Shown: positions 1 to 64,000 of the stretch, piece by piece
How the letters are laid out: every line of letters begins with the position of its first letter
Position numbering within the stretch: the stretch's first letter is position 1
DNA from: an uncultured delta proteobacterium
GTDB lineage: Bacteria > Desulfobacterota > Binatia > Binatales > Binataceae
DNA: 64,000 nt
Direction: 5' to 3'
NCBI GenBank assembly: GCA_963842085.1
Contig: CAWJET010000001.1
Location: forward strand, 2,336,001-2,400,000
The notes under the pieces: generated by a model
What the model saw: the letters and a program-made list of their open reading frames with translations, nothing else
Told to the model about the DNA's origin: nothing
Database searches by the model: none
Position numbers and translations under genes: made by a program

Positions 1-799
1 GATCAACCTTGGCGTGTTTCATCTCGAACCGTCCGAGCTCGCCAAGCTCGCGGTCGTGCTTGTGATGGTGCGTTACCTGCGCGAGGAGCCGCCGAAAGGC
101 GGCTGGGGCCTGCGCCATATGATCGTCCCATTTATCCTGCTCGGCGTTCCCGCCGCACTCGTGCTCAAGCAGCCCGACCTCGGCACCGGGCTGGTCCTCG
201 TTCTGATCACGATCACGCTGGTTTTCGTGGCCGGCCTGAACTGGCGCACGATGCTGGTGCTGGCGATGGCGGGGATGCTCGCGGCGCCCCTGAGCTGGCA
301 TTATCTCAAGCCTTATCAACGCCAGCGCCTGGTCAGCTTCATCAATCCGCAGGCCGATCCGCTCGGCTCCGGCTACCACATCATCCAGTCCGAAATCGCG
401 ATCGGCGCCGGCGGCCCGTTCGGCAAGGGATTTCTCAAAGGCACGCAGGCGCGGTTGAATTTCCTGCCCGAGCAGAGCACCGATTTTATTTTCGCGGTTT
501 TTGCCGAAGAGTTCGGCCTGGCCGGCTCGATTCTCTTGTTGGGGTTGTACGCGGGCGTGATTGCGCGCGGAGCATATATTGCGCGTCATGCGCGCGACCG
601 CTTCGGCGCGTTACTCGCGGTTGGAGTGACGGCGATCGTCTTCTGGCAGGTGGCGGTCAACATCGGAATGGCGATCGGGATGCTGCCGGTGGTGGGAATC
701 ACGCTGCCGCTGGTGAGTTACGGCGGTTCGTCGGTGATCGCGATGATGGCGGCGATGGGTATTCTCATCAGCATCAATACCCGCCGCTACCTGTTCTGA
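1..799 (+). CDS. rodA: Rod shape-determining SEDS protein RodA (5'-truncated by the window edge)
   Basis: SEDS motifs EPSELAK, QPDLGT, DPLGSGYHIIQS, EEFG and LPLVSYGGSS; the frame is open back to the start of the window. Confidence 0.93.
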   Translation, partial: INLGVFHLEPSELAKLAVVLVMVRYLREEPPKGGWGLRHMIVPFILLGVPAALVLKQPDLGTGLVLVLITITLVFVAGLNWRTMLVLAMAGMLAAPLSWHYLKPYQRQRLVSFINPQADPLGSGYHIIQSEIAIGAGGPFGKGFLKGTQARLNFLPEQSTDFIFAVFAEEFGLAGSILLLGLYAGVIARGAYIARHARDRFGALLAVGVTAIVFWQVAVNIGMAIGMLPVVGITLPLVSYGGSSVIAMMAAMGILISINTRRYLF

Positions 800-815
800 T
801 TTCCTCGACGAGGTA

Positions 816-1067
816 ATGCAGATGGCTCACAAAAAAAAGTTCACTAACCCAACCGACATCGAAATCGTGGAGATTCATGCCCGCTTCGTCGAGGTGATGG
901 AGACCGTCAGGCTCGAAACGATCAGCCCCGAGATGAAGCAGCGCTACCTCGCAGTCATGAAGACGCTCACCGAAAAGCTCGCCGTGCCGAGCAAGCCGCT
1001 GCACGAAATCCTGGGCGAGATGATGGCCGAAGCCGGCCCGCTGATCTTCCAGGCCATGCAGCGCTAG
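816..1067 (+). CDS. Small hypothetical protein (83 aa)
   Basis: GAGG just upstream of ATG; GC3-rich codon usage; fills the gap after rodA. Confidence 0.65.
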   Translation: MQMAHKKKFTNPTDIEIVEIHARFVEVMETVRLETISPEMKQRYLAVMKTLTEKLAVPSKPLHEILGEMMAEAGPLIFQAMQR

Positions 1068-1076
1068 CGAGCGGGG

Positions 1077-2417
1077 TCACGCCTCGAAAGCGTACGCCGC
1101 TTCTTCGTGCTCGCTGAGATCGAGCCCGACCTGTTCCGATTCGTCCCTCACGCGCAGCCCGACCAGCGCGTCGGTCACCTTGAGGAGAATCGTGCTGCCG
1201 ATGAACGAAAACGCGATGCTCGCGACGACCGCCGTCGCCTGGATGAATAGCTGGCGCGGATTCCCGTAGAAGAGTCCGTTGGCGCCGGCGGCGTTGACCA
1301 GCACGCTCGCAAACAACCCGGTCGCCAGCGCGCCCCATATTCCGCCGACTGCGTGCACGCCGACTACGTCGAGCGCGTCGTCGTAGCCGAACCGCGATTT
1401 CATACGCACCGCGCTGTAGCAGAGCGCGCCTGCAACCCCTCCAATAACTATCGCCGCGCCGGGTCCGACGTAACCCGACGCCGGAGTTATCGCGACCAGT
1501 CCTGCGACCGCGCCGCTCGCCGCGCCCAACACGGTCGGCTTGCCTCCGATCCACCATTCCGCGGCGACCCAGGTGAGCGTCGCGGCGGAGGCGCCGAGGT
1601 GCGTCGCGACGAATGCGGACACCGCGAGGCCGTCGGCGGCGAGCGAACTTCCGGCGTTGAAGCCGAACCATCCAACCCACAGCAAGCCCGCGCCGGTGAC
1701 AGTCATCGTCAAGTTGTGCGGCGGCATCGGCTCGCGCCCGTAGTTGCGACGCGGACCGACCATCAGCGCGGCCGCGAGTGCGGCGACGCCCGACGAGATA
1801 TGCACCACCGTGCCGCCGGCAAAGTCGAGCGCACCCATCTCGTGAATCCATCCGCCGACGCCCCACACCCAATGCGCCAGCGGATCGTAAATCAGCGTGA
1901 TCCACATGACGCTGAAAACCAGGAAGCCTTTGAACGACATTCGCTCCGCGATCGCGCCGGTGATGAGGGCGGGCGTGATCACGGCAAACATGCACTGGTA
2001 AATCATGTACGCCTGATGCGGCACCGTCGCCGAATAAGCGGCATACGGCTGCGAGGCACTGACGCCGCTTAGGCCGGCCCACGTGAGCGCGCCGATGAAC
2101 GAGCTGCCGGGCGAGAACGCGAGGCTGTAGCCGAACAGCACCCATTGGATCGACACGATCGCGACCAGGATAAAACTCTGCATCAGCGTCGAGAGCACGT
2201 TCTTGCGCCGCACCATGCCGCCGTAGAAAAGGGCGAGCCCCGGAATCGTCATCATCAGGACGAGCGCCGACGACAGCAGCAGCCATGCGGTATCGGCGCC
2301 GTCGAACTTCTGCATGCCGGGAACCGCAGCGGCCGCAGGCGTCGCGATTGTCAGGCAGAGTGCCGTTGTCAGAACGAAAGGACCGCACACGAGCGAGCGG
2401 ATCGATTTCCGAACCAT
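1077..2417 (-). CDS. amtB: Ammonium transporter
   Basis: PGLALFYGG, QCMFAVITPALITGAIAER, DFAGGTVVH, GWFGFNAGS and DDALDVVGVH motifs; N-terminal signal peptide; GGAGG SD. Confidence 0.97.
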   Translation of the reverse strand: MVRKSIRSLVCGPFVLTTALCLTIATPAAAAVPGMQKFDGADTAWLLLSSALVLMMTIPGLALFYGGMVRRKNVLSTLMQSFILVAIVSIQWVLFGYSLAFSPGSSFIGALTWAGLSGVSASQPYAAYSATVPHQAYMIYQCMFAVITPALITGAIAERMSFKGFLVFSVMWITLIYDPLAHWVWGVGGWIHEMGALDFAGGTVVHISSGVAALAAALMVGPRRNYGREPMPPHNLTMTVTGAGLLWVGWFGFNAGSSLAADGLAVSAFVATHLGASAATLTWVAAEWWIGGKPTVLGAASGAVAGLVAITPASGYVGPGAAIVIGGVAGALCYSAVRMKSRFGYDDALDVVGVHAVGGIWGALATGLFASVLVNAAGANGLFYGNPRQLFIQATAVVASIAFSFIGSTILLKVTDALVGLRVRDESEQVGLDLSEHEEAAYAFEA

Positions 2418-2435
2418 CTTCGATGCCTCCAGTCG

Positions 2436-2466
2436 AAAAAAAGGCGGCTCAGATGAACCGCCTCTT
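2436..2466 (-). terminator. Intrinsic terminator-like hairpin after the acyl-CoA dehydrogenase gene
   Basis: Minus strand reads AAGAGGCGGTTCA-TC-TGAGCCGCC followed by a T7 run. Confidence 0.7.
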
Positions 2467-2490
2467 CGCGTACTTGAGATTGCGAGATTA

Positions 2491-3678
2491 TCAGCCCTTC
2501 GGCAGTTGCAGGATGCGCTCGCCGATCATGTTCTTCTGCACCGGCGAGGTGCCGCCCGCGATCGTCATCGATTCCGAGGCGAGGATGCGGCGCATCCAGT
2601 CGCCCTCGGGCGCGAACGGAGTGTGGCGCTCGAGCAGCGCATACTCGCCGAGGAGTCGCGTGATGAACTTGGTCATCCGCTGGCCGAGATCGGTCGAGAG
2701 CAGCTTTGAGATCGACGCTTCGGGTCCGGGCTGCTGACCCTTGAGGCGCTTCGACAGGCTGCGCAGGCCGTTGTACTTTTTGGCGGTCGCTTCGATCGCG
2801 AACTGCGCGATTTGCTGGCGGATATCGTTGTCCTCGATCGCGGGCCGGCCGTTTATCTGCACCGCTTTGGCGACCTGTACCAGCTGATGCAGCATCTGTT
2901 CGGTGCCGCCGAGCGTCTCGCCGATTCCGAACCGCTCGTGCATCAGGGTCGAGACCAGCACCTGCCATCCCATGTTCATCGGGCCGAGCAGGTTTTCCTT
3001 GGGCACGCGCACGTCTTCAAAAAAAATCTCGTTGAACTCGCTGTCTCCGGTGATTTGCTTGAGCGGACGGACGCTGACGCCCGGCGACTTCATATCGACC
3101 AGCAGTGCGCTCATCCCCTTGTGCTTGGGCACGTCGGGATCGGTGCGCACGAAAAGCTGCACGAAGTCGGCGCGATGCGCGATCGTGGTCCAGACCTTCT
3201 GGCCGTTGAGGACAAACTCGTCGCCCTTGAGTTCCGCGCGGCACTGGATCGACGCCAGATCAGAGCCCGCGCCCGGCTCCGACATTCCCTCGCACCAGAT
3301 CTCGTCGCCGGCGAGGATCGGATTCAGGTAGCGCTTTTTCTGCTCGTCGGTGCCCCACTGCATCAGCGCCGGGCCGGTCATGATCACGCCCAGCACGTTG
3401 CATCCCATTGGCAGGTTGAGCCGCCCGAGTTCCTGCTGGAAGATCACCTGCTCGATAAAGGTGGCGCCGCGGCCGCCGTATTCCTTGGGCCACGTCAGCC
3501 CGGCCCAGCCAGCGTGGTAGAGCTTTTTGTGCCAGGCCTTCAGCCGCTGCCATGCGGCGTCGTCGCCGCCGACTTCGGGGTCGTCGCCCCGCGCAAGAGA
3601 CTGCGGGCGGTTCTCTTCGAGCCATCGCCGCACGTCCAGCCGATAAGCGTCCTGTTCAGGCGTCCAGGTAAAATCCAT
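2491..3678 (-). CDS. Acyl-CoA dehydrogenase family protein
   Basis: WCEGMSEPGAGSDLAS, NGQKVWT, EFNEIFFEDVRVP and TIAGGT motifs. Confidence 0.95.
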   Translation of the reverse strand: MDFTWTPEQDAYRLDVRRWLEENRPQSLARGDDPEVGGDDAAWQRLKAWHKKLYHAGWAGLTWPKEYGGRGATFIEQVIFQQELGRLNLPMGCNVLGVIMTGPALMQWGTDEQKKRYLNPILAGDEIWCEGMSEPGAGSDLASIQCRAELKGDEFVLNGQKVWTTIAHRADFVQLFVRTDPDVPKHKGMSALLVDMKSPGVSVRPLKQITGDSEFNEIFFEDVRVPKENLLGPMNMGWQVLVSTLMHERFGIGETLGGTEQMLHQLVQVAKAVQINGRPAIEDNDIRQQIAQFAIEATAKKYNGLRSLSKRLKGQQPGPEASISKLLSTDLGQRMTKFITRLLGEYALLERHTPFAPEGDWMRRILASESMTIAGGTSPVQKNMIGERILQLPKG

Positions 3679-3803
3679 GGTCTTAGAAATTCTCCCGTTC
3701 CGAAATTCGGATCGATGCTACGCGGCATGCTCAGGCCAGCCGACTAAAGTAGCACCTCTTGAGTACCGCCCATCAGGATAGCGGAGCAAGAGCCGATACC
3801 GCG

Positions 3804-4253
3804 TCAGTTGCCGCGCTCCGGCGGCGAGCCCTCGGGCGCGAACTGCACTTTCTGACCTGCGAAGATTGCATCGAACGATAGCTGCGCAGTCGAGGAACCG
3901 GCGGTCACGATGATTCCGTAGGTGCCCGGATGCGGAATCGACATGTTGATATTGATCGCGACCGGGATTTTCACTGACGCCGTTTTGGGGACGTCCGGCG
4001 CGGGCTGACCGGTCTCAACCTGGCCTTTCATTTCCGGGACGACCGGGACCCCGGCCTCGTCGGCAATCACCACGTTCAACGGGTACTTGACGCCGACCTC
4101 GTTGGACGTGAAACCAAGGCCTATCGCAATCGCAAGCTGAACCGGCGCCGGGTAATTGGCCGCTCGAAACAGGTTCCATCCTCCGCCCAGCACAAAGACT
4201 TTGCCGCCAACCGCCTGGGCCGCATCAGCCAACAAAGCATATTCGATCTTCAT
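3804..4253 (-). CDS. Hypothetical beta-rich protein (DUF6941-like)
   Basis: Starts MKIEYALLADAAQAVGGKVFVLGGGW after a GGAGG SD; the longer ORF-track start overlaps the next gene. Confidence 0.7.
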   Translation of the reverse strand: MKIEYALLADAAQAVGGKVFVLGGGWNLFRAANYPAPVQLAIAIGLGFTSNEVGVKYPLNVVIADEAGVPVVPEMKGQVETGQPAPDVPKTASVKIPVAININMSIPHPGTYGIIVTAGSSTAQLSFDAIFAGQKVQFAPEGSPPERGN

Positions 4254-4306
4254 TTTTGAGACCTCCCACGCGCGCGCTTCATAGCAATACGCGGATATAG
4301 GCGCTG

Positions 4307-5617
4307 TCAACTTGCGGCGCGAGTCAGTTCGGATTCGGCGGCCGACAGCGCCTTGAGGACGCGCACGATATTTTGCGCCATGAAGCTGCCGAGCAGGTTC
4401 GCGCGCGCCGCGGGTTCGAGCTTGCGCGCCCGGCGGCTGACCTCGGCGCAGCGCTCGAGCATCGCAGCCTCGAGCGGCCGGAAATGCTTCCATGCGATCG
4501 GCGCCAGTCGCTCCGGTGCGCGCGCGACGATATCCTGGAGCTTCCTGAAGCGCCACCATGGCGAATCGGCTGACGGTTTTTCACCGCCTGCGGCCAACAA
4601 TGGCGGCAGCGTCCCGGCCACGAACAGCGGAAACGCGATCGACGTGCACGGCGCCGCAAGCGACGCCCATAGCACGGGGATCGTATCCGCGCTCGGTGCC
4701 GCAAGCTCGGCGACCATGCTCGCCGTGGTGCCGGCGGCCGAGCCGTGCATGCATAGCGTCGGCGAATCGTCGCGCGCTGCAGGCTCGCCCGCTGGGGGCA
4801 TTTCGCCGCGCGAACCGTGGTCGCGGAGTATCGCGAGCATCTCGCGTATCGTGCGCCGGCCGTTGCGCGACACCAGTTCGCGGCTGCGCGCCAGCCGTCC
4901 GCGCGCGTGCAGCGGATCGTCCTTGTCCTTGCCCGCATTGCCGCTCGAATAGGCGGCGGCAAAGTCGAACGACGCTTCGCCGTCGCACCATCCGCGTGCG
5001 CGCGCATAGCTTTCCACGTCGGGCGAGCCGAGGCTGCCGATGTCGATTGTCAATCGATTGGAGATGCACGCGCGCTCGTCGACGCGGCGCGCAATCCATT
5101 GTTGGCCCGAGCTCTCGAGCACGTAAGCGTCGGCGTGATCGGCAATGATGAATCCGCTGCAGTAGCGGAAATCGACGTCGTACTGCGCGGACCCGCCCTG
5201 CCCGTAGCGTTCGATCAGCGCGCCGATAATTTCAGTCGCTTCGCGCGCGGTCTTCGACCGCTCGAGCCCGAGCCTGACCAGATCCATCCCGAGCAGGCCC
5301 GTCGAAGGGAGCATCTCGCGCGTGAGCACCGCTTCGTTGCCGATCGCGACCCCATGCTCGTTGAGGCCGTGCTCGAAACCCCACAGCCAGAAGGGGCGCG
5401 AGCCGATCACCGCCGCCGTCTCGGCAACTTGCGGAATCTCGAGATACTGGCAATGCACGGTAGCGCCTTCGGGATAGACGCGGTGCATCGACTGCGACAA
5501 CGGCTGGCATTCGTACGCCGAGCGGTCGGAGTTCTTCGCGAGGAGAGTGGCGCCGGCCCGCGTAAGCGGCGCCAGCACTACGATCGTATCGCAGGAAGGA
5601 ATCGAGGACACAGCCAT
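4307..5617 (-). CDS. C69 family dipeptidase / secernin-like Ntn hydrolase
   Basis: N-terminal SCDT nucleophile, then AKNSDR, WLWGFEHGLNEHGVAIGNEAV and GMDLVRLGLER. Confidence 0.9.
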   Translation of the reverse strand: MAVSSIPSCDTIVVLAPLTRAGATLLAKNSDRSAYECQPLSQSMHRVYPEGATVHCQYLEIPQVAETAAVIGSRPFWLWGFEHGLNEHGVAIGNEAVLTREMLPSTGLLGMDLVRLGLERSKTAREATEIIGALIERYGQGGSAQYDVDFRYCSGFIIADHADAYVLESSGQQWIARRVDERACISNRLTIDIGSLGSPDVESYARARGWCDGEASFDFAAAYSSGNAGKDKDDPLHARGRLARSRELVSRNGRRTIREMLAILRDHGSRGEMPPAGEPAARDDSPTLCMHGSAAGTTASMVAELAAPSADTIPVLWASLAAPCTSIAFPLFVAGTLPPLLAAGGEKPSADSPWWRFRKLQDIVARAPERLAPIAWKHFRPLEAAMLERCAEVSRRARKLEPAARANLLGSFMAQNIVRVLKALSAAESELTRAAS

Positions 5618-5627
5618 GAGCAATTTG

Positions 5628-5715
5628 ATTGTATGTGAAACCCGCGGTGGGTTTCACGCTTCCTTCGGCAGGAGCCAGCCCCTGCACCCGGTGTTAAGAA
5701 ATAGACGCGGGCTTC
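5628..5715 (+). repeat. Dispersed modular palindromic repeat, copy A
   Basis: ATTGTAT-GTGAAACCC-N5-GGGTTTCAC-GCTTCC..GGCAGG..CCTGCACCCGGTG..AAGAA..GCGGG-CTTC; matches copies at about 7892-8010 and 13521-13696. Confidence 0.85.
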
Positions 5716-5725
5716 ACCCTCTGGT

Positions 5726-5762
5726 TCCCTCGCCCGTTATCGGGAGAGGGTTAGGGTGAGGG
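5726..5762. repeat. REP-like element (CCCTCACCCTAACCCTCTCCC type)
   Basis: CCCTCGCCCG..CGGGAGAGGG-TTAGGGTGAGGGG hairpin directly appended to repeat copy A. Confidence 0.65.
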
Positions 5763-6225
5763 ACATTGGTGCGGCGCGATTGTCTGGTGCGCCGCACATC
5801 CGAGCCGCTGCATTGCCCAGAACAACTGCAACGACCCCCAATGCTCGCGCGAAAGATTGCACCATAGTCTTTGGCGCTGGAATGAGTATTAGCGGCACCC
5901 GGACGCTTACTTTCTGAGGTAGTCAATGGCTACACTCGAATATCGGAGTATTGCAGGCGTTCCAGGCATTGTTTACCGGCCTGATGGCGCAAAATGGCTA
6001 CTTGAAGATTCCCGTCGCGGACATAAATCGCGGGCTCGTCCAGTATATTATCCAGTGGGGCGTGGTGATGGTGAGCGCCGGCCGGCTACTTCCCAACCAC
6101 CCCACAGTTTCTTGGTCTGGAACAACAATCCTGGTCCCGACTCGACTGATGCCTCGCAAGGCTTTTACTGAGTTGCGATGGGATTCTGAGGCGATCGACG
6201 AAAGCCGGTGTATGAGGTCCGCGCG

Positions 6226-6449
6226 ATGAGGAAGCTCAGCCCCGTCCACTGGAAGCGCCTGAGGTGCGTGTTCGAACACGACGGTTTCGTCTTCAAACCC
6301 GGCAAAGGCGACCACTGGAAGGGCGAAAAAGCGGGCGTCGCGAGACCGATTGTCATTCCGGCCTATGACGAAGTAGGTCTCGACATAATTCGATCATGCA
6401 TGCGGGAATGACGCGTGAACGTTACCTGCAACTGTTGGAGAAGTGCTAA
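6226..6449 (+). pseudogene. hicA: HicA-family toxin, frameshifted near the 3' end
   Basis: MRKLSPVHWKRLRCVFEHDGF..GKGDH..RPIVIP..IIRSCM stops at 6411; the expected tail AGMTRERYLQLLEKC* continues in another frame to TAA 6447-6449. Confidence 0.75.
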
Positions 6450-6455
6450 GTGCGA

Positions 6456-6779
6456 TCAGGCGGAGGCGGCGGTAGGGTGCACGCGCTCGATCGAGAATGG
6501 CAGCGGAACAATCACTTCCTTCTGGCCGCGCGCGGCGGTTCTCAATTTCGGATGGCGGCCGACGGCCGGCACAAATCCTGCCTCGCGCAAAACGATTTCC
6601 AGCGTGCCACGCTCGTAGCAACTGAGCAGAAAAGTTGCGAGCGCGTCCTTCAAATTGCGCTCTGCTTGTTCGCGCGTGTGGCCCTGCGAATGGACATCGA
6701 GCAATTTACACGAGGAGATGAACCACTTCCCCTTTTTTCTTACTTGCGCGGGCAGCTTGAATTCCATCGAGGCTTGCAT
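6456..6779 (-). CDS. hicB: HicB-family antitoxin (N-terminal domain, no clear HTH/RHH)
   Basis: WFISSCKLLDVHSQGHTREQAERNLKDAL matches the HicB SQGxTxEEAxxNLxEA pattern. Confidence 0.8.
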   Translation of the reverse strand: MQASMEFKLPAQVRKKGKWFISSCKLLDVHSQGHTREQAERNLKDALATFLLSCYERGTLEIVLREAGFVPAVGRHPKLRTAARGQKEVIVPLPFSIERVHPTAASA

Positions 6780-6821
6780 ATCGGCGACCTGCTGATGGTC
6801 GTATCATAGCTGCTCACGCCG

Positions 6822-7535
6822 GTGAATCGTAAGAGCCAATTCTCGTACCTGTGCAACGCCTGCGGGCGATGCTGCCACGACAAGGTGATCACGCTGTCGC
6901 CGTACGACGTGCTCTGCCTCGCGCGCGCCGCCAACGTCACCACGCGCGAGGCGCTCGCTCGCTACACGATCCGGCGCGGCTCGATTCTGAAATTCCGCGA
7001 CGTCGGCGCCTGCGTGGCGCTCGAAGGCGCACGATGCGGCGTTTATGCCGGGCGCCCGCTCGCCTGCCGGCTCTATCCGCTGGGAATCGAACGCATCAAC
7101 GACGCTGACGGCGAGAAATTCGTGATGCTCGAACCGGCGGCGGGCTCGCCGGGCGTTTATGGCATCGACGGCACCGTGAATGACTTCCTCGACGCACAAG
7201 GCGTCGCACCGTATCTCCGGGCGAACGTGCGCTATGCGTCGTTGCTCGCCGTCTTTCGCGAGCGCATCGCGGCCACGGTCGATTTCGATCGCGTCGAGCC
7301 GCGCGAGTTCTGGCGGCGCGCCGCTCGCGAAGCGCTCGCGGAGTCGAACTACGACGCCAATCCGCTGATCGACGCGATATTCGGCGGAGCCGGCGCTGCT
7401 CGCATCGACGATACGGCAATGATCGACGCGCATCTCGAACGCCTTGCCGGGATGATCAGGCACGAGACCGATGCGGCGCTGCTCGCGGCGGCGGCGGTGA
7501 TGCTCGCGGTGAGCCTGGGGCGGGAGCCAGGCTAG
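6822..7535 (+). CDS. YkgJ family cysteine-cluster protein
   Basis: CNACGRCC plus C..LEG.RC.VY..RP..CR.YP. Confidence 0.85.
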   Translation: MNRKSQFSYLCNACGRCCHDKVITLSPYDVLCLARAANVTTREALARYTIRRGSILKFRDVGACVALEGARCGVYAGRPLACRLYPLGIERINDADGEKFVMLEPAAGSPGVYGIDGTVNDFLDAQGVAPYLRANVRYASLLAVFRERIAATVDFDRVEPREFWRRAAREALAESNYDANPLIDAIFGGAGAARIDDTAMIDAHLERLAGMIRHETDAALLAAAAVMLAVSLGREPG

Positions 7536-7558
7536 GCGAGACTCTTTCTCCCCTTTCG

Positions 7559-7825
7559 CTACTGCGCCTTCAGCCGCGGATCGTTGGCCGGCACGCAAAT
7601 CGAGTACGAATACCGCTTGACGTAAATGTTGGCGCTATCGTTCTTCTCCGCGGCGATAACGATCGCCCGATAGTTTTCGCAGTTCTCCTGCGAGCTGAAG
7701 CTGTCGACCCGTTCCCACTCCGAAATCGGCGTCTCGCGCTGCAATCCCCGCCGCGCACAATCGATCGACGGCGCCATCAGGATCCAACCACTGAAAACAA
7801 CCGCCGCGAAATGCCCGAATCTCAT
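7559..7825 (-). CDS. Small exported hypothetical protein with cysteines
   Basis: Hydrophobic N-terminus, then GWILMAP...EW...SFSS..CE...CVPANDPRLK. Confidence 0.65.
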   Translation of the reverse strand: MRFGHFAAVVFSGWILMAPSIDCARRGLQRETPISEWERVDSFSSQENCENYRAIVIAAEKNDSANIYVKRYSYSICVPANDPRLKAQ

Positions 7826-7891
7826 AAGGTCGCTTATCGCGATAATCCCGCCCGCCCGCAAGCAGCGCTGCTCTTCACCTAACGGTTCTAA

Positions 7892-8010
7892 CAGAGACGA
7901 AGTCCCGCATCTTGTTTTTTCACCGGGTGCAGAGCCTGTCCTGAGCGAAGCCGAAGGAGGCCATCCCTGCCCGCGGAAGCGTGAAACCCACGGCGCGTTT
8001 CACATACAAT
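7892..8010 (-). repeat. Dispersed modular palindromic repeat, copy B, with a nested CCTGTCCTGAGCGAAGCCGAAGGA unit at 7935-7958
   Basis: Reverse complement reproduces the copy A modules in the same order. Confidence 0.85.
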
Positions 8011-8022
8011 TACCTTCCTCCG

Positions 8023-9417
8023 ATGTACGCCGCCGACACGATCGTCGCGCCTGCCACCGCGCCGGGAATCGGCGCCGTCGCGATCGTGCGCCTGTCCGGC
8101 CCGCGCGCTTTCGAAATCCTCGACTCGATCTTTTGCTCCGCGCATTCTGCCGAAATGACGCCCAGGATGCTGCGTCTTGGCGACGTTATGGATCCCGCGA
8201 CGGGCGCGCGCATCGATCGCGCGCTTGCCGTCGTGATGCCGCAACCCGCGAGCCTCACCGGCGAGGATGTCGCCGAAATCCAATGCCACGGCGGTCCGTT
8301 CGTTGTCCGCCGCATCATTGCACTCGCGCTCGAAGCGGGTGCGCGCCTTGCCGAGCCGGGCGAATTCACCCGCCGCGCGTTCCTGAACGGGCGCATCGAT
8401 CTCGCCGAGGCCGAGGCGGTTGCCGATATCGTCGCCGCGCGCAGCGACTCCGCACTTGCGATCGCGCTGGAGCAACTCTCAGGCGCACTCTCCGCGCGCG
8501 TCGCCGAGCTTCGCGCCCAGATTGTCGCAATTCGCGCGCATCTCGAGGTCGAAATCGATTTCTCCGACGAAGACATCCGTCTGCCGTCGCGGCGCGAAGT
8601 CGCCGCCGAAATCGAGCGCCTGATCGCCGACGTTGCGGTCCTGCACAACAGTTTTGCGCTCGGCCTCCTGATGCGCGACGGCGTGCGCGCGACCATCGTC
8701 GGCAAGCCCAACGCCGGCAAGTCGAGCCTGATGAATTTGCTGCTGGGCGCCGACCGCGCCATCGTCACGGAGATCGCAGGCACCACCCGCGACGTGGTCG
8801 AAGACTCGGTCCAGCTTGGCCCCTACGCGCTGGTCCTCAACGACACCGCCGGCGTCCGCGACTCGGCCGATGACGTCGAGCGAATCGGAATCGAGCGCAC
8901 ACTACGTTCGGCGCGCGACGCCGACCTGCTGATCGCGATGTTCGATTCGGCGCGCCCACTCGACTCCGCCGATTTCGACGTGATTCGCCTCACGGCCGGC
9001 CGCGCGGGACTCGCTATTCTCAACAAGCGCGATCTGCCTGCCGCAATTGCCACCGCCGATCTCCGCGAACACGGCCTGGACCTGCCGATTCTGCCGTTGT
9101 CCGCAATCAACCTCGACGAAGCAGCCCCGCTGCGCGCCGAGCTGACAAAAGTAATCGCCGCGCTCACGGCGCCATCTCCGTCGGCGCCTTCGTCCAGCAA
9201 TCAAATCGCAATCTCCCGCGAGCGCCATCGCGATGCGCTAGCGATAGCTCTGGGAGCGCTCAAGAACGCCCACGGCGCTGCGCTCTCCCTGATGCCGCCG
9301 GAAATCGTCGCCGTCGACATAATGGCCGCCGCCACCGCACTTGGCTCGATCACCGGCGAAGTCAGCGGCGAGGACATCCTCGACGCCATCTTCCGCGACT
9401 TCTGCATCGGCAAGTGA
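8023..9417 (+). CDS. mnmE: tRNA modification GTPase MnmE
   Basis: DTIVAPAT, TGEDVAEIQCHGG, GEFTRRAFLNG, GKPNAGKSS, GTTRD, DTAG, NKRD and C-terminal FCIGK. Confidence 0.98.
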   Translation: MYAADTIVAPATAPGIGAVAIVRLSGPRAFEILDSIFCSAHSAEMTPRMLRLGDVMDPATGARIDRALAVVMPQPASLTGEDVAEIQCHGGPFVVRRIIALALEAGARLAEPGEFTRRAFLNGRIDLAEAEAVADIVAARSDSALAIALEQLSGALSARVAELRAQIVAIRAHLEVEIDFSDEDIRLPSRREVAAEIERLIADVAVLHNSFALGLLMRDGVRATIVGKPNAGKSSLMNLLLGADRAIVTEIAGTTRDVVEDSVQLGPYALVLNDTAGVRDSADDVERIGIERTLRSARDADLLIAMFDSARPLDSADFDVIRLTAGRAGLAILNKRDLPAAIATADLREHGLDLPILPLSAINLDEAAPLRAELTKVIAALTAPSPSAPSSSNQIAISRERHRDALAIALGALKNAHGAALSLMPPEIVAVDIMAAATALGSITGEVSGEDILDAIFRDFCIGK

Positions 9418-9548
9418 CAGGGCGGATCCTGAATGAGTCTGGTCCTGTTCGACCAGGACAGAGGCAGGAGCTACGCGCTTAAATGGAGATCGTGCTATGC
9501 GAAGATGATTGCGCAAGCCGGCATGCGCGCAATCGCGGGAGATCGAAA

Positions 9549-10265
9549 ATGGATTTGGCAGAGCGATTCGTCGATGTGGGAATTTTCACCAACCGGCTGG
9601 ACGAGATGCGCGCGTTCTACGGCGAACGAATCCGCCTGCCCTACGAGGAGCTACTGCCGGTCGGCGGCGGCGTGCGGCAATATCGTTACGGATTGCTCGG
9701 CTCGGTGCTCAAGATAAATCACGCGCGCGATCCTCTGCCGCCCCGAATCGCTGGCGGCTATCGAAAACTTTCGATCTCCGATGCGCGCACTCCGATGCCG
9801 CTTCCGATGCAGGATCCCGACGGCAATGACCTCGAGCTGGTGCCCACCGGCCAGCGTGGAATCAATCAGATCGAAATCCAAATCGGCGTCACCGACGAGG
9901 CCGCCTTCGAGCATTTCTATGGCGATGCGCTTCAGGCTGAGCGGCTTGGCGCCGGCCGCTTCAAGCTTGGCGAGACGATTTTCAGCTTCCACCAGGATCC
10001 CGCGGCCGTGAGCGCGCGGAAGTCGCCGTCAGGCAGCGCGATGGACGCGCTGGCATCGATGCGCGCGATCGGGATGCGCTACATCACGGTGCAGGTGCGC
10101 GACTGCGATGCGGAGCATCGACGCTTTATGTCGATGGGCGTATGGGAGGGCGCGGCGCCGGTCTCGCTGGGTGCGGTCGCGCGGATTTCGTTCATTCGCG
10201 ATCCCGACGGCAACTTCATTGAGATTTCGCAGCGGGCGTCGTTGACCGGTCCGCTCCCGGCTTGA
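9549..10265 (+). CDS. VOC / glyoxalase-fold protein
   Basis: Two DPDGN(D/F)xE motifs; MRAFY. Confidence 0.85.
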   Translation: MDLAERFVDVGIFTNRLDEMRAFYGERIRLPYEELLPVGGGVRQYRYGLLGSVLKINHARDPLPPRIAGGYRKLSISDARTPMPLPMQDPDGNDLELVPTGQRGINQIEIQIGVTDEAAFEHFYGDALQAERLGAGRFKLGETIFSFHQDPAAVSARKSPSGSAMDALASMRAIGMRYITVQVRDCDAEHRRFMSMGVWEGAAPVSLGAVARISFIRDPDGNFIEISQRASLTGPLPA

Positions 10266-11967
10266 CCGGCGGCACGGCGGATGCGGCCGGGGGTTGGGAA
10301 GCGAGCAGCGCAAGGACTATCGGCACCAGGTCGAGTTGTGATGGTTCGGCGCCTCCAATCTGCTCGACGATCTGCTTGAGCTTGGCGCCGGGATAGTCTT
10401 TGCGTGCGACGATCAGCGGTATGTGACTGTCCTGCAGCGACGCGCTGCCATGCCACGAGTGGTAGGGGGCCGAGAAGTAGTAGCGGTCCTGGATAGGCCG
10501 CTTCAATCCTGACCTCGATAGCAGCAGGATGTCGCCGGCGCGATTACCATACGGCCCCGCGCTCAGCCATCGCATCCGCCGATTGAGCTGGACCAGATCG
10601 GGCCGCGGATGCGTCAGCAGATATTCCCAAATCGGCACCAGCCCATGGCCGTCGAAGATTTCGTACTCGTTCGTATTTTTTCCCGGCGGAGTCGGAACGC
10701 GCGCGAATACCAGGTCGAGCGTGTCCTTCATCGACGGCACCGGCCTCCCGTTCTTGTTCGAGTAGTAAAACGCGCGCGCAGCCGGCAGCACGTCCTCCTT
10801 GTAGCGCGGTGGACGCTTCCAATCGCAAGTCATGCCGGGATTGGGACAGGTCGAGCGGTCGGCCAGGTACACGTAAGCGATCGCACCCTGGTACGCGAAG
10901 GCGGATTGGTAGTCCTGTTCGTTCTTGCCGGGATTCAGGACAAGTTTTCGCGGCCGGAATCCGGCTGCTTTGACGACTGCTTCGGGGGCGCCGCTGTCGT
11001 CGGCGCCAAGCGCGTGCCGCGGGTCCTTCAGCACGGGAGTATGCCCATGATCGGCAATCACCACGATGTAGGTCTGATCGAGAATGCCGTATCCGCGGTA
11101 GGCGTCGAGAATTTTTGCAACGAGCGGATCGGTCACATTCTCGAGATAGTCGGTCTCCATCGGCAACGGATCGGGCGCCAGATGCGTGTACAAATCGATT
11201 CCCGGGAAATACACGACCTGAATATTCGGAACGCCGTGAGTCTTCATCGAGTCGAGCAGCTTCGGCACCGAGTCCTCATCCATCTGCTGGTAGATGTCGC
11301 GCTTGCCGGACGAATTCAGGTCCTTGCCGGCGACGAACTCCGTGAACAGCGTGACCATATCGGTGGGATCGATGATCGTGAAGTAATCGGCACCGCGATA
11401 AACCATGTTCATCGAGACGGCCGATCTCACGCCCGCCTGCTGAAAGAGGGTCGGGACCTTGAGCTGCCTGCCGACCAGGTTGTCGGTGATCATCGCGCGG
11501 TTGTCGTCCATCTCTTCGACCGAGACCGGCACTGGCGCGTAGAATTTCATATCCTCGCGCACGAACCATTCGTTGCCTGTCACTCCGTTGCGCGCCGGCG
11601 GCGCACCGGTGAAAATTGCCGACCACGCGGCGACTGTCGTCGAGGGCAGGATGCTGACGGCGTTGGGCACGGAGTAGGCGTGTTCGTGCAATCCGCCGCC
11701 CTCGTCCTTGCCGAGCATCTCGGCCATCGCGGGCGCCTTGCCCGAGTTAATCGCGGCCATCAACTGATCGTAACCGGCGCCGTCAAAGGCGAAGATCAAT
11801 ACGTAGGGACCCGGCTCGACTGGCCGAGGCTCGCGTTTGACCTGCTTCTCGCCGCCGTTGAGGAAGAGTCTGACCGAGCTGCAAGACATCAGCGTCACAA
11901 GGGCGACGCAGGTCGAAAGCAGCGCGCAGCGGATGAAGATTGAGACCGGTCGATGCTTCAGCATCAA
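10216..11967 (-). CDS. Alkaline-phosphatase-superfamily (nucleotide pyrophosphatase-type) protein, probable lipoprotein
   Basis: FAFDG, PSTT, DLYTH, ADHG and SWHG metal motifs; lipobox-like LMSC. Confidence 0.85.
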   Translation of the reverse strand: MMLKHRPVSIFIRCALLSTCVALVTLMSCSSVRLFLNGGEKQVKREPRPVEPGPYVLIFAFDGAGYDQLMAAINSGKAPAMAEMLGKDEGGGLHEHAYSVPNAVSILPSTTVAAWSAIFTGAPPARNGVTGNEWFVREDMKFYAPVPVSVEEMDDNRAMITDNLVGRQLKVPTLFQQAGVRSAVSMNMVYRGADYFTIIDPTDMVTLFTEFVAGKDLNSSGKRDIYQQMDEDSVPKLLDSMKTHGVPNIQVVYFPGIDLYTHLAPDPLPMETDYLENVTDPLVAKILDAYRGYGILDQTYIVVIADHGHTPVLKDPRHALGADDSGAPEAVVKAAGFRPRKLVLNPGKNEQDYQSAFAYQGAIAYVYLADRSTCPNPGMTCDWKRPPRYKEDVLPAARAFYYSNKNGRPVPSMKDTLDLVFARVPTPPGKNTNEYEIFDGHGLVPIWEYLLTHPRPDLVQLNRRMRWLSAGPYGNRAGDILLLSRSGLKRPIQDRYYFSAPYHSWHGSASLQDSHIPLIVARKDYPGAKLKQIVEQIGGAEPSQLDLVPIVLALLASQPPAASAVPPVKPGADRSTTPAAKSQ

Positions 11968-12142
11968 ACCCTTCTAACTCAATGCGACTCGCGAAAGACA
12001 GAGGCGCGCATCACGGCAGACACTTTCGTACTGGCGCGGGATGAAGCGGCAGGTAGATTCAGCGAGCAAACCGTAGATCCACCGCGCCGATCGTAGTTGC
12101 GATCGGCACGGCAGCAGGACTCACTGGGCGAAGTTGCGGCGG

Positions 12143-13360
12143 TTACGCCCAGCGCGAGCGCGGGCGGTTGCGCGTCGAACGATTGCGCGCGCCCGACGAG
12201 CGGAACACGGTCACGGGCTTCGGCGCGTGAATTTCGATTTTCTCGAAACCCTCGACGTGCTCGCGATCGAGCGAGTTGCCGAGCGTGCGTTCCAGCCGCG
12301 CCAGATTGACGCGTTCCTCCTGCGTGACCAGGCTGATCGCTTCGCCCGCCTTGCCCATCCGTGCCGTGCGGCCGATGCGATGGATGTAGCCCTCGGTCTC
12401 GTCGGGCAGATCGAAATTGATCACGTGCGAAACGTCGGGGATGTCGAGTCCGCGGGCGGCCACGTCGGTCGCAACCATCACGCGAAACTTGTGCGCGCGG
12501 AAGCCCGCCAACGCCGCATTACGCTGGCTCTGGGAGCGGTCGCCGTGGATCTGCACCGCCTTGAGGTTGGCCCGTTGCAGCATCCTGGCAACCCGGTCAG
12601 CGCGGCTCTTGGTGCGCGTGAAGACGATCGCGCTCTCAACTTCGGGCCTTTTCAGAATCTCGAGCAGCACGGGCCCCTTGTTTTCGAGCGTGACCGGATA
12701 GATCGACTGGCGAATCTGCGACGGCGGTGCGGCCTTGCTGCCGCCGACCGTGACGCGCTCGGGGTTAGTCAGAAATTCGCGCGCGATCATTTCGGGACCG
12801 GACGCCATCGTCGCCGAGAACATCATGGTCTGGCGATGCTTCGGCACCATCCGCATGATGCGGCGCAGTTGCGGCAGGAAGCCCATGTCGAGCAGCCGGT
12901 CGGCCTCGTCGATAATCACGACTTCAACCTTGTCGAGCTTGACGATGCCGCGCTCGATGAAGTCGATGAGCCTGCCGGGACACGCGACGAGCACCTGCGC
13001 GCCCTTGCGAATCTGTTCGATCTGGTGCCGCTCGGATTCGCCGCCCACGACGGTCGCGCAGCGGATGTGGGTGTGGCGTGCGATAAGATCGAACTCGCGC
13101 GCTGCCTGCGCCGCCAGCTCGCGCGTCGGCATGATCACCAGCGCAGCAAGGTGCCGCGTGTGCTTGCGATGCAGGCGGTCGATGGTCGGGATCAGAAAGG
13201 CCGCGGTCTTGCCGCTGCCGGTTTCAGCCGTGGCCACCACGTCGCGCCCGCTGAGCGCAACCGGGATAGCTCCGGCCTGGACCGGGGTCGCTGTGTGATG
13301 ACCGCGGTCTTTGATTGAACGATGGATCTCGGGTGATACGGGAAATTCAGAAAACGACAA
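12143..13360 (-). CDS. DEAD-box RNA helicase (RhlE-like)
   Basis: TPVQ, AETGSGKT, PTRELA, DEAD, SAT, ARGLD and HRIGRTAR; TTG start with AGGA SD. Confidence 0.96.
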   Translation of the reverse strand: MSFSEFPVSPEIHRSIKDRGHHTATPVQAGAIPVALSGRDVVATAETGSGKTAAFLIPTIDRLHRKHTRHLAALVIMPTRELAAQAAREFDLIARHTHIRCATVVGGESERHQIEQIRKGAQVLVACPGRLIDFIERGIVKLDKVEVVIIDEADRLLDMGFLPQLRRIMRMVPKHRQTMMFSATMASGPEMIAREFLTNPERVTVGGSKAAPPSQIRQSIYPVTLENKGPVLLEILKRPEVESAIVFTRTKSRADRVARMLQRANLKAVQIHGDRSQSQRNAALAGFRAHKFRVMVATDVAARGLDIPDVSHVINFDLPDETEGYIHRIGRTARMGKAGEAISLVTQEERVNLARLERTLGNSLDREHVEGFEKIEIHAPKPVTVFRSSGARNRSTRNRPRSRWA

Positions 13361-13520
13361 ACAGTATCCTATGGTTCAGAGCCCCGGATTCCAGTTCAGA
13401 GAAAAATGCCGAACTTGTGGGTCTGATGGGTTGAGAGGGTGGCGTCACGGAATCCGACGCGCGCATAAAGTCACGATTGACTTGGCCCTAAGCGTACAGG
13501 AAGCATCGCAGCGATACAAT

Positions 13521-13696
13521 GGGCAGGGGTGACCCCTGCACCCAGTATTAAGAAGAGGTGCGGGACTTCGTCTCTGGTAGGAAGTGCTTTTGTGTCATTC
13601 CAGAGCGAAGCGAAGAATCCCGGCTCCTTTTCTTAATTCCAAGGTGCAGGGTTTAATCCTGCCCAAGGAAGTGAAACCCACGGCGGGTTTCACATT
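13521..13696. repeat. Two inverted copies of the modular repeat flanking a TGTCATTCCAGAGCGAAGCGAAGAATCC REP-like unit (13593-13620)
   Basis: CCTGCACC..TTAAGAA is followed by TTCTTAA..GGTGCAGG; GTGAAACCC-N5-GGGTTTCAC at 13671-13693. Confidence 0.85.
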
Positions 13697-13713
13697 AAAT
13701 AAAGTTCCTCTTC

Positions 13714-14478
13714 CTAAAACTTCCCGTGCCTCCCCACTCCCGACGCGAAGCGCTCGGCGCCGGCGCGCGTCTCGCCTGAATTGACCGTTGCGATGCCGTA
13801 GCGATATTCGTTCTTGAGCGCGTCGGCGAGCGGTAGCGTCCACGCCTCGTACGCGGACATCCGATCCCCGCGCATGCATCGCTGTGGGAAACTTGCGATC
13901 TGTTTGGCGAGCTCGCGCGCATGCGCCAGCGCCGTGCCCGGCTCGACGACGCGATTCGCCAGGCCCATCGTGAACGCCTCTTCGCCAGAGACGCCGCGCC
14001 CGGTCAGGATCATGTCCATCGCGCGGCTCATCCCGATCAAGCGCGGCAGCCGGATCGTGCCTCCATCGCAGAGCGGCACACCGAAGCGGCGGCAATACAC
14101 GCCGAAGGTCGCGTCTCGCGCAGCCACGCGCAGGTCGCACCACAGCGCCAACTCGATTCCACCCGCTACTGCGAAGCCCTCGACCGCGGCGATCACCGGC
14201 TTGCCGAGAATCATCCGCGTGCATCCGAGCGGCCCGTCGCCATTCTCGGTCACGCGATTGCCGCGACTTGTCGCGACCGCCTTCAGGTCAGCGCCTGCGC
14301 AAAACGTCCTGCCTGTGCCGGTCAGGATCGCGACCGCGAGCGCGTCGTCAGCGTCGAAGCGGCGGAACGCGTCGGCCAGCGCCGCGGCGGTGGGCTGATC
14401 GACCGCGTTGCGCGCCTCGGGCCGGTTGATTGTTACGATTGCGATTTCGTTCTCGACTGCGAACTCGACCAGGCTCAT
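13714..14478 (-). CDS. Enoyl-CoA hydratase/isomerase family protein
   Basis: INRPEARNA, FCAGADL and KPVIAAVEGFAVAGGIELAL. Confidence 0.95.
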   Translation of the reverse strand: MSLVEFAVENEIAIVTINRPEARNAVDQPTAAALADAFRRFDADDALAVAILTGTGRTFCAGADLKAVATSRGNRVTENGDGPLGCTRMILGKPVIAAVEGFAVAGGIELALWCDLRVAARDATFGVYCRRFGVPLCDGGTIRLPRLIGMSRAMDMILTGRGVSGEEAFTMGLANRVVEPGTALAHARELAKQIASFPQRCMRGDRMSAYEAWTLPLADALKNEYRYGIATVNSGETRAGAERFASGVGRHGKF

Positions 14479-14515
14479 CGAATGCCTCCCGCGCTGACCT
14501 GCGAATGCCAGGAAT

Positions 14516-15073
14516 TTACCTTTTCAACATTTTGCTTGTCGAGTAATGAAGACGCACGACGCCCGAGTCCAGAGAGCGATGACTCTCGAAGCCGCTGTGC
14601 GCGAACACCTCCAGCATCTGGCGGTTCTCGCCGAGCACGTCGGCCTCGAACTCCGTGACTCCGTTTGCATCGGCGATGAGGCCCAGATGTTCGAGCAGCA
14701 GCGTGCCGATGCCGCGGCCCTGGAACCCGTCGAGAATTGCGAACGCTACCTCGGCGCGATGCGGAGCGGCGCCGCAAATGTAGCGGCCGACGCCGATAAA
14801 GCGTTCGCGCCCGTTCTCGGTCAGCGTCGCGGCGAGGCCGACGTGACTCTTGAAGTCGAGCTCGGTCAGGCGCTTCAGATCTTGCGGCGACAGATCGCGC
14901 CTTATCCCCATGAAACGAAAATACACGGACTTCTCGCTGAGGCCCCTGAAATGCTCGTGCAGACGCTCCTGGTCGTCAGGGCGAATCGCGCGGATTCGTA
15001 TCGCGGTGCCGTCGAGCATCGTGGCATCGACGCAATAATTCCGCGCATCGCTGAGCATGTCGTCGTTCCCCAT
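14516..15073 (-). CDS. GNAT N-acetyltransferase (resembles the GNAT domain of Pat/acyl-CoA synthetase); start uncertain
   Basis: IRAIRPDD, YFRF, IGVGRY, AEVAF, FQGRGIGT and ENRQMLEVF. Confidence 0.88.
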   Translation of the reverse strand: MGNDDMLSDARNYCVDATMLDGTAIRIRAIRPDDQERLHEHFRGLSEKSVYFRFMGIRRDLSPQDLKRLTELDFKSHVGLAATLTENGRERFIGVGRYICGAAPHRAEVAFAILDGFQGRGIGTLLLEHLGLIADANGVTEFEADVLGENRQMLEVFAHSGFESHRSLDSGVVRLHYSTSKMLKR

Positions 15074-15149
15074 ATCGGCAGTCGAGTATAGCGGCGATTC
15101 CGCTTGGAATCTCGCGCGCATTTCGCTAAGGCGATCGGAGCGGCGCACG

Positions 15150-16319
15150 ATGAGCGAATTTACAATCAAGGACAAGGTCGCGATCGCCGGGCTCGGCGAG
15201 ACCAGGTACTACAAGCGCGGCGCCGCGCCGGTCAGCGAATTCCGGCTGGCGCTCGAAGCGATTCAGCGCGCCGCCGACGACGCCGGGCTGCCCGTGACCG
15301 CGATCGACGGCATCGCGTCCTACAGCAATGATCGCAACGACTCGGTCCGCGTCGCGACCGCGCTGGGACTGCCGGAGCTGCGCTTCACCAACATGTTCTG
15401 GGGCGGCGGCGGCGGGGGCGGCTCGGGCGCGATCGGCAACGCCGCGGCCGCGATCGTCGCCGGCTTCGCAACGTGCGTCGTCGTGTATCGAGCGCTGGCG
15501 CAAGGCCAGTTCGGCCGGTTCGGCGCGACGCCGGCGGTGCGCACGATTTCGGGTCCTCCCGCCTATACCTGGCCGTACGGGATGTCCACGCCGGCGCAAT
15601 GGATCGCGCTGCGCACGCGCCGCTTCATGCACGATCACCACGTCACGCAGGACGCGCTCGCGGCGATCGCGATGGCCTGCTATCACCATGCGCAGTTCAA
15701 CCCGCGCGCGATCATGTACGGCCGCCCGCTGACGCGCCAGGCCTACGACGAGTCGCGATGGATCGTCGAGCCGTTTCATCTTTATGACTGCTGCCTCGAG
15801 AACGACGGCGCCGCCGCCGTGATTCTCACCAGCGCCGAGCGTGCGCGCGACCTCAAGCAGAAGCCCGCGTACGTCATGGCCTCGGCGCAGGGCTCCGACT
15901 ATCGCCAGGGCGCCGCGGCGGAGAATGGTCCCGACTACGCGACCTCGAACTTCAAGACGCTCGCGCCGCGCCTGTACGCGATGGCGGGAATCGAGCCCAA
16001 GGACGTCGACGTCGCGCAGGTGTACGAGAATTTCACCGGCGCCGTCATGACCAGCATCGTCGAGCACGGGTTCTGCCATCCCGACGAAGTTATGGACTTC
16101 TGCACGTTCGAAAATCTGACCGCGCCCAACGGCAAGCTGCCGCTCAACACGAGCGGCGGAAATCTTGCCGAGTGTTACATGCACGGGCTCGAACTGATTA
16201 TCGAGGCCGCGCGCCAGGTGCGCGGCACTTCGACCTGCCAGGTGAAGGACGCCGAGATTTCGATGGTTGTGTCGGGACCGATGGTTGCGCCGGTCAGCGA
16301 TCTGATCCTGCACGGGTAA
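15150..16319 (+). CDS. SCP-x / Ltp2-type thiolase-like protein
   Basis: VAIAGLGET, NPRA, LYDCCLENDGAAA, YENFT and NTSGGNLAECYMHG. Confidence 0.9.
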   Translation: MSEFTIKDKVAIAGLGETRYYKRGAAPVSEFRLALEAIQRAADDAGLPVTAIDGIASYSNDRNDSVRVATALGLPELRFTNMFWGGGGGGGSGAIGNAAAAIVAGFATCVVVYRALAQGQFGRFGATPAVRTISGPPAYTWPYGMSTPAQWIALRTRRFMHDHHVTQDALAAIAMACYHHAQFNPRAIMYGRPLTRQAYDESRWIVEPFHLYDCCLENDGAAAVILTSAERARDLKQKPAYVMASAQGSDYRQGAAAENGPDYATSNFKTLAPRLYAMAGIEPKDVDVAQVYENFTGAVMTSIVEHGFCHPDEVMDFCTFENLTAPNGKLPLNTSGGNLAECYMHGLELIIEAARQVRGTSTCQVKDAEISMVVSGPMVAPVSDLILHG

Positions 16320-16324
16320 GCGTG

Positions 16325-16777
16325 ATGGCGGACAATGAAAAATCGAAAACGTACCTGCCCGCCGAAATGCCTGTGCCCGAGGCAATGCGCGACGGACTGG
16401 ATCGCGAATTCTGGGAAGCGGCGCGGCGTCACGAGCTGGTCGTACAGAAGTGCAATTCGTGCGGCACGTTTCAGTTCGGCCCCGAATGGATTTGTCACAA
16501 GTGCCACACGCTCGACGTCGGATGGCATCGCGTGTCGGGCCGCGGCCGCGTCTACAGCTGGGAGCGCGTATGGCATCCCGCGCATCCCGCGCTCAAGTCT
16601 GCGTGCCCCTACATCGTAGTGGTGGTGGAACTGCCCGACGCCGGTAACGTGAGGATGGTCGGCAACCTGCTAGGCGACCCGCTGCGCGAAGTGCCCTTCG
16701 ACGCGGATGTCGAAGCCGTCTTCGAAGATCACCCCGAAGGCTTCACGCTGATTCAGTGGAAGTTAGCGAATCGCTGA
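16325..16777 (+). CDS. DUF35 Zn-ribbon/OB-fold partner protein (ChsH2-like)
   Basis: FWEAA, CxxC..CxxC, SGRGRVYSW and PYIVVVVEL; follows the thiolase-like gene. Confidence 0.9.
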   Translation: MADNEKSKTYLPAEMPVPEAMRDGLDREFWEAARRHELVVQKCNSCGTFQFGPEWICHKCHTLDVGWHRVSGRGRVYSWERVWHPAHPALKSACPYIVVVVELPDAGNVRMVGNLLGDPLREVPFDADVEAVFEDHPEGFTLIQWKLANR

Positions 16778-16812
16778 AGTTCGGAGCTCGCATCGAAACG
16801 ACACTGCGCTGA
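16711..16812 (+). repeat. Left copy of a diverged direct repeat (3' end of the DUF35 gene and its downstream sequence)
   Basis: 41/52 identity by eye to 18077-18128; similarity continues through GAAG(T/G)TCGGA and CGAAACGAC. Confidence 0.75.
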
Positions 16813-16813
16813 T

Positions 16814-17959
16814 TCAAGACTCATCCGCTGCTACCGCAACATCGAAATCCCGCGCCTGATAGAGGAGGCGCTCAGGGACCGAGCGCCGGAAAAGCCGGCT
16901 TATGAGGCTCCCTTGCGGTCGCCCCAGGATGACCTTGGGGACGTGGTTTTCGTGCGCGAAGTCTGCGATGGCCGCGACCGGGTCTTCTGCCTTCAGCCAG
17001 ACGAATTCGGCGCCGAGGTCACCGGCCAAATTCACGTTATCGAGCAACGCGCGGAAATCCGCCGGGCTGATCTTGCGGACCGCTTCTTCCGGAACCTCCA
17101 CGTGAACCGCGTACCACCTGGCATAGAGGTTGCCGGCTTCGCGCCATCCTTTGCACAACAGTCGTTCGGCCTCTCGCTGATCCGAAGGCAGACAAACCAG
17201 CATCCGCTCCGTGGCGATCAGGTGGCGCGTCTGCTGCCGTTTCAACGCGCCCTCGTCCTCGCGCTGCCGGCCGATATCTCGGGCGACCTCGCGCAGCGTC
17301 AGCTCGCGCAGGACAGTCAGGTTATCCGGCTTGAAGAAGTTGCGCAGCGCCAGACTGACTTGCTCGATCGGAAAGATTTTTCCTTCCTGCAGACGCTGCA
17401 ACAGTTCTTCGGCCGATATATCCACGTCCACAATCTCATCGGCCTGAGCAAGGAAGGAGTCGGGGATGGTTTCGGTCACGGTTATTCCCGTCAGCCGCTT
17501 CACGATCGGGGTCATACTCTGAATATGCTGAAGGTTGACCGCTGTAATGACGCTGATGCCGGCGCCAAGGAGTTCCTCCACGTCCTCGCAGCGCGTTCGA
17601 TGGCGGCTGCCCGGAGTGTTGGTGTGCGCAAGCTCATCGACGACGGCGAATTCGGGTTTCCGGGCGAGTATCGCCTCGACATCCATCTCTCTCACAATCG
17701 CGCCGCGATAGCTGATCTCACGCAGCGGGGTCGTCTCGAGACCTTCAATCATCGCCGCAGTCTCGCGACGACCGTGAGTTTCAATATAGCCGAGGACTAC
17801 ATCGTGTCCCTCGGCGCGCAATTGATGCGCCTCCTGGAGCATTCGGTAGGTCTTGCCGACTCCGACCGCCGCGCCCAGGTAAACCTTCAGCCTTCCCCTC
17901 TTTGCGTCCGCAGACGCGCCCGGAGATCCTTCAGAGCCTGGATTTCGTTCGTTGCGCAT
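16814..17959 (-). CDS. Stand-alone KdpD N-terminal sensor domain plus USP domain (no transmembrane or kinase part); start uncertain
   Basis: RGRLKVYLGAAVGVGKTY, ETHGR, VDELAHTN, NLQH and LRELTLR, then a USP-like C-terminus. Confidence 0.88.
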   Translation of the reverse strand: MRNERNPGSEGSPGASADAKRGRLKVYLGAAVGVGKTYRMLQEAHQLRAEGHDVVLGYIETHGRRETAAMIEGLETTPLREISYRGAIVREMDVEAILARKPEFAVVDELAHTNTPGSRHRTRCEDVEELLGAGISVITAVNLQHIQSMTPIVKRLTGITVTETIPDSFLAQADEIVDVDISAEELLQRLQEGKIFPIEQVSLALRNFFKPDNLTVLRELTLREVARDIGRQREDEGALKRQQTRHLIATERMLVCLPSDQREAERLLCKGWREAGNLYARWYAVHVEVPEEAVRKISPADFRALLDNVNLAGDLGAEFVWLKAEDPVAAIADFAHENHVPKVILGRPQGSLISRLFRRSVPERLLYQARDFDVAVAADES

Positions 17960-18076
17960 CCTGGCGACGTGACTCCGTCTGTCGCTGCGCGCATCGATTC
18001 GTATTCGTCGCGCAACGGGCAGCGACGCCATTAGTTCTCTCACGAAGGTATGCCTCACCGCGATGGGCGCAAAGCT

Positions 18077-18191
18077 CGAAGCAAGCTTCGAGGATCATCC
18101 CGAAGCCTTCACCTTGATCCAGCGGCAGCTTCGCGCCGCTCTGGCGAAGGTCGGAACCGTCTCCTCGCCCGCGAAACGACGCCACGCTTGA
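18077..18191 (+). repeat. Right copy of the diverged direct repeat
   Basis: Translates EASFEDHPEAFTLIQ versus EAVFEDHPEGFTLIQ at the end of the DUF35 gene. Confidence 0.75.
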
Positions 18192-18290
18192 CCCCCTTGC
18201 AAACCGGAAATCGTGCATTAATTTTCCGATCGGAAGGCCTGAGATAATCGAGGGCCAGCGCAGATGCTGAACAAAGGAGGTGAATTGGCA

Positions 18291-18779
18291 ATGCTGCGTG
18301 AACTTCGACCCTGGCTTTTCGGATGGACGTCGTCAACGGAGCGCTTCCGGGACGACATCGACGAGCTCTTCGACCGCTTCTTTGGTGAGCTCGGCGAGAA
18401 CGGTAACGCGATGCCGATCTGGCCGGCGATGGAGTCCTTCGTTAAGGACGGCAACCTGGTGATGCGGGTTGATTTGCCGGGCGTGAATCCCAAAGACATC
18501 GACGTCGCGGTCGCCGACAACCTGCTGACGATTCGGGCGTCGCGCGAACGGCAGGGCAAGGAGCATCGTAAGGGTTTGCGCCGCCGAGAGGTCAGCTACG
18601 GAACTTTCCAGCGCTCGATGACGCTGCCGCCCGGCGTCAAGACCGATCAGATCAAGGCGAACTATCGCAACGGCGTGCTGGAGCTGAGCATGCCGGCTCC
18701 GGAGCTCGAGGGTCGCAAGATCCCGATCGAGATCGGTGCTGACGACAAGAAGCAGCTCGAGCATCAAGCCGCCGCGTAG
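18291..18779 (+). CDS. Hsp20/alpha-crystallin small heat-shock protein
   Basis: DLPGV, YGTFQRS and ANYRNGVLEL; AGGAGG SD. Confidence 0.95.
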   Translation: MLRELRPWLFGWTSSTERFRDDIDELFDRFFGELGENGNAMPIWPAMESFVKDGNLVMRVDLPGVNPKDIDVAVADNLLTIRASRERQGKEHRKGLRRREVSYGTFQRSMTLPPGVKTDQIKANYRNGVLELSMPAPELEGRKIPIEIGADDKKQLEHQAAA

Positions 18780-18851
18780 CACCGGACTGACTTCGGGCGA
18801 ACAGATGATGGCGGCTACTGACCGTCATCGGATGCTCCGCCAGGACTGATT

Positions 18852-18876
18852 GGAGAGCCGCTCCGCGCGGCTCTCC
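18852..18876. terminator. Hairpin between convergent hsp20 and msrB
   Basis: GGAGAGCCGC-TCCGC-GCGGCTCTCC, a perfect 10-bp stem with no U tail. Confidence 0.5.
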
Positions 18877-18920
18877 GAGCGTTCGCGTAGAACTAAGTCC
18901 TGAAGCGCGGGAACAGCGGC

Positions 18921-19583
18921 TCAGGTGTTTTCCGGCTCTTCAGCCTTGATGAACTTGAGCGACGCGGAATTCATGCAGTAGCGCAGTCCCGTCGGCCGGG
19001 GACCGTCGTCGAACACGTGGCCGAGATGCGCGTCGCATTTGGCGCACATCACCTCGGTCCGCTTCATGAAAAATGAACGGTCGGTCTTGGTCTCGATGTT
19101 CTCGGGCGCGATCGGCTGATAGAAGCTCGGCCATCCCGTGCCCGATTCGAACTTGGTGTCGGAGCTGAACAGCGCGTTGCCGCAGCAGATGCATCGATAG
19201 AGACCCTTATCGTGATTCTCGGCGTATAAGTTCGAGAACGGGCGCTCGGTGCCCTTTTTGCGCGCGACCTCGTACTGCTCCGGGGTCAGCTCCTTGCGCC
19301 ATTCCGTGTCGGTCTTAACGACTTTATCTACCATGACGAGTCCCTTTCTTTGGCCGGAATCGGTGAACTCAACAATCGATACTTTGACTATACCCGACGT
19401 GCCCGAATCCGGCGAATCGCCGGACGCATCGGCGGTGAGGCCTCTCTCGGCGTAACCGAATGCGATGATCGCGGGTATTGCGGCAATCGCGACGACAAAC
19501 GCACGCCGCCCGATGAGACGCGCGCTCTGACTATTCGAATGACTACTGCCTTCAGCCAATTTTCGATTCGATGTCTTGATCAT
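18921..19583 (-). CDS. msrB: Peptide-methionine (R)-S-oxide reductase with a Tat-like leader
   Basis: [17 protein letters not shown] and [21 protein letters not shown]; GRRAFV twin-arginine-like motif. Confidence 0.95.
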
Positions 19584-19642
19584 TGCACATTAGAAAACAG
19601 CTTCGAAGGCTGCGCGGTTCCCGATGTGAGCTGACCCGATAT

Positions 19643-20716
19643 CTAGATCTGATACACGAACAGCTTCTGTTCCTTTGGTCTCAGGAACACGTGCGCGCCG
19701 GTTTCCAGATGCAGCGCCTGAAAACGCTCGTGGCTGATCTCGACCTGCACCATGTCGCCCCATTCGGCGACCAGCTCGACCTTCACCTGCGGCCCGGCCG
19801 GGTTGATCGACTTGACGGTCGCGGGAAAGGTCTGCTTGCCGTTGGGCTTCGGCACGATTTCCAGCAGATGCGGCCGCACGTAGAGCACCGCCTTGCCGTT
19901 CTCCGCCGGATGCGCGTGCGCGTGCGTGTTCTCCAGTTCGACGGCGGTATCGCCGATAAACACGCGGCCGTTTTCGATTCGGCCGTGGAACAGGTTCACG
20001 TTGCCCAAAAAGTTGTAGACGAATGCGTTGGCGGGATGATGATAGACTTCCTCGGCCGATCCGATCTGCTCGATATGCCCCTGGTTCATCACGACTATCC
20101 GGTTGGCGAGCTCGAGCGCCTCTTCCTGGTCGTGCGTGACGAACACGCTGGTTATCTTGATCTCGTCGTGCAGTCGCCGCAGCCATCGGCGCAGTTCCTG
20201 GCGCACCTTGGCGTCGAGCGCGCCGAACGGCTCGTCGAGCAGCAGGACTTTCGGCTCGACGGCGAGCGTGCGTGCGAGTGCGACGCGCTGGCGCTGCCCG
20301 CCGGAGAGCTGCGAGGGGTAGCGGTCGGCGAGAAAGTCGAGCTGCACGAGTTTGAGCAGCTTATGCACGCGTCGCTCGATCTCGGACTCCGCAGGACGTT
20401 CGCGCCGCGGCAGCACGCGCATCCCGAAGGCGACATTTTCGAACACCGTCATGTGCCGAAACAGCGCGTAGTGCTGAAATACGAAACCGACCTTGCGCTT
20501 GCGGACGCTGACCTCGCTCGCGTCCTCGCCGTGGAACAGCACCTCGCCGGTGTCCGGCGTCTCCAGGCCGGCGATTATCCTGAGCAGCGTGGTCTTGCCC
20601 GAGCCCGACAGCCCCAGCAGCGCGACCAGCTCGCCGGTTTCGATGTGCAGGTTGATATTGTCAACTGCGACGAAGTCGCCGAACTTCTTGCTGATATTTC
20701 TGAGCTCGATACTCAT
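19643..20716 (-). CDS. cysA: Sulfate ABC transporter ATP-binding subunit
   Basis: [21 protein letters not shown] and [11 protein letters not shown]; operon context. Confidence 0.96.
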
Positions 20717-21591
20717 GCTGCAATCTTGGCCATATCATCCTGTTCCTGCTTCACCGGCACCACGCGGCGCTCGAGGAAATACTTGGCGATTAGCGTCGCG
20801 ATAGCGAGCAGGGTAAGCAGCGACGCAACCGCGAACGCGGCCGCGAACTGGTAGTCATTGTACAGAATCTCGACGTACAGCGGCATCGTGTTGGTAAGCC
20901 CGCGGATATGGCCCGACACCACCGAAACGGCGCCGAACTCGCCCATCGCGCGCGAGTTGCACAGCACCATCCCATAAAGCAGGCCCCATTTGACGTTGGG
21001 AATCGTCACGCGGAAAAACATCTGCCAGCCGCCGGCGCCCAGCACGATCGCGGCTTCCTCTTCCTCGCTGCCGACTGCCTGCATGATCGGGATCAGTTCG
21101 CGCGCGGCGAACGGGAAGGTGACGAAGATCGTCGCCAGCACGATTCCCGGCTCGGCAAAGATGATCCGGATGCCGTGATCCGCGAGCCATCCGCCAAGCG
21201 GCGCGTGCACGCCGAGCAGCAGCACGAACAGCATCCCCGCGATGACCGGCGAGACCGAGAACGGGATGTCGATCAGCGTCAGCAAGGTCTGCTTGCCGAG
21301 AAAATCGAAGCGCGCGATCGCCCACGATGCGGCGATTCCGAAAGTGACGTTGAGCGGCACCGCGATCGCGGCGGTCATCAGCGTCAGGCGGATCGCGGCG
21401 AACGCCTCGGGATTCGCGATCGCCGCCAAGTATGCGCCGATTCCCTTCTTCAGCGCCTCGACAAAAACCGCAATCACCGGCAAGAACAGGAACAGCGCGA
21501 GGAACACCAGCGTCGTCGCGATCAACGCGCGCCTGACCCACGGCGGATCGGCGGTCCCCGGCCTCGGTGCGCCTGCAGACTGGCTCGCCAT
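20713..21591 (-). CDS. cysW: Sulfate ABC transporter permease CysW
   Basis: [15 protein letters not shown] and [14 protein letters not shown]. Confidence 0.95.
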
Positions 21592-21599
21592 CGTCAGCC

Positions 21600-22433
21600 T
21601 CAAGCCATCAGCCGGCGGCTGCTCCACCTTTGCAGCACGTTAATCCCAAGCAGAATCACGAACGACGCCGTCAGCATCACCACCGCGATCGCGGTCGCGC
21701 CGGCGTAATCGAACTGCTCGAGCTTGCTCATGATCAACAGCGGCACCACCTCGGTATGCATCGGCATGTTGCCCGAGATAAAAACCACCGAGCCGTACTC
21801 GCCGAGTGCGCGCGCGAACGCGAGTGCGAATCCGGTCAGCAGCGCGGGAATCAGCGCGGGCGCGATCACCAAAATGAACGTCTGCAGCCGGCTCGCGCCG
21901 AGTGTCGCCGCCGCCTCCTCGTATTCCTCGTCGAGATCTTCGAGCACGGGCTGGATCGTGCGAACCACGAATGGCAGCCCGACGAAAGTAAGCGCGACCA
22001 CCACGCCCAGCGGAGCGTACGCGACCTTTATTCCAAGCGGCGCGACCAGCAGTCCAATCCATCCGTTGCTCGCGTAAATCGCGGTGAGCGTGATTCCGGC
22101 GACCGCGGTCGGCAGCGCGAACGGCAGATCGACCATCACGTCGATCAGCGTCTTGCCGGGAAATTCGTAACGAACCAGGCTCCACGCCACGATAAACCCG
22201 AACACCGAGTTGAGCGCGGCCCCAGCAATCGAGGCGCCGAAGCTCAGCTTGTAGGCCGCGATCGTGCGCGGGTTCGCGACCGCCGCCCAGAACTGGGCCC
22301 AGGTCAGCGTGAAAGTCTTGAAAAAGATCGTCGAGATCGGAATCAGCACGACGATTCCGAGGTAGGCGAGCGTGAAGCCGAGCGTCAGGCCGAATCCCGG
22401 CAGCACGTTGGTCCTTCTCGTTTTCGCCGCCAT
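21600..22433 (-). CDS. cysT: Sulfate ABC transporter permease CysT
   Basis: VLPGFGL, DLPFALPTAVAG and ARALGEYGSV. Confidence 0.95.
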   Translation of the reverse strand: MAAKTRRTNVLPGFGLTLGFTLAYLGIVVLIPISTIFFKTFTLTWAQFWAAVANPRTIAAYKLSFGASIAGAALNSVFGFIVAWSLVRYEFPGKTLIDVMVDLPFALPTAVAGITLTAIYASNGWIGLLVAPLGIKVAYAPLGVVVALTFVGLPFVVRTIQPVLEDLDEEYEEAAATLGASRLQTFILVIAPALIPALLTGFALAFARALGEYGSVVFISGNMPMHTEVVPLLIMSKLEQFDYAGATAIAVVMLTASFVILLGINVLQRWSSRRLMA

Positions 22434-22456
22434 CGTGATCTTCTTACCCCGCTCCT

Positions 22457-23485
22457 TTAACTTCCCGGCTGATAGATCTTGTCGAAGACGCCGCCGTCGC
22501 CGAAAAACTTCGGCTGCGCAGTTTTCCATCCGCCGAAATCCTTGTCGATCGTGAACAGCGACAGGCTCGGGAACTGGCTTGCATACTTCGCCGCGACTGC
22601 CGGGTTGCGCGGCCGGTAAAAGTTCTGCGCGATAATTTCCTGCGCCTCGGGCGTGTACAGAAATTCCAGGTACGCCTTCGAGATCGCTGCCGTGCCGTGA
22701 AGGCGGTCGATCTTGTCCACCCACGCGACCGGCGGTTCCGCCAGGATGCTTATCGACGGATACACGATCTCGAACTTGTCGGCGCCAAACTGCTTGATCG
22801 CCATCCGCGCCTCGTTTTCCCATGCGATCAGCACGTCGCCGATGCCGCGCTCGACAAACGTAGTGGTCGAGCCGCGCGCACCGGAGTCGAGCACCGGCAC
22901 GTTTTTGTAAAGCGCGCTGACGAACGCCGCCGCCTTGGCCTCGTCGCCGCCGTTTTTCTTCAGCGCGTAGCCCCACGCCGCCAGGAAATTCCAGCGCGCG
23001 CCGCCGGAGGTCTTTGGATTCGGCGTGATCACCGAGATGCCGGGCTTCACCAGGTCATCCCAATCGTGGATATGCTTCGGATTCCCCTTGCGCACCAACA
23101 GCACGATAGTCGAGGTGTAGGGGCAACTGTTGTCGGGCAGGCGCGATTGCCAGTTCACCGGCAGCACGTGCGCCCTGGCGGCAATCGCATCGATGTCGCC
23201 GGCCAGCCCGAGCGTCACCACGTCGGCCTCGAGGCCGTCGATAACAGCGCGCGCCTGCTTGCCCGAGCCGCCGTGCGATTGGTTGATGGTGACATCGTCA
23301 CCGGTCTTCGCTTTCCAGTCCTTCGCGAACCGGGCGTTGATCGATTCGTACAGCTCGCGAGTCGGGTCGTACGATACGTTAAGGAGTGTGATCTGGGCTG
23401 CGCGCGCCGCGCCCACGCCGAGAGCAACGCTCGCCGCAACGACGATGAAGGCGAGCGCATGTGCCAGTTTCAATCTGCCAGACAT
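22457..23485 (-). CDS. sbp: Sulfate-binding periplasmic protein
   Basis: [22 protein letters not shown] and [12 protein letters not shown]. Confidence 0.96.
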
Positions 23486-23502
23486 TCCTGGTCCCGCTTT
23501 CC

Positions 23503-24972
23503 TCAGAACGAGATTTGAAGTTGCGACTCGAAGACGCTTTCGTTTGGCCGGTCCTTCACGTCGGTGGTCGTGCCGGCGCCACCGTTGAAGTAGGTGTTCG
23601 CGTAGTCGAACTGCCACTTGATGTTGCTGCTCAGGTACCAATTGAGGCCTGCCGCGAACTCGGTCGCAGTTTTCGCTGACACGTTGGGAGCAGCGAAGCC
23701 GAGCTGGAACTGGCGGCTTTGCGCGGCGAGGTTGCTGATTCTGCCCGCTACCTCCCATGCGCCCCACCATCCGTTGCGCGGATCGAATGGATGATACGGC
23801 TTAACCCAGCCGTAGGACGCCTCTTCCCCAGTCAGCAGGTAGGAAGCCTGCGCGAAATAGCCGGTATCCGTGAAGGTGTCGGTGCGGTTGATCTGCCTTA
23901 CGAATGGAGCCTTCCCGTAACTGGTGAACAGGTTCAGCGAATGCTCGTCCTGCGCGTATTCGGCCATCAAGCCCAGGCCACGCCAGTAGTAGTAGGCTTG
24001 CGGCTCAAGGCGCGCGCGCAAGCCCGAGGCCGTCACGCCCTTGTTGTAGGAGAACCAGGTACTCATGCCGTAGGTCTTGTAGACCGAGGTCGTGCTGCCG
24101 CGTTCATCGCCGTATGAGCCGGCGAAGCCGAAGCCCAGCCCCTTGAGCCATTCGCTTTCGCCGAGTTCGAACGGCGTCGTGAAGATGCGGCCGACGAAGT
24201 CCTTGCCGTCGTTGTTGTCTAGGTCTGTCGTATCTGATGCGGTGTTGTTCGGCACTCCATTCATCAGCGCGGCGTCATAGAAAAGGCGGCCGTCCAAAAG
24301 CCTGCCATGCAGACTGAAGCCAGTGTCGCGGTTCGGCACCAGATTCTGGATCTCCGAACGTTCGCTGAATTCGAGGTCGCGGTCCGACTGCAGGCGCTCG
24401 AGATCGAGCGGCGCTTTGAACTTCCCGGTCCTGAGGCTGGCAAGATCGAAATAGGTGATATTCAGGTAGGCGTCCTGCAGGGTGACTTTGCCCTGACCAA
24501 AGTCGGGCGTGATGTTGAAGTTGTAGTACTTGCCGACCGAGCCGGTCAGGATCGGCCGCACGCGGTTCAGGTAGAAGGTGCTGCCGACGTTCTTGTCCGC
24601 GCCGCTGGCGAAGAAGCGGCCGTCGCCCTGGATGATCCCGCCGAAGCCGATATTGTAATCGTGGTTGGGCGAAGACAGGGAGAATCCCTCGTCGCCCACT
24701 TTGACAATCGGCATCGCGAGCGACTTCTGATGTTCGGTCGCTTCCTGATCTTCGAGTTTGCGGTCGATCACTTTCACCTTTTGATTAAGCCCCTCCAGCG
24801 TGTCGACCCGCTGCTCGAGCTGCTTGACCTCTGTCTTCAGCAATTCGATTTCCTGATCTTTCGGATCGGTGGACAGCTTTGACTGCGCATGCGCCGGCCC
24901 GGCAGGAACAAACACCCCGGTGATTGCCGCCACCAGCAGAACCGGCAGGATCGGCAAAGTGCATTTTCTCAT
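23503..24972 (-). CDS. OprO/OprP-type anion-selective porin
   Basis: Signal peptide, N-terminal coiled coil, GKFKAP, PNRDTG and C-terminal Phe; lies in the sulfate operon. Confidence 0.85.
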
Positions 24973-25123
24973 CTCGGAAGCCCCTCATCGTATTGGGAAC
25001 TTCCGGATGTCCGGTCGGCTCGCAGTTAATGATTGACGGCTCTTTCATGTCGCGCCGGATCCTTCCCCGGTCCGGGCCCTCATAGCTCTTTTGTGGTCGG
25101 AGACAATTCATTCGGCGTCCGAG

Positions 25124-25321
25124 TTAGCCACGCCCGGTCTTGTCGAAGCGAAACTTCTCTTTGCGCTCGATTTGCACGACTCGCGAATCCTGGATCACGA
25201 TCTCGACCGAGCCAAAGCGCACGCCTCTGATCGCGTTGGCGATGCGCCGCAAGATGTGGTCGCCCGAGTCGGTCTCGGGTTGGACATCGCACTGACTGGT
25301 CGGAATCGTATGTGGTTTCAT
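25124..25321 (-). CDS. YezD / DUF2292 family small protein
   Basis: IRGVRFGSVEIVIQDSRVVQIERKEKFR signature. Confidence 0.88.
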   Translation of the reverse strand: MKPHTIPTSQCDVQPETDSGDHILRRIANAIRGVRFGSVEIVIQDSRVVQIERKEKFRFDKTGRG

Positions 25322-25350
25322 AATCTATCCTATTAGATGACTAGACTAAT
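25321..25350. promoter_or_regulatory. Candidate Rrf2 operator upstream of the yezD-porin-cys operon
   Basis: TAATCTA-N14-TAGACTA imperfect palindrome; 21/30 identity to 25845-25874. Confidence 0.55.
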
Positions 25351-25376
25351 GTTCCAAAAAAAGAGCAAATCTTCCT

Positions 25377-25835
25377 TCAGATCGCGAAACTCAACGATTC
25401 GTTGCCGGTAACCACTGCCTCGACGCGCTTGAGCATGTCCGCCAGCGATGTCGAATCCATTATCTTCGCGGTCGCGTCGCGGACTTCCTTCATCACGATC
25501 CTGATTCCGCAACTGCGTTCGTCGCGGCACTCGCGGCATCGCATGTACGCGGTCTTGCTGACGCACGGCAACGGCGCGATTGGCCCGTCCAGCACGCGTA
25601 TTATGTGACCGACGCTGATCAGATGAGGCTCGCGTCCAAGGAAGTATCCGCCGCCTTTTCCTTTCTTGCTTTGCAGCAGCCCCTGGTTCTTGAGTTCGAG
25701 TAGGATCAATTCCAGGAACTTGCGCGGGATACCTTCGCGCTGCGCCATATCAGATATGAGCACGGGTCCCTGGCCGTATTCCTTGGCCAGGACCATCATC
25801 GCCTTCAGGGCGTATTTGGATTTCTGCGAAAGCAT
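25377..25835 (-). CDS. Rrf2 family transcriptional regulator (Cys-rich; IscR/CymR-like)
   Basis: KYAL, FLELIL, SKKGKGGGY and LDGP followed by C..C..C..C. Confidence 0.94.
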   Translation of the reverse strand: MLSQKSKYALKAMMVLAKEYGQGPVLISDMAQREGIPRKFLELILLELKNQGLLQSKKGKGGGYFLGREPHLISVGHIIRVLDGPIAPLPCVSKTAYMRCRECRDERSCGIRIVMKEVRDATAKIMDSTSLADMLKRVEAVVTGNESLSFAI

Positions 25836-25844
25836 CGTTGGCTA

Positions 25845-25874
25845 TAATTTAGCCGATAGGCGAACTAGACTAAA
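25845..25874. promoter_or_regulatory. Candidate autoregulatory Rrf2 operator
   Basis: TAATTTA-N14-TAGACTA; same motif as 25321-25350. Confidence 0.5.
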
Positions 25875-25923
25875 GCCGTAAGCAGAGTCAGTCAAGAGCC
25901 GCGAAGCGCCGCGAAGACCGGGA

Positions 25924-26766
25924 TCAGCGCGACTTCGCCTTCAACTCGGCGTACTTATCCAGCAACGGCAACACGGTCTCTCTCGTCGCAGGCGGTAGCG
26001 CGAAGATCAACCGGTCGAGGCCGAGGTCGAGGAACTTTTTGACGTGTTCGGGGTTCTGACCGACGCCGAACATCGAGACTGGAAGTTTGCCGCGGCCAGC
26101 TCTCACCCCCGCTTCGGCCAGCGCTTTCAAGCCGGCGGCGAGATCGTACCGCGGAAAATTGATCGGCATCCATCCGTCGCAATACTCCGCGACGCGATCG
26201 AACGTCCTGGGCGATTGCGAACCCAGGAGAATCGGCGGTCCTCCCGCCTGCACCGGCTTGGGAAACGACCAGATCGGATCGAAGTTCACGAACTCACCAT
26301 GAAACTCGGCCGCCTCCCTGGTCCATATCTGGCGGATCGCGAGAATTTTTTCCTTGACGATTTTCCAGCGCCGCTTGAACACCGCACCATGATTCTGCAT
26401 CTCCTCGACGTTCCAGCCGGCGCCGATGCCGAAAATCACGTGGCCGCCCGAAATCATGTCGAGCGACGCGACTTCCTTGGCGAGCGTGATCGGATCGCGT
26501 TCGATCACCAGGCACACTCCTGTGGCGAGTTTGATCTTCTTGGTTACTGCCGCCGCCGCGCCGAGCGCGACGAACGGATCGTGCGTGTGCCAGTACTCCT
26601 TGGGCAACTCGGCGCCGCCGGGCCAGGGCGTTTTGCGCGACGCGGGGATGTGCGTGTGCTCGGGAAAGAACATCGACTCGAAGCCGCGTTCTTCAGCCGC
26701 GAGCGCAAGCTCGATCGGCTGGATTGCGTAATCGGTCGGGAACATCGAGATTCCGAATTCGGCCAT
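25924..26766 (-). CDS. LLM-class F420-dependent oxidoreductase (Rv2161c-like)
   Basis: FFPEHTHIP, DPFVAL, LAKEVASLD, GIGAGW and PKPVQ. Confidence 0.92.
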   Translation of the reverse strand: MAEFGISMFPTDYAIQPIELALAAEERGFESMFFPEHTHIPASRKTPWPGGAELPKEYWHTHDPFVALGAAAAVTKKIKLATGVCLVIERDPITLAKEVASLDMISGGHVIFGIGAGWNVEEMQNHGAVFKRRWKIVKEKILAIRQIWTREAAEFHGEFVNFDPIWSFPKPVQAGGPPILLGSQSPRTFDRVAEYCDGWMPINFPRYDLAAGLKALAEAGVRAGRGKLPVSMFGVGQNPEHVKKFLDLGLDRLIFALPPATRETVLPLLDKYAELKAKSR

Positions 26767-26860
26767 GGCGATTCCTCCTGGATCAAACGGGCGCGGGCGA
26801 CACGTCGTCTGCGCGCTGCACGAGTTTCATAGCACAACTGATTGGGGAAGCGTCTGCGCG

Positions 26861-28852
26861 CTAGTTCTGATGCGGCGATGAGCCGATCACACGGAGCTTT
26901 GCGGTCGAGCCGGGCATTCGATCGCCTTTCATCGGCTCGTAGCGTCCGCCGAGGTTGTCGGCGAGGAATTTTTCCATTCGCGCGGTGAAGTCGAGCCGGT
27001 TTTCGGGCCGCGCGAAGCCGTGGCCTTCGTCGGTGTATAAAACGTAAACGGCGCTCCCGCGATGCTTCTCGATTGCCTTGACGATCTGCTCCGCCTCGGT
27101 CTGCTTGACGCGCGGATCGTTGGCGCCCTGGCCTATCAGCATTGGGATTTTTATTTTGTCGGCGGAGAAGAGCGGCGACGCCGCGGTCAGCAGCTCCTTG
27201 TCTCTGGGATCGGCGGGATTTCCAACCCTGGTGAAAAAGACCGAGCGTATGACCTCCCAGTACGGTGGAAACGACGCCAGCAGCGTGAACAGGTTCGACG
27301 GGCCGCATTCGTCGACCGCGCATCGAAACAGGTCGGGCGTGAATGCCGCGCCGGCGAGCGCGGCGTAGCCGCCATACGAGCCGCCGAAGATCGCGACGCG
27401 CTTCGGATCGATGATACCCTGGTCGACAGCCCATTTGACGCCGTCGGTCAGGTCGCTTTGCATGGTGAGTCCCCACTCGCGGTCGCCGGCATGCAGATAC
27501 TTTTTGCCGAATCCGGTCGAGCCGCGAAAGTTTATCTGCAGCACGGCGTAGCCGCGGTTCGCCAGCAGTTGGCTATATGGAGCGAAGCCCCAATTGTCGC
27601 GCGCCCACGGTCCGCCATGCACCGCGAGCACCAGCGGCAAATTTTTCGCGGGCGCTCCGGCCGGCAGCGTGAGGTAGCCGTTGAGCTTCATTCCGTCGCG
27701 GGCGGTAAATTCAATCGGCTTCATCGGTACGAGCGGGGCGTCGTCGAGCTTGGGCTGAACACTGAAAAGGAAGGTCGCTTTTTTGGCGGCGCGGTCCCAC
27801 GAATAGTAACGCACCGGCGCGCGATCGCTCGAGAACGAGACCAGCCACGTCCTGTCGGCGAGGTCGCGGTCCGCGACGGAGAAATCGCCGTCGGTGATTT
27901 TCGCGATCGCGTCGAAATCGGCCTGAATTGAAGGATCGACGACCGTCCAATGCATCCGGCCGGGGTCGAACGCGGCTGCCTGCACGACGTGGCGCGTAGG
28001 ATGAATCATCACGTCGCTCAAGTCGGCCTTGTCGCTGTGCGCGATGTCGGTTTCCTTCCCTGACGCGAGGTCGTGGCGCACCAGCCGGGCGGTGTCCGTG
28101 CCGATCGAAGTGCTGAGCAGGAGCGATTGCCCGTCCTTGGTGAAGTCCAGCGCCGCCAGGTTGTCTTCCATCGAGGCTTTCATCAACGTGCGCCACACGC
28201 CCGACGCGCTGTCGCGAATCCTTATCTCTGTGCCACCGTCCGGCGTCGTAATCGAGGCCGCGCGCACGGCCAGGTCGTCGTCGGCCAGCCATCCCGCGAC
28301 GTCGCCGGGATTTTTCGTATCGAGTTCGACGGCGCCCGTACGGAGGTCGATTCGATAGACGTCCATCAACTTGCGATCGCGCAGATTCAGCGCGACCAGT
28401 ACCCGCTCGGGAAATTTCGGATTGGCGGCGATGAACTCGGCGCGCACACCTTGCCACGGCGTCAGGTCGCGGACGTTGTGCGAGTCGAGATCGACGGCGA
28501 ACAGGTGGAAGTTTTCGTCGCCGGCGGCGTCCTGCGCGTAGAGGATCGTTTTCGAATCGAACCCCCATCCGTAAGTCCGGATTCCGCGACTCTGGTCCGC
28601 GGTGACGACGCGCGCGTCGTGACCCCCAATTATCTGCACCCACACCTGCAGGACGCCGTGTTCGTCAGGCGCCAGCCATGCGAGCCGCTTGCCGTCCGGC
28701 GCGATATGCGGATTGGCTCGCTCAGGATTCCCGAGCAGCGTGTCGCGCGGAATCAGCGGCGGCAATTGAGCGGAGCCGGGTGGCGCCGAAATTGTCGAAG
28801 TCATAGTGAAAACCGCGACCGTCAGCCAGAACTTACGCGAGAATCCGAACAT
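26861..28852 (-). CDS. S9 family peptidase (acylaminoacyl/dipeptidyl peptidase), exported
   Basis: HGGPW, NFRGSTGFG, GGSYGGY, GANDPRV and DEGHG; signal peptide. Confidence 0.95.
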   Translation of the reverse strand: MFGFSRKFWLTVAVFTMTSTISAPPGSAQLPPLIPRDTLLGNPERANPHIAPDGKRLAWLAPDEHGVLQVWVQIIGGHDARVVTADQSRGIRTYGWGFDSKTILYAQDAAGDENFHLFAVDLDSHNVRDLTPWQGVRAEFIAANPKFPERVLVALNLRDRKLMDVYRIDLRTGAVELDTKNPGDVAGWLADDDLAVRAASITTPDGGTEIRIRDSASGVWRTLMKASMEDNLAALDFTKDGQSLLLSTSIGTDTARLVRHDLASGKETDIAHSDKADLSDVMIHPTRHVVQAAAFDPGRMHWTVVDPSIQADFDAIAKITDGDFSVADRDLADRTWLVSFSSDRAPVRYYSWDRAAKKATFLFSVQPKLDDAPLVPMKPIEFTARDGMKLNGYLTLPAGAPAKNLPLVLAVHGGPWARDNWGFAPYSQLLANRGYAVLQINFRGSTGFGKKYLHAGDREWGLTMQSDLTDGVKWAVDQGIIDPKRVAIFGGSYGGYAALAGAAFTPDLFRCAVDECGPSNLFTLLASFPPYWEVIRSVFFTRVGNPADPRDKELLTAASPLFSADKIKIPMLIGQGANDPRVKQTEAEQIVKAIEKHRGSAVYVLYTDEGHGFARPENRLDFTARMEKFLADNLGGRYEPMKGDRMPGSTAKLRVIGSSPHQN

Positions 28853-28896
28853 CGATCGCAATGATGACAGAAAAAATAGCGAAGTGAAGGATGCGG

Positions 28897-29496
28897 TCAG
28901 CCCTTGTGCTTCTTGAGTTTGAACGGATGCTTCTGACCCTGATACACATCCGTTTCGCGAGCTCCGTAGCCTAGATTTTTCGTGAGTGTCTTGTCGAGTT
29001 TCAGAAATGATAACTGACAAGGACGGTCGATTAGGGGAGTCAGATCGATTTGGAGCGGTCCGCTATTTATGATCTCCAAGACGATAGGACCATTCCAGCC
29101 GGGCTGAATCCATGGCGCTGTCTGATGCATGCTGAGGCCGACACGCGCGTAAGTCGTACGACCTTCAACCAGTCCAATCAGATCCAACGGTATGCTTACA
29201 CTCTCGTAGGTCATTCCCAGAACGAGTTGCTGGGGTTCGAGGAGAAATGAGTTGCGCTGACCCATTTCATTTGTTTCTTTCAGAGTGATCGTTTTCCAGA
29301 AACCTAGTCGCCCGAGTTCACCCAACCCTCGCGCAACGGACACTCTGACGTCCTTCAGGGGCTGAAGGACCGTAAAGGTAAACCCAAGACGAAGGTCTAC
29401 CGATGCTTCGCCCCACTGATCTTCTTCGAGCGGTGGATCAAACTTAATCCGTTTGGCGACGACAGCCTTGCGTAGAGCAGGTTGAGATTGAACCAT
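28897..29496 (-). CDS. dCTP deaminase-family (trimeric dUTPase fold) protein with divergent motifs
   Basis: ASVDLRLG, EGRTTYARVGL, APWIQPGW, LEIIN, CQL and YQGQ. Confidence 0.88.
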   Translation of the reverse strand: MVQSQPALRKAVVAKRIKFDPPLEEDQWGEASVDLRLGFTFTVLQPLKDVRVSVARGLGELGRLGFWKTITLKETNEMGQRNSFLLEPQQLVLGMTYESVSIPLDLIGLVEGRTTYARVGLSMHQTAPWIQPGWNGPIVLEIINSGPLQIDLTPLIDRPCQLSFLKLDKTLTKNLGYGARETDVYQGQKHPFKLKKHKG

Positions 29497-29517
29497 GAGG
29501 ATCGAATAACTCGAAAC

Positions 29518-29805
29518 TTACGCATGCTCCATGTTGGAATCGGCCCAAGGGCGCGGCAGCGATGCCACACCACGGGCGCTCGTGAAAAATGACCCTGGTA
29601 ACTGTATCTCGACTACTGCACCATCAGCTTTGACGACTCTGCCGAGAACAAATGCCTCGTCTCCACGCCTCTCGACCGCGTTTTGTTTGACAAAACCCGA
29701 AACGACGCCGGTATCTGTACTTATCGTAATCGCCACGTCATCAAGAGGACCGGGCTGCGCTTCGCATTTAATTCTGACTATATCGCCTGCTTTGAATGTC
29801 ATCAT
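29518..29805 (-). CDS. Hypothetical beta-rich protein upstream of the dCTP deaminase
   Basis: GGGAG SD; 95-aa ORF containing GVVSGFV and GSFFT; 21 bp from the next gene. Confidence 0.75.
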   Translation of the reverse strand: MMTFKAGDIVRIKCEAQPGPLDDVAITISTDTGVVSGFVKQNAVERRGDEAFVLGRVVKADGAVVEIQLPGSFFTSARGVASLPRPWADSNMEHA

Positions 29806-30119
29806 AGCCGTCTCCCGTCAGTCGACCATTTTCGCCCGATGTTCGCCTAGCACCTTCGGCTACCAATTGTCGTGAACAATTGCAAGTCTGTAGTGAAATG
29901 TCGGCGATACGACAATGATTTCAAAGAGAAACGGAGATGATCGGACCAACAGCGTGTTGTGTACAGTACCACGCTATGCACACCCTCCATCGACAAACGA
30001 CGCCGTTGCGCGTAGGGCGATTCGACTGGGGATAACGCGCTGTGGGCAAAACAAACCAACAATTTCCAAAACCGCCCAGTACATTGCCTCCATTGCGAGC
30101 CGCTTCAGACCGAAAGCGC

Positions 30120-31796
30120 CTAGTTCGTGCCGGACCGCAACACTTGTCCCGGCAGGTAGCCCGAATGATGCCCGTGCTCGTAGAGCACGTCGCCGTTGAC
30201 GATCGTGTACTCGACGCCCTCCGCCGGCATCACGAGCCGGCGCCCGCCGCCGGGCAGATCGTTCTGCATGCGCGCGCGCTTGGCCGAGCCGACTTTGCGC
30301 TCGTCGAAGATCGCGACGTCGGCGGGCAGCCCGACCTTGAGCCGTCCGCGGTCCTTGATTCCGAAGAAGTCCGCCGGCTCCGACGTGATCCGCTTGATTG
30401 CATTCTCCAGCGTCAGCGCCTGCCGCTCGCGCACCCAGGTGCCGAGCAGGTAGGTGCAGTAGCCCGCGTCGCACAGCATGTTCACGTGCGCGCCGCCGTC
30501 CGACAGCCCGATCATCGTGCGCGGGTCGGCAATCAGCCGCTGAATTCCTTCCTCGTGATACTGCTGCATCGTGTACTGGATATTCAGATCGTCCTCGAGC
30601 GCGAGGTCGAAGAACGCATCGAGCGGATCCTGATGGCGCTGGTCGGCGACTTCGGCCACCGTCTTGCGCTCATATTGTTTCAGCGCGGGACTCGCGACCT
30701 CGAGCACCTCGACGCGATTCCATCTGCCCTGGAACAGATGCGGCCGCTTGAGCTCCTCGCGAAAGGCGCCGCGAAAAGCCGGGTCGCGGTAGAACTGCTT
30801 CTGCTTGTCGAGCGGCTGGTTGAACACCGGCCCCCATAGCTCCATGTCGGCGAACGAAAATGGATTGCGCAAATCCATCTGCACCACGAACGGCTTGCAC
30901 AGCACCTGCGGCACGCCGCCGCGCTTGATCAGGGGCTCGAGCCGCCGCAGAGTATCGGCGCTGGCCTCGGGTTTGTCGGGACGGCTCGCCATCGCGAGCC
31001 ACGTGACCGGACGCCCGCTCTCGTCGAGCAGAAATTCCAGCAGTCCCTGCTCGTCCTCCGATACGCGGCCCGCGCGCCGCGTGAGGGCCACCTCGATCGC
31101 GCCGCGCCCCGCGTCTCGCAGCACATTGGCGTAGGCCTTCAGCTCGTCGGTTGATGCCAGCCGGCACGCCAGCGGACGCCCCTGGTAGCCGATATGCTGC
31201 GGCAACGTAGTCGTGGAAAATCCGAAGGCGCCCGCGTCGACCGCCTCGCGCAGCAGCGCCGCGACCCGCGCCGTCTCCTCGGGCGTGGCCTTACGCTCCA
31301 TCGACTCGTCGCCGAGCACGTAGTGCCGAAATGGAGTCAGCGGCGCCAGGAACGCGAGATTGATTCCGGCGCCGCGACGCTCCGCCGCCGCGATAAACTC
31401 CGGAAAGCTCTCCCACTCCCACGTAATTCCCTTCGACAGCGCCTCGAATGGAATCGCCTCAACGTTCACCAGGTCCCACGCCGCCACCTCGCGCGCCGCG
31501 GGCTTGCACGGCGCAATGCCCACGCCGCAATTTCCCATCACGACGGTCGTAACGCCGTGCCACGAAGTGCAACTGACCAATGGGTCCCAGCAGATCTGCG
31601 CATCGTAGTGAGTATGCGGATCGACGAAGCCCGGTGCGACGATCAGGTCCGAGGCGTCGATCGTCTCCGCGCCGCCCTCGGTGACTTTTCCAATCTCGGC
31701 GATCTTCCCGTCCTTGACCGCGACGTCGGCGCGGCGACGAAACGCGCCCGTGCCGTCGATAACCGTGCCGTGCTTGATGACCAGATCGTAAGCCAT
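30120..31796 (-). CDS. N-acyl-D-amino-acid deacylase-type amidohydrolase
   Basis: GTVIDGTG, PGFVDPHTHYD, GVTTVVMGNCG, SDGGAH and RGRL..G..AD. Confidence 0.93.
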   Translation of the reverse strand: MAYDLVIKHGTVIDGTGAFRRRADVAVKDGKIAEIGKVTEGGAETIDASDLIVAPGFVDPHTHYDAQICWDPLVSCTSWHGVTTVVMGNCGVGIAPCKPAAREVAAWDLVNVEAIPFEALSKGITWEWESFPEFIAAAERRGAGINLAFLAPLTPFRHYVLGDESMERKATPEETARVAALLREAVDAGAFGFSTTTLPQHIGYQGRPLACRLASTDELKAYANVLRDAGRGAIEVALTRRAGRVSEDEQGLLEFLLDESGRPVTWLAMASRPDKPEASADTLRRLEPLIKRGGVPQVLCKPFVVQMDLRNPFSFADMELWGPVFNQPLDKQKQFYRDPAFRGAFREELKRPHLFQGRWNRVEVLEVASPALKQYERKTVAEVADQRHQDPLDAFFDLALEDDLNIQYTMQQYHEEGIQRLIADPRTMIGLSDGGAHVNMLCDAGYCTYLLGTWVRERQALTLENAIKRITSEPADFFGIKDRGRLKVGLPADVAIFDERKVGSAKRARMQNDLPGGGRRLVMPAEGVEYTIVNGDVLYEHGHHSGYLPGQVLRSGTN

Positions 31797-32119
31797 TTTC
31801 ACATCCTCCGGGATGCGATTCGAGCAAAACGCCTTAGCTTCCGGTATCGCAGGAAAGACTGTCCGCGCGCAAGTATGGTCGTTAAGGCGCGTGTTCCGCA
31901 AAGCACCACGACAGCGCTAATTCGTTACCTTCTGCTAACTACCGGTCATGCTGAGTCGAACTATGTGATGCTTCATCTGTGCCGAATGCCGCCCAGTGCT
32001 TTTTGCGCGAGTCGGTCGCGGTCCCGTGCCGTTGCCTACTTCGCGCGCCTAGTCGCAAGAACTATCCTCTTATATGATCGGTTCGCCGGGCGCATTTGTT
32101 GGGCAAGGAGAATAGTCAA

Positions 32120-32314
32120 ATGAAGGTCGCTGTCGATCTGAAACTGTGCGAGGGAAACATGAAATGCCAGGAGGCGGCGCCGGAAGTCTTCGAGGTGCGC
32201 GACGACGACAAGAGCCATCTGTTGATCGAAAACCCGCCCGAGCGGATGCGCGACAAGCTCAAGCTGGCGGCGCGGCTGTGTCCGCGCCAGGCGATCACGG
32301 TCAGCGATGATTAG
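32120..32314 (+). CDS. Ferredoxin, probably [3Fe-4S]
   Basis: CEGNMKC...CP, with Asn at the second Cys position; AGGAG SD; precedes the P450. Confidence 0.9.
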   Translation: MKVAVDLKLCEGNMKCQEAAPEVFEVRDDDKSHLLIENPPERMRDKLKLAARLCPRQAITVSDD

Positions 32315-32422
32315 TCGCCGGCCTGGGCAATCAGCCGCCGATTGACCCGATGACTCGCGACGCGTGACAGGTCAGAATGCAGAATCGAGACCGAAATCCC
32401 GGGATCGCGGAGACGCTCGCCA

Positions 32423-33682
32423 ATGGAAACTGAACAGGCACTGTCGCTTGAATCGTTGAACATCATCGGTCCCGACCACTACATGAAAAACGGCTATCCG
32501 CATCGCGAATGGACGTATCTGCGCAAGCACAAGCCGGTTTTCTGGTGCGAGTATCCAAAGACCGACCCATTCTGGGCGATTACCAAGCACGCCGACATCA
32601 TCCAGATCTCGAAGCAGCCGCGCCTGTTCCTCAACGGGCCCCGCTTGCTGGTGTTCGTCAACGAGGAAGGACTCGAGGAGAGTCCGACGCCGCCGTTTCG
32701 CCACCTGCTCGACATGGACCCTCCCGACCACGGCGAATATCGCGTCGTCGTCAGCCGCCACTTCACGCCGCGCGGCGTGCGTCCGCTCCAGCCGGAAATC
32801 GAGAACATCACGCGCGGCGTGCTCGACGACGTGACCGGCCGCGACACCTGCGACTTTGTCACCGACGTATCGTCGAAGATTCCGCTCGCCGTCATCGCCG
32901 AGCTGTTGGGTGTTCCGCATAAAGACTGGGAGCAGCTCTTCCGATGGACCAACGAGACGATCGGCGGCGGCGACCCCGAGTTCCAGGCCGGCACGAGCGC
33001 GCAGGAGACGATGGATCGTTCGCGGCTGGGACTGTTCCAGTATTTCACCGACATGGTGGCGCAGCGGATGAAGCATCCGACCAACGACATCACCAGCATC
33101 GTCGCCAACGGCAAGGTCAACGGCCAGCCGATCCCGCAGTTCGAGATGTTGTCGTACTATTTCCTGCTGGTCGTGGCCGGCAACGAGACCACGCGTAACG
33201 CGACCACCGGCGGCCTGCTGGCTTTCATCGACAATCCGGGCGAGTGGCAGAAGCTCAAGCGCAATCCCAGGTTGATCGACTCGGCGGTCGAGGAGATCGT
33301 CCGATGGACGACGCCGGTCATTCAATTCGCGCGTACCGCGACCGAAGATACCGTTGTTCGCGGCCAGAAGATCAAGGCCGGCGAGTCGGTATGCCTGTTT
33401 TATCCGTCGGCGAATCGCGACGAAGAAGTTTTCAAGGATCCTTTCAAGTTCGACATCAGCCGCAATCCGAATCCGCACATCGCATTCGGCATCGGCGAGC
33501 ATTTCTGCCTCGGCGCCAACCTCGCGCGGCTCGAGCTGAAGGTGATTTTCAGCCAACTGGCACAGCGCCTCGATCACGCCGAGCTGGCCGGCCCCGTCGA
33601 GCGGCTGCGCTCGAGCTTCGTCGGCGGCATCAAGCACATGCCGATTCGCCTCAAGATGAAGCCGGCCGCCAAGGCGGCCTGA
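32423..33682 (+). CDS. Cytochrome P450 (CYP124/125-like)
   Basis: DPPDH, AGNETT, EEIVR and FGIGEHFCLG heme motif. Confidence 0.96.
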   Translation: METEQALSLESLNIIGPDHYMKNGYPHREWTYLRKHKPVFWCEYPKTDPFWAITKHADIIQISKQPRLFLNGPRLLVFVNEEGLEESPTPPFRHLLDMDPPDHGEYRVVVSRHFTPRGVRPLQPEIENITRGVLDDVTGRDTCDFVTDVSSKIPLAVIAELLGVPHKDWEQLFRWTNETIGGGDPEFQAGTSAQETMDRSRLGLFQYFTDMVAQRMKHPTNDITSIVANGKVNGQPIPQFEMLSYYFLLVVAGNETTRNATTGGLLAFIDNPGEWQKLKRNPRLIDSAVEEIVRWTTPVIQFARTATEDTVVRGQKIKAGESVCLFYPSANRDEEVFKDPFKFDISRNPNPHIAFGIGEHFCLGANLARLELKVIFSQLAQRLDHAELAGPVERLRSSFVGGIKHMPIRLKMKPAAKAA

Positions 33683-33695
33683 GGAGGCGTCTCCG

Positions 33696-34394
33696 ATGAT
33701 TACTCCGCGCAAGTCTGCCGCCCGCGGACGCACCAAAATCGACTGGCTCGACAGCCGTCACACTTTCTCGTTCGGCGACTACTACGACCCGGGCCAGATG
33801 GGATTTCGGACGCTGCGCGTCATCAACGAGGATCGCGTCCGTCCGGGCGCGGGTTTCCCAACGCACGGGCATCGCGACATGGAGATCATCACCTACATTC
33901 TCGAAGGCGCGCTCGAGCACAAGGACAGCCTCGGCACCGGCTCGATCATTCGTCCCGGCGAAGCGCAGCGAATGAGTGCGGGCACGGGAATCACGCACAG
34001 CGAATTCAATCATTCGAAGACCGACCCGGTTCATTTTCTGCAGATTTGGATCAGGCCTTCCACGCCCGGCATCGCCCCCGGCTACGAGCAGAAGACGATC
34101 GACGATGCGAAGGCGCACGGCGGCTTCGCACCGATCGGCTCTCCCGACGGCGGCGGTCGGTCAGTGAAAATTCACCAGGACGCGATGCTGTCGGTAGCAA
34201 AACTCGAGCGCGGACAGACTGTCGCGATCAATCTGAAAAAGGGCCGCCACGGATGGGTGCAAGTAGCGCGCGGCGCGGTCACAGTTAACGGCACGCCACT
34301 CGCGGAGGGTGACGGCGCCGCGATCAGCGACGAAGAGAAAGTGGCGATCGTAGCCAGCACGCCCGCGGAAGTACTGTTCTTCGATCTGGCCTGA
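33696..34394 (+). CDS. Pirin family protein (YhhW-like)
   Basis: LRVINED, HGHRDMEIITY and MSAGTGITHSE. Confidence 0.95.
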   Translation: MITPRKSAARGRTKIDWLDSRHTFSFGDYYDPGQMGFRTLRVINEDRVRPGAGFPTHGHRDMEIITYILEGALEHKDSLGTGSIIRPGEAQRMSAGTGITHSEFNHSKTDPVHFLQIWIRPSTPGIAPGYEQKTIDDAKAHGGFAPIGSPDGGGRSVKIHQDAMLSVAKLERGQTVAINLKKGRHGWVQVARGAVTVNGTPLAEGDGAAISDEEKVAIVASTPAEVLFFDLA

Positions 34395-34405
34395 GTCAGC
34401 CGCGC

Positions 34406-35086
34406 TCAACCCTTCGTCGCCGCGCGCAACCGCGCCAAATCGTAATCCCGTAGCTGATCGATTCTGTCCACGGTGACGTCGGGCGTCATGTACATGGCCA
34501 CCTCCTTCGCGTCAGCCGCGTAATGCCCCTGGCGAGGGAACACCGTCGTTACGCGCGCGCCCCACGTCTTTTTCACCGCGTCGAGGATTCGCACCTTGTC
34601 ATCGATCAGCACGTAATGATCGGCGGGGTAGCGCGCCTTCACGTCGTCGAGTTCCTGCTCCTTGTGGATGTAAATCATTACGTTCTCATCGACCGCTTCG
34701 CGGATTCCCGACCGTTCGATCTTGAGCGGCTGAAAAATCATGTCGCCATCGGACAGGATCGCCGTCTCGCCGCATTGCTTGTATTGCTCGATCACGTCGA
34801 GCGCGCAGGGAAACAGCCGGTTCGCGAAATGGTAGTTCATCAGGAAGTACGAGACCGCAATTATTCCGAAGTCGCGCGGATGATTGACCCGGTAGCGCTG
34901 CAGCGCGCCCAGATAGTCCGCGTAGCCGAGCTCGGTGCGCAGCTCCTCGAAATACTCCCAGTAGCGCTGCTGCTGATCGTTGCCGATATCGCGCTCCAGG
35001 TTGCGCTTCATGTCGGCCACGATGCGATCGTTGTCGAGCAGCGTGTTATCCACGTCAAACAAAAAAACGACATGTTCTCGTGCCAT
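34406..35086 (-). CDS. HAD-superfamily hydrolase
   Basis: FLFDVDNTL, ILSDGD and IDDK. Confidence 0.9.
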   Translation of the reverse strand: MAREHVVFLFDVDNTLLDNDRIVADMKRNLERDIGNDQQQRYWEYFEELRTELGYADYLGALQRYRVNHPRDFGIIAVSYFLMNYHFANRLFPCALDVIEQYKQCGETAILSDGDMIFQPLKIERSGIREAVDENVMIYIHKEQELDDVKARYPADHYVLIDDKVRILDAVKKTWGARVTTVFPRQGHYAADAKEVAMYMTPDVTVDRIDQLRDYDLARLRAATKG

Positions 35087-35121
35087 CGGTCCGAAGTCCT
35101 CCGCCGACAATGATTGCGATT

Positions 35122-36207
35122 CTAACGCGCTGAGGGAATCGGGGTGGCGCCGTGTGCGCTCGATTCGTAGCACGCCTCGACCACCGCCATCGTGCGGAGC
35201 GCGTCCTCGACCCCGGAGACCAGCTTTGAATCCTCGCCCGCCGCAAAGCGCTGCAGGTTCGACACCGGACCCTCGAACGCCTCGAGAAACCACGAGCCGC
35301 GCAGCGCAATCGGGACCCAGCCGTTCGAATCTTCGCTCGCGATCTCGAGCGTGTCGAGCTCGCCCGCGGGATAATTGAGATTCACGCCCATCTTGGCGAT
35401 TGCGGCGCCGCGCGTGCCTTCGAGCTTGAGCTGCGACATCCCGTAGCGTCCGCCAAAGGTGTGCGCGTGATTCATCGTCAGGCTGCATCGAATGGTCTCG
35501 CCATAGTCGAGCACGATGCTGGTGCGGGTGTCCGCGTACTCCGGCATCGCCGGATGGCGCACGCCCTTACAATACACGCCGCGCGGTTCGCCTATCAGCG
35601 AGCGAATCAAATCGAGGTAATGAATCGAATGCATCAGCACCTCGAGGCGCGGCACGCCCTTGAGGAACGCCCAGTAGTTCCACGGCGTGTGAAGATTGAT
35701 CCGCACTTCGAGGTCGAGCACCCCGCCGAAAACGCCGCGTGCGAGCGCGTCCCTGACCGCCAGCATGTTGGGCGCGAAGCGGAGCTGAAAATTCACCGCG
35801 GCGGCCAGCTTTCGCTCGGCGCAAATCACAGCTATCCGGCGGGCGTCGGCAAGGTCGCGGCCGATCGGCTTTTGAATCAGCACCGCGGCGCCGGATGGCA
35901 GCCGTTCCAGCACGCCTGCAATATGTTGCGGCGGGATCGCGACGTCGAAAATCACATCGCGCATCGACGCGGCTTCATCGATCGTCTCGAATACGCGCGG
36001 AATCGCAAACGCCGCCGCCCGCTCGCGGCTTGCTTTGGGATTCACGTCGAAAATGCCGGCGACCGGGAAGCCGAGACGTTGATAAACCGGCAGATGAGCG
36101 TCGCGAACGATGCTGCCGGCGCCGATCACGACGATCGGTTTCGCCGCCGACGGACGCGGCCATGACTGCCGCAAGTCGCGGATCGAAGCTGGCAATTCAG
36201 TCGTCAT
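35122..36207 (-). CDS. Gfo/Idh/MocA family sugar oxidoreductase
   Basis: GAGSIV, IQKP, NFQLRF and HSIHYLD. Confidence 0.9.
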   Translation of the reverse strand: MTTELPASIRDLRQSWPRPSAAKPIVVIGAGSIVRDAHLPVYQRLGFPVAGIFDVNPKASRERAAAFAIPRVFETIDEAASMRDVIFDVAIPPQHIAGVLERLPSGAAVLIQKPIGRDLADARRIAVICAERKLAAAVNFQLRFAPNMLAVRDALARGVFGGVLDLEVRINLHTPWNYWAFLKGVPRLEVLMHSIHYLDLIRSLIGEPRGVYCKGVRHPAMPEYADTRTSIVLDYGETIRCSLTMNHAHTFGGRYGMSQLKLEGTRGAAIAKMGVNLNYPAGELDTLEIASEDSNGWVPIALRGSWFLEAFEGPVSNLQRFAAGEDSKLVSGVEDALRTMAVVEACYESSAHGATPIPSAR

Positions 36208-36250
36208 CGCCGGTCGCGCGATGCTACCATGCCGCACAGAGGAAGCGATC

Positions 36251-37555
36251 ATGGCGCGCACAATCTCGGGACTCAGCGTCCGCGACATCCGAACTCCGAC
36301 TTCGCGCACGCTGGCGGGCTCCGACGCCGTCCACACCGATCCCGACTACTCCGCCGCATATGTAGTCCTCACCACCGACGCGCGGGACGGACTAGAAGGC
36401 CATGGCATGACGTTCACGCTCGGCCGCGGCAACGAGGTGGTGGTGACAGCCGTCCGCGCGTTGCAGCATCTCGTGGTCGGCTCGACGTACGACGACATAG
36501 TCGCCGACCTTGGTGGCTTCTGGGATCGACTCACTTTCGAGAGCCAGCTCAGGTGGATCGGCCCGGAGAAGGGCGCGATTCATCTCGCCACGGCTGCAAT
36601 CGTAAATGCGGTCTGGGACCTCTACGCCAAAATCGAGCGCAAGCCGGTGTGGAAACTCGTCGCCGACATGACGCCGGAGCAGTTCGTCTCATGCATCGAC
36701 TTCCGCTATCTCACCGACGCTCTCACCCGCGACGACGCGCTCGCGATTCTGCGCGCCGGATTCGCCACGCGCGGCGAGCGCGAAGCGCAGATGCGCAAGG
36801 AGGGCTACCCTGCGTACATCACGTCCGCCGGATGGATGGGATATCCAGACGACAAAGTTCGCCGGCTGTGCCGCGAGGCGCTCGCCGCGGGATGGACCCG
36901 GTTCAAGATAAAAATAGGGCGCGACGCTGGCGCCAACGTTCATCGCGCGGCGCTGGTGCGCGGAGAAATCGGACCGCGCGCGGTTATGATGATGGATGCG
37001 AACCAGGCGTGGGACGTCGGCGAAGCGATCGAGTTCATGCGCCCGCTGGCGCGCTTCAATCCTTTGTGGATCGAAGAACCCACCAGTCCCGACGACGTCC
37101 TCGGCCACGCCACGATTCGGCGCGCGATCGCGCCTATTGGAGTCGCGACGGGAGAGCACGCGGCCAACCGCGTGATGTTCAAGCAGTTGATGCAGGCCGG
37201 CGCGATCGACTTCTGCCAGTTCGACAATTGCCGCCTCGGCGGACTCAGCGAAGCGCTTGCCGTGCTGCTGCTAGCCGCGAAGTTCGGCGTGCCGGTTTGC
37301 CCGCACGCGGGCGGAATCGGACTGTGCGAGTACGGCCAGCACGTTTCCCTGATCGATTACATTTGCGTGAGCGGCAGCCTTGACCACCGGATGATCGAGT
37401 TCGCCGATCACCTGCACGAACACTTTAAGGATCCCGTCGTCGTGCGCGGCGACCGCTACATCGCGCCGACGGCGCCGGGATTCAGCATCGAGATGCTCCC
37501 CGCCTCGCTCACGGCGTTCGAGTTTCCCGGCGGATCGGAATGGAGAAGGAAATGA
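36251..37555 (+). CDS. L-fuconate dehydratase (enolase superfamily)
   Basis: GSDA.H.DPDYSAAY, SQLRWIGPEKG, KIKIG, DANQ, EEPTSPDD, TGEH and CPHAGG. Confidence 0.92.
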   Translation: MARTISGLSVRDIRTPTSRTLAGSDAVHTDPDYSAAYVVLTTDARDGLEGHGMTFTLGRGNEVVVTAVRALQHLVVGSTYDDIVADLGGFWDRLTFESQLRWIGPEKGAIHLATAAIVNAVWDLYAKIERKPVWKLVADMTPEQFVSCIDFRYLTDALTRDDALAILRAGFATRGEREAQMRKEGYPAYITSAGWMGYPDDKVRRLCREALAAGWTRFKIKIGRDAGANVHRAALVRGEIGPRAVMMMDANQAWDVGEAIEFMRPLARFNPLWIEEPTSPDDVLGHATIRRAIAPIGVATGEHAANRVMFKQLMQAGAIDFCQFDNCRLGGLSEALAVLLLAAKFGVPVCPHAGGIGLCEYGQHVSLIDYICVSGSLDHRMIEFADHLHEHFKDPVVVRGDRYIAPTAPGFSIEMLPASLTAFEFPGGSEWRRK

Positions 37556-38358
37556 AGCACAGAATCAGATTATCGTTGTTCGTCCTGCTAGCTCTGTCGA
37601 TCGCTGCGATCTCACCAACTCAGTCCGCGTCGGCCGCGGATGACACGTCCGCGCTCCAGGCGGCGATCGCGGGACCGCAACGCTCCGAGGCCAACAAGGC
37701 TCGCGACAAGTATCGCCATCCGCTCGAGACGCTGACCTTCTTCGGGATCCAGCCCGACATGACCGTGGTCGAGATCTCACCCGGCGCCGGTTGGTATACC
37801 GAAATCCTCGCGCCATTTCTCAGGGACCACGGCAAGCTCTACGAAGCGGTGGGAGCTGGACCGGGCGCGAAGACCTTCGAGGACAAACTCAAGGCCGATC
37901 CCGCGGTATACCGACAGGTAATCGTAACTACGCTCCAGCCGCCGGCTCAAACGGAGATCGCCCCGCCGGACTCGGCCGATATGGTCCTGACGTTTCGCAA
38001 CGTCCACGACTGGCTTCCGCGTGGCACCACGGAAGACTACTTCAAGGCTTTTTATCGCGCGCTGAAACCCGGCGGAATCCTGGGCATTACCGACCATCGC
38101 GCCGATCAGTCGCAGCCGCAGGATCCCAACGCCAAAAGCGGATATGTACGTCAGGACTATATGATCAAACTGGCGGAGCAAGCCGGCTTCAAGCTGGCGG
38201 GTACGTCGGAGATCAATGCGAATCCCAAGGACCTGCGGGATCATCCGGTGTGGTACCTGCCGCCAACCTTGCGCCAGGGAGAAACCGATCGCGCCAAGTA
38301 TCTGGCAATCGGCGAAAGCGACCGGATGACGCTCAAGTTCATCAAGCCGGCGACCTAG
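37552..38358 (+). CDS. Exported class I SAM-methyltransferase-like protein (COG4798-like)
   Basis: Signal peptide, RHPLETLTFFG, EISPGAGWYT, TFRNVHDW and GESDRMTL; ATGA overlap with the upstream gene. Confidence 0.85.
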   Translation: MKHRIRLSLFVLLALSIAAISPTQSASAADDTSALQAAIAGPQRSEANKARDKYRHPLETLTFFGIQPDMTVVEISPGAGWYTEILAPFLRDHGKLYEAVGAGPGAKTFEDKLKADPAVYRQVIVTTLQPPAQTEIAPPDSADMVLTFRNVHDWLPRGTTEDYFKAFYRALKPGGILGITDHRADQSQPQDPNAKSGYVRQDYMIKLAEQAGFKLAGTSEINANPKDLRDHPVWYLPPTLRQGETDRAKYLAIGESDRMTLKFIKPAT

Positions 38359-38383
38359 GAATCGAGGTAGACCGCAGCGCTGG

Positions 38384-38716
38384 TCAGAGCGAGAAGACCA
38401 GCTTCATCTCGGCCCACCATTCGCCCGGCTGCGCGCCGGGCACGGGCTCCTGCATCGAGGCCATCAGTTCCTGCCACTCGCGAGTGCGCTGATTGCTCGC
38501 CTCGTAGCGCGCGAAGTCGCGCTCGGGATCGAATGCATCCGTCGTCTCCATGAACATGAACAGTTGGCGGCCGAGCATGAAGATCAGCATCCGCTCGATG
38601 CCGATGGACTTGAGCCCGCGCTCGACCTCCGGCCAGATCGCGCGATGATGTTCGAGGTAGCGCTCGATGATCTGCGGATCGTCCTTCAGGTTGATCGTGC
38701 GGCCGTACTGTTTCAT
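38384..38716 (-). CDS. L-rhamnose/L-fucose mutarotase family protein
   Basis: Y..HH..IWPE, LFMFME, EWQELM and WWAEM..VF. Confidence 0.88.
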   Translation of the reverse strand: MKQYGRTINLKDDPQIIERYLEHHRAIWPEVERGLKSIGIERMLIFMLGRQLFMFMETTDAFDPERDFARYEASNQRTREWQELMASMQEPVPGAQPGEWWAEMKLVFSL

Positions 38717-39492
38717 CAGAATGCGAGCACGCCGCCGTCGATTGGATACGCCTGTCCCGTGATAAACGAGGCCTCGTCCGAGCACAGGTAGAGCGCGAGC
38801 GCCGCGACTTCTTCGGGCGTGCCCATCCTGCCGAGCGGCTGATACTCCGACAGTTGCTTGAACATCTCGGCTTCGCGTCCCGGATAAGTCGTGCGCAAGT
38901 ATCCGTCGACGAACGGCGTATGCACGCGCGCGGGGCAAATGCAGTTGCAGCGGATGCCGCGCTTGACGTAATCGACCGCGATCGATCGCGTCATCGTCAG
39001 CACCGCGCCCTTGCTCATCGAGTAGGCGAAGCGATCGGTGAGGCCTATCAGCGACGCAATCGACGCGAGATTGAGAATCACGCCGCCGCCGCTCGCGAGC
39101 GTCCGGCGCACGGCGGCCCGCGAACAGAGAAAGATGCCCTTCACGTTGACGGAATAGATCCGGTCGAAGTCTTCTTCCGAGGTGCTCTCGACGGTGCCGA
39201 TGTTCGCGATTCCGGCGTTGTTTACCAGTATGTCGATCCGCGCCGTATTCCGGTCTGAATCAATGCGTTTGAAGGCGGCTTCCACCGAGTCAGCGCCAGC
39301 TACGTCGCATTCGAGCGCCGATGCGACGCCCCCGGCCGCACGAACACTCTCGACCCCGGCCGCGGCCGCTTTGAGATCGCGATCGAGAGCGAAGACGCGT
39401 GCGCCGTTGCGTGCGAACGTCGAGGCAATCGCGAGGCCGATTCCCGAGGCTGCGCCGGTGACGATCGCGGTCTTGCCGTCGAGTCGAAACAC
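38716..39492 (-). CDS. SDR oxidoreductase (2-keto-3-deoxy-L-fuconate dehydrogenase-like)
   Basis: TGAASGIG, NNAG, YSMSKG and ICPARVHTPFV; fucose-cluster context. Confidence 0.88.
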   Translation of the reverse strand: MFRLDGKTAIVTGAASGIGLAIASTFARNGARVFALDRDLKAAAAGVESVRAAGGVASALECDVAGADSVEAAFKRIDSDRNTARIDILVNNAGIANIGTVESTSEEDFDRIYSVNVKGIFLCSRAAVRRTLASGGGVILNLASIASLIGLTDRFAYSMSKGAVLTMTRSIAVDYVKRGIRCNCICPARVHTPFVDGYLRTTYPGREAEMFKQLSEYQPLGRMGTPEEVAALALYLCSDEASFITGQAYPIDGGVLAF

Positions 39493-39540
39493 GACTCGAA
39501 CACTAAAACAGGCAAGCGCCGGATGACAACCGGGTCAGGT

Positions 39541-40347
39541 TCAGATTTCGGGCTCGCGCAAAACGCGATTGATCCGAGCCATCAGCTCGCCTGAGTTGAA
39601 CGGCTTGGTGACGTAGTCATCGGCGCCGAGCGAAAAGCCCTTGACCACCTCGGCTTCGTCACGGTGCGCGCTGACCAGGATCACGGGCGTATTCCTGGTC
39701 GCCAGGTCGTTCCGCAATGCTGCCAACGCTTCGAACCCGTTCATTTCCGGCATCGACACGTCCAGCAGCACCAGGTCGGGCCTTTTCTTACGGGCAATCT
39801 CCAGTGCCTGCGCACCGTCGCGCGCGATGTCGCACTCGAAATGGAAGTGCTTCAGGATCGTTGAAATCATGACGAGGGTGGTGGCGTCATCGTCGGCCAG
39901 CACTACCCGCCGCGAACCGTTTCGCGATGCTGAGGTTTGAACCTCCACTGCCGCACTCTCGACGAAGCTGAGAATCCGGTACGCCCTGAGCAAATATTCT
40001 TCCGGCTGGCACGGACGCAACACAAAGTCGCGGTTGAGGTCGGCCACGGCCGCAAAGTGCGTCACCAGGTCCTCGAAAGAGCCGATGATTACCGCCGGCT
40101 TGCGGCTGCGCGAGATCATCTCGATCGGGGCCGGTTGCTCGCCGACGCTGGCGGCCGAAGCATTGACGAAGCAAGCGTCGAAGGGCGAAAGGGAATTGAG
40201 CCCCGGGATATTCGGCGCCTCTCCAACCACGTGGCCGATTCCACGGACAGTCCCCAGCGCCGCGATGATCGAATCCCCCTCGGACGGCTCGAATCCCAAC
40301 AGTGCGAATCGCTTGCCGGCTAAAGACTGTTGAATGATCTGGTCCAT
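39541..40347 (-). CDS. Response regulator: degenerate N-terminal receiver-like domain plus C-terminal REC, no output domain
   Basis: LADDD, LLDVSMP and GADDYVTKPF. Confidence 0.85.
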   Translation of the reverse strand: MDQIIQQSLAGKRFALLGFEPSEGDSIIAALGTVRGIGHVVGEAPNIPGLNSLSPFDACFVNASAASVGEQPAPIEMISRSRKPAVIIGSFEDLVTHFAAVADLNRDFVLRPCQPEEYLLRAYRILSFVESAAVEVQTSASRNGSRRVVLADDDATTLVMISTILKHFHFECDIARDGAQALEIARKKRPDLVLLDVSMPEMNGFEALAALRNDLATRNTPVILVSAHRDEAEVVKGFSLGADDYVTKPFNSGELMARINRVLREPEI

Positions 40348-40734
40348 GAGGGACGCGCTCCTTGTCGTTGCGGAACAGGGTCGAGCTGACAGGCGCTAGC
40401 GCCTCCGCCAGGCAGGATCTACCTTGCGGTGATACGCAACGACCGTGCCTCGCGGCTAAGCCTCACATTGCGTGAACCAATCGCGAGACTGCGGCGTAAA
40501 GCTCGCCGTAGATGCAGGTTGATTCAACGACCGACCGAAGTGGACACCGAAGTGTCGCGCTTTGAGACACAATCGGGCACCGGACTCGCTTCCCGAGATG
40601 GTACCGGCGGAACGGCTTTACCGACGAGTGTACTGGCATCGAAGCTACATCTTCGAGCCCGGCCGACACCGCTCGCGCTAGTGCGGGAACTCCTGCCTTG
40701 ACACTGCCGGTACCGTTGCGCGAAACGATGCATC

Positions 40735-41472
40735 ATGAGCAATAAAGCCAGCGTGCTGAGCCCTTCCGCGCTATGGCGGCGGCTGGGGTTGGCGCGCCAC
40801 AACTGGCCGGGGAGATTTACCGTCCTGCTCGCGACGATTCTGCTGCTGCTGGTCACTCAGCCACTGTTCTCGGGCCATGCCTTCGCGGAAAACGTTGCGA
40901 CCGCGACGATCTCTCTCGTTTTGCTGTCCGCCCTCTATGCGTTTCGCTTGACCAGGATCTATTTCGTGATCGCGCTAGTTCTGCTTTTTCCTTCGATCGG
41001 ATGCCGGCTGGCGCTGCTTTTCACGTTGAACCCAGCGGTCGAAATGATCGGCGCGATCTCGTCGTGCCTGTTCCTGGCCGTGACGGTCATCGCGCTGGTA
41101 TCCAGGCTGTTCATCGTCAGAAGCGTGACGCTCGACACAATCAGCGCCGCGATTTGCTCGTACCTGCTGATGGGCGTGGCGTTTGCGTACGCCTTCGCAG
41201 TCGTCGAACTGTTGAATCCGGGTTCGTTCAGCGCCGCACTTTTTCAACGGCAGCCGGGCAGCGTCGCGCCGCTCGTCGCGTCGCTTCAGAGCTTCCTCTA
41301 CTACAGCTTCGTGTGCCTGACGACGACGGGTTTCGGCGATATCTCGCCGATCTCGGAGGGCGCCCGCATCCTGTCGGTGATGGAGGCGGTGTTCGGCCAG
41401 TTGTATATGGCCATTTTGATCGCGCGGCTGGTCAGTCTCGAAGTCGCTGAGTCGATGTCGAGCGAGCGGTAA
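40735..41472 (+). CDS. Ion channel (Ion_trans_2 / potassium-channel pore) membrane protein
   Basis: Several TM segments; YYSFVCLTTTGFGDI filter. Confidence 0.88.
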   Translation: MSNKASVLSPSALWRRLGLARHNWPGRFTVLLATILLLLVTQPLFSGHAFAENVATATISLVLLSALYAFRLTRIYFVIALVLLFPSIGCRLALLFTLNPAVEMIGAISSCLFLAVTVIALVSRLFIVRSVTLDTISAAICSYLLMGVAFAYAFAVVELLNPGSFSAALFQRQPGSVAPLVASLQSFLYYSFVCLTTTGFGDISPISEGARILSVMEAVFGQLYMAILIARLVSLEVAESMSSER

Positions 41473-41508
41473 AAGCAGAGCGGATAAGACCGAAGCAGGG
41501 CCGTTCGA

Positions 41509-42731
<1,223 letters not shown>

Positions 42732-42876
42732 TCGGCGTTGCGGCCGGCAGGCCGTGTCCGCGATGGGTCCAAACGGGCCGCGTGATTCAGGAGCAACGCA
42801 GGACGAATTTCGTGGATTGCGGCTTCACAACTTGACGGCCGGTTCAACACGACGATAGATTCGAGGCGCCTTGGCC

Positions 42877-43787
42877 ATGAGCCGATTTCAGCTGCCGCGT
42901 TACGTGGATCTCATCATCCCGACCTTAACGGCTCTCAAAGAACTGGGAGGCTCGGCCACAATCCACGAGCTGAATGCGGCGGTTATCAGAAAGCTCGGAC
43001 TGACCGAACAAGAACTGAGCGCTGACGATATCCGAACGCAGTTGGACTTGAAGCTTACTTGGACCAGAACGATCCTCAAAAATTCGGATCTCGTAAGCAA
43101 TTCAAGCCGTGGCGTCTGGGCGATTCGCGATCCAGAACTAGATCTCCAAAGGGTTGATCCCGAAGCAGTCTGGCGCCACCACAGAGAGCAGTATCCCTCC
43201 GTCGAACCCCGGCCCCATGAAGCACCGGCTGCCCGGGCTGGTGTGACTGAAGAGGTGGCCAGTGTTACGAGAGTAGCCGAGCGTGGACCCTCGACAGACG
43301 AGGATGCTACCGAAGCACCCCAAGATTCGGGGTACGAGCTTGCAGTCCTCCAGAGGTTGCTGGCCTTATCCCCACCTGGATTTGAGCGTTTTTGCCAGCG
43401 CTTACTTCGCGAATCCGGTTCGAACAGGTGGTTGTAACCGGCCGGTCTCACGACGGCGGAATAGATGGGGCCGGGATCCTACGGATTAATCCTCTCGTAA
43501 GCATTAAGGTGCTCTTTCAGTGTAAGCGTTACTCTGGCTCTGTCGGTGTCCGCGAGATTCGTGATTTTCGCGGCTCCGTGCACGGAAGGGCGGACAAAGG
43601 AATCATAATTACAACCGGCTCGTTCACCGACGAGGCTAAGAAGGAGGCTGTCCGAGACGGCGCTCTCGCCATCGACTTGGTGGATCGCGAAAAGCTAATT
43701 GAATTATTGGAGAACCTCGAGCTCGGGCTCACACGGCGTGAGACCTATCAAATCGACGCCGCGCTGTTCAGGGAATTCGAACCCTAG
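42877..43787 (+). pseudogene. mrr: Mrr-family type IV restriction endonuclease, split by a 1-nt deletion
   Basis: Mrr_N (PTLTALKELGGSA..WTRT.LK..RGVW) plus Mrr_cat (DGGIDG, QCKRY, GIIITTG, LVD); GAA TCC GGT TCG at 43411-43422 lacks one T of RESGFEQV. Confidence 0.88.
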
Positions 43788-44195
43788 TTGTCGAACTGGC
43801 TGCGCTATAACGGTCACGTGCTTCCAATCGATCCGCTATGCCCCGGTCCGGGTCGTCTTTGGCAGTGAAGGCGAATAGTCGCAAGGCCGACTCTCAGCTT
43901 GCGAATCCTAGACTCGACGCGCATCCTCGCCCGCGCAGATCCTGCACGAAGCGACGCAATAAGTCAGCGCCGCTCAACTGCTTCGCACCATACCATTTCG
44001 ACAGCGCCTCGTCGCTGCTTGCTTCGTCGGGATGATAGACAGGCGATCGCTATGCTTCGTCACGATGGACAGACGAGCCCTCGCGTTGTTTACTTCGGTC
44101 GGGATGAAAAGTAGTGCGCAGTGGGGATGCGCACAAAAACTCTCAGGCTCTAAGGTATCACTATCGCGCAAACGACTATTGGCCGCGATACGTAA

Positions 44196-44230
44196 CATAT
44201 ACTAAGTAGTGATTCGCTGAAGTGCATTGG
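44196..44230 (+). repeat. Right copy of the 35-bp diverged direct repeat
   Basis: CATATACTAAGTAGTGATTCGCTGAAGTGCATTGG. Confidence 0.7.
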
Positions 44231-44273
44231 CTTGCGACACGATTGACTTGACCATCATGCGGGAGCGGCACCG

Positions 44274-45953
44274 ATGAACAGAATCAAGGGTCTGCTGGCG
44301 GCGGCAACGGCTACGGTTCTCCTGATGCTGGCCACGCCCGCGTTCGCACAGTACAAGCCGTGGCCGACACCGCTGCCGGAAGCGCCCAAGTGGGGTGACT
44401 ACGACAGCGGCCATACCTGGCGTGATGCCGCGTGGTGGTGGCAATCGCAGCCCGACTGGGTCAAGCACCATCACCCTGAATGGTGGGGAGATTTCGACAA
44501 CGATCACTTATGGCACCCCGCCTGGTGGTGGTGGGATTCGCAGCCGGCATGGGTACGGGAACATCACCCGGAATGGTGGGGCGCGTTTTACCAGGGCCAG
44601 TGGTATCCGGCGACGTGGTGGGCTCAATACCAGCCGGAATGGGTGCAACAGTATCATCCTGAATGGTGGGGCGCTCCCGACAACGGCTTTTGGTATCCCG
44701 CGGGATGGTGGTGGAGGCTCCAGCCCGCTTGGGTGTTGCAGAATCACCCCGAATGGTGGGGCGACGATTGGGACGGCTTGTGGTATCCCGCTCCGTGGTG
44801 GTGGCAATTACAGCCCCAATGGGTAATCGCGCATCATCCGGATTGGTGGGGGGATTACTACGAGGGCGTCTGGTACGCGGCGCCGTGGTGGTACCAGTAT
44901 CATCCCGAATGGGTTCCGCTGCATCATCCGGACTGGTGGGGTGAGTTCGACGATCACCATTATTGGCGCCCGGCGGGATGGTGGTGGCAGTATCACTCCG
45001 ACTGGTGCCGCCAGAATCATCCCGATTGGTGGGGCGACTTCGACGACCAGCACATCTGGCGGCCTGCGGGCTGGTGGTGGCAGAACAATCCCAACTGGGT
45101 GCGCGAAAATCATCCCGACTGGCGGGGTGCCTTCGACGACAACAAAATCTGGCGTCCTGCAAGCTACTGGTGGCAAACGAAGCCGGACTGGACGCGCGAG
45201 AATCATCCCAACTGGTGGGGTGACTTCGACGACAAACACATCTGGCATACCGACACCTGGTGGCATCTGCATGACGCCACGTGGGCGGAACAGCACCATC
45301 CCGAATGGAAGGGCGACTACGACGACAAGCACGTCTGGCACGACCTCCATTGGTGGGCGCAGAAAGACTCTGCCGTGGCAATGCAGCGTCATCCCGATTG
45401 GAACGACGCGATGCACGAGTCGGTAGCGCGCCAGCATGGCGTGCAAGAGGAAGCTCTCCAGCGTCAGCACGATGTGCAGCTACAGGATCTCGAGCGCAAT
45501 CGCGCCGAGCAGCAGCAGGAGGCCGAGCGCACTCAGGCCGCGCAATTACGGCAGCTTCAGCAAAAGCATGACGCGGAGACGCAGGCCTTTGAGCGTCAGC
45601 ATCTGCAGGAAGTGCAGCAGCGCGTGAAGGCCGCTCCTCAAGCCGAGGAGAATGGTGCTCAGTGGCGCCAAGTCGAGGAGAGTCACACTCAGCAATCGGC
45701 GGAACTCCTGCGCCGCCATCAAGCGGAGACGCAGGCGCTGGTGCGCCAGCAGGCGGCGGAACAGCAAAAGGTCCAGCAACGGCAGTTTGCCCGCCAACAG
45801 GATCTACAGCGCCAGCACGCGCAGGAAATGCAGTCCTTTGAGAAGCAGCATGCGCAGCAGGTGCAGGCGTTCGAGCGTCCGCGCGGCGGCGGCGGAGGCG
45901 GCGGGCATGTCGAAGCACCGCACGGCGGCGGCGGTGAGAAAGGGCATCGCTAG
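44274..45953 (+). CDS. Secreted Trp/His-rich tandem-repeat protein with a Gln-rich coiled-coil tail; function unknown
   Basis: Signal peptide ending PAFA; 11 repeats of WGD(F/Y)DxxHxWxPAxWWWxxxPxWVxxxHP(E/D)W at 44391-45401; GGAG SD. Confidence 0.9.
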   Translation: MNRIKGLLAAATATVLLMLATPAFAQYKPWPTPLPEAPKWGDYDSGHTWRDAAWWWQSQPDWVKHHHPEWWGDFDNDHLWHPAWWWWDSQPAWVREHHPEWWGAFYQGQWYPATWWAQYQPEWVQQYHPEWWGAPDNGFWYPAGWWWRLQPAWVLQNHPEWWGDDWDGLWYPAPWWWQLQPQWVIAHHPDWWGDYYEGVWYAAPWWYQYHPEWVPLHHPDWWGEFDDHHYWRPAGWWWQYHSDWCRQNHPDWWGDFDDQHIWRPAGWWWQNNPNWVRENHPDWRGAFDDNKIWRPASYWWQTKPDWTRENHPNWWGDFDDKHIWHTDTWWHLHDATWAEQHHPEWKGDYDDKHVWHDLHWWAQKDSAVAMQRHPDWNDAMHESVARQHGVQEEALQRQHDVQLQDLERNRAEQQQEAERTQAAQLRQLQQKHDAETQAFERQHLQEVQQRVKAAPQAEENGAQWRQVEESHTQQSAELLRRHQAETQALVRQQAAEQQKVQQRQFARQQDLQRQHAQEMQSFEKQHAQQVQAFERPRGGGGGGGHVEAPHGGGGEKGHR

Positions 45954-46017
45954 TTAGTGTTGATCACCAATGCACGGGGGCCCGATACCGACGGTGTCAG
46001 GCGCCCGTCGCACGATG

Positions 46018-46707
46018 CTAGCGGCGCTCGAACTGTTTGGTACCGTACAGTATCGAGCGAGCCTCGTCGTCGAGCGGCGCGGGCGGCAGGTCGGCCATCA
46101 CGCCGACCCCTCGTTTGACGGCGGGACGCTCGCCGATTGCGTCGAGCCATCGCTTGAAATTCGGACGGCTCTCCAACTGCTCGGGTTCGCGGCGCGTTCC
46201 CACCACCCACGGATAGGTCGCCATGTCCGCGATCGAGTAATCGCCCGCCAGGTACGCGCTCTCGGCGAGGCGATTTTCGATTACATTGAGCAGGCGGCGC
46301 GATTCGTTGGTGTAGCGCTCGATCGCGTACGGGATCTTCTCCGGCGCGGCGCGCAAAAAATGCCCCCGCTGCCCGAACATCGGTCCAACGCCCGCCATCT
46401 GGAACATCAGCCACTGTACGACATTGTAACGCGCGCGGGTCTCCGACGGCATGAACTTGCCGGTTTTCTCGGCCAGGTAGAGCAGGATCGCGCCGGACTC
46501 GAAGAGCGAGAACGGCTTCCCGCCCGGACCGTCGCGGTCGATGATCGCGGGCATCCGGTTGTTCGGGCTGATCTTGAGGAACTCGGGCGCGAACTGCTCG
46601 CCCTTGCGGATATTTACCGGCACGATTTTGTATTCGAGCCCGGTCTCCTCGAGAAAGATCGTGATCTTGTGCCCATTCGGTGTCGGCCAATAGTAGAGGT
46701 CGATCAT
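46018..46707 (-). CDS. Glutathione S-transferase, YfcG/YghU-like disulfide oxidoreductase
   Basis: TPNG, ISPNNRMPAI, FESGAILLYLAEK and SIADMA. Confidence 0.94.
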   Translation of the reverse strand: MIDLYYWPTPNGHKITIFLEETGLEYKIVPVNIRKGEQFAPEFLKISPNNRMPAIIDRDGPGGKPFSLFESGAILLYLAEKTGKFMPSETRARYNVVQWLMFQMAGVGPMFGQRGHFLRAAPEKIPYAIERYTNESRRLLNVIENRLAESAYLAGDYSIADMATYPWVVGTRREPEQLESRPNFKRWLDAIGERPAVKRGVGVMADLPPAPLDDEARSILYGTKQFERR

Positions 46708-46731
46708 TTAAGTTCTCCTTCGTGAATTCTT

Positions 46732-47565
46732 TCAATGCGGAATCCAGATCGGGGCGGCGCTGAACAGGTGGTCAACGATACCTATCTGGTAGGCGAGGAA
46801 CAGGCCAAAGCCGAAACTCAGGAGGCCTGAGCCGGTGACGAGTCCCTGATGGATCCGCGACGCACGCCGCGACGCGACCATGAACGGCGTGGCGATCGCG
46901 GTCGTGATCAGGCCCATCCCGATTATCGTGCCGACGCAGAAAATCGCGAGGTAGAGCGTCGCCCATAGCGGCTCCGGAATCGCGCTCAGCACCAGCAACG
47001 CAATCGCGGCGCTGCCCGCCAGTCCATGAACCAGTCCCACGCCGAAGGATCTCAGCAGCGGCCGCCGCGCGGCCAACGTCGGCAATCTGTCGCCCGGGAT
47101 GCGATGATCGTGATGCATCGCGTCGTCGTTCGCCTCGTGAAGGTCAACATGAACGTGGGGATGCGAATGCATGGCGTCGTCATGAGCGTGCGCGTGCGCA
47201 TGGACGATCAGGCCTTCATCCTTCGACGAACGTCCGCGCATTCGAGTTGCCGCGTTGCGCATCAAGCTTGCTGCCGCGCCGACGCCGAGCAAAATCAGCA
47301 CGACCGCGACTGCAAATTCCATCGCCAGTCCCAGCCGCGTCGGGATCGCAATTTTGAAAACTATGATCGCGGCGCCCACCAGCAGCACCGTGATCGTGTG
47401 CCCGAGTCCCCATACGATGCCGACACGGGTCGCGGCCACCAACCTACGCTCGCGGCTGAGGATGGTCGTGACGGCGATCACGTGATCGGGATCGGTTGCA
47501 TGGCGCATTCCGAGCACCAGTCCGAGGAGCGCGATCGCGAGCGGCGCGGCATTGGCAGGGATCAT
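46732..47565 (-). CDS. NiCoT (HoxN/NixA)-superfamily nickel/cobalt transporter
   Basis: RHATDPDH, GLGHT, a His-rich loop and GLVHGLAGSAA. Confidence 0.9.
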   Translation of the reverse strand: MIPANAAPLAIALLGLVLGMRHATDPDHVIAVTTILSRERRLVAATRVGIVWGLGHTITVLLVGAAIIVFKIAIPTRLGLAMEFAVAVVLILLGVGAAASLMRNAATRMRGRSSKDEGLIVHAHAHAHDDAMHSHPHVHVDLHEANDDAMHHDHRIPGDRLPTLAARRPLLRSFGVGLVHGLAGSAAIALLVLSAIPEPLWATLYLAIFCVGTIIGMGLITTAIATPFMVASRRASRIHQGLVTGSGLLSFGFGLFLAYQIGIVDHLFSAAPIWIPH

Positions 47566-47572
47566 CTGGCTG
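47521..47572 (+). repeat. Left copy of a 52-bp direct repeat (5' end of the NiCoT gene)
   Basis: 46/52 identity to 48608-48659. Confidence 0.85.
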
Positions 47573-47653
47573 CTTTAACTGGCTCCGGGGTTAGAGATGG
47601 TTTGGGCCGTCGGGGTCAGGCACTTCCCTAAGACTCCGAACGTTGAAGGTAAC

Positions 47654-48415
47654 TTACTCCGACAGTCCGGCAATATGGATTTTCGAATGATTCCGCGCTT
47701 CACCCTTGACCAGGTATGCAACCTGATCGTGATACTGGCGGAGTCGAATCACCTCATCGGGGGAATCCACACGCGAAATGAACTCATTGACCGCGCGGGC
47801 GCAACCGTTCCAGGCATAATAGTCGTCGATGATTACCACGCCACCATCGGCCACCCTGGGAAACAGATTCTCCAGGCACACGCGAGTCGAGTCGTACCAG
47901 TCGCCGTCCAGCCGCAGCACCGCTATCGGAGAGGGAAAATTGAACGAGGGCACCGTCACATTGAACCATCCCTTCACTAGGGAATACGAGGTCGCACGCG
48001 AACGCTTCATCGCGGCGCCGGCTTCCTCCTCGCTGGCGGTACAGTTCTTGCCCGATTTCTGCAGGTCAGCGTCGTTCTGCCACGCGATCGCTTGCTTGCC
48101 ATCGATCTCCCGCGCAGGGGGCAGACCCTCGAAGCTGTCGAACAGGAAATAGTGCCGATCCGGACCGAGTACATCGGCGATTCCCGCGATCATCCCGCCG
48201 CGCCATACTCCGCATTCCACCACGCAGCCCGGCGTGCGCCTGAACGTCCACACCAGCGCGAGATTGCTGATGTATCTCTTCTCCTGGATCATCGTATGGT
48301 CATGAAATTTGCGGGAAATCTCCCTGAAACCCGCGCGCAGGCGGTGCCTCTCCTGCCTTCGGGCGCTGGCAAAGGTCTTGAGCAGCAGGTCTGAAACGCT
48401 CATCTCGCGCGTCAT
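47654..48415 (-). CDS. TylF/MycF/NovP-family O-methyltransferase
   Basis: VECGVWRGG, FDSFEGLP, KGWF, LRLDGDWYDS and IIDDY. Confidence 0.92.
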   Translation of the reverse strand: MTREMSVSDLLLKTFASARRQERHRLRAGFREISRKFHDHTMIQEKRYISNLALVWTFRRTPGCVVECGVWRGGMIAGIADVLGPDRHYFLFDSFEGLPPAREIDGKQAIAWQNDADLQKSGKNCTASEEEAGAAMKRSRATSYSLVKGWFNVTVPSFNFPSPIAVLRLDGDWYDSTRVCLENLFPRVADGGVVIIDDYYAWNGCARAVNEFISRVDSPDEVIRLRQYHDQVAYLVKGEARNHSKIHIAGLSE

Positions 48416-48607
48416 CTTAGCCCGCGCGGGGGGGGAGGTGGCAAGTTGGCGCAACTCTACTTCGAGGAACGGGAGCGCCCGCCGGATGTGGAGTAGCGTC
48501 AGAATCCCGCCGCGAACGCGACGCGGGGATAGTGGTCGCGCCGTATCATAGGCTATGCACTAAAGGGCTGCAGCAAATGTTCTCGCAAATGTGGGTCGCA
48601 GCCGCAT

Positions 48608-48659
48608 TCCGAGGAGCGCGATCGCGAGCGGCGCAGCGTTAGCGGAAATCATCTGGCTG
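48608..48659 (+). repeat. Right copy of the direct repeat; orphan 5' fragment of the NiCoT gene
   Basis: Minus strand reads MISANAAPLAIALLG versus MIPANAAPLAIALLG. Confidence 0.85.
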
Positions 48660-48775
48660 GTTCCTGGTGCCGATCAATTCAACTGACAGTACTCATATCC
48701 TTTTTTTCAAACGAAAGGCGCGAGCAGTGGCCATCGTCCTTGACTCAGAAAAATGGTTCGGCAACAGATCCACAA

Positions 48776-49917
48776 ATGAGCAACAATATCGAACCATTTC
48801 GCATTGCAGCGACGGACGCGCAGCTCGATGACCTGAAGCGGCGCCTGCGCGAGACGCGATGGCCCGAGCGCGAGTGCGTTGACGACTGGTCGCAAGGGCT
48901 GCCGCTCGCATACGCGCAGGAAGTCGCCGCGTATTGGCGTGACAAGTACGACTGGCGCGCGCGCGAGGCCCGCCTCAACCGGTTCGCGCAATTCAAGACG
49001 ACGATCGACGGCCTCGGGATTCATTTCGTCCACGTTCGATCGCCGCACGCCGACGCGCTTCCGCTAGTGATGACGCACGGATGGCCGGGGTCGATCGTCG
49101 AGTTTCAGAAAGTGATCGAACCGCTGACGAATCCGACTGCTCACGGCGGCGATGCGGCCGACGCGTTTCACCTCGTTTGCCCGTCACTGCCCGGCTACGG
49201 TTTCTCGGACAAACCGACACGCAACGGCTGGAACGTTCAGCGCATCGCACAGGCATGGGCGGAGCTGATGCCGCGGCTCGGCTACAAGCGGTACGCCGCG
49301 CAAGGGGGAGATTGGGGCTCGATCGTCACGACCTGCATCGGCATCCAGGATCCCGCCAACTGCGTCGGCATCCACCTGAACATGCCGATCGCGATGCCCG
49401 ATCCGGCGACGATGAACGATCTCACCGACAATGAGAAGTCGGCGATCGCGGGCATGCAGCACTACAATGATTGGGATTCGGGCTACTCGAAGCAGCAGGG
49501 CACGCGGCCGCAGACGGTGAGCTACGGCCTGACCGATTCGCCAGCCGGTCAGAGCTCGCGTGGATCCTGGAAAAGTTCTGGTCGTGGACCGACTGCGACG
49601 GCCATCCGGAGAACGTGCTGACGCGCGATGAATTGCTCGACAACGTGATGCTGTATTGGCTGCCGGCCACCGCCGCGTCGTCGGCGCGTCTGTACTGGGA
49701 AAGCTTCCGCCGCATGCTGACTGATCCGGTGACGGTGCCGGTCGGCTGTTCGATTTTCCCCAAAGAAATCTTTCGCACCTCGAAACGATGGGCTGCGAAA
49801 AGATTCTCGAAGCTCGTGTACTTCAACGAGCTAACGAAGGGCGGCCACTTCGCCGCCTTCGAGCAGCCGGAGGCATTCGTCAAGGAGGTCCGCAACTGCT
49901 TCCGGCTGATGCGATAA
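48776..49917 (+). pseudogene. Epoxide hydrolase (EHN domain plus alpha/beta hydrolase), frameshifted
   Basis: HGWPGS, PSLPGYGFS, QGGDWGS ... GGHFAAFEQP; an extra AG at about 49553 breaks DSPAGQ|LAWILEKF. Confidence 0.88.
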
Positions 49918-49930
49918 CGGACGGAACTGA

Positions 49931-49961
49931 AATTGGTTGAGCGGGGGGAATTGGAACCGCG
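49931..49961 (-). repeat. Degenerate copy of the tmRNA 3' end (att-like site)
   Basis: ATTGGTTGA-GCGGGGGGAATTGGAACC versus ATTGGTGGAGGCGGGGGGAATT-GAACC at 58433. Confidence 0.7.
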
Positions 49962-50082
49962 ATCAAGAGTCCGACCTTCAGACGTCGGAAACGCCCGATT
50001 CTCCAGCAAAATCAAGCAATTTTAGCCCGATTTCCGACGAAACTGGCTTCGTTCGGATTGCGGAATGACGGAGGTGTCGTCC

Positions 50083-51267
50083 ATGAACCCGGCTAGCTTA
50101 CACATTTTGACGATCAATGGCGGCTCGTCGAGCATTAAATTCGCGTTGTTTGAAGCTGGCGAGCCGCTACGCCGCGCGTTGGAAGGAAGTATTGACCGGA
50201 TCGGCCTGCCGGGCGCCACGTTTGCAGTAAAAGGTTCGGAGAACTTTTCGCGACTGTTGCCCGTGCCGAACCACACCGTAGCAGTGAATGTGTTGATGGA
50301 TTGGCTGGAGAAACGCAGCGGCCATGATGCATTGACCGCGGTGGGGCATCGTGTGGTGCATGGCGGGCCGAAATATTTCGAGCCGCAGCGAATCACTGCG
50401 GAGATGGTCGAGGATCTGCACGGGCTCAGTCCTTTCGATCCTGAGCATATGCCGGAGGAGATCCTGCTGACCGAGGCGTTTCATCACCGATTTCCTGACC
50501 TGCCCCAAGTCGCGTGTTTCGACACGGCTTTTCACCATGACCTCCCGCAAGTCGCCCGGTTGTTGCCGATCCCGCGCCGCTACGAAGCGCAAGGTGTGCG
50601 GCGGTACGGGTTCCACGGGTTGTCGTATACGTTTCTGATGGGAGAACTGGCCCGCCTGGCCGGATCGGAAACGGCACAAGGCCGGATCATCCTCGCACAC
50701 CTGGGCAACGGCGCGAGCTTGGCGGCCGTGCGTGACGGCAAATCCGTGGACACAAGCATGAGTTTTACCCCAACAGCCGGGGTGCCGATGAGTACCCGCT
50801 CAGGCGATCTCGATCCCGGACTGGTTTGGTATCTGGCGCACACTGAAAAAATGAGCGCGAAGGAATTCAACGAGATGGTCAATTTCCAGTCCGGGCTGCG
50901 CGGCATGTCGGGGACTAGTTCCGACATGCGTGACTTGCTCGACCGTGAAACGCAGGACGTGCGAGCGGCTGAAGCGGTCGCACTGTTTTGCTACCAGGTC
51001 AAGAAATGGATCGGCGCATTCGCGGCGGCGTTGGGCGGATTGGACACGCTGGTGTTCACCGGCGGGATCGGCGAAAACGCGCCCAAGGTCCGCACGCGGA
51101 TTTGCGATGGGCTGGGATTCCTTGGAATCGAACTCGAAGAGAAGCGAAACGCAGCGAATGAGGGCGTGATTTCTGCAGCGGCAGGCCGGGTCGCGGTCCG
51201 CGTCATTCATACGGACGAAGAACTCATAATCGCCAGGACGGTTTGCCGCGTTCTCGGCCTTGGCTGA
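50083..51267 (+). CDS. ackA: Acetate kinase
   Basis: NGGSSSIK, GHRVVHGG, FDTAFH, RYGFHG, HLGNGAS, GGIGEN and TDEE. Confidence 0.96.
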   Translation: MNPASLHILTINGGSSSIKFALFEAGEPLRRALEGSIDRIGLPGATFAVKGSENFSRLLPVPNHTVAVNVLMDWLEKRSGHDALTAVGHRVVHGGPKYFEPQRITAEMVEDLHGLSPFDPEHMPEEILLTEAFHHRFPDLPQVACFDTAFHHDLPQVARLLPIPRRYEAQGVRRYGFHGLSYTFLMGELARLAGSETAQGRIILAHLGNGASLAAVRDGKSVDTSMSFTPTAGVPMSTRSGDLDPGLVWYLAHTEKMSAKEFNEMVNFQSGLRGMSGTSSDMRDLLDRETQDVRAAEAVALFCYQVKKWIGAFAAALGGLDTLVFTGGIGENAPKVRTRICDGLGFLGIELEEKRNAANEGVISAAAGRVAVRVIHTDEELIIARTVCRVLGLG

Positions 51268-51284
51268 AAGAAGCGAATTGAACC

Positions 51285-53714
51285 ATGAATACAAACACTC
51301 TTTCCCCGGAACTGCTCCACAAGATGGATGCGTACTGGCGCGCTGCCAACTATCTGTCGGTCGGCCAGATTTATCTCTATGACAATCCGCTGCTGAAGGA
51401 GCCACTGAAACTGTCGCACGTGAAGCCGCTGGTGGTCGGACATTGGGGCACGGTGCCAGGTCAGAACTTCATATACGTGCACCTCAACCGGGTCATCAAG
51501 AAGTATGACCTGGATATGTTCTACATTGCCGGTCCGGGCCACGGTGGGGCGGCGTTGGTGGGCAACGTTTACCTCGAAGGCACCTGGAGTGAGATCTATC
51601 CGAACGTCACCCAGGACGAAGCCGGGATGAAAGAGCTGTTCAAGCAATTTTCGTTTCCCGGCGGGATCTCCAGCCACGTTGCGCCGACGACGCCGGGCTC
51701 GATTCACGAAGGCGGCGAGCTGGGGTACTCGCTCAGCCATGCTTTTGGGGCCGCGTTCGACAATCCCGATCTGATCGTCGCCTGCATCATCGGCGACGGC
51801 GAGGCGGAAACGGGCCCGCTGGCGACCGCATGGCAGTCCAACAAGTTTCTCGATCCAATTACCGACGGAGCCGTGCTGCCGATCCTGCACCTCAATGGCT
51901 ACAAGATCAGCAACCCGACCGTGCTCGCCCGCATCGAGCACGAGGAGTTAGAGCAATTTCTGCGAGGCTGCGGCTGGACGCCCTACTTTGTAGAAGGTGA
52001 TGAGCCGGAGAAGATGCATCAACTCATGGCCGCCACCATGGAAAAGGTCATCGAAGACATTCGGCAAATCCAACGCAACGCACGTGACAAAAACGACACC
52101 ACTCGGCGACGTTGGCCAATGATCGTTCTGAGATCGCCCAAGGGTTGGACAGGCCCGAAAGTTGTCGACGGCTTACAAATCGAAGGCACCTTCCGATCGC
52201 ACCAGGTGCCGCTGCTGGTGGACCCCGAGCATCCCGACCATGTCAAGCTGCTTGAAAGCTGGATGAAGAGCTACAAGGCCGAGGAGCTGTTCGACGAGCA
52301 TGGCTGTCTTATTCCGGAATTGGCCGAACTGGCGCCCAAGGGCGAGCGGCGGATGGGCGCCAATCCGCACGCCAACGGCGGCATCCTGCTGCACGATCTG
52401 CGAATGCCGGATTTCCATGACCATGCGGTGAAGGTGCCTTCGCCCGGCGCCGTCGAGGGCCAGGATACCCTGGTGCTGGGCAAGTTCCTGCGTGACGTGG
52501 CCAAGCTGAATCAGGAGCAGCGCAATTTCCGGATCTTCGGTCCCGATGAGACACTGTCGAATCTGTTGGGCGCGGTTTTTGAAGTCACCGACCGTCAGTG
52601 GGACGCCCGGGAAGTTAAGAATGACGAATTCCTCGCGCCCGCCGGACGCGTGCTGGACTCGATGCTCAGCGAGCATCAGTGCGAGGGTTGGCTCGAGGGT
52701 TACCTGCTCACCGGACGGCACGGGCTTTTCAATAGCTATGAGGCCTTCATTCGCATCGTCGACTCAATGTTCAGCCAGCACGCCAAGTGGCTTAAGGTGA
52801 CGTCGGAACTGCCCTGGCGCCGGAAGATCTCGTCTTTGAACTATCTGCTGGCCTCCCACGTCTGGCAGCAGGATCACAACGGCTTCACGCACCAGGACCC
52901 AGGTTTTCTCGACCACGTGATCAACAAGAAGGCCGATATCGTGCGCATCTATTTACCGCCGGACGCGAACTGTCTGCTGTCGGTCTTCGACCACTGCCTG
53001 CGCAGCCGGCATTACGTCAACGTGGTGGTTGCAGGCAAGCACGCCCTGCCCCAATGGCTGACGATGGATGCGGCGGTCGTGCATTGCACGGAAGGAATTG
53101 GCATCTGGCAATGGGCCAGCAACGACCAGGGCGCCGAGCCGGACGTGGTGATGGCCTGTTGCGGAGATACACCCACGCTGGAGATCCTGGCTGCCGTTTC
53201 CATCCTTCGCGAACATCTGCCTGAACTGAAAATCCGGGTGATCAACGTCGTCGATCTCATGAAGCTGCAGCCCGCCACTGAGCACCCTCACGGTCTCAAC
53301 GAGAGAGATTACGACTCGCTTTTCACCCAGGACAAGCACATCATCTTTGGCTTCCATGGATACCCATGGCTGGTCCACCGGCTGACCTACCGGCGCACCA
53401 ACCGCAACCTACATGTTCGGGGCTATAAGGAAGAGGGCACTATCACGACGGCCTTCGACATGAGGGTGCAGAACGATCTGGATCGATTCCACTTGGTTCA
53501 AGACGTGGTGGATCGCCTTCCGCATTTGGGCGCCAAGGGGAGCTATCTAAAGCAGATGATGCAGGACAAGCTCATCGAGCACAAACATTACATCGACAAG
53601 CACGGCCAGGACTTGCCGGAAATCCGGAACTGGAAATGGAAGCAGCCGAGCAGTAACAACGCCGATCCGAGATCATTCGGGATGGAATCGGGAAGGCAGC
53701 TATCTCATGAATAG
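51285..53714 (+). CDS. xfp: Xylulose-5P/fructose-6P phosphoketolase
   Basis: [28 protein letters not shown] and [12 protein letters not shown]. Confidence 0.97.
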
Positions 53715-53958
53715 TACGAAGCACAGTCACCACCCGCACGAAGGTCCGGACAGCGACAGTGTTCCTCATGGCTTCCATCGTCCGTACTGGAAACATGCGC
53801 ATCATGATTGGCGTTTGTGGGTCGCCGTGAGTTTGATGCTTGTGGCCCTGCTTACCTATGTGATGAGCGATGACTTGGCATGGCGACCTCGCAGTCAACC
53901 GCAGAGCGCGCGACCAAGGTCGGTCGGCGCTATATGGAAGGAATCTGGCAAGGGTTAA
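53707..53958 (+). CDS. Small single-TM hypothetical protein
   Basis: His-rich N-terminus, [11 protein letters not shown], then a hydrophobic helix; overlaps the xfp stop. Confidence 0.65.
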
Positions 53959-53961
53959 AAG

Positions 53962-56751
53962 ATGGCTACTGAGAAGAGTTCACCAGAAGATGCGAAGACT
54001 GTAAACGATCCAAAGGACTCCGCGCCAGAAGGATCCGAGGCAAGTACAGCTAAGTCCAAGGGTTCGAAGCCCAGCGTGGATGAGACCCGCAGGCGGGCCT
54101 ATGGAATTTTTCAGGCTCGCCATGGTGAACCCGGCAGTGCGCTCGAGGACTGGCAAAAGGCCGAGGCCTCAGTTTCCGCAGATGCAGCCAAGGCAGATAC
54201 GTCCAAGGCCGATGCGCCTAAGGCAGATGGGGCAAAGGCAGATGCATCTAAAGGTGCTATGAAGGTACCAACTGACACCGGGACGATCGAGGAAGCGGTC
54301 ACCAAGTTCAAGTCGAGTATCAAGGATGGGCTGACCCAGGAAGAGGCGGCCGGCCGGCTCAAGAAGGACGGTCCCAACGCGATCGAAGAGAAGCGCATCA
54401 GCCCCCTCAAGCGGTTCCTGACGTTTCTTTGGGGACCTATCGCGTGGATGATCGAAATTGCTGCGATACTCTCCGCAGTGGTTCGGCATTGGGAAGACTT
54501 CGTCATCATCTTTTTCATGCTGGCGCTGAATGCGGTGGTCGGCTTCTGGGAGGAATTCAAGGCCGACAACGAGATCGAGGCGCTCAAAAAGAATCTCGCA
54601 CTGCATTCGCGAGTGCTGCGCGATGGCAAGTGGAGTGACGTCGAGGCGAAGACCCTGGTGAGTGGGGATATTGTCATGGTCAAACTCGGCAATGTCATCC
54701 CCGCCGATATGAAGCTGGTCGATGGCGACTACCTCAGCATCGATCAGTCGGCGCTGACGGGCGAGTCACTGCCGGTCGACAAGAAGAAAAACGACGTCGC
54801 GTATTCAGGATCAATCGTGCGAATGGGCCAGATGAATGGGCTGGTCGTCGCCACCGGAATGAACACGCTCTTCGGCCGCACGGCACGACTGGTCGAGAGC
54901 GTTCAGACGGTTTCCCACTTTCAGAAGGCAGTCCTCAAGATAGGTAATTTCCTCATTCTGATCACGCTCGGCCTGGTCGCATTGATCCTGACAGTCGCGC
55001 TATTTCGCGGCGACCCGCTGGTCGAAACCCTGCTATTCGCACTGATTCTTACGGTAGCTGCAATCCCGGTCGCATTGCCCGCCGTCCTGTCCGTCACGAT
55101 GGCCGTCGGCGCATCCGTGCTTGCCAGGATGAAGGCTATCGTGTCCCGCCTCGCCGCGATCGAAGAGATGGCCGGCATGGACATTCTCTGCTCAGACAAG
55201 ACCGGCACGCTCACCAAGAACGAGCTCAAGCTGGGCAGTCCTGTGGTTTTCAAGGCGAGCAACGATCAGGACCTGATCCTGGGAGGGGCCTTGGCGTCGC
55301 GAAGGGAGGGCGGCGATGGCATCGACGAGGCCGTCCTCAAAGGTCTCAGCGATCAGTCGGCGTTAAAAGCCTATCAAATCACTCATTTCACGCCGTTCGA
55401 TCCGGTCAGTAAGCGAACCGAGGCCGAGGTCAAACACGACAATGCCACTTTCAAAGTCTCGAAGGGCGCCCCGCAAGTGATTCTGGATCTGGTCCATCCC
55501 GATGCGGACGCGCGCAAAAAAGCTGAAGGGCAGGTTAACGATCTGGCGGCCAAAGGCTATCGCACCCTTGGTGTCGCGCGCACCAATGCCCAGGGAAAGT
55601 GGGAATTCCTTGGACTACTGTCTCTGTCCGATCCGCCCCGCGACGATTCAGCCTCGACCATCGCGACCGCGCGAAAAATGGGGCTGCAGGTGCGCATGGT
55701 AACCGGCGACAATCTCGCAATAGCGCGCGAGATATCGCGCGAACTCAAGCTGGGACCGAACATCGCGGTTGCGAGCGATCTTTTTCCCGACGGTAAGGCT
55801 GACGACAGTGATAAGGTAGACGCGGCCGACGGTTACGCAGAGGTTTTTCCTGAGCATAAGTTCAAGATCGTCAAGGCCCTTCAGGCGGGTGGACATATCG
55901 TCGGAATGACCGGTGACGGCGTCAACGACGCTCCCGCGCTCAAACAGGCCGATTGCGGAATCGCGGTAAGCGGCGCGACCGACGCCGCTCGTGCGGCCTC
56001 GGATCTGGTGCTCACGGCGAAAGGTCTCTCTGTAATCACCGCTGCCATTGCAGAAGCGCGCAAGATATTCGAGCGCATGAACAGCTACGCAATCTACCGG
56101 ATATCCGAAACCATCCGCGTCCTGCTCTTCATGACGCTCGCGATTGTGGTGTTCAACTTCTACCCGGTAACCGCGGTCATGATCGTGCTCATCGCGGTCC
56201 TAAATGACTTCCCGATCATGATGATCGCGTACGACAACACCATCGTAGCTCCACGCCCGGTGCGCTGGGACATGGAACGCGTACTTACCGTCAGTTCGGT
56301 TCTCGGCGTGCTGGGAGTTATCGCTGCATTCGGCCTTTTCTGGATCGCAGAGAAGTACCTTCACCTGCCCCGGCCCATGGTTCAGAGCCTCATCTTCCTC
56401 AAGCTGCTGGTCGCCGGTCACCTCACCATTTACATCACGCGAAGCGTGGGAACGTTTTGGCGGCGCCCGTGGCCCAATTGGCGTCTGGTCGTTGCCTGCG
56501 AAACAACCCAGGTCATCGGAACCCTGGCCGCGGTCTATGGATGGGGCATGACGCCGCTGGGATGGAAGTACGCACTGTTAGTGTGGGGCTATGCGCTGGT
56601 ATGGTTTTTCATCAACGACATGGTGAAGGTTGAGGTTTACCGCCTGATGCATCTGGGCACGGCACGCCATCAGCGCCACCTGGCAAGAGTCAACGCCAGC
56701 CTTCATCCGGCCGGAGTCCCCGCCAAGGCGGCGGCTCCAGCCGCCAGTTAA
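53962..56751 (+). CDS. Plasma-membrane-type proton-efflux P-type ATPase (P3A) with an N-terminal DUF2934-like domain
   Basis: TGES, AIPVALPAV, DKTGTLT, KGAP, DPPR, TGDGVNDAP and YRISET. Confidence 0.93.
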   Translation: MATEKSSPEDAKTVNDPKDSAPEGSEASTAKSKGSKPSVDETRRRAYGIFQARHGEPGSALEDWQKAEASVSADAAKADTSKADAPKADGAKADASKGAMKVPTDTGTIEEAVTKFKSSIKDGLTQEEAAGRLKKDGPNAIEEKRISPLKRFLTFLWGPIAWMIEIAAILSAVVRHWEDFVIIFFMLALNAVVGFWEEFKADNEIEALKKNLALHSRVLRDGKWSDVEAKTLVSGDIVMVKLGNVIPADMKLVDGDYLSIDQSALTGESLPVDKKKNDVAYSGSIVRMGQMNGLVVATGMNTLFGRTARLVESVQTVSHFQKAVLKIGNFLILITLGLVALILTVALFRGDPLVETLLFALILTVAAIPVALPAVLSVTMAVGASVLARMKAIVSRLAAIEEMAGMDILCSDKTGTLTKNELKLGSPVVFKASNDQDLILGGALASRREGGDGIDEAVLKGLSDQSALKAYQITHFTPFDPVSKRTEAEVKHDNATFKVSKGAPQVILDLVHPDADARKKAEGQVNDLAAKGYRTLGVARTNAQGKWEFLGLLSLSDPPRDDSASTIATARKMGLQVRMVTGDNLAIAREISRELKLGPNIAVASDLFPDGKADDSDKVDAADGYAEVFPEHKFKIVKALQAGGHIVGMTGDGVNDAPALKQADCGIAVSGATDAARAASDLVLTAKGLSVITAAIAEARKIFERMNSYAIYRISETIRVLLFMTLAIVVFNFYPVTAVMIVLIAVLNDFPIMMIAYDNTIVAPRPVRWDMERVLTVSSVLGVLGVIAAFGLFWIAEKYLHLPRPMVQSLIFLKLLVAGHLTIYITRSVGTFWRRPWPNWRLVVACETTQVIGTLAAVYGWGMTPLGWKYALLVWGYALVWFFINDMVKVEVYRLMHLGTARHQRHLARVNASLHPAGVPAKAAAPAAS

Positions 56752-56835
56752 GGAGGCGGTGAACCAGTCGGCTCGACCGCACGTCCCGGCGCCGCCGCGT
56801 GGGTCAACAGCGAACCCGTAGGAGAAACCGCAAGG

Positions 56836-57714
56836 ATGAACTACCGGAAGAGATTCGTCGTCGAGCCTGGCGCCAAGGTCCGCCTCGATAAGATTGACCC
56901 GGGATTCAAAGACAGGCACGACCAATCGCACCAAGACGCGACGCCGGAGATCCAGAAGCACGTCGAGCGCCTGGCCAAGGCGCAGTATCTGCTGTACGCC
57001 GACGGAAGCAAGTCGCTGCTGGTCGTACTGCAGGCGCTGGACGCCGGCGGCAAGGACGGAGTCGTGCGCCACGTGTTCACCGCAATGAACCCGCAGGGGA
57101 CGTTGGTCGCGAGCTTCAAACAGCCGAGTAAGATCGAAGCGGCCCACGACTTCCTTTGGCGCGCCCACCTGCACACGCCGGCCAAAGGGCAAGTCGTGAT
57201 CTTCAATCGGTCGCACTATGAGGATGTGTTGGTGGTGCGCGTGCACAAGATGGTGCCGAAGTCGGTGTGGTCGAAGCGCTACGACTTGATCAACGATTTC
57301 GAGCAGATGCTTCACGACAACGGCACGCGCATCCTCAAGTTCTATCTCCACATCAGCCCCGAGGAGCAGCTCGAGCGCTTCGCGCAGCGCCTCGATGACC
57401 CGATGCGGCACTGGAAAATCAGTGAGGGCGACTACTCGGAGCGCAAGCTGTGGCCGGAGTATATCAAGGCATACGAGGAAGTCCTGGAAAGGACGAGCAC
57501 CAAGCACGCCCCGTGGTACGTGATCCCGTCCGATCACAAGTGGTTCCGCAGTCTGGCCATTTCCGAGATTCTTGCCGACACGATGGAGGACATGGACCTG
57601 AAGCTGCCGCCGGCGCAGGTGGACATTGCGCAAATTCGTCACAAATATCACGCTGCGGCGGCGCAACAGGCGCGGCGCGGTCACAAGCCGCCGAAGGCGC
57701 CGCGCAAGAAGTAA
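56836..57714 (+). CDS. ppk2: Polyphosphate kinase 2 family protein
   Basis: QALDAGGKDG, HDFLWR, FNRSHYEDV, KFYLHIS and APWYVIP. Confidence 0.94.
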   Translation: MNYRKRFVVEPGAKVRLDKIDPGFKDRHDQSHQDATPEIQKHVERLAKAQYLLYADGSKSLLVVLQALDAGGKDGVVRHVFTAMNPQGTLVASFKQPSKIEAAHDFLWRAHLHTPAKGQVVIFNRSHYEDVLVVRVHKMVPKSVWSKRYDLINDFEQMLHDNGTRILKFYLHISPEEQLERFAQRLDDPMRHWKISEGDYSERKLWPEYIKAYEEVLERTSTKHAPWYVIPSDHKWFRSLAISEILADTMEDMDLKLPPAQVDIAQIRHKYHAAAAQQARRGHKPPKAPRKK

Positions 57715-57889
57715 GTACATCATCAACCCAGCAAGATAGTGAACGTGGCACCCGGAGAGCTGCACCAGAACAATCTTCCAGATAGATGGGAGGATACCTG
57801 CTGGCCCACTTCGGCCTTATAGTTGAACTAAAGGGTTCGTCTAGCGGAACGCCTAATCTACCGATCGTGAACCAGCAAGGAGGTCTCGC

Positions 57890-58246
57890 ATGATCAAGAC
57901 AGAGATTATCTCCGCCAACGCGTTGAAGATCGCGGTGCCGGATAAATTGAAGGCGGACGACTTCCGCCAAATTGCGCCGCAAATCGATTCTCTCATCAGT
58001 CAGCACGGCAAAATCAGATTGCTGATCGATGCTTCCGGTTTCAACGGCTGGGAGAATATCGCGGCTTTTGAAAAACATGCCGGCTTCATAAAAAACCACC
58101 AACAGAAGATCGAGCGCATCGCGGTCATCGCCGCGCATGAGTGGCAGCATTGGCTGATTGGCGCAATCAGGATCTTCGTCCATCCGGAGGTAAGAGCCTA
58201 CGATAAGAGCCACGCAAGCCAGGCGCTGCGCTGGATCGTCGGATAA
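57890..58246 (+). CDS. SpoIIAA-like (STAS/SEC14-type) protein
   Basis: KL..DD, HGKIRLLID..F.GW and IERIAVI; AGGAGG SD. Confidence 0.85.
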   Translation: MIKTEIISANALKIAVPDKLKADDFRQIAPQIDSLISQHGKIRLLIDASGFNGWENIAAFEKHAGFIKNHQQKIERIAVIAAHEWQHWLIGAIRIFVHPEVRAYDKSHASQALRWIVG

Positions 58247-58280
58247 GCACGAGGCGCCTGAAGACGAGTTCAACGGCAGT

Positions 58281-58406
58281 TCGGCAGCGCGAGTATTGGC
58301 GGACCTGCAACAGGATCTGATCCGCCGCCGCACGGCGCTGGTGCTGGTTCACACGGAATCGTCGCTGCGGGCGGATCTGCACCGCCACCGGCTAAGCGAC
58401 GTCTAG
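58281..58406 (+). pseudogene. Fragment resembling the STAS domain of a SulP transporter
   Basis: SAARVLADLQQDLIRRRTALVLVHTESSLRADLHRHRLSDV*, with no start codon. Confidence 0.45.
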
Positions 58407-58434
58407 AAAAAGCCCCGAATTTCCTGCGGAACAT

Positions 58435-58792
58435 TGGTGGAGGCGGGGGGAATTGAACCCCCGTCCGAAGGCCTTCCGGCGACGGCCACTACACGCTTAG
58501 TCTGCGAATTTTAGCTCGCGTCAGAAACGCCCACAGACGGGCTTCGCTAACGCCAGCCGGCTGAAGTTTCGGTAAGCCGCCCAGCCGGTGAACTGCGGTT
58601 CCCTAGCCCACTAAATGACGCCCCGACCCGCTGCCATGGGCGAGCAGCGGCGGGACGCTAGCGGCCCTTAGGCCGCCAGAGCGTAACCGTTATTGTCTGC
58701 GGGTAAATTTCGCAGTCTGCCAGTTTTACGGGTCGACAGCACCCGGCGTGCGACCATGGCCATATTGTCTTCGTCGAATCCAGTTCGCCCCC
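58435..58792 (-). ncRNA. ssrA: tmRNA; tag peptide ADNNGYALAA
   Basis: 5' GGGGGCGAACTGGATTCGAC; 3' GACGGGGGTTCAATTCCCCCCGCCTCCACCA; tag ORF at 58668-58700; adjacent smpB. Confidence 0.97.
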
Positions 58793-58840
58793 ACGATGGT
58801 GGGTCTTCGATACGAGGCCAGTCGAAACGGTTACTTATTT

Positions 58841-58869
58841 AATTTAAGGCTCGAACGCCGCGTTCGCAA
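58841..58869 (-). promoter_or_regulatory. Sigma70-type promoter for ssrA
   Basis: TTGCGA-N17-TAAATT on the minus strand. Confidence 0.6.
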
Positions 58870-59002
58870 CAAGGGCTGAGCCCTTGACCCAGTGGCCTGA
58901 GCGGCTCCGTTGTCGCCCCGTACAGGGAAAAGACAGCGGGATTCCGGGCGAGCATCGAACCTCTTATCTGGATTCCCGGGCCCGGATAAACTGGTCGATT
59001 CG

Positions 59003-59494
59003 ATGGCACGCGATTCACGCAACGGCAAACCGTCCGCCGACGGATTCGACCTGGTGGTCGAAAACCGCAAGGCGCGGCACGACTTCTTTATCGAGGAGAC
59101 GCTCGAGGCCGGCCTCGCACTCACTGGCACCGAGGTCAAGTCGCTGCGGGCGCATCGCGCCAACCTGCGCGACAGTTACGCGCGCATCAAAAACGGCGAA
59201 GCATTTCTCGAGAGCGTCCATATCGGCGCCTACGCGCCCGCCGGCCAGTTCAGCCACAAGGAGACGCGCGCGCGAAAACTCCTGATGCATCGCCGCGAGA
59301 TCGATCGCCTGTGGGGCCGCGTGCGCGAGAAGGGCTATTCGATCGTTCCGCTGAGAATCTATTTCAAGAACGGCCGCGCCAAAGTTGAGCTTGGACTCGC
59401 CAAGGGCAAACACTCCTACGACAAACGCGACGTGATCGCGCGCAGGACGTCCGAGCGCGAAATCGAGCGCGCGCTGAAAGGACGCAACCGCTAG
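59003..59494 (+). CDS. smpB: SsrA-binding protein
   Basis: NRKARHDF, EAGLALTGTEVKSLR, RKLL.H and GKHSYDKR. Confidence 0.97.
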   Translation: MARDSRNGKPSADGFDLVVENRKARHDFFIEETLEAGLALTGTEVKSLRAHRANLRDSYARIKNGEAFLESVHIGAYAPAGQFSHKETRARKLLMHRREIDRLWGRVREKGYSIVPLRIYFKNGRAKVELGLAKGKHSYDKRDVIARRTSEREIERALKGRNR

Positions 59495-60351
59495 AGCGCC
59501 GGCTCGCTCGCGGCGAATTGCCGCAATTCGGCAGCCAGGCTCTGGAAGCGGGCGACGCTCGCCGATAGTTGCGCAGGTGTGGTGCCGACGCTTCCCAACA
59601 CGCTCGCGACGGTCGCGTGAAATCGCGCCGGCTTGATCGCGAATCGATTCGACTCCGCGAACGCGCCTTTTTCGTTGAGAAAAAATTTGCGATTCAGCGC
59701 GTATAGCACCAGCGTCATGAATCCCGCCGCGCGGAACAGGCATCCCGCAACGTACATCACGTCCGCGCGCTCGGCCGGCTTCGCCGCGATCGAAATTTCG
59801 AATTCCGCGTCAAACAGATGCTTGGTTACGGCAGCGGCACGAAAATTTTCGGGATATTCGCGCACCAGCGACTCGAGGTCGGCAATCGCGCGGTTTGCAG
59901 CGTAAAGCGGACGGCAGGCGTGAACTTCGCCCGCGTAGATCTGCATATGAAATCTCAGCGGATGGCCAAGCTGATAGATGCTGCGCGGGCGGCCGGCGAT
60001 GCACTCCTCGATCGCCTCGCGCACGGCGCCAATTTCACGGTAAAGAAAATCGACGTGATGGCCACGAATCTCGAGCCATCCGCCGCCGTTCACTCCCGGT
60101 CCCCATTCGCCGAACGAGGTCACCAACCCGTCACCATGACGATCGTCAAGCTCTTTGGCAGCCGCTCCCAGAGCCGCCGTCGAAAAGGGATGCGCGCCGT
60201 CATAGTAAATTCCGAGATCGACATCCGATCTTTCGTCGGCAGTACCGCGCGCGCGTGATCCGCCAAGCACGATTGCCTGTACGCCGTCGACCTTCGCGAC
60301 GCGGCCCATGACCTGGCTGATTACTTCCTCGATTTCGCGCTGACTAGCCAC
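59491..60351 (-). CDS. Nucleotidyltransferase-domain protein (Pol-beta superfamily)
   Basis: LGGSRARG..SDVDL, WGP.VNGGGWL and NEKG. Confidence 0.85.
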   Translation of the reverse strand: MASQREIEEVISQVMGRVAKVDGVQAIVLGGSRARGTADERSDVDLGIYYDGAHPFSTAALGAAAKELDDRHGDGLVTSFGEWGPGVNGGGWLEIRGHHVDFLYREIGAVREAIEECIAGRPRSIYQLGHPLRFHMQIYAGEVHACRPLYAANRAIADLESLVREYPENFRAAAVTKHLFDAEFEISIAAKPAERADVMYVAGCLFRAAGFMTLVLYALNRKFFLNEKGAFAESNRFAIKPARFHATVASVLGSVGTTPAQLSASVARFQSLAAELRQFAASEPAL

Positions 60352-60404
60352 TGGCCGAGCTTAAGTCGCGCGCCCAAATCGAGCAACGAATTCGATTTGA
60401 ATTT

Positions 60405-61430
60405 CTAACTGCCGGCGGACGTATCAGCTCCCGCCTGCGCGTCGAGCGTGGCCGCACCCGCCGAGCCCAGCAGCGCCTGCAATCTTGCGATGCGCCTGCT
60501 CAGCGGCGGATGCGTCGAAAACAGGTTGGCAAAAAATCCTTCGTCGTCCTCGCGCACGCCTTCGCGCGGATTGACGATGAATAGATGCGCGGTGCCGGCG
60601 GTGCCCGCCTTCAGCGGCGACTCGACTTTCGCGATGTGCTCCAACGCGCGCAGCAGCGCGCGCGGGTTGCGCGTGAACTCAACCGACGACGCATCCGCCA
60701 GGTATTCGCGCTGCCTCGATACCGCCATCGCGAGCAATTGTGAAAAGATCGGCGCCACCGCAGCCAGGACGATCACCGCAACCGTAATCAGCACCGCCGC
60801 CTGGTTGTCGCGATCGTTACTGCTCCTGCCGCGCGCGCCGAATCCGCCGAAGAACATCCAGCGGTACACGAAATCAGAAAGCATCGCGATCCCGCCGACC
60901 ATCACCGCGATCATCATCATCGTACGGATGTCGTAGTCGGCGACGTGCGACATCTCGTGCCCGATTACTCCCTGCAGCTCTTCCCGGTCCATCTCATCGA
61001 CCAGCCCCTGCGTGACACAAATCACGGAATGGGCCGGGTCGCGTCCGGTCGCGAATGCATTGGGCGACGGATCATCGATCAGGTACGGCTTGGGCACCGG
61101 CATCCGCGCCGCGGTCGCCATTTCGTTGATTACGTCGAGCACCATCTGATGCTTGGGTGAGTCGGGCGTGAGCGGGCGCGCATGAACCGAGAGGAGCACC
61201 AGCGACGCACCGCTGTAATATGACATCACCGATTGCATACCGGCGAAAGCCAGTGCCGCAATCGTCAGCACCGGGAACCCGACCAGCTGTCCGTCAACGA
61301 TCGCGACGTCTTGCGCCGCAACATCGAGTCCGAGTCCAAGCGCTCCGAACAGCAGCATGAACCCGGCGACGAGCAGCGCGCTCTCGCGGCGATTGGTCGC
61401 TTCGAGGCTCCTGAAATTGCCTGCTGCCAT
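60405..61430 (-). CDS. htpX: M48 zinc metalloprotease HtpX
   Basis: NAFATG, HEMSH, SRQREYLAD and STHPP. Confidence 0.93.
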   Translation of the reverse strand: MAAGNFRSLEATNRRESALLVAGFMLLFGALGLGLDVAAQDVAIVDGQLVGFPVLTIAALAFAGMQSVMSYYSGASLVLLSVHARPLTPDSPKHQMVLDVINEMATAARMPVPKPYLIDDPSPNAFATGRDPAHSVICVTQGLVDEMDREELQGVIGHEMSHVADYDIRTMMMIAVMVGGIAMLSDFVYRWMFFGGFGARGRSSNDRDNQAAVLITVAVIVLAAVAPIFSQLLAMAVSRQREYLADASSVEFTRNPRALLRALEHIAKVESPLKAGTAGTAHLFIVNPREGVREDDEGFFANLFSTHPPLSRRIARLQALLGSAGAATLDAQAGADTSAGS

Positions 61431-61458
61431 CGAGCATGCTCGCCCGCGATGCGCGTGT

Positions 61459-62019
61459 TCAGGCGCGCGGCGCGGTCATCGAAAGATCAACCTTGGGGAC
61501 GACCTGCTCTTCCGGAGCGCCTTTGAAATATTCCGCGGGCTTGAAACCGAAATTGCTGGCGATGAGATTCGTCGGGAAGGTTTGGATGCGGGTGTTGAGG
61601 TCGAGCACGACGTCGTTGTACGCCTGCCGCGCGTACGCAATTTGATTTTCGGTGGTCGTCAGCTCTTCCTGCAGCTTGAGCACGTTCTCATCGGCTTTCA
61701 ACTGCGGATAGTTCTCCATCACGGCCAGCAGCTTACCCATCCCGGCCGTGATCTGGCTCTCAGCCGCCATGCGCGAAGCCTGGTCGGGCGCGCTGACCGC
61801 CTTGGCGCGCGCCTCGACGACCTGGGTCAGCGTGTCGCGCTCGAACTGCATATAGCCTTTTACGGCTTCGACGAGATTGGGAATCAGATCGTGTCGGCGT
61901 TTCAATTGTACATCGATCTGCCGCCACGAATTATCTACTTGGTTGCGCAGACTGACTAATCGATTATAGGCAAAGGCTGCCCACGCGACGATAGCCACTA
62001 CTATAATCAGAAATACCAT
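61459..62019 (-). CDS. lemA: LemA family protein
   Basis: YNRLV, IDVQLKRRHDLIPNLV, ENYPQLKA and FPTN. Confidence 0.96.
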   Translation of the reverse strand: MVFLIIVVAIVAWAAFAYNRLVSLRNQVDNSWRQIDVQLKRRHDLIPNLVEAVKGYMQFERDTLTQVVEARAKAVSAPDQASRMAAESQITAGMGKLLAVMENYPQLKADENVLKLQEELTTTENQIAYARQAYNDVVLDLNTRIQTFPTNLIASNFGFKPAEYFKGAPEEQVVPKVDLSMTAPRA

Positions 62020-62167
62020 TCGCGATTCCTCCCATGAGAGGTCAGCCCGAAGTGGCTTCGTTTTTCGTTGGCTGCCCCACGGCGCCGGCATTGTCGACCG
62101 TGTCGACTGCCGGCGCCTGGGGCCAAAACTTACCTCGCCGCGGTTCGAAGCGCCCCCAGCGCGCTGG

Positions 62168-62590
62168 CTAGTTGTCGAACTCGACTTTGATCTTGAACGG
62201 TTTGCTCTCGGGTCGCTTCGGCACTGTCACTTCGAGCACTCCGTCCTTGTAGGCCGCCTTGATTCCGTCATGGCTGGCGTCGTCCGGCATCGTGAATGCT
62301 CGGCGCATCGTGCCGTACGCGCGCTCGGACAGATGAACTTCGGCGTCCTTCGACCACTCGGGCCGTTTACGCTCGGCCTCGACGATCAAACTTGCGTCCT
62401 CGACGCGAACATTGACCGACTCGCTGGCGATGCCGGCCATCTCGAAGTAGAAGCGATAACCGTCCGCATCTTCGACCACATCGGCCGCCGGCGCTGCCTT
62501 GCGCGTGGGCTCGACTTCGTTCCACAGCACGTTCCACCGGCGCAGAAGAGAATCATTTGGGGTCAAACCGTTAGTCATCAGCACGTCCAT
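62168..62590 (-). CDS. Hsp20 small heat-shock protein
   Basis: PAADV.E, ERAYG..RRAF and AYKDGVLEVTVPK; AGGAGG SD. Confidence 0.93.
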   Translation of the reverse strand: MDVLMTNGLTPNDSLLRRWNVLWNEVEPTRKAAPAADVVEDADGYRFYFEMAGIASESVNVRVEDASLIVEAERKRPEWSKDAEVHLSERAYGTMRRAFTMPDDASHDGIKAAYKDGVLEVTVPKRPESKPFKIKVEFDN

Positions 62591-62776
62591 TCAGAAGCCT
62601 CCTGCCGAGACAATAATCTCCGGCGTGGTTTTTTATTTCGGGGCGCCCGGCGCGGCGAAAGCTCTATCTGTCTTTCGCTCGAATCGCCTTGCGTCCCACA
62701 AATTGAAGGTAAGTACGAACTCGAGCGCGTCAAGCGATATTTCGTTGGGAACGTCGAAATTCGAGGTAGAAGGCCG

Positions 62777-62980
62777 CTATTTCTGGGGTTCTACCGTTTT
62801 CGAGATGCTCGCGATTTCCTGTGCGAAGCGCGCGGCCATCTTGCTATCGCCGTTGCGTTCGGCGATTTTCATACCCTCATTCAACTCTTTGAGCGCCCGT
62901 GGAATCTCCGCCTTGCCCAGAAACACGCCGACCTTTCGAAAGATGCGGGCGTAGAGCTCTCCTTTTTCGGCGGCATTCAT
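62777..62980 (-). CDS. Small helical hypothetical protein
   Basis: MNAAEKGELYARIFRKVGVFL..., an amphipathic TPR-like helix pair that fills the intergenic gap. Confidence 0.55.
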   Translation of the reverse strand: MNAAEKGELYARIFRKVGVFLGKAEIPRALKELNEGMKIAERNGDSKMAARFAQEIASISKTVEPQK

Positions 62981-63722
62981 GACCGAGCATTCAAGCAACG
63001 AAAACGAAACTCGCGACACGATCCTGGATGGTTCTATCACGCTGATCCAGCCAAAGCACGGTTACCGCTTCTCGATCGACGCGCTCCTGCTCGGCCGCTT
63101 TGCGCGCGCGAGTACGCCCGACCGAGTGCTCGAATTGGGGGCAGGATGCGGCGTCGTATCGATCATGATGGCGGCCCTATATCGACCGCGCGAGGTCGCC
63201 GCAGTCGAGATCCAAAGGTCGTTGGCTGCGATGATCGGCCGTAACGCCGCGCTCAACGGACTTGAATCGGTGCGCGAGATCTGCGCCGATCTGCGACACA
63301 AGAAGATCGCAGGAGTCGACCTCGCGAGCTTCGATCTGGTGGTGGCGAATCCACCCTATCGCGCGGCGGCTGCAGGCCGCGAGAATCCCGACCGCGGCCG
63401 GCGCCTGGCACGCGGCGAGAGCGCCGCAGAGTTGGCAGATTTTGTCGCCGCGGCGCGTCGTTACGCGCGCACCGGTGGCCGCGTCGCATTTGTCTTCACC
63501 GCACGCAGAAGCGCCGAGCTGATTTCCGCGATGCGCTCGAATCAACTCGAACCCAAGCGCATCCGCTTCGTACATCCGCGGATTGCTAAGCCGGCGTCGG
63601 CGATGCTGATCGAGGCCCGCGCGGCTGGCGGAATCGAAGTAGCTATTGAGCCGCCGCTAATACTATATGAACGTCCCGGAATATATACTCCCGAAGCGCG
63701 AGCATTACTCAGCTCATCCTGA
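62979..63722 (+). CDS. tRNA1(Val) A37 N6-methyltransferase-like protein
   Basis: GYRFSIDALLL, LELGAGCG, NPPY and EPKRIRFVH. Confidence 0.9.
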   Translation: MTEHSSNENETRDTILDGSITLIQPKHGYRFSIDALLLGRFARASTPDRVLELGAGCGVVSIMMAALYRPREVAAVEIQRSLAAMIGRNAALNGLESVREICADLRHKKIAGVDLASFDLVVANPPYRAAAAGRENPDRGRRLARGESAAELADFVAAARRYARTGGRVAFVFTARRSAELISAMRSNQLEPKRIRFVHPRIAKPASAMLIEARAAGGIEVAIEPPLILYERPGIYTPEARALLSSS

Positions 63723-63740
63723 CTGACATTTGCGATTGTA

Positions 63741-64000
63741 CTATTCCCCGGACTTGAAGAACTCGATTGCCTGATGTGCGACGTAGTCGGGCTTTTCCAT
63801 CGGCAGGAAATGGCCGGTGTCAGCCACGTCGATCACGCGTCCGTTCTTGAGCTGCTTCGCGACCTTTCCGGACAATGACGCGCCCAGCGAATCGCCGCGC
63901 GCGCCGAACATTAGCAACAGCGGCGTCGTGCAGCGGAGAATTCGCCCGAGTCCGTCGAAATCTCGCGACGCCTCGTAGAATTTTGCCTCGACCTCGGGCG
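63741..64000 (-). CDS. Alpha/beta hydrolase C-terminus (5' part lies outside the window)
   Basis: Own translation: ..TPLLLMFGARGDS..DTGHFLPMEKPDYVAHQAIEFFKSGE*. Confidence 0.8.
   Translation of the reverse strand, partial: PEVEAKFYEASRDFDGLGRILRCTTPLLLMFGARGDSLGASLSGKVAKQLKNGRVIDVADTGHFLPMEKPDYVAHQAIEFFKSGE

What the first reader, a model, noticed from the sequence alone, without database searches (positions are those of the whole stretch)
44274..45953. Secreted protein built from 11 extremely Trp-rich 30/31-aa repeats plus a Gln-rich coiled coil
Seen in sequence: after a Sec signal peptide, 44391-45401 encodes 337 aa forming 11 tandem units with consensus WGD(F/Y)DxxHxWxPAxWWWxxxPxWVxxxHP(E/D)W. 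Seven units are 31 aa and four central units are 30 aa. By my count 71 of the 337 residues are Trp (about 21%), and HP(E/D/N)W is invariant. The DNA repeats have diverged while the Trp positions are kept, which implies selection on the protein. About 170 aa of Q/E/R/H-rich helix and a Gly-rich tail follow. Established: Trp is normally about 1% of residues and is the costliest amino acid; choline/glucan-binding repeats (about 20 aa) and YXWGXW repeats have different periods. Inference: an unrecognised solenoid or filament with stacked aromatics. Possible roles are polysaccharide or aromatic binding, His/Asp metal binding, Trp-chain electron hopping, or a surface/matrix polymer.
Basis: partly seen in the sequence, partly recalled or inferred. 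Interest (0 to 1): 0.8.

Follow-up and report, generated by a model that had tools for sequence, protein, structure and literature searches.

The report
Exported tryptophan-core repeat protein of Binatota
This is a real, strongly conserved gene of uncultured soil bacteria (Binatota) for an exported protein whose 11 repeats are predicted to form a rod held together almost entirely by tryptophan, a predicted shape with no match among solved structures and no known function.

Summary
ORF 44274-45953 (+) encodes 559 aa: a signal peptide, 11 units (7 of 31 aa, 4 of 30 aa) with 71 Trp in 337 aa, then a 183-aa Q/E/R/H-rich tail.

The gene is under purifying selection: dN/dS is 0.07-0.18 against 25 orthologues, and 65 of 71 Trp are invariant. 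It occurs in 60 loci, essentially all Binatus/Binataceae MAGs. No Pfam, NCBIfam or PDB sequence family matches.

AlphaFold2 models the repeats with pLDDT 90 and pTM 0.82. Each unit is a beta-hairpin plus two 7-residue helices. Foldseek finds no neighbour in PDB or BFVD.

The tail is two ~75-residue helices built from an 11-residue repeat, roughly E-R-Q-H-A-Q-Q-x-Q-x-L/F. A model supports an antiparallel homodimer.

A unit profile finds 139 proteins among 1.84 billion. Many of those read are small, His-rich exported proteins with only two units.

My best guess is a rigid Trp-core scaffold that displays His/Asp/Glu arrays and binds metal cations in the cell envelope. That function is inferred, not shown (about 0.35).

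The parts
44165..44273 (+). Conserved upstream block. It holds a promoter-like -10 box (window TATACT at 44198-44203; TATAAT in most orthologues) and a conserved leader with the motif TTGGCTTGCGA(T/C)(G/A)CGATTGACTTGAC.
   Evidence: Alignment of 15 orthologous upstream regions. No Rfam match. 12 predicted pairs with 0 compensatory changes, and the window's own sequence breaks the main stem. It is therefore not shown to be an RNA structure. The promoter scan at its own threshold found 0 sites.
44261..44265 (+). Ribosome-binding site GGGAG, 8 nt before the ATG.
   Evidence: Read from the sequence. A purine-rich block is conserved in the orthologues.
44274..45953 (+). Complete coding sequence, 559 aa plus stop.
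   Evidence: dN/dS is 0.07-0.18 against 25 orthologues.
44274..44348 (+). Sec-type signal peptide (aa 1-25, MNRIK + hydrophobic core + AFA|Q). No lipobox Cys and no twin-arginine motif.
   Evidence: Read from the sequence. The same pattern occurs in the orthologue N-termini. Inferred; no predictor was run.
44349..44390 (+). Pro-rich N-terminal linker QYKPWPTPLPEAPK (aa 26-39).
   Evidence: Conserved as Q(Y/F)xPWPxPxPxxP in the orthologues. No regular secondary structure in the model.
44391..44576 (+). Units 1-2 (31 aa each). The hairpin tip is acidic/His: G-D-(F/Y)-D-x-x-H-x-W.
   Evidence: Model: beta-hairpin plus two 7-residue helices per unit.
44577..44936 (+). Units 3-6 (30 aa each). The hairpin tip is short: G-x-x-x-x-G-x-W-Y-P-A, with no Asp/His tip.
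44937..45401 (+). Units 7-11 (31 aa each), with the acidic/His hairpin tip. Units 10-11 are the most divergent.
45402..45632 (+). Tail helix 1 (the model helix spans aa 374-453). Built of 11-residue repeats, about E-R-Q-H-A-Q-Q-x-Q-x-L.
   Evidence: Interface residues in the dimer model recur every 11 residues.
45654..45872 (+). Tail helix 2 (aa 461-533), with the same hendecad repeat. It packs antiparallel to helix 1.
45873..45950 (+). Disordered Gly/His C-terminal end (aa 534-559; G7-H-V-E-A-P-H-G4-E-K-G-H-R).
   Evidence: pLDDT is below 50 for aa 540-559. 23 of 50 family proteins have PHG[GA] or HGGG in the last 60 aa, and 30 of 50 end in HH or HR.

Best explanation
What it is (well supported, about 0.85). 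A functional, stand-alone gene of a Binatus-like bacterium (phylum Binatota). It encodes a Sec-exported protein of about 66 kDa when mature.

Residues 40-376 form one domain of fixed length: 11 stacked copies of an undescribed 30/31-aa unit. Each unit has a beta-hairpin (W-G-D-x...x-W), helix A (A-x-W-W-W-x-x), helix B (P-x-W-V-x-x-H) and an H-P-E-W linker. The hydrophobic core of this domain must be built mainly from tryptophan.

Residues 374-533 form a hairpin of two ~75-residue helices made of 11-residue repeats. This hairpin probably pairs antiparallel with a second chain into a four-helix rod, which would put one Trp domain at each end. The last ~25 residues are a flexible Gly/His tail.

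The protein is an 11-unit expansion of a wider, unnamed family of exported His/Trp/Asp-rich proteins that usually carry two units.

How it most likely works (inferred, about 0.35). The Trp core is a rigid, very stable scaffold. The functional surface is the regular array of conserved His, Asp and Glu: D3, D5 and H8 at seven hairpin tips, H27/H28 and E/D30 at every unit junction, His at position 4 of the tail hendecads, and the PHGGG-type end. I propose that this array binds metal cations in the periplasm or cell envelope, acting as a buffer, store or hand-over protein.
For: Real and selected:
- dN/dS is 0.070-0.184 against 25 orthologues over 337 ungapped codons. 65 of 71 Trp are invariant, against 84 of 266 other columns.
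- The family occurs in 60 loci. Exactly 11 units were found in 27 of 56 proteins examined, and 26 of those have identical 31/30 spacing, down to about 54% overall protein identity.

Fold:
- The full-length AF2 model has pLDDT 84.2. The repeat-only model has pLDDT 90.2 and pTM 0.82 with the same secondary structure.
- Trp core: 71 of the 117 large hydrophobic residues in the repeat region are Trp and only 23 are L/I/V/M. Unit profiles from 308 + 175 units show W/F/Y/V/A at the hydrophobic positions.

Tail:
- Identity at lag 11 is 40, against 9-21 at the other lags.
- In the hendecad consensus, His sits at position 4 in 62-73% of rows and L/F at position 11.
- Homodimer model: score 0.51, best of 3 controls 0.00. 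This mark was reached by 20 of 30 proteins solved as pairs of one chain and by 1 of 23 solved as single chains. The runs agree in at least 84% of contacts and the partner pLDDT is at least 79. My own alignment was used, so the counts hold only roughly.

Metal-binding inference:
- Conserved polar positions in 31-aa units: D3 85%, D5 98%, H8 80%, H28 97%, E/D30 81%.
- Wider relatives are small exported proteins of 91-112 aa with two units and very many His. Longer relatives end in HGHGH- or DHDHGHH-type tails.
- 23 of 50 family proteins have PHG[GA]/HGGG near the C-terminus and 30 of 50 end in HH or HR. The PHGGGWGQ octarepeat of prion protein is a known Cu(II) site (abstracts of PMC2663819 and PMC6721516).
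- In 21 of 60 loci a NiCoT/NicO-like membrane protein with a His-rich loop lies just downstream, convergent.
Against: - No metal-binding family or motif was matched by any library.
- The four central units lack the Asp/His hairpin tip.
- The invariant H-P-E/D could simply be a structural cap. This would be analogous to the TPLH motif of ankyrin repeats, which I recall and did not test.
- The NicO-like neighbour is convergent, not co-transcribed. It is conserved only among close relatives that share all their synteny. Distant loci have unrelated housekeeping neighbours.
- No metal-responsive regulator is adjacent. The conserved upstream block matches no known element.
- Many of these MAGs are titled as coming from peat or acid soil. 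There His would be largely protonated and a poor ligand (inference).
- I could not read the model coordinates, so the burial of Trp and the exposure of His/Asp are argued from composition and helical periodicity, not measured.
- The dimer pass could reflect the general likeness of long helical hairpins to solved coiled coils.
Confidence: 0.35

Rival explanations
1. A cell-envelope structural or adhesive rod. The rigid solenoid plus coiled-coil dimer acts as a spacer or strut, or as a binder of a polymer (peptidoglycan, exopolysaccharide or outer-membrane glycan), with exposed aromatic hairpins stacking on sugars.
For: - A domain of fixed length (27 proteins with exactly 11 units) plus an elongated helical dimer is the build of a structural protein.
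- The hairpins of units 3-6 (W-G-x-x-x-x-G-x-W-Y-P) recall the G-x-W-Y hairpins of choline/cell-wall-binding repeats. That motif is recalled, not tested.
- Trp-rich repeat domains that bind glucans exist in plants: ESV1/LESV (search listing and start of the abstract of bioRxiv 10.1101/2023.06.09.544376).
- The gene stands alone, as many envelope proteins do.
Against: - No hit to CW_binding_1, SLH, LysM, OmpA-like or any carbohydrate-binding family even at E up to 10.
- No membrane or lipid anchor and no sorting signal at either end.
- Most Trp seem needed for the core, which leaves few for a sugar platform.
- It does not explain the extreme His content of the two-unit relatives.
Confidence: 0.2
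2. A binder of flat aromatic ligands in the periplasm, such as haem or other tetrapyrroles, carotenoid-derived or lignin/humic phenolics. His would serve as axial ligand and Trp as stacking partner.
For: - Several wider relatives carry an N-terminal helical HP/NP repeat with sub-threshold matches to Pfam MHB (mycobacterial haemophore): 5 of 23 proteins (E 3.5e-4 to 0.048) and 1 of 11.
- The Atlas placed an MHB-annotated, Binatota-rich cluster third for P0171, at a score of 0.79, which the tool rates as a lead only.
- Binatota are predicted pigment and tetrapyrrole producers (PMC8262859, abstract and passages).
Against: - All MHB matches are below the gathering score, and the window's protein has no such N-terminal domain.
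- There is no CXXCH motif and only one Cys.
- If Trp forms the core, it is not free to stack on ligands.
Confidence: 0.1
3. A stress protectant: a sacrificial antioxidant or UV screen (Trp and His are prime targets of singlet oxygen and radicals), or a hydrophilin acting in desiccation through its 11-mer helical tail.
For: - Calculated molar absorbance at 280 nm is about 427,000 M-1 cm-1.
- The repeat region is 21% Trp and 9.5% His.
- The 11-residue periodicity of the tail is also the period of group-3 LEA proteins (recalled).
- The hosts live in soil and peat (titles).
Against: - Position-specific conservation of 65 of 71 Trp and a fixed, confidently folded architecture suggest a defined structure, not bulk chemistry.
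- The tail is predicted to be a stable helical hairpin, not disordered.
Confidence: 0.08
4. A tryptophan wire. The stacked indoles would form a hole-hopping path that moves charge along the rod.
For: Only the geometry: about 6.5 Trp per unit in a regular stack of 11 units.
Against: - No redox cofactor site, no haem motif, one Cys, and no redox enzyme as a conserved neighbour.
- Trp radical formation needs a very strong oxidant (established chemistry, recalled).
Confidence: 0.03

Closest known systems
Ankyrin repeat (33 aa)
   Same: The elements occur in the same order within a ~30-aa unit: a beta-hairpin followed by two short antiparallel helices, stacked into a solenoid. A conserved His-Pro-containing tetrapeptide lies at the unit boundary (HPEW here, TPLH in ankyrin; the latter is recalled).
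   Different: No Pfam ankyrin hit even at E up to 10. No ankyrin or DARPin chain appears among the 26 Foldseek PDB matches with E up to 10. The core here is Trp, not Leu/Ala/Val. Ankyrin repeats are mostly cytoplasmic; this protein is exported.
HEAT_PBS-type 31-aa repeats (designed alphaRep proteins)
   Same: The same 31-aa period. There is a weak in-register profile match, W-V-R....G..D-E....P, to alphaRep chain 6ft5_A: whole-sequence E = 0.0028, two stretches of about 8.5 bits each.
   Different: Each stretch alone is not significant (i-Evalue 7-10). alphaRep is all-helical, whereas this unit has a beta-hairpin. Foldseek finds no HEAT or alphaRep chain. Pfam finds no HEAT family.
Choline / cell-wall-binding repeats (Pfam CW_binding_1, about 20 aa) and YXWGXW repeats
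   Same: Aromatic- and Gly-rich hairpin repeats in exported bacterial proteins, with a G-x-W-Y hairpin motif (recalled).
   Different: The period is 30/31 aa, not about 20. Two helices are added per unit. There is no hmmscan match.
Unnamed two-unit exported His/Trp-rich proteins (e.g. P0034, P0088, P0109, P0171)
   Same: True relatives. They share the unit (G-D-Y/W-D-x-x-H-x-W-x-D-x-x-W-W-x-x-x-P-x-W-x-x-x-H-H-P-E/D-W). Among those I read, most start with a signal peptide and several end in His-rich tails. Of 16 relatives tested for tail periodicity, 5 of the P0171 type have the 11-residue tail repeat as their top lag.
   Different: They carry 1-3 units, usually spaced 40-41 aa apart, against 11 contiguous units here. 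They have about 5 Trp per unit against about 6.5. Many add an N-terminal HP/NP helical repeat that the window's protein lacks. None is characterised: every name given by a source is 'hypothetical protein'.
Prion protein octarepeat PHGGGWGQ
   Same: The C-terminal end carries repeats of (G)n-H-x-E-A-P-H-G-G-G. PHG[GA] or HGGG occurs in 23 of 50 family proteins. The octarepeat binds Cu(II) (abstracts of PMC2663819 and PMC6721516).
   Different: This is motif-level resemblance in a disordered tail. There is no homology and no Trp after the Gly run. Binding was not tested.
Hendecad (11-residue) coiled coils and long helical-hairpin domains (PLC-beta C-terminal domain, p85 iSH2)
   Same: Two long antiparallel helices. 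The weak Foldseek matches of the full-length model look like long helical or coiled-coil chains of this kind and probably align to the tail, though the tool gave no aligned query positions (best 4gnk_E, E = 0.48). The period is 11 residues.
   Different: No match is significant (0 with E up to 0.001). The composition is Gln/Glu/Arg/His-rich, with a conserved His in each repeat.

Membership tests
Any curated Pfam family (including CW_binding_1, WXXGXW/YXWGXW, ankyrin, HEAT, TPR, Sel1) | hmmscan score at or above the family's gathering score | tested here: not met
   With E up to 10, the only row is PKK at E = 6.7, 7.3 bits against a cut-off of 25, and it lies in the Gln-rich tail.
Any NCBIfam protein family | hmmscan match | tested here: not met
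   0 families at E up to 10.
Any protein with a solved structure (by sequence) | Significant profile match to a PDB chain over the repeat region | tested here: not met
   The A3 profile gave 8 hits with E up to 1, best 0.068. The two alignments printed are Gln-rich tail matches, and most of the listed query ranges lie in the tail. The A4 profile gave a best hit of alphaRep at E = 0.0028, with no single stretch significant. The A6 profile gave consensus TPR at E = 0.0049, about 3 bits per stretch.
Any solved fold (by structure) | Foldseek match with E up to 0.001 or a meaningful TM-score | tested here: not met
   For the repeat-only model (pLDDT 90.2): PDB gave 0 matches with E up to 0.001, best E = 1.1 and TMq 0.12. 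BFVD gave 0 such matches, best E = 0.12 and TMq 0.08. AlphaFold DB was not available.
Ankyrin-like solenoid | Hairpin + helix + helix unit that superposes on ankyrin structures | tested here: not met
   The order of secondary-structure elements is alike, but no ankyrin chain appears in the Foldseek lists.
New family defined here: the 30/31-aa Trp unit | Match to the unit profile built from the window's 11 units, with conserved G2, W10, W15/16, W23, H28-P29, W31 | tested here: met
   139 of 1,835,955,588 representative proteins have E up to 0.001. Of the 56 proteins examined (the window's own plus 55 from loci), 55 carry 6-11 units. Only one ORF in the window matches.
Sec-exported protein | Basic N-terminus, hydrophobic core and an AxA cleavage site | tested here: inconclusive
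   The pattern is visible and conserved, but no signal-peptide predictor was available and export has not been shown.
Metal-binding protein | Measured metal stoichiometry, or a match to a known metal site | not testable with these tools
   Only composition, conserved His/Asp/Glu positions and a clade-limited NicO-like neighbour are available.

The most novel reading that the evidence does not exclude
The repeat domain is a new fold class in which about 65 invariant indole rings form a continuous aromatic core roughly 10 nm long. The hendecad tail would join two such domains into a rod some tens of nanometres long. The lengths are my own estimate; no coordinates could be read. Such an object could carry charge by hole hopping, or act as a metal-gated or pH-gated periplasmic ruler or store. 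No known bacterial protein has that kind of function.
Probability: 0.05. Interest if true: 0.95.

Novelty: categorically new. Interest (0 to 1): 0.72.

Why it matters
Tryptophan is the rarest and most costly amino acid, yet this lineage keeps 65 of 71 Trp invariant in one exported protein.

If the model is right, the domain is a repeat fold whose core is built from indole rings instead of aliphatic side chains. No match was found among solved or viral predicted structures. That bears on protein design, on folding and stability, and on the limits of natural sequence space.

The gene is also a conserved, lineage-typical envelope protein of Binatota, a widespread soil and peat phylum with no cultured member. 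Its smaller relatives form an unnamed family of exported His/Trp-rich proteins. If that family handles metals, it would add a missing piece to metal homeostasis in soil bacteria.

Tried and rejected
1. Known repeat families. Pfam and NCBIfam scans of the protein and of 34 wider relatives gave nothing at threshold. MHB haemophore matches were sub-threshold only (6 of 34).

2. PDB by sequence. Only Gln-rich noise plus weak alphaRep and consensus-TPR rows. I rejected these as evidence of kinship.

3. Fold searches. No neighbour. The Mycoplasma EAGR-box chain 4dcz_A appeared twice at probability 0.03-0.04 and was rejected.

4. ESM Atlas. The window's protein is held letter for letter but has no usable hit. 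P0171 scored only 0.79-0.80, which the tool rates as a lead only.

5. Conserved operon partner. Synteny by tblastn, clustering of 1637 flanking ORFs and a Pfam scan of 64 neighbours in distant loci. No partner is shared across the family.

6. Fusions to other domains. No relative of 980-2795 aa was found (the tool calls this weak evidence).

7. Riboswitch or RNA element in the conserved leader. No Rfam match and no covariation.

8. Papers. Searches for Trp-rich repeat terms and for the motif strings HPEWW, HHPEW, HPDWW, WGDYD, WGDFD, GDWDD, FERQH, LERQH, ERQHA, APHGGG and EAPHGG returned only unrelated papers. In the library searched I found no description of this repeat.

9. Artefact or non-coding reading. 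Rejected by dN/dS. The 485-aa antisense ORF 44461-45918 is a by-product of the TGG/CCA-rich repeat.

10. The careful tree search did not finish. Only the quick tree is reported.

Model coordinates could not be read, so I made no burial or distance measurements.
Full report
OBSERVATION. The ORF 44274-45953 (+) is open and encodes 559 aa. Nucleotides 44391-45401 correspond to aa 40-376, which is 337 aa with 71 Trp (21.1%). The whole protein has 73 Trp. Cutting at HP[EDN]W gives 11 units of 31,31,30,30,30,30,31,31,31,31,31 aa. Unit 6 holds one extra internal HPEW. In the unit alignment G2, W10, W16, H28, P29 and W31 are invariant. The DNA repeats have diverged: periods of 90, 93 and 180 nt with 72-77% matches. 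Units are 29-71% identical to each other. Among 115 long ORFs of the window this one has 12.9% Trp, the next has 3.6% and the median is 0.7%. The N-terminus (MNRIK, a hydrophobic stretch, AFA|QY) looks like a Sec signal peptide and is conserved in the orthologues. No predictor was available, so export is inferred.

IS IT A REAL GENE? Yes. A scan of species-representative genomes found 60 loci (103 pattern matches, 61 confirmed). Nearly all are titled Candidatus Binatus, Binataceae or the older 'uncultured delta proteobacterium', and the record titles point to soil, peat and palsa MAG projects. One 9-kb contig is labelled Acidiferrales (L008), but it carries Binatus-type synteny at 75-92% identity, so it is probably mis-binned. 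Over the 337 ungapped repeat codons, dN/dS against 25 orthologues is 0.070-0.184. 65 of the 71 Trp are invariant in 26 proteins, against 84 of 266 other columns. The long antisense ORF 44461-45918 is a by-product of the TGG/CCA-rich sequence.

ARCHITECTURE ACROSS THE FAMILY. I ran a unit HMM on the window's protein plus 55 proteins extracted from the loci (56 in all). Of these, 27 have 11 units, and 26 share the identical 31,31,30,30,30,30,31,31,31,31 spacing, down to about 54% overall protein identity. The others have 10 units (7 proteins), 9 (7), 8 (10, one of them truncated), 7 (2) or 6 (2, both fragments); one has none (L060, probably spurious). Units keep their positions: unit i of the window mostly matches unit i of distant orthologues best. 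The array is therefore old and of fixed length, not a variable surface repeat. A quick tree (the careful search did not finish) puts the window inside a Binatus clade that includes Ca. Binatus soli UBA7539. It also shows two deep clades. Two of the three MAGs with two copies had both copies in the tree, one in each clade, which suggests an old duplication.

NO KNOWN FAMILY. Pfam at E up to 10 gives only noise in the tail, and NCBIfam gives nothing. PDB sequence profiles give only Gln-rich noise, a weak alphaRep row (E = 0.0028, two stretches of about 8.5 bits, in register with the 31-aa period) and a weak consensus-TPR row for the small relatives. None is significant per stretch. Every name given by a source for relatives is 'hypothetical protein'. 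Paper searches for Trp-rich repeat terms and for the motif strings returned only unrelated work.

PREDICTED STRUCTURE. With 51 aligned sequences, AlphaFold2 gives mean pLDDT 84.2 for the whole protein. The repeats score about 85-94. The repeat region alone (48 sequences) gives pLDDT 90.2 and pTM 0.82 with the same secondary structure. Each unit is a beta-hairpin (G-D-F ... W-x-P), a 7-residue helix (A-x-W-W-W-x-x), a second 7-residue helix (P-x-W-V-x-x-H) and the linker H-P-E-W. Foldseek finds no neighbour. The PDB search has 0 matches with E up to 0.001, best E = 1.1 and TMq 0.12. The BFVD search also has 0, best E = 0.12. The matches of the full-length model look like long helical or coiled-coil chains and probably align to the tail.

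In the repeat region, 71 of 117 large hydrophobic residues are Trp and only 23 are L/I/V/M. Profiles of 308 + 175 units show W/F/Y/V/A at the hydrophobic positions. I infer that Trp forms the core. I could not read the coordinates, so burial is not measured.

THE TAIL. Residues 374-453 and 461-533 are two long helices, and aa 540-559 are disordered. Residue identity at lag 11 is 40, against 9-21 at the other lags. Lag 11 is the top lag in 9 of 17 orthologue tails tested and in 5 of the 16 wider relatives tested, all of the P0171 type. The consensus hendecad in 24 close rows is [EQ]-R-Q-H-A-Q-Q-x-Q-[EA]-[LF], with His at position 4 in 62-73% of rows.

A two-copy model of aa 374-540 supports binding but does not show it. 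The score is 0.51 and the best of 3 controls is 0.00. This mark was reached by 20 of 30 proteins solved as pairs of one chain and by 1 of 23 solved as single chains. The runs agree in at least 84% of contacts and the partner pLDDT is at least 79. My own alignment was used, so the counts hold only roughly. The contacts (for example 403 with 425/429, and 414 with 414) indicate an antiparallel four-helix rod and recur every 11 residues. Long helical hairpins resemble many solved coiled coils, so the pass may partly come from likeness. If it is true, the two Trp domains sit at opposite ends of the rod (inference).

WIDER FAMILY. A profile of the window's 11 units, run over 1.84 billion representative proteins, found 139 with E up to 0.001, 45 with E up to 1e-10 and 6 with E up to 1e-30. 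Part of these are fragments or mis-framed calls of the Binataceae gene. Among the sequences I read, many others are different exported proteins with one to three units, usually two units spaced 40-41 aa apart. These include small proteins of 91-112 aa that are little more than a signal peptide plus two very His-rich units. They also include longer forms that add an N-terminal HP/NP helical repeat, an 11-residue His-containing tail repeat and an HGHGH-type end. The window's protein is thus an 11-unit, Trp-enriched expansion of an unnamed family. No form of 980-2795 aa was found (weak evidence).

CONTEXT. In the window the gene lies between a split Mrr-type restriction enzyme gene and a convergent glutathione-transferase-like gene. 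Next downstream is a His-rich NiCoT/NicO-like membrane protein. That transporter-like gene lies downstream in 21 of 60 loci, but only among close relatives that share the whole neighbourhood. In distant loci the neighbours are unrelated housekeeping genes such as RecG, CarB, ALAD, FtsW and enoyl-CoA hydratase. The gene therefore stands alone. About 110 nt upstream of the start codon are conserved in 15 loci and include a TATAAT-like box. There is no Rfam match and no covariation.

HOW IT MOST LIKELY WORKS.
- Shown: a selected, lineage-wide gene; a fixed 11-unit array; an 11-residue tail repeat; no known family.
- Predicted with good confidence: the hairpin-helix-helix solenoid, the helical hairpin tail and, less firmly, the dimer.
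- Inferred: the Trp core is a scaffold, and the working surface is the periodic set of conserved His, Asp and Glu. In 31-aa units these are D3 85%, D5 98%, H8 80%, H28 97% and E/D30 81%. They act together with the His of the hendecads and the Gly/His end.

PHG[GA] or HGGG occurs in 23 of 50 family proteins and 30 of 50 end in HH or HR. The similar prion octarepeat binds Cu(II) (abstracts of PMC2663819 and PMC6721516). Taken with the extreme His content of the small relatives, the most economical reading is cation binding in the envelope. I put this at about 0.35.

Against it: the four central units lack the acidic tip, the H-P-E motif may be purely structural, the transporter neighbour is only clade-level synteny, and no metal site was matched. 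The rivals are a structural or glycan-binding rod (0.2), aromatic or tetrapyrrole binding (0.1), a stress protectant (0.08) and a Trp wire (0.03).

NOVELTY. No sequence family, no structural neighbour and no paper could be found with the tools at hand. AlphaFold DB, metagenome contigs and cluster membership could not be consulted (closed collections). I rate the protein family and its predicted fold as categorically new. The caveats are that the fold is a prediction and the function is unknown.

Noticed in passing
window 42871-43787 (+): An Mrr-type restriction endonuclease is split into two overlapping ORFs: Mrr_N at 42871-43437 and Mrr_cat at 43392-43787. It is probably frameshifted. Neither half has a counterpart in any of the 60 related loci, so it looks like an insertion specific to this genome, sitting between the FAD monooxygenase gene and the Trp-repeat gene.
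   Followed up: partly
window 46732-47565 (-): A 277-aa membrane protein with an H-x4-D-H motif (RHATDPDH) and a His-rich loop (HAHAHAHDDAMHSHPHVHVDLH...). Its matches to NiCoT/NicO nickel-cobalt transporters are weak and below threshold. It lies downstream of, and convergent to, the Trp-repeat gene in 21 of 60 loci.
   Followed up: partly
window 44165-44273 (+), and the same position in L001-L021: About 110 nt upstream of the start codon are unusually conserved. They include the block TTGGCTTGCGATGCGATTGACTTGAC with internal direct repeats. There is no Rfam match and no covariation, and the window itself breaks the predicted stem. Whether this is an operator or a leader is unexplained.
   Followed up: partly
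window 44461-45918 (-); proteins P0003, P0006, P0007, P0009, P0010, P0015, P0155; loci L014, L016, L030, L031, L059: The TGG-rich repeat leaves long open frames in other phases and on the opposite strand. Several database proteins and several MAG loci show frame-shifted, run-on or truncated versions of this gene, so gene callers and assemblies handle it badly.
   Followed up: partly
proteins P0018, P0025, P0033, P0074, P0128, P0134, P0171 and others: The wider relatives carry an N-terminal helical repeat (F-L-x-x-H-P-x-V-x-x-x-L-x-x-N-P-x-L-x-Y-D-P-x-x-R-x-x-H-P-x-L). It gives sub-threshold matches to the mycobacterial haemophore family MHB in 6 of 34 proteins scanned.
   Followed up: partly
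window 58435-58792 (-): A tmRNA gene (Rfam 190 bits) with tag peptide ADNNGYALAA. No tRNA gene was found anywhere in the 64-kb window.
   Followed up: no
window 50065-53714 (+): An acetate kinase gene is followed directly by a phosphoketolase (XFP) gene. A P-type cation ATPase with an N-terminal DUF2934 lies at 53962-56751.
   Followed up: no
L008 (contig DATNLS010000183.1): This 9.3-kb contig is titled Candidatus Acidiferrales (Acidobacteriota). It nevertheless carries the Trp-repeat gene and four Binatus-type neighbours at 75-92% protein identity, so it is probably a binning error.
   Followed up: partly
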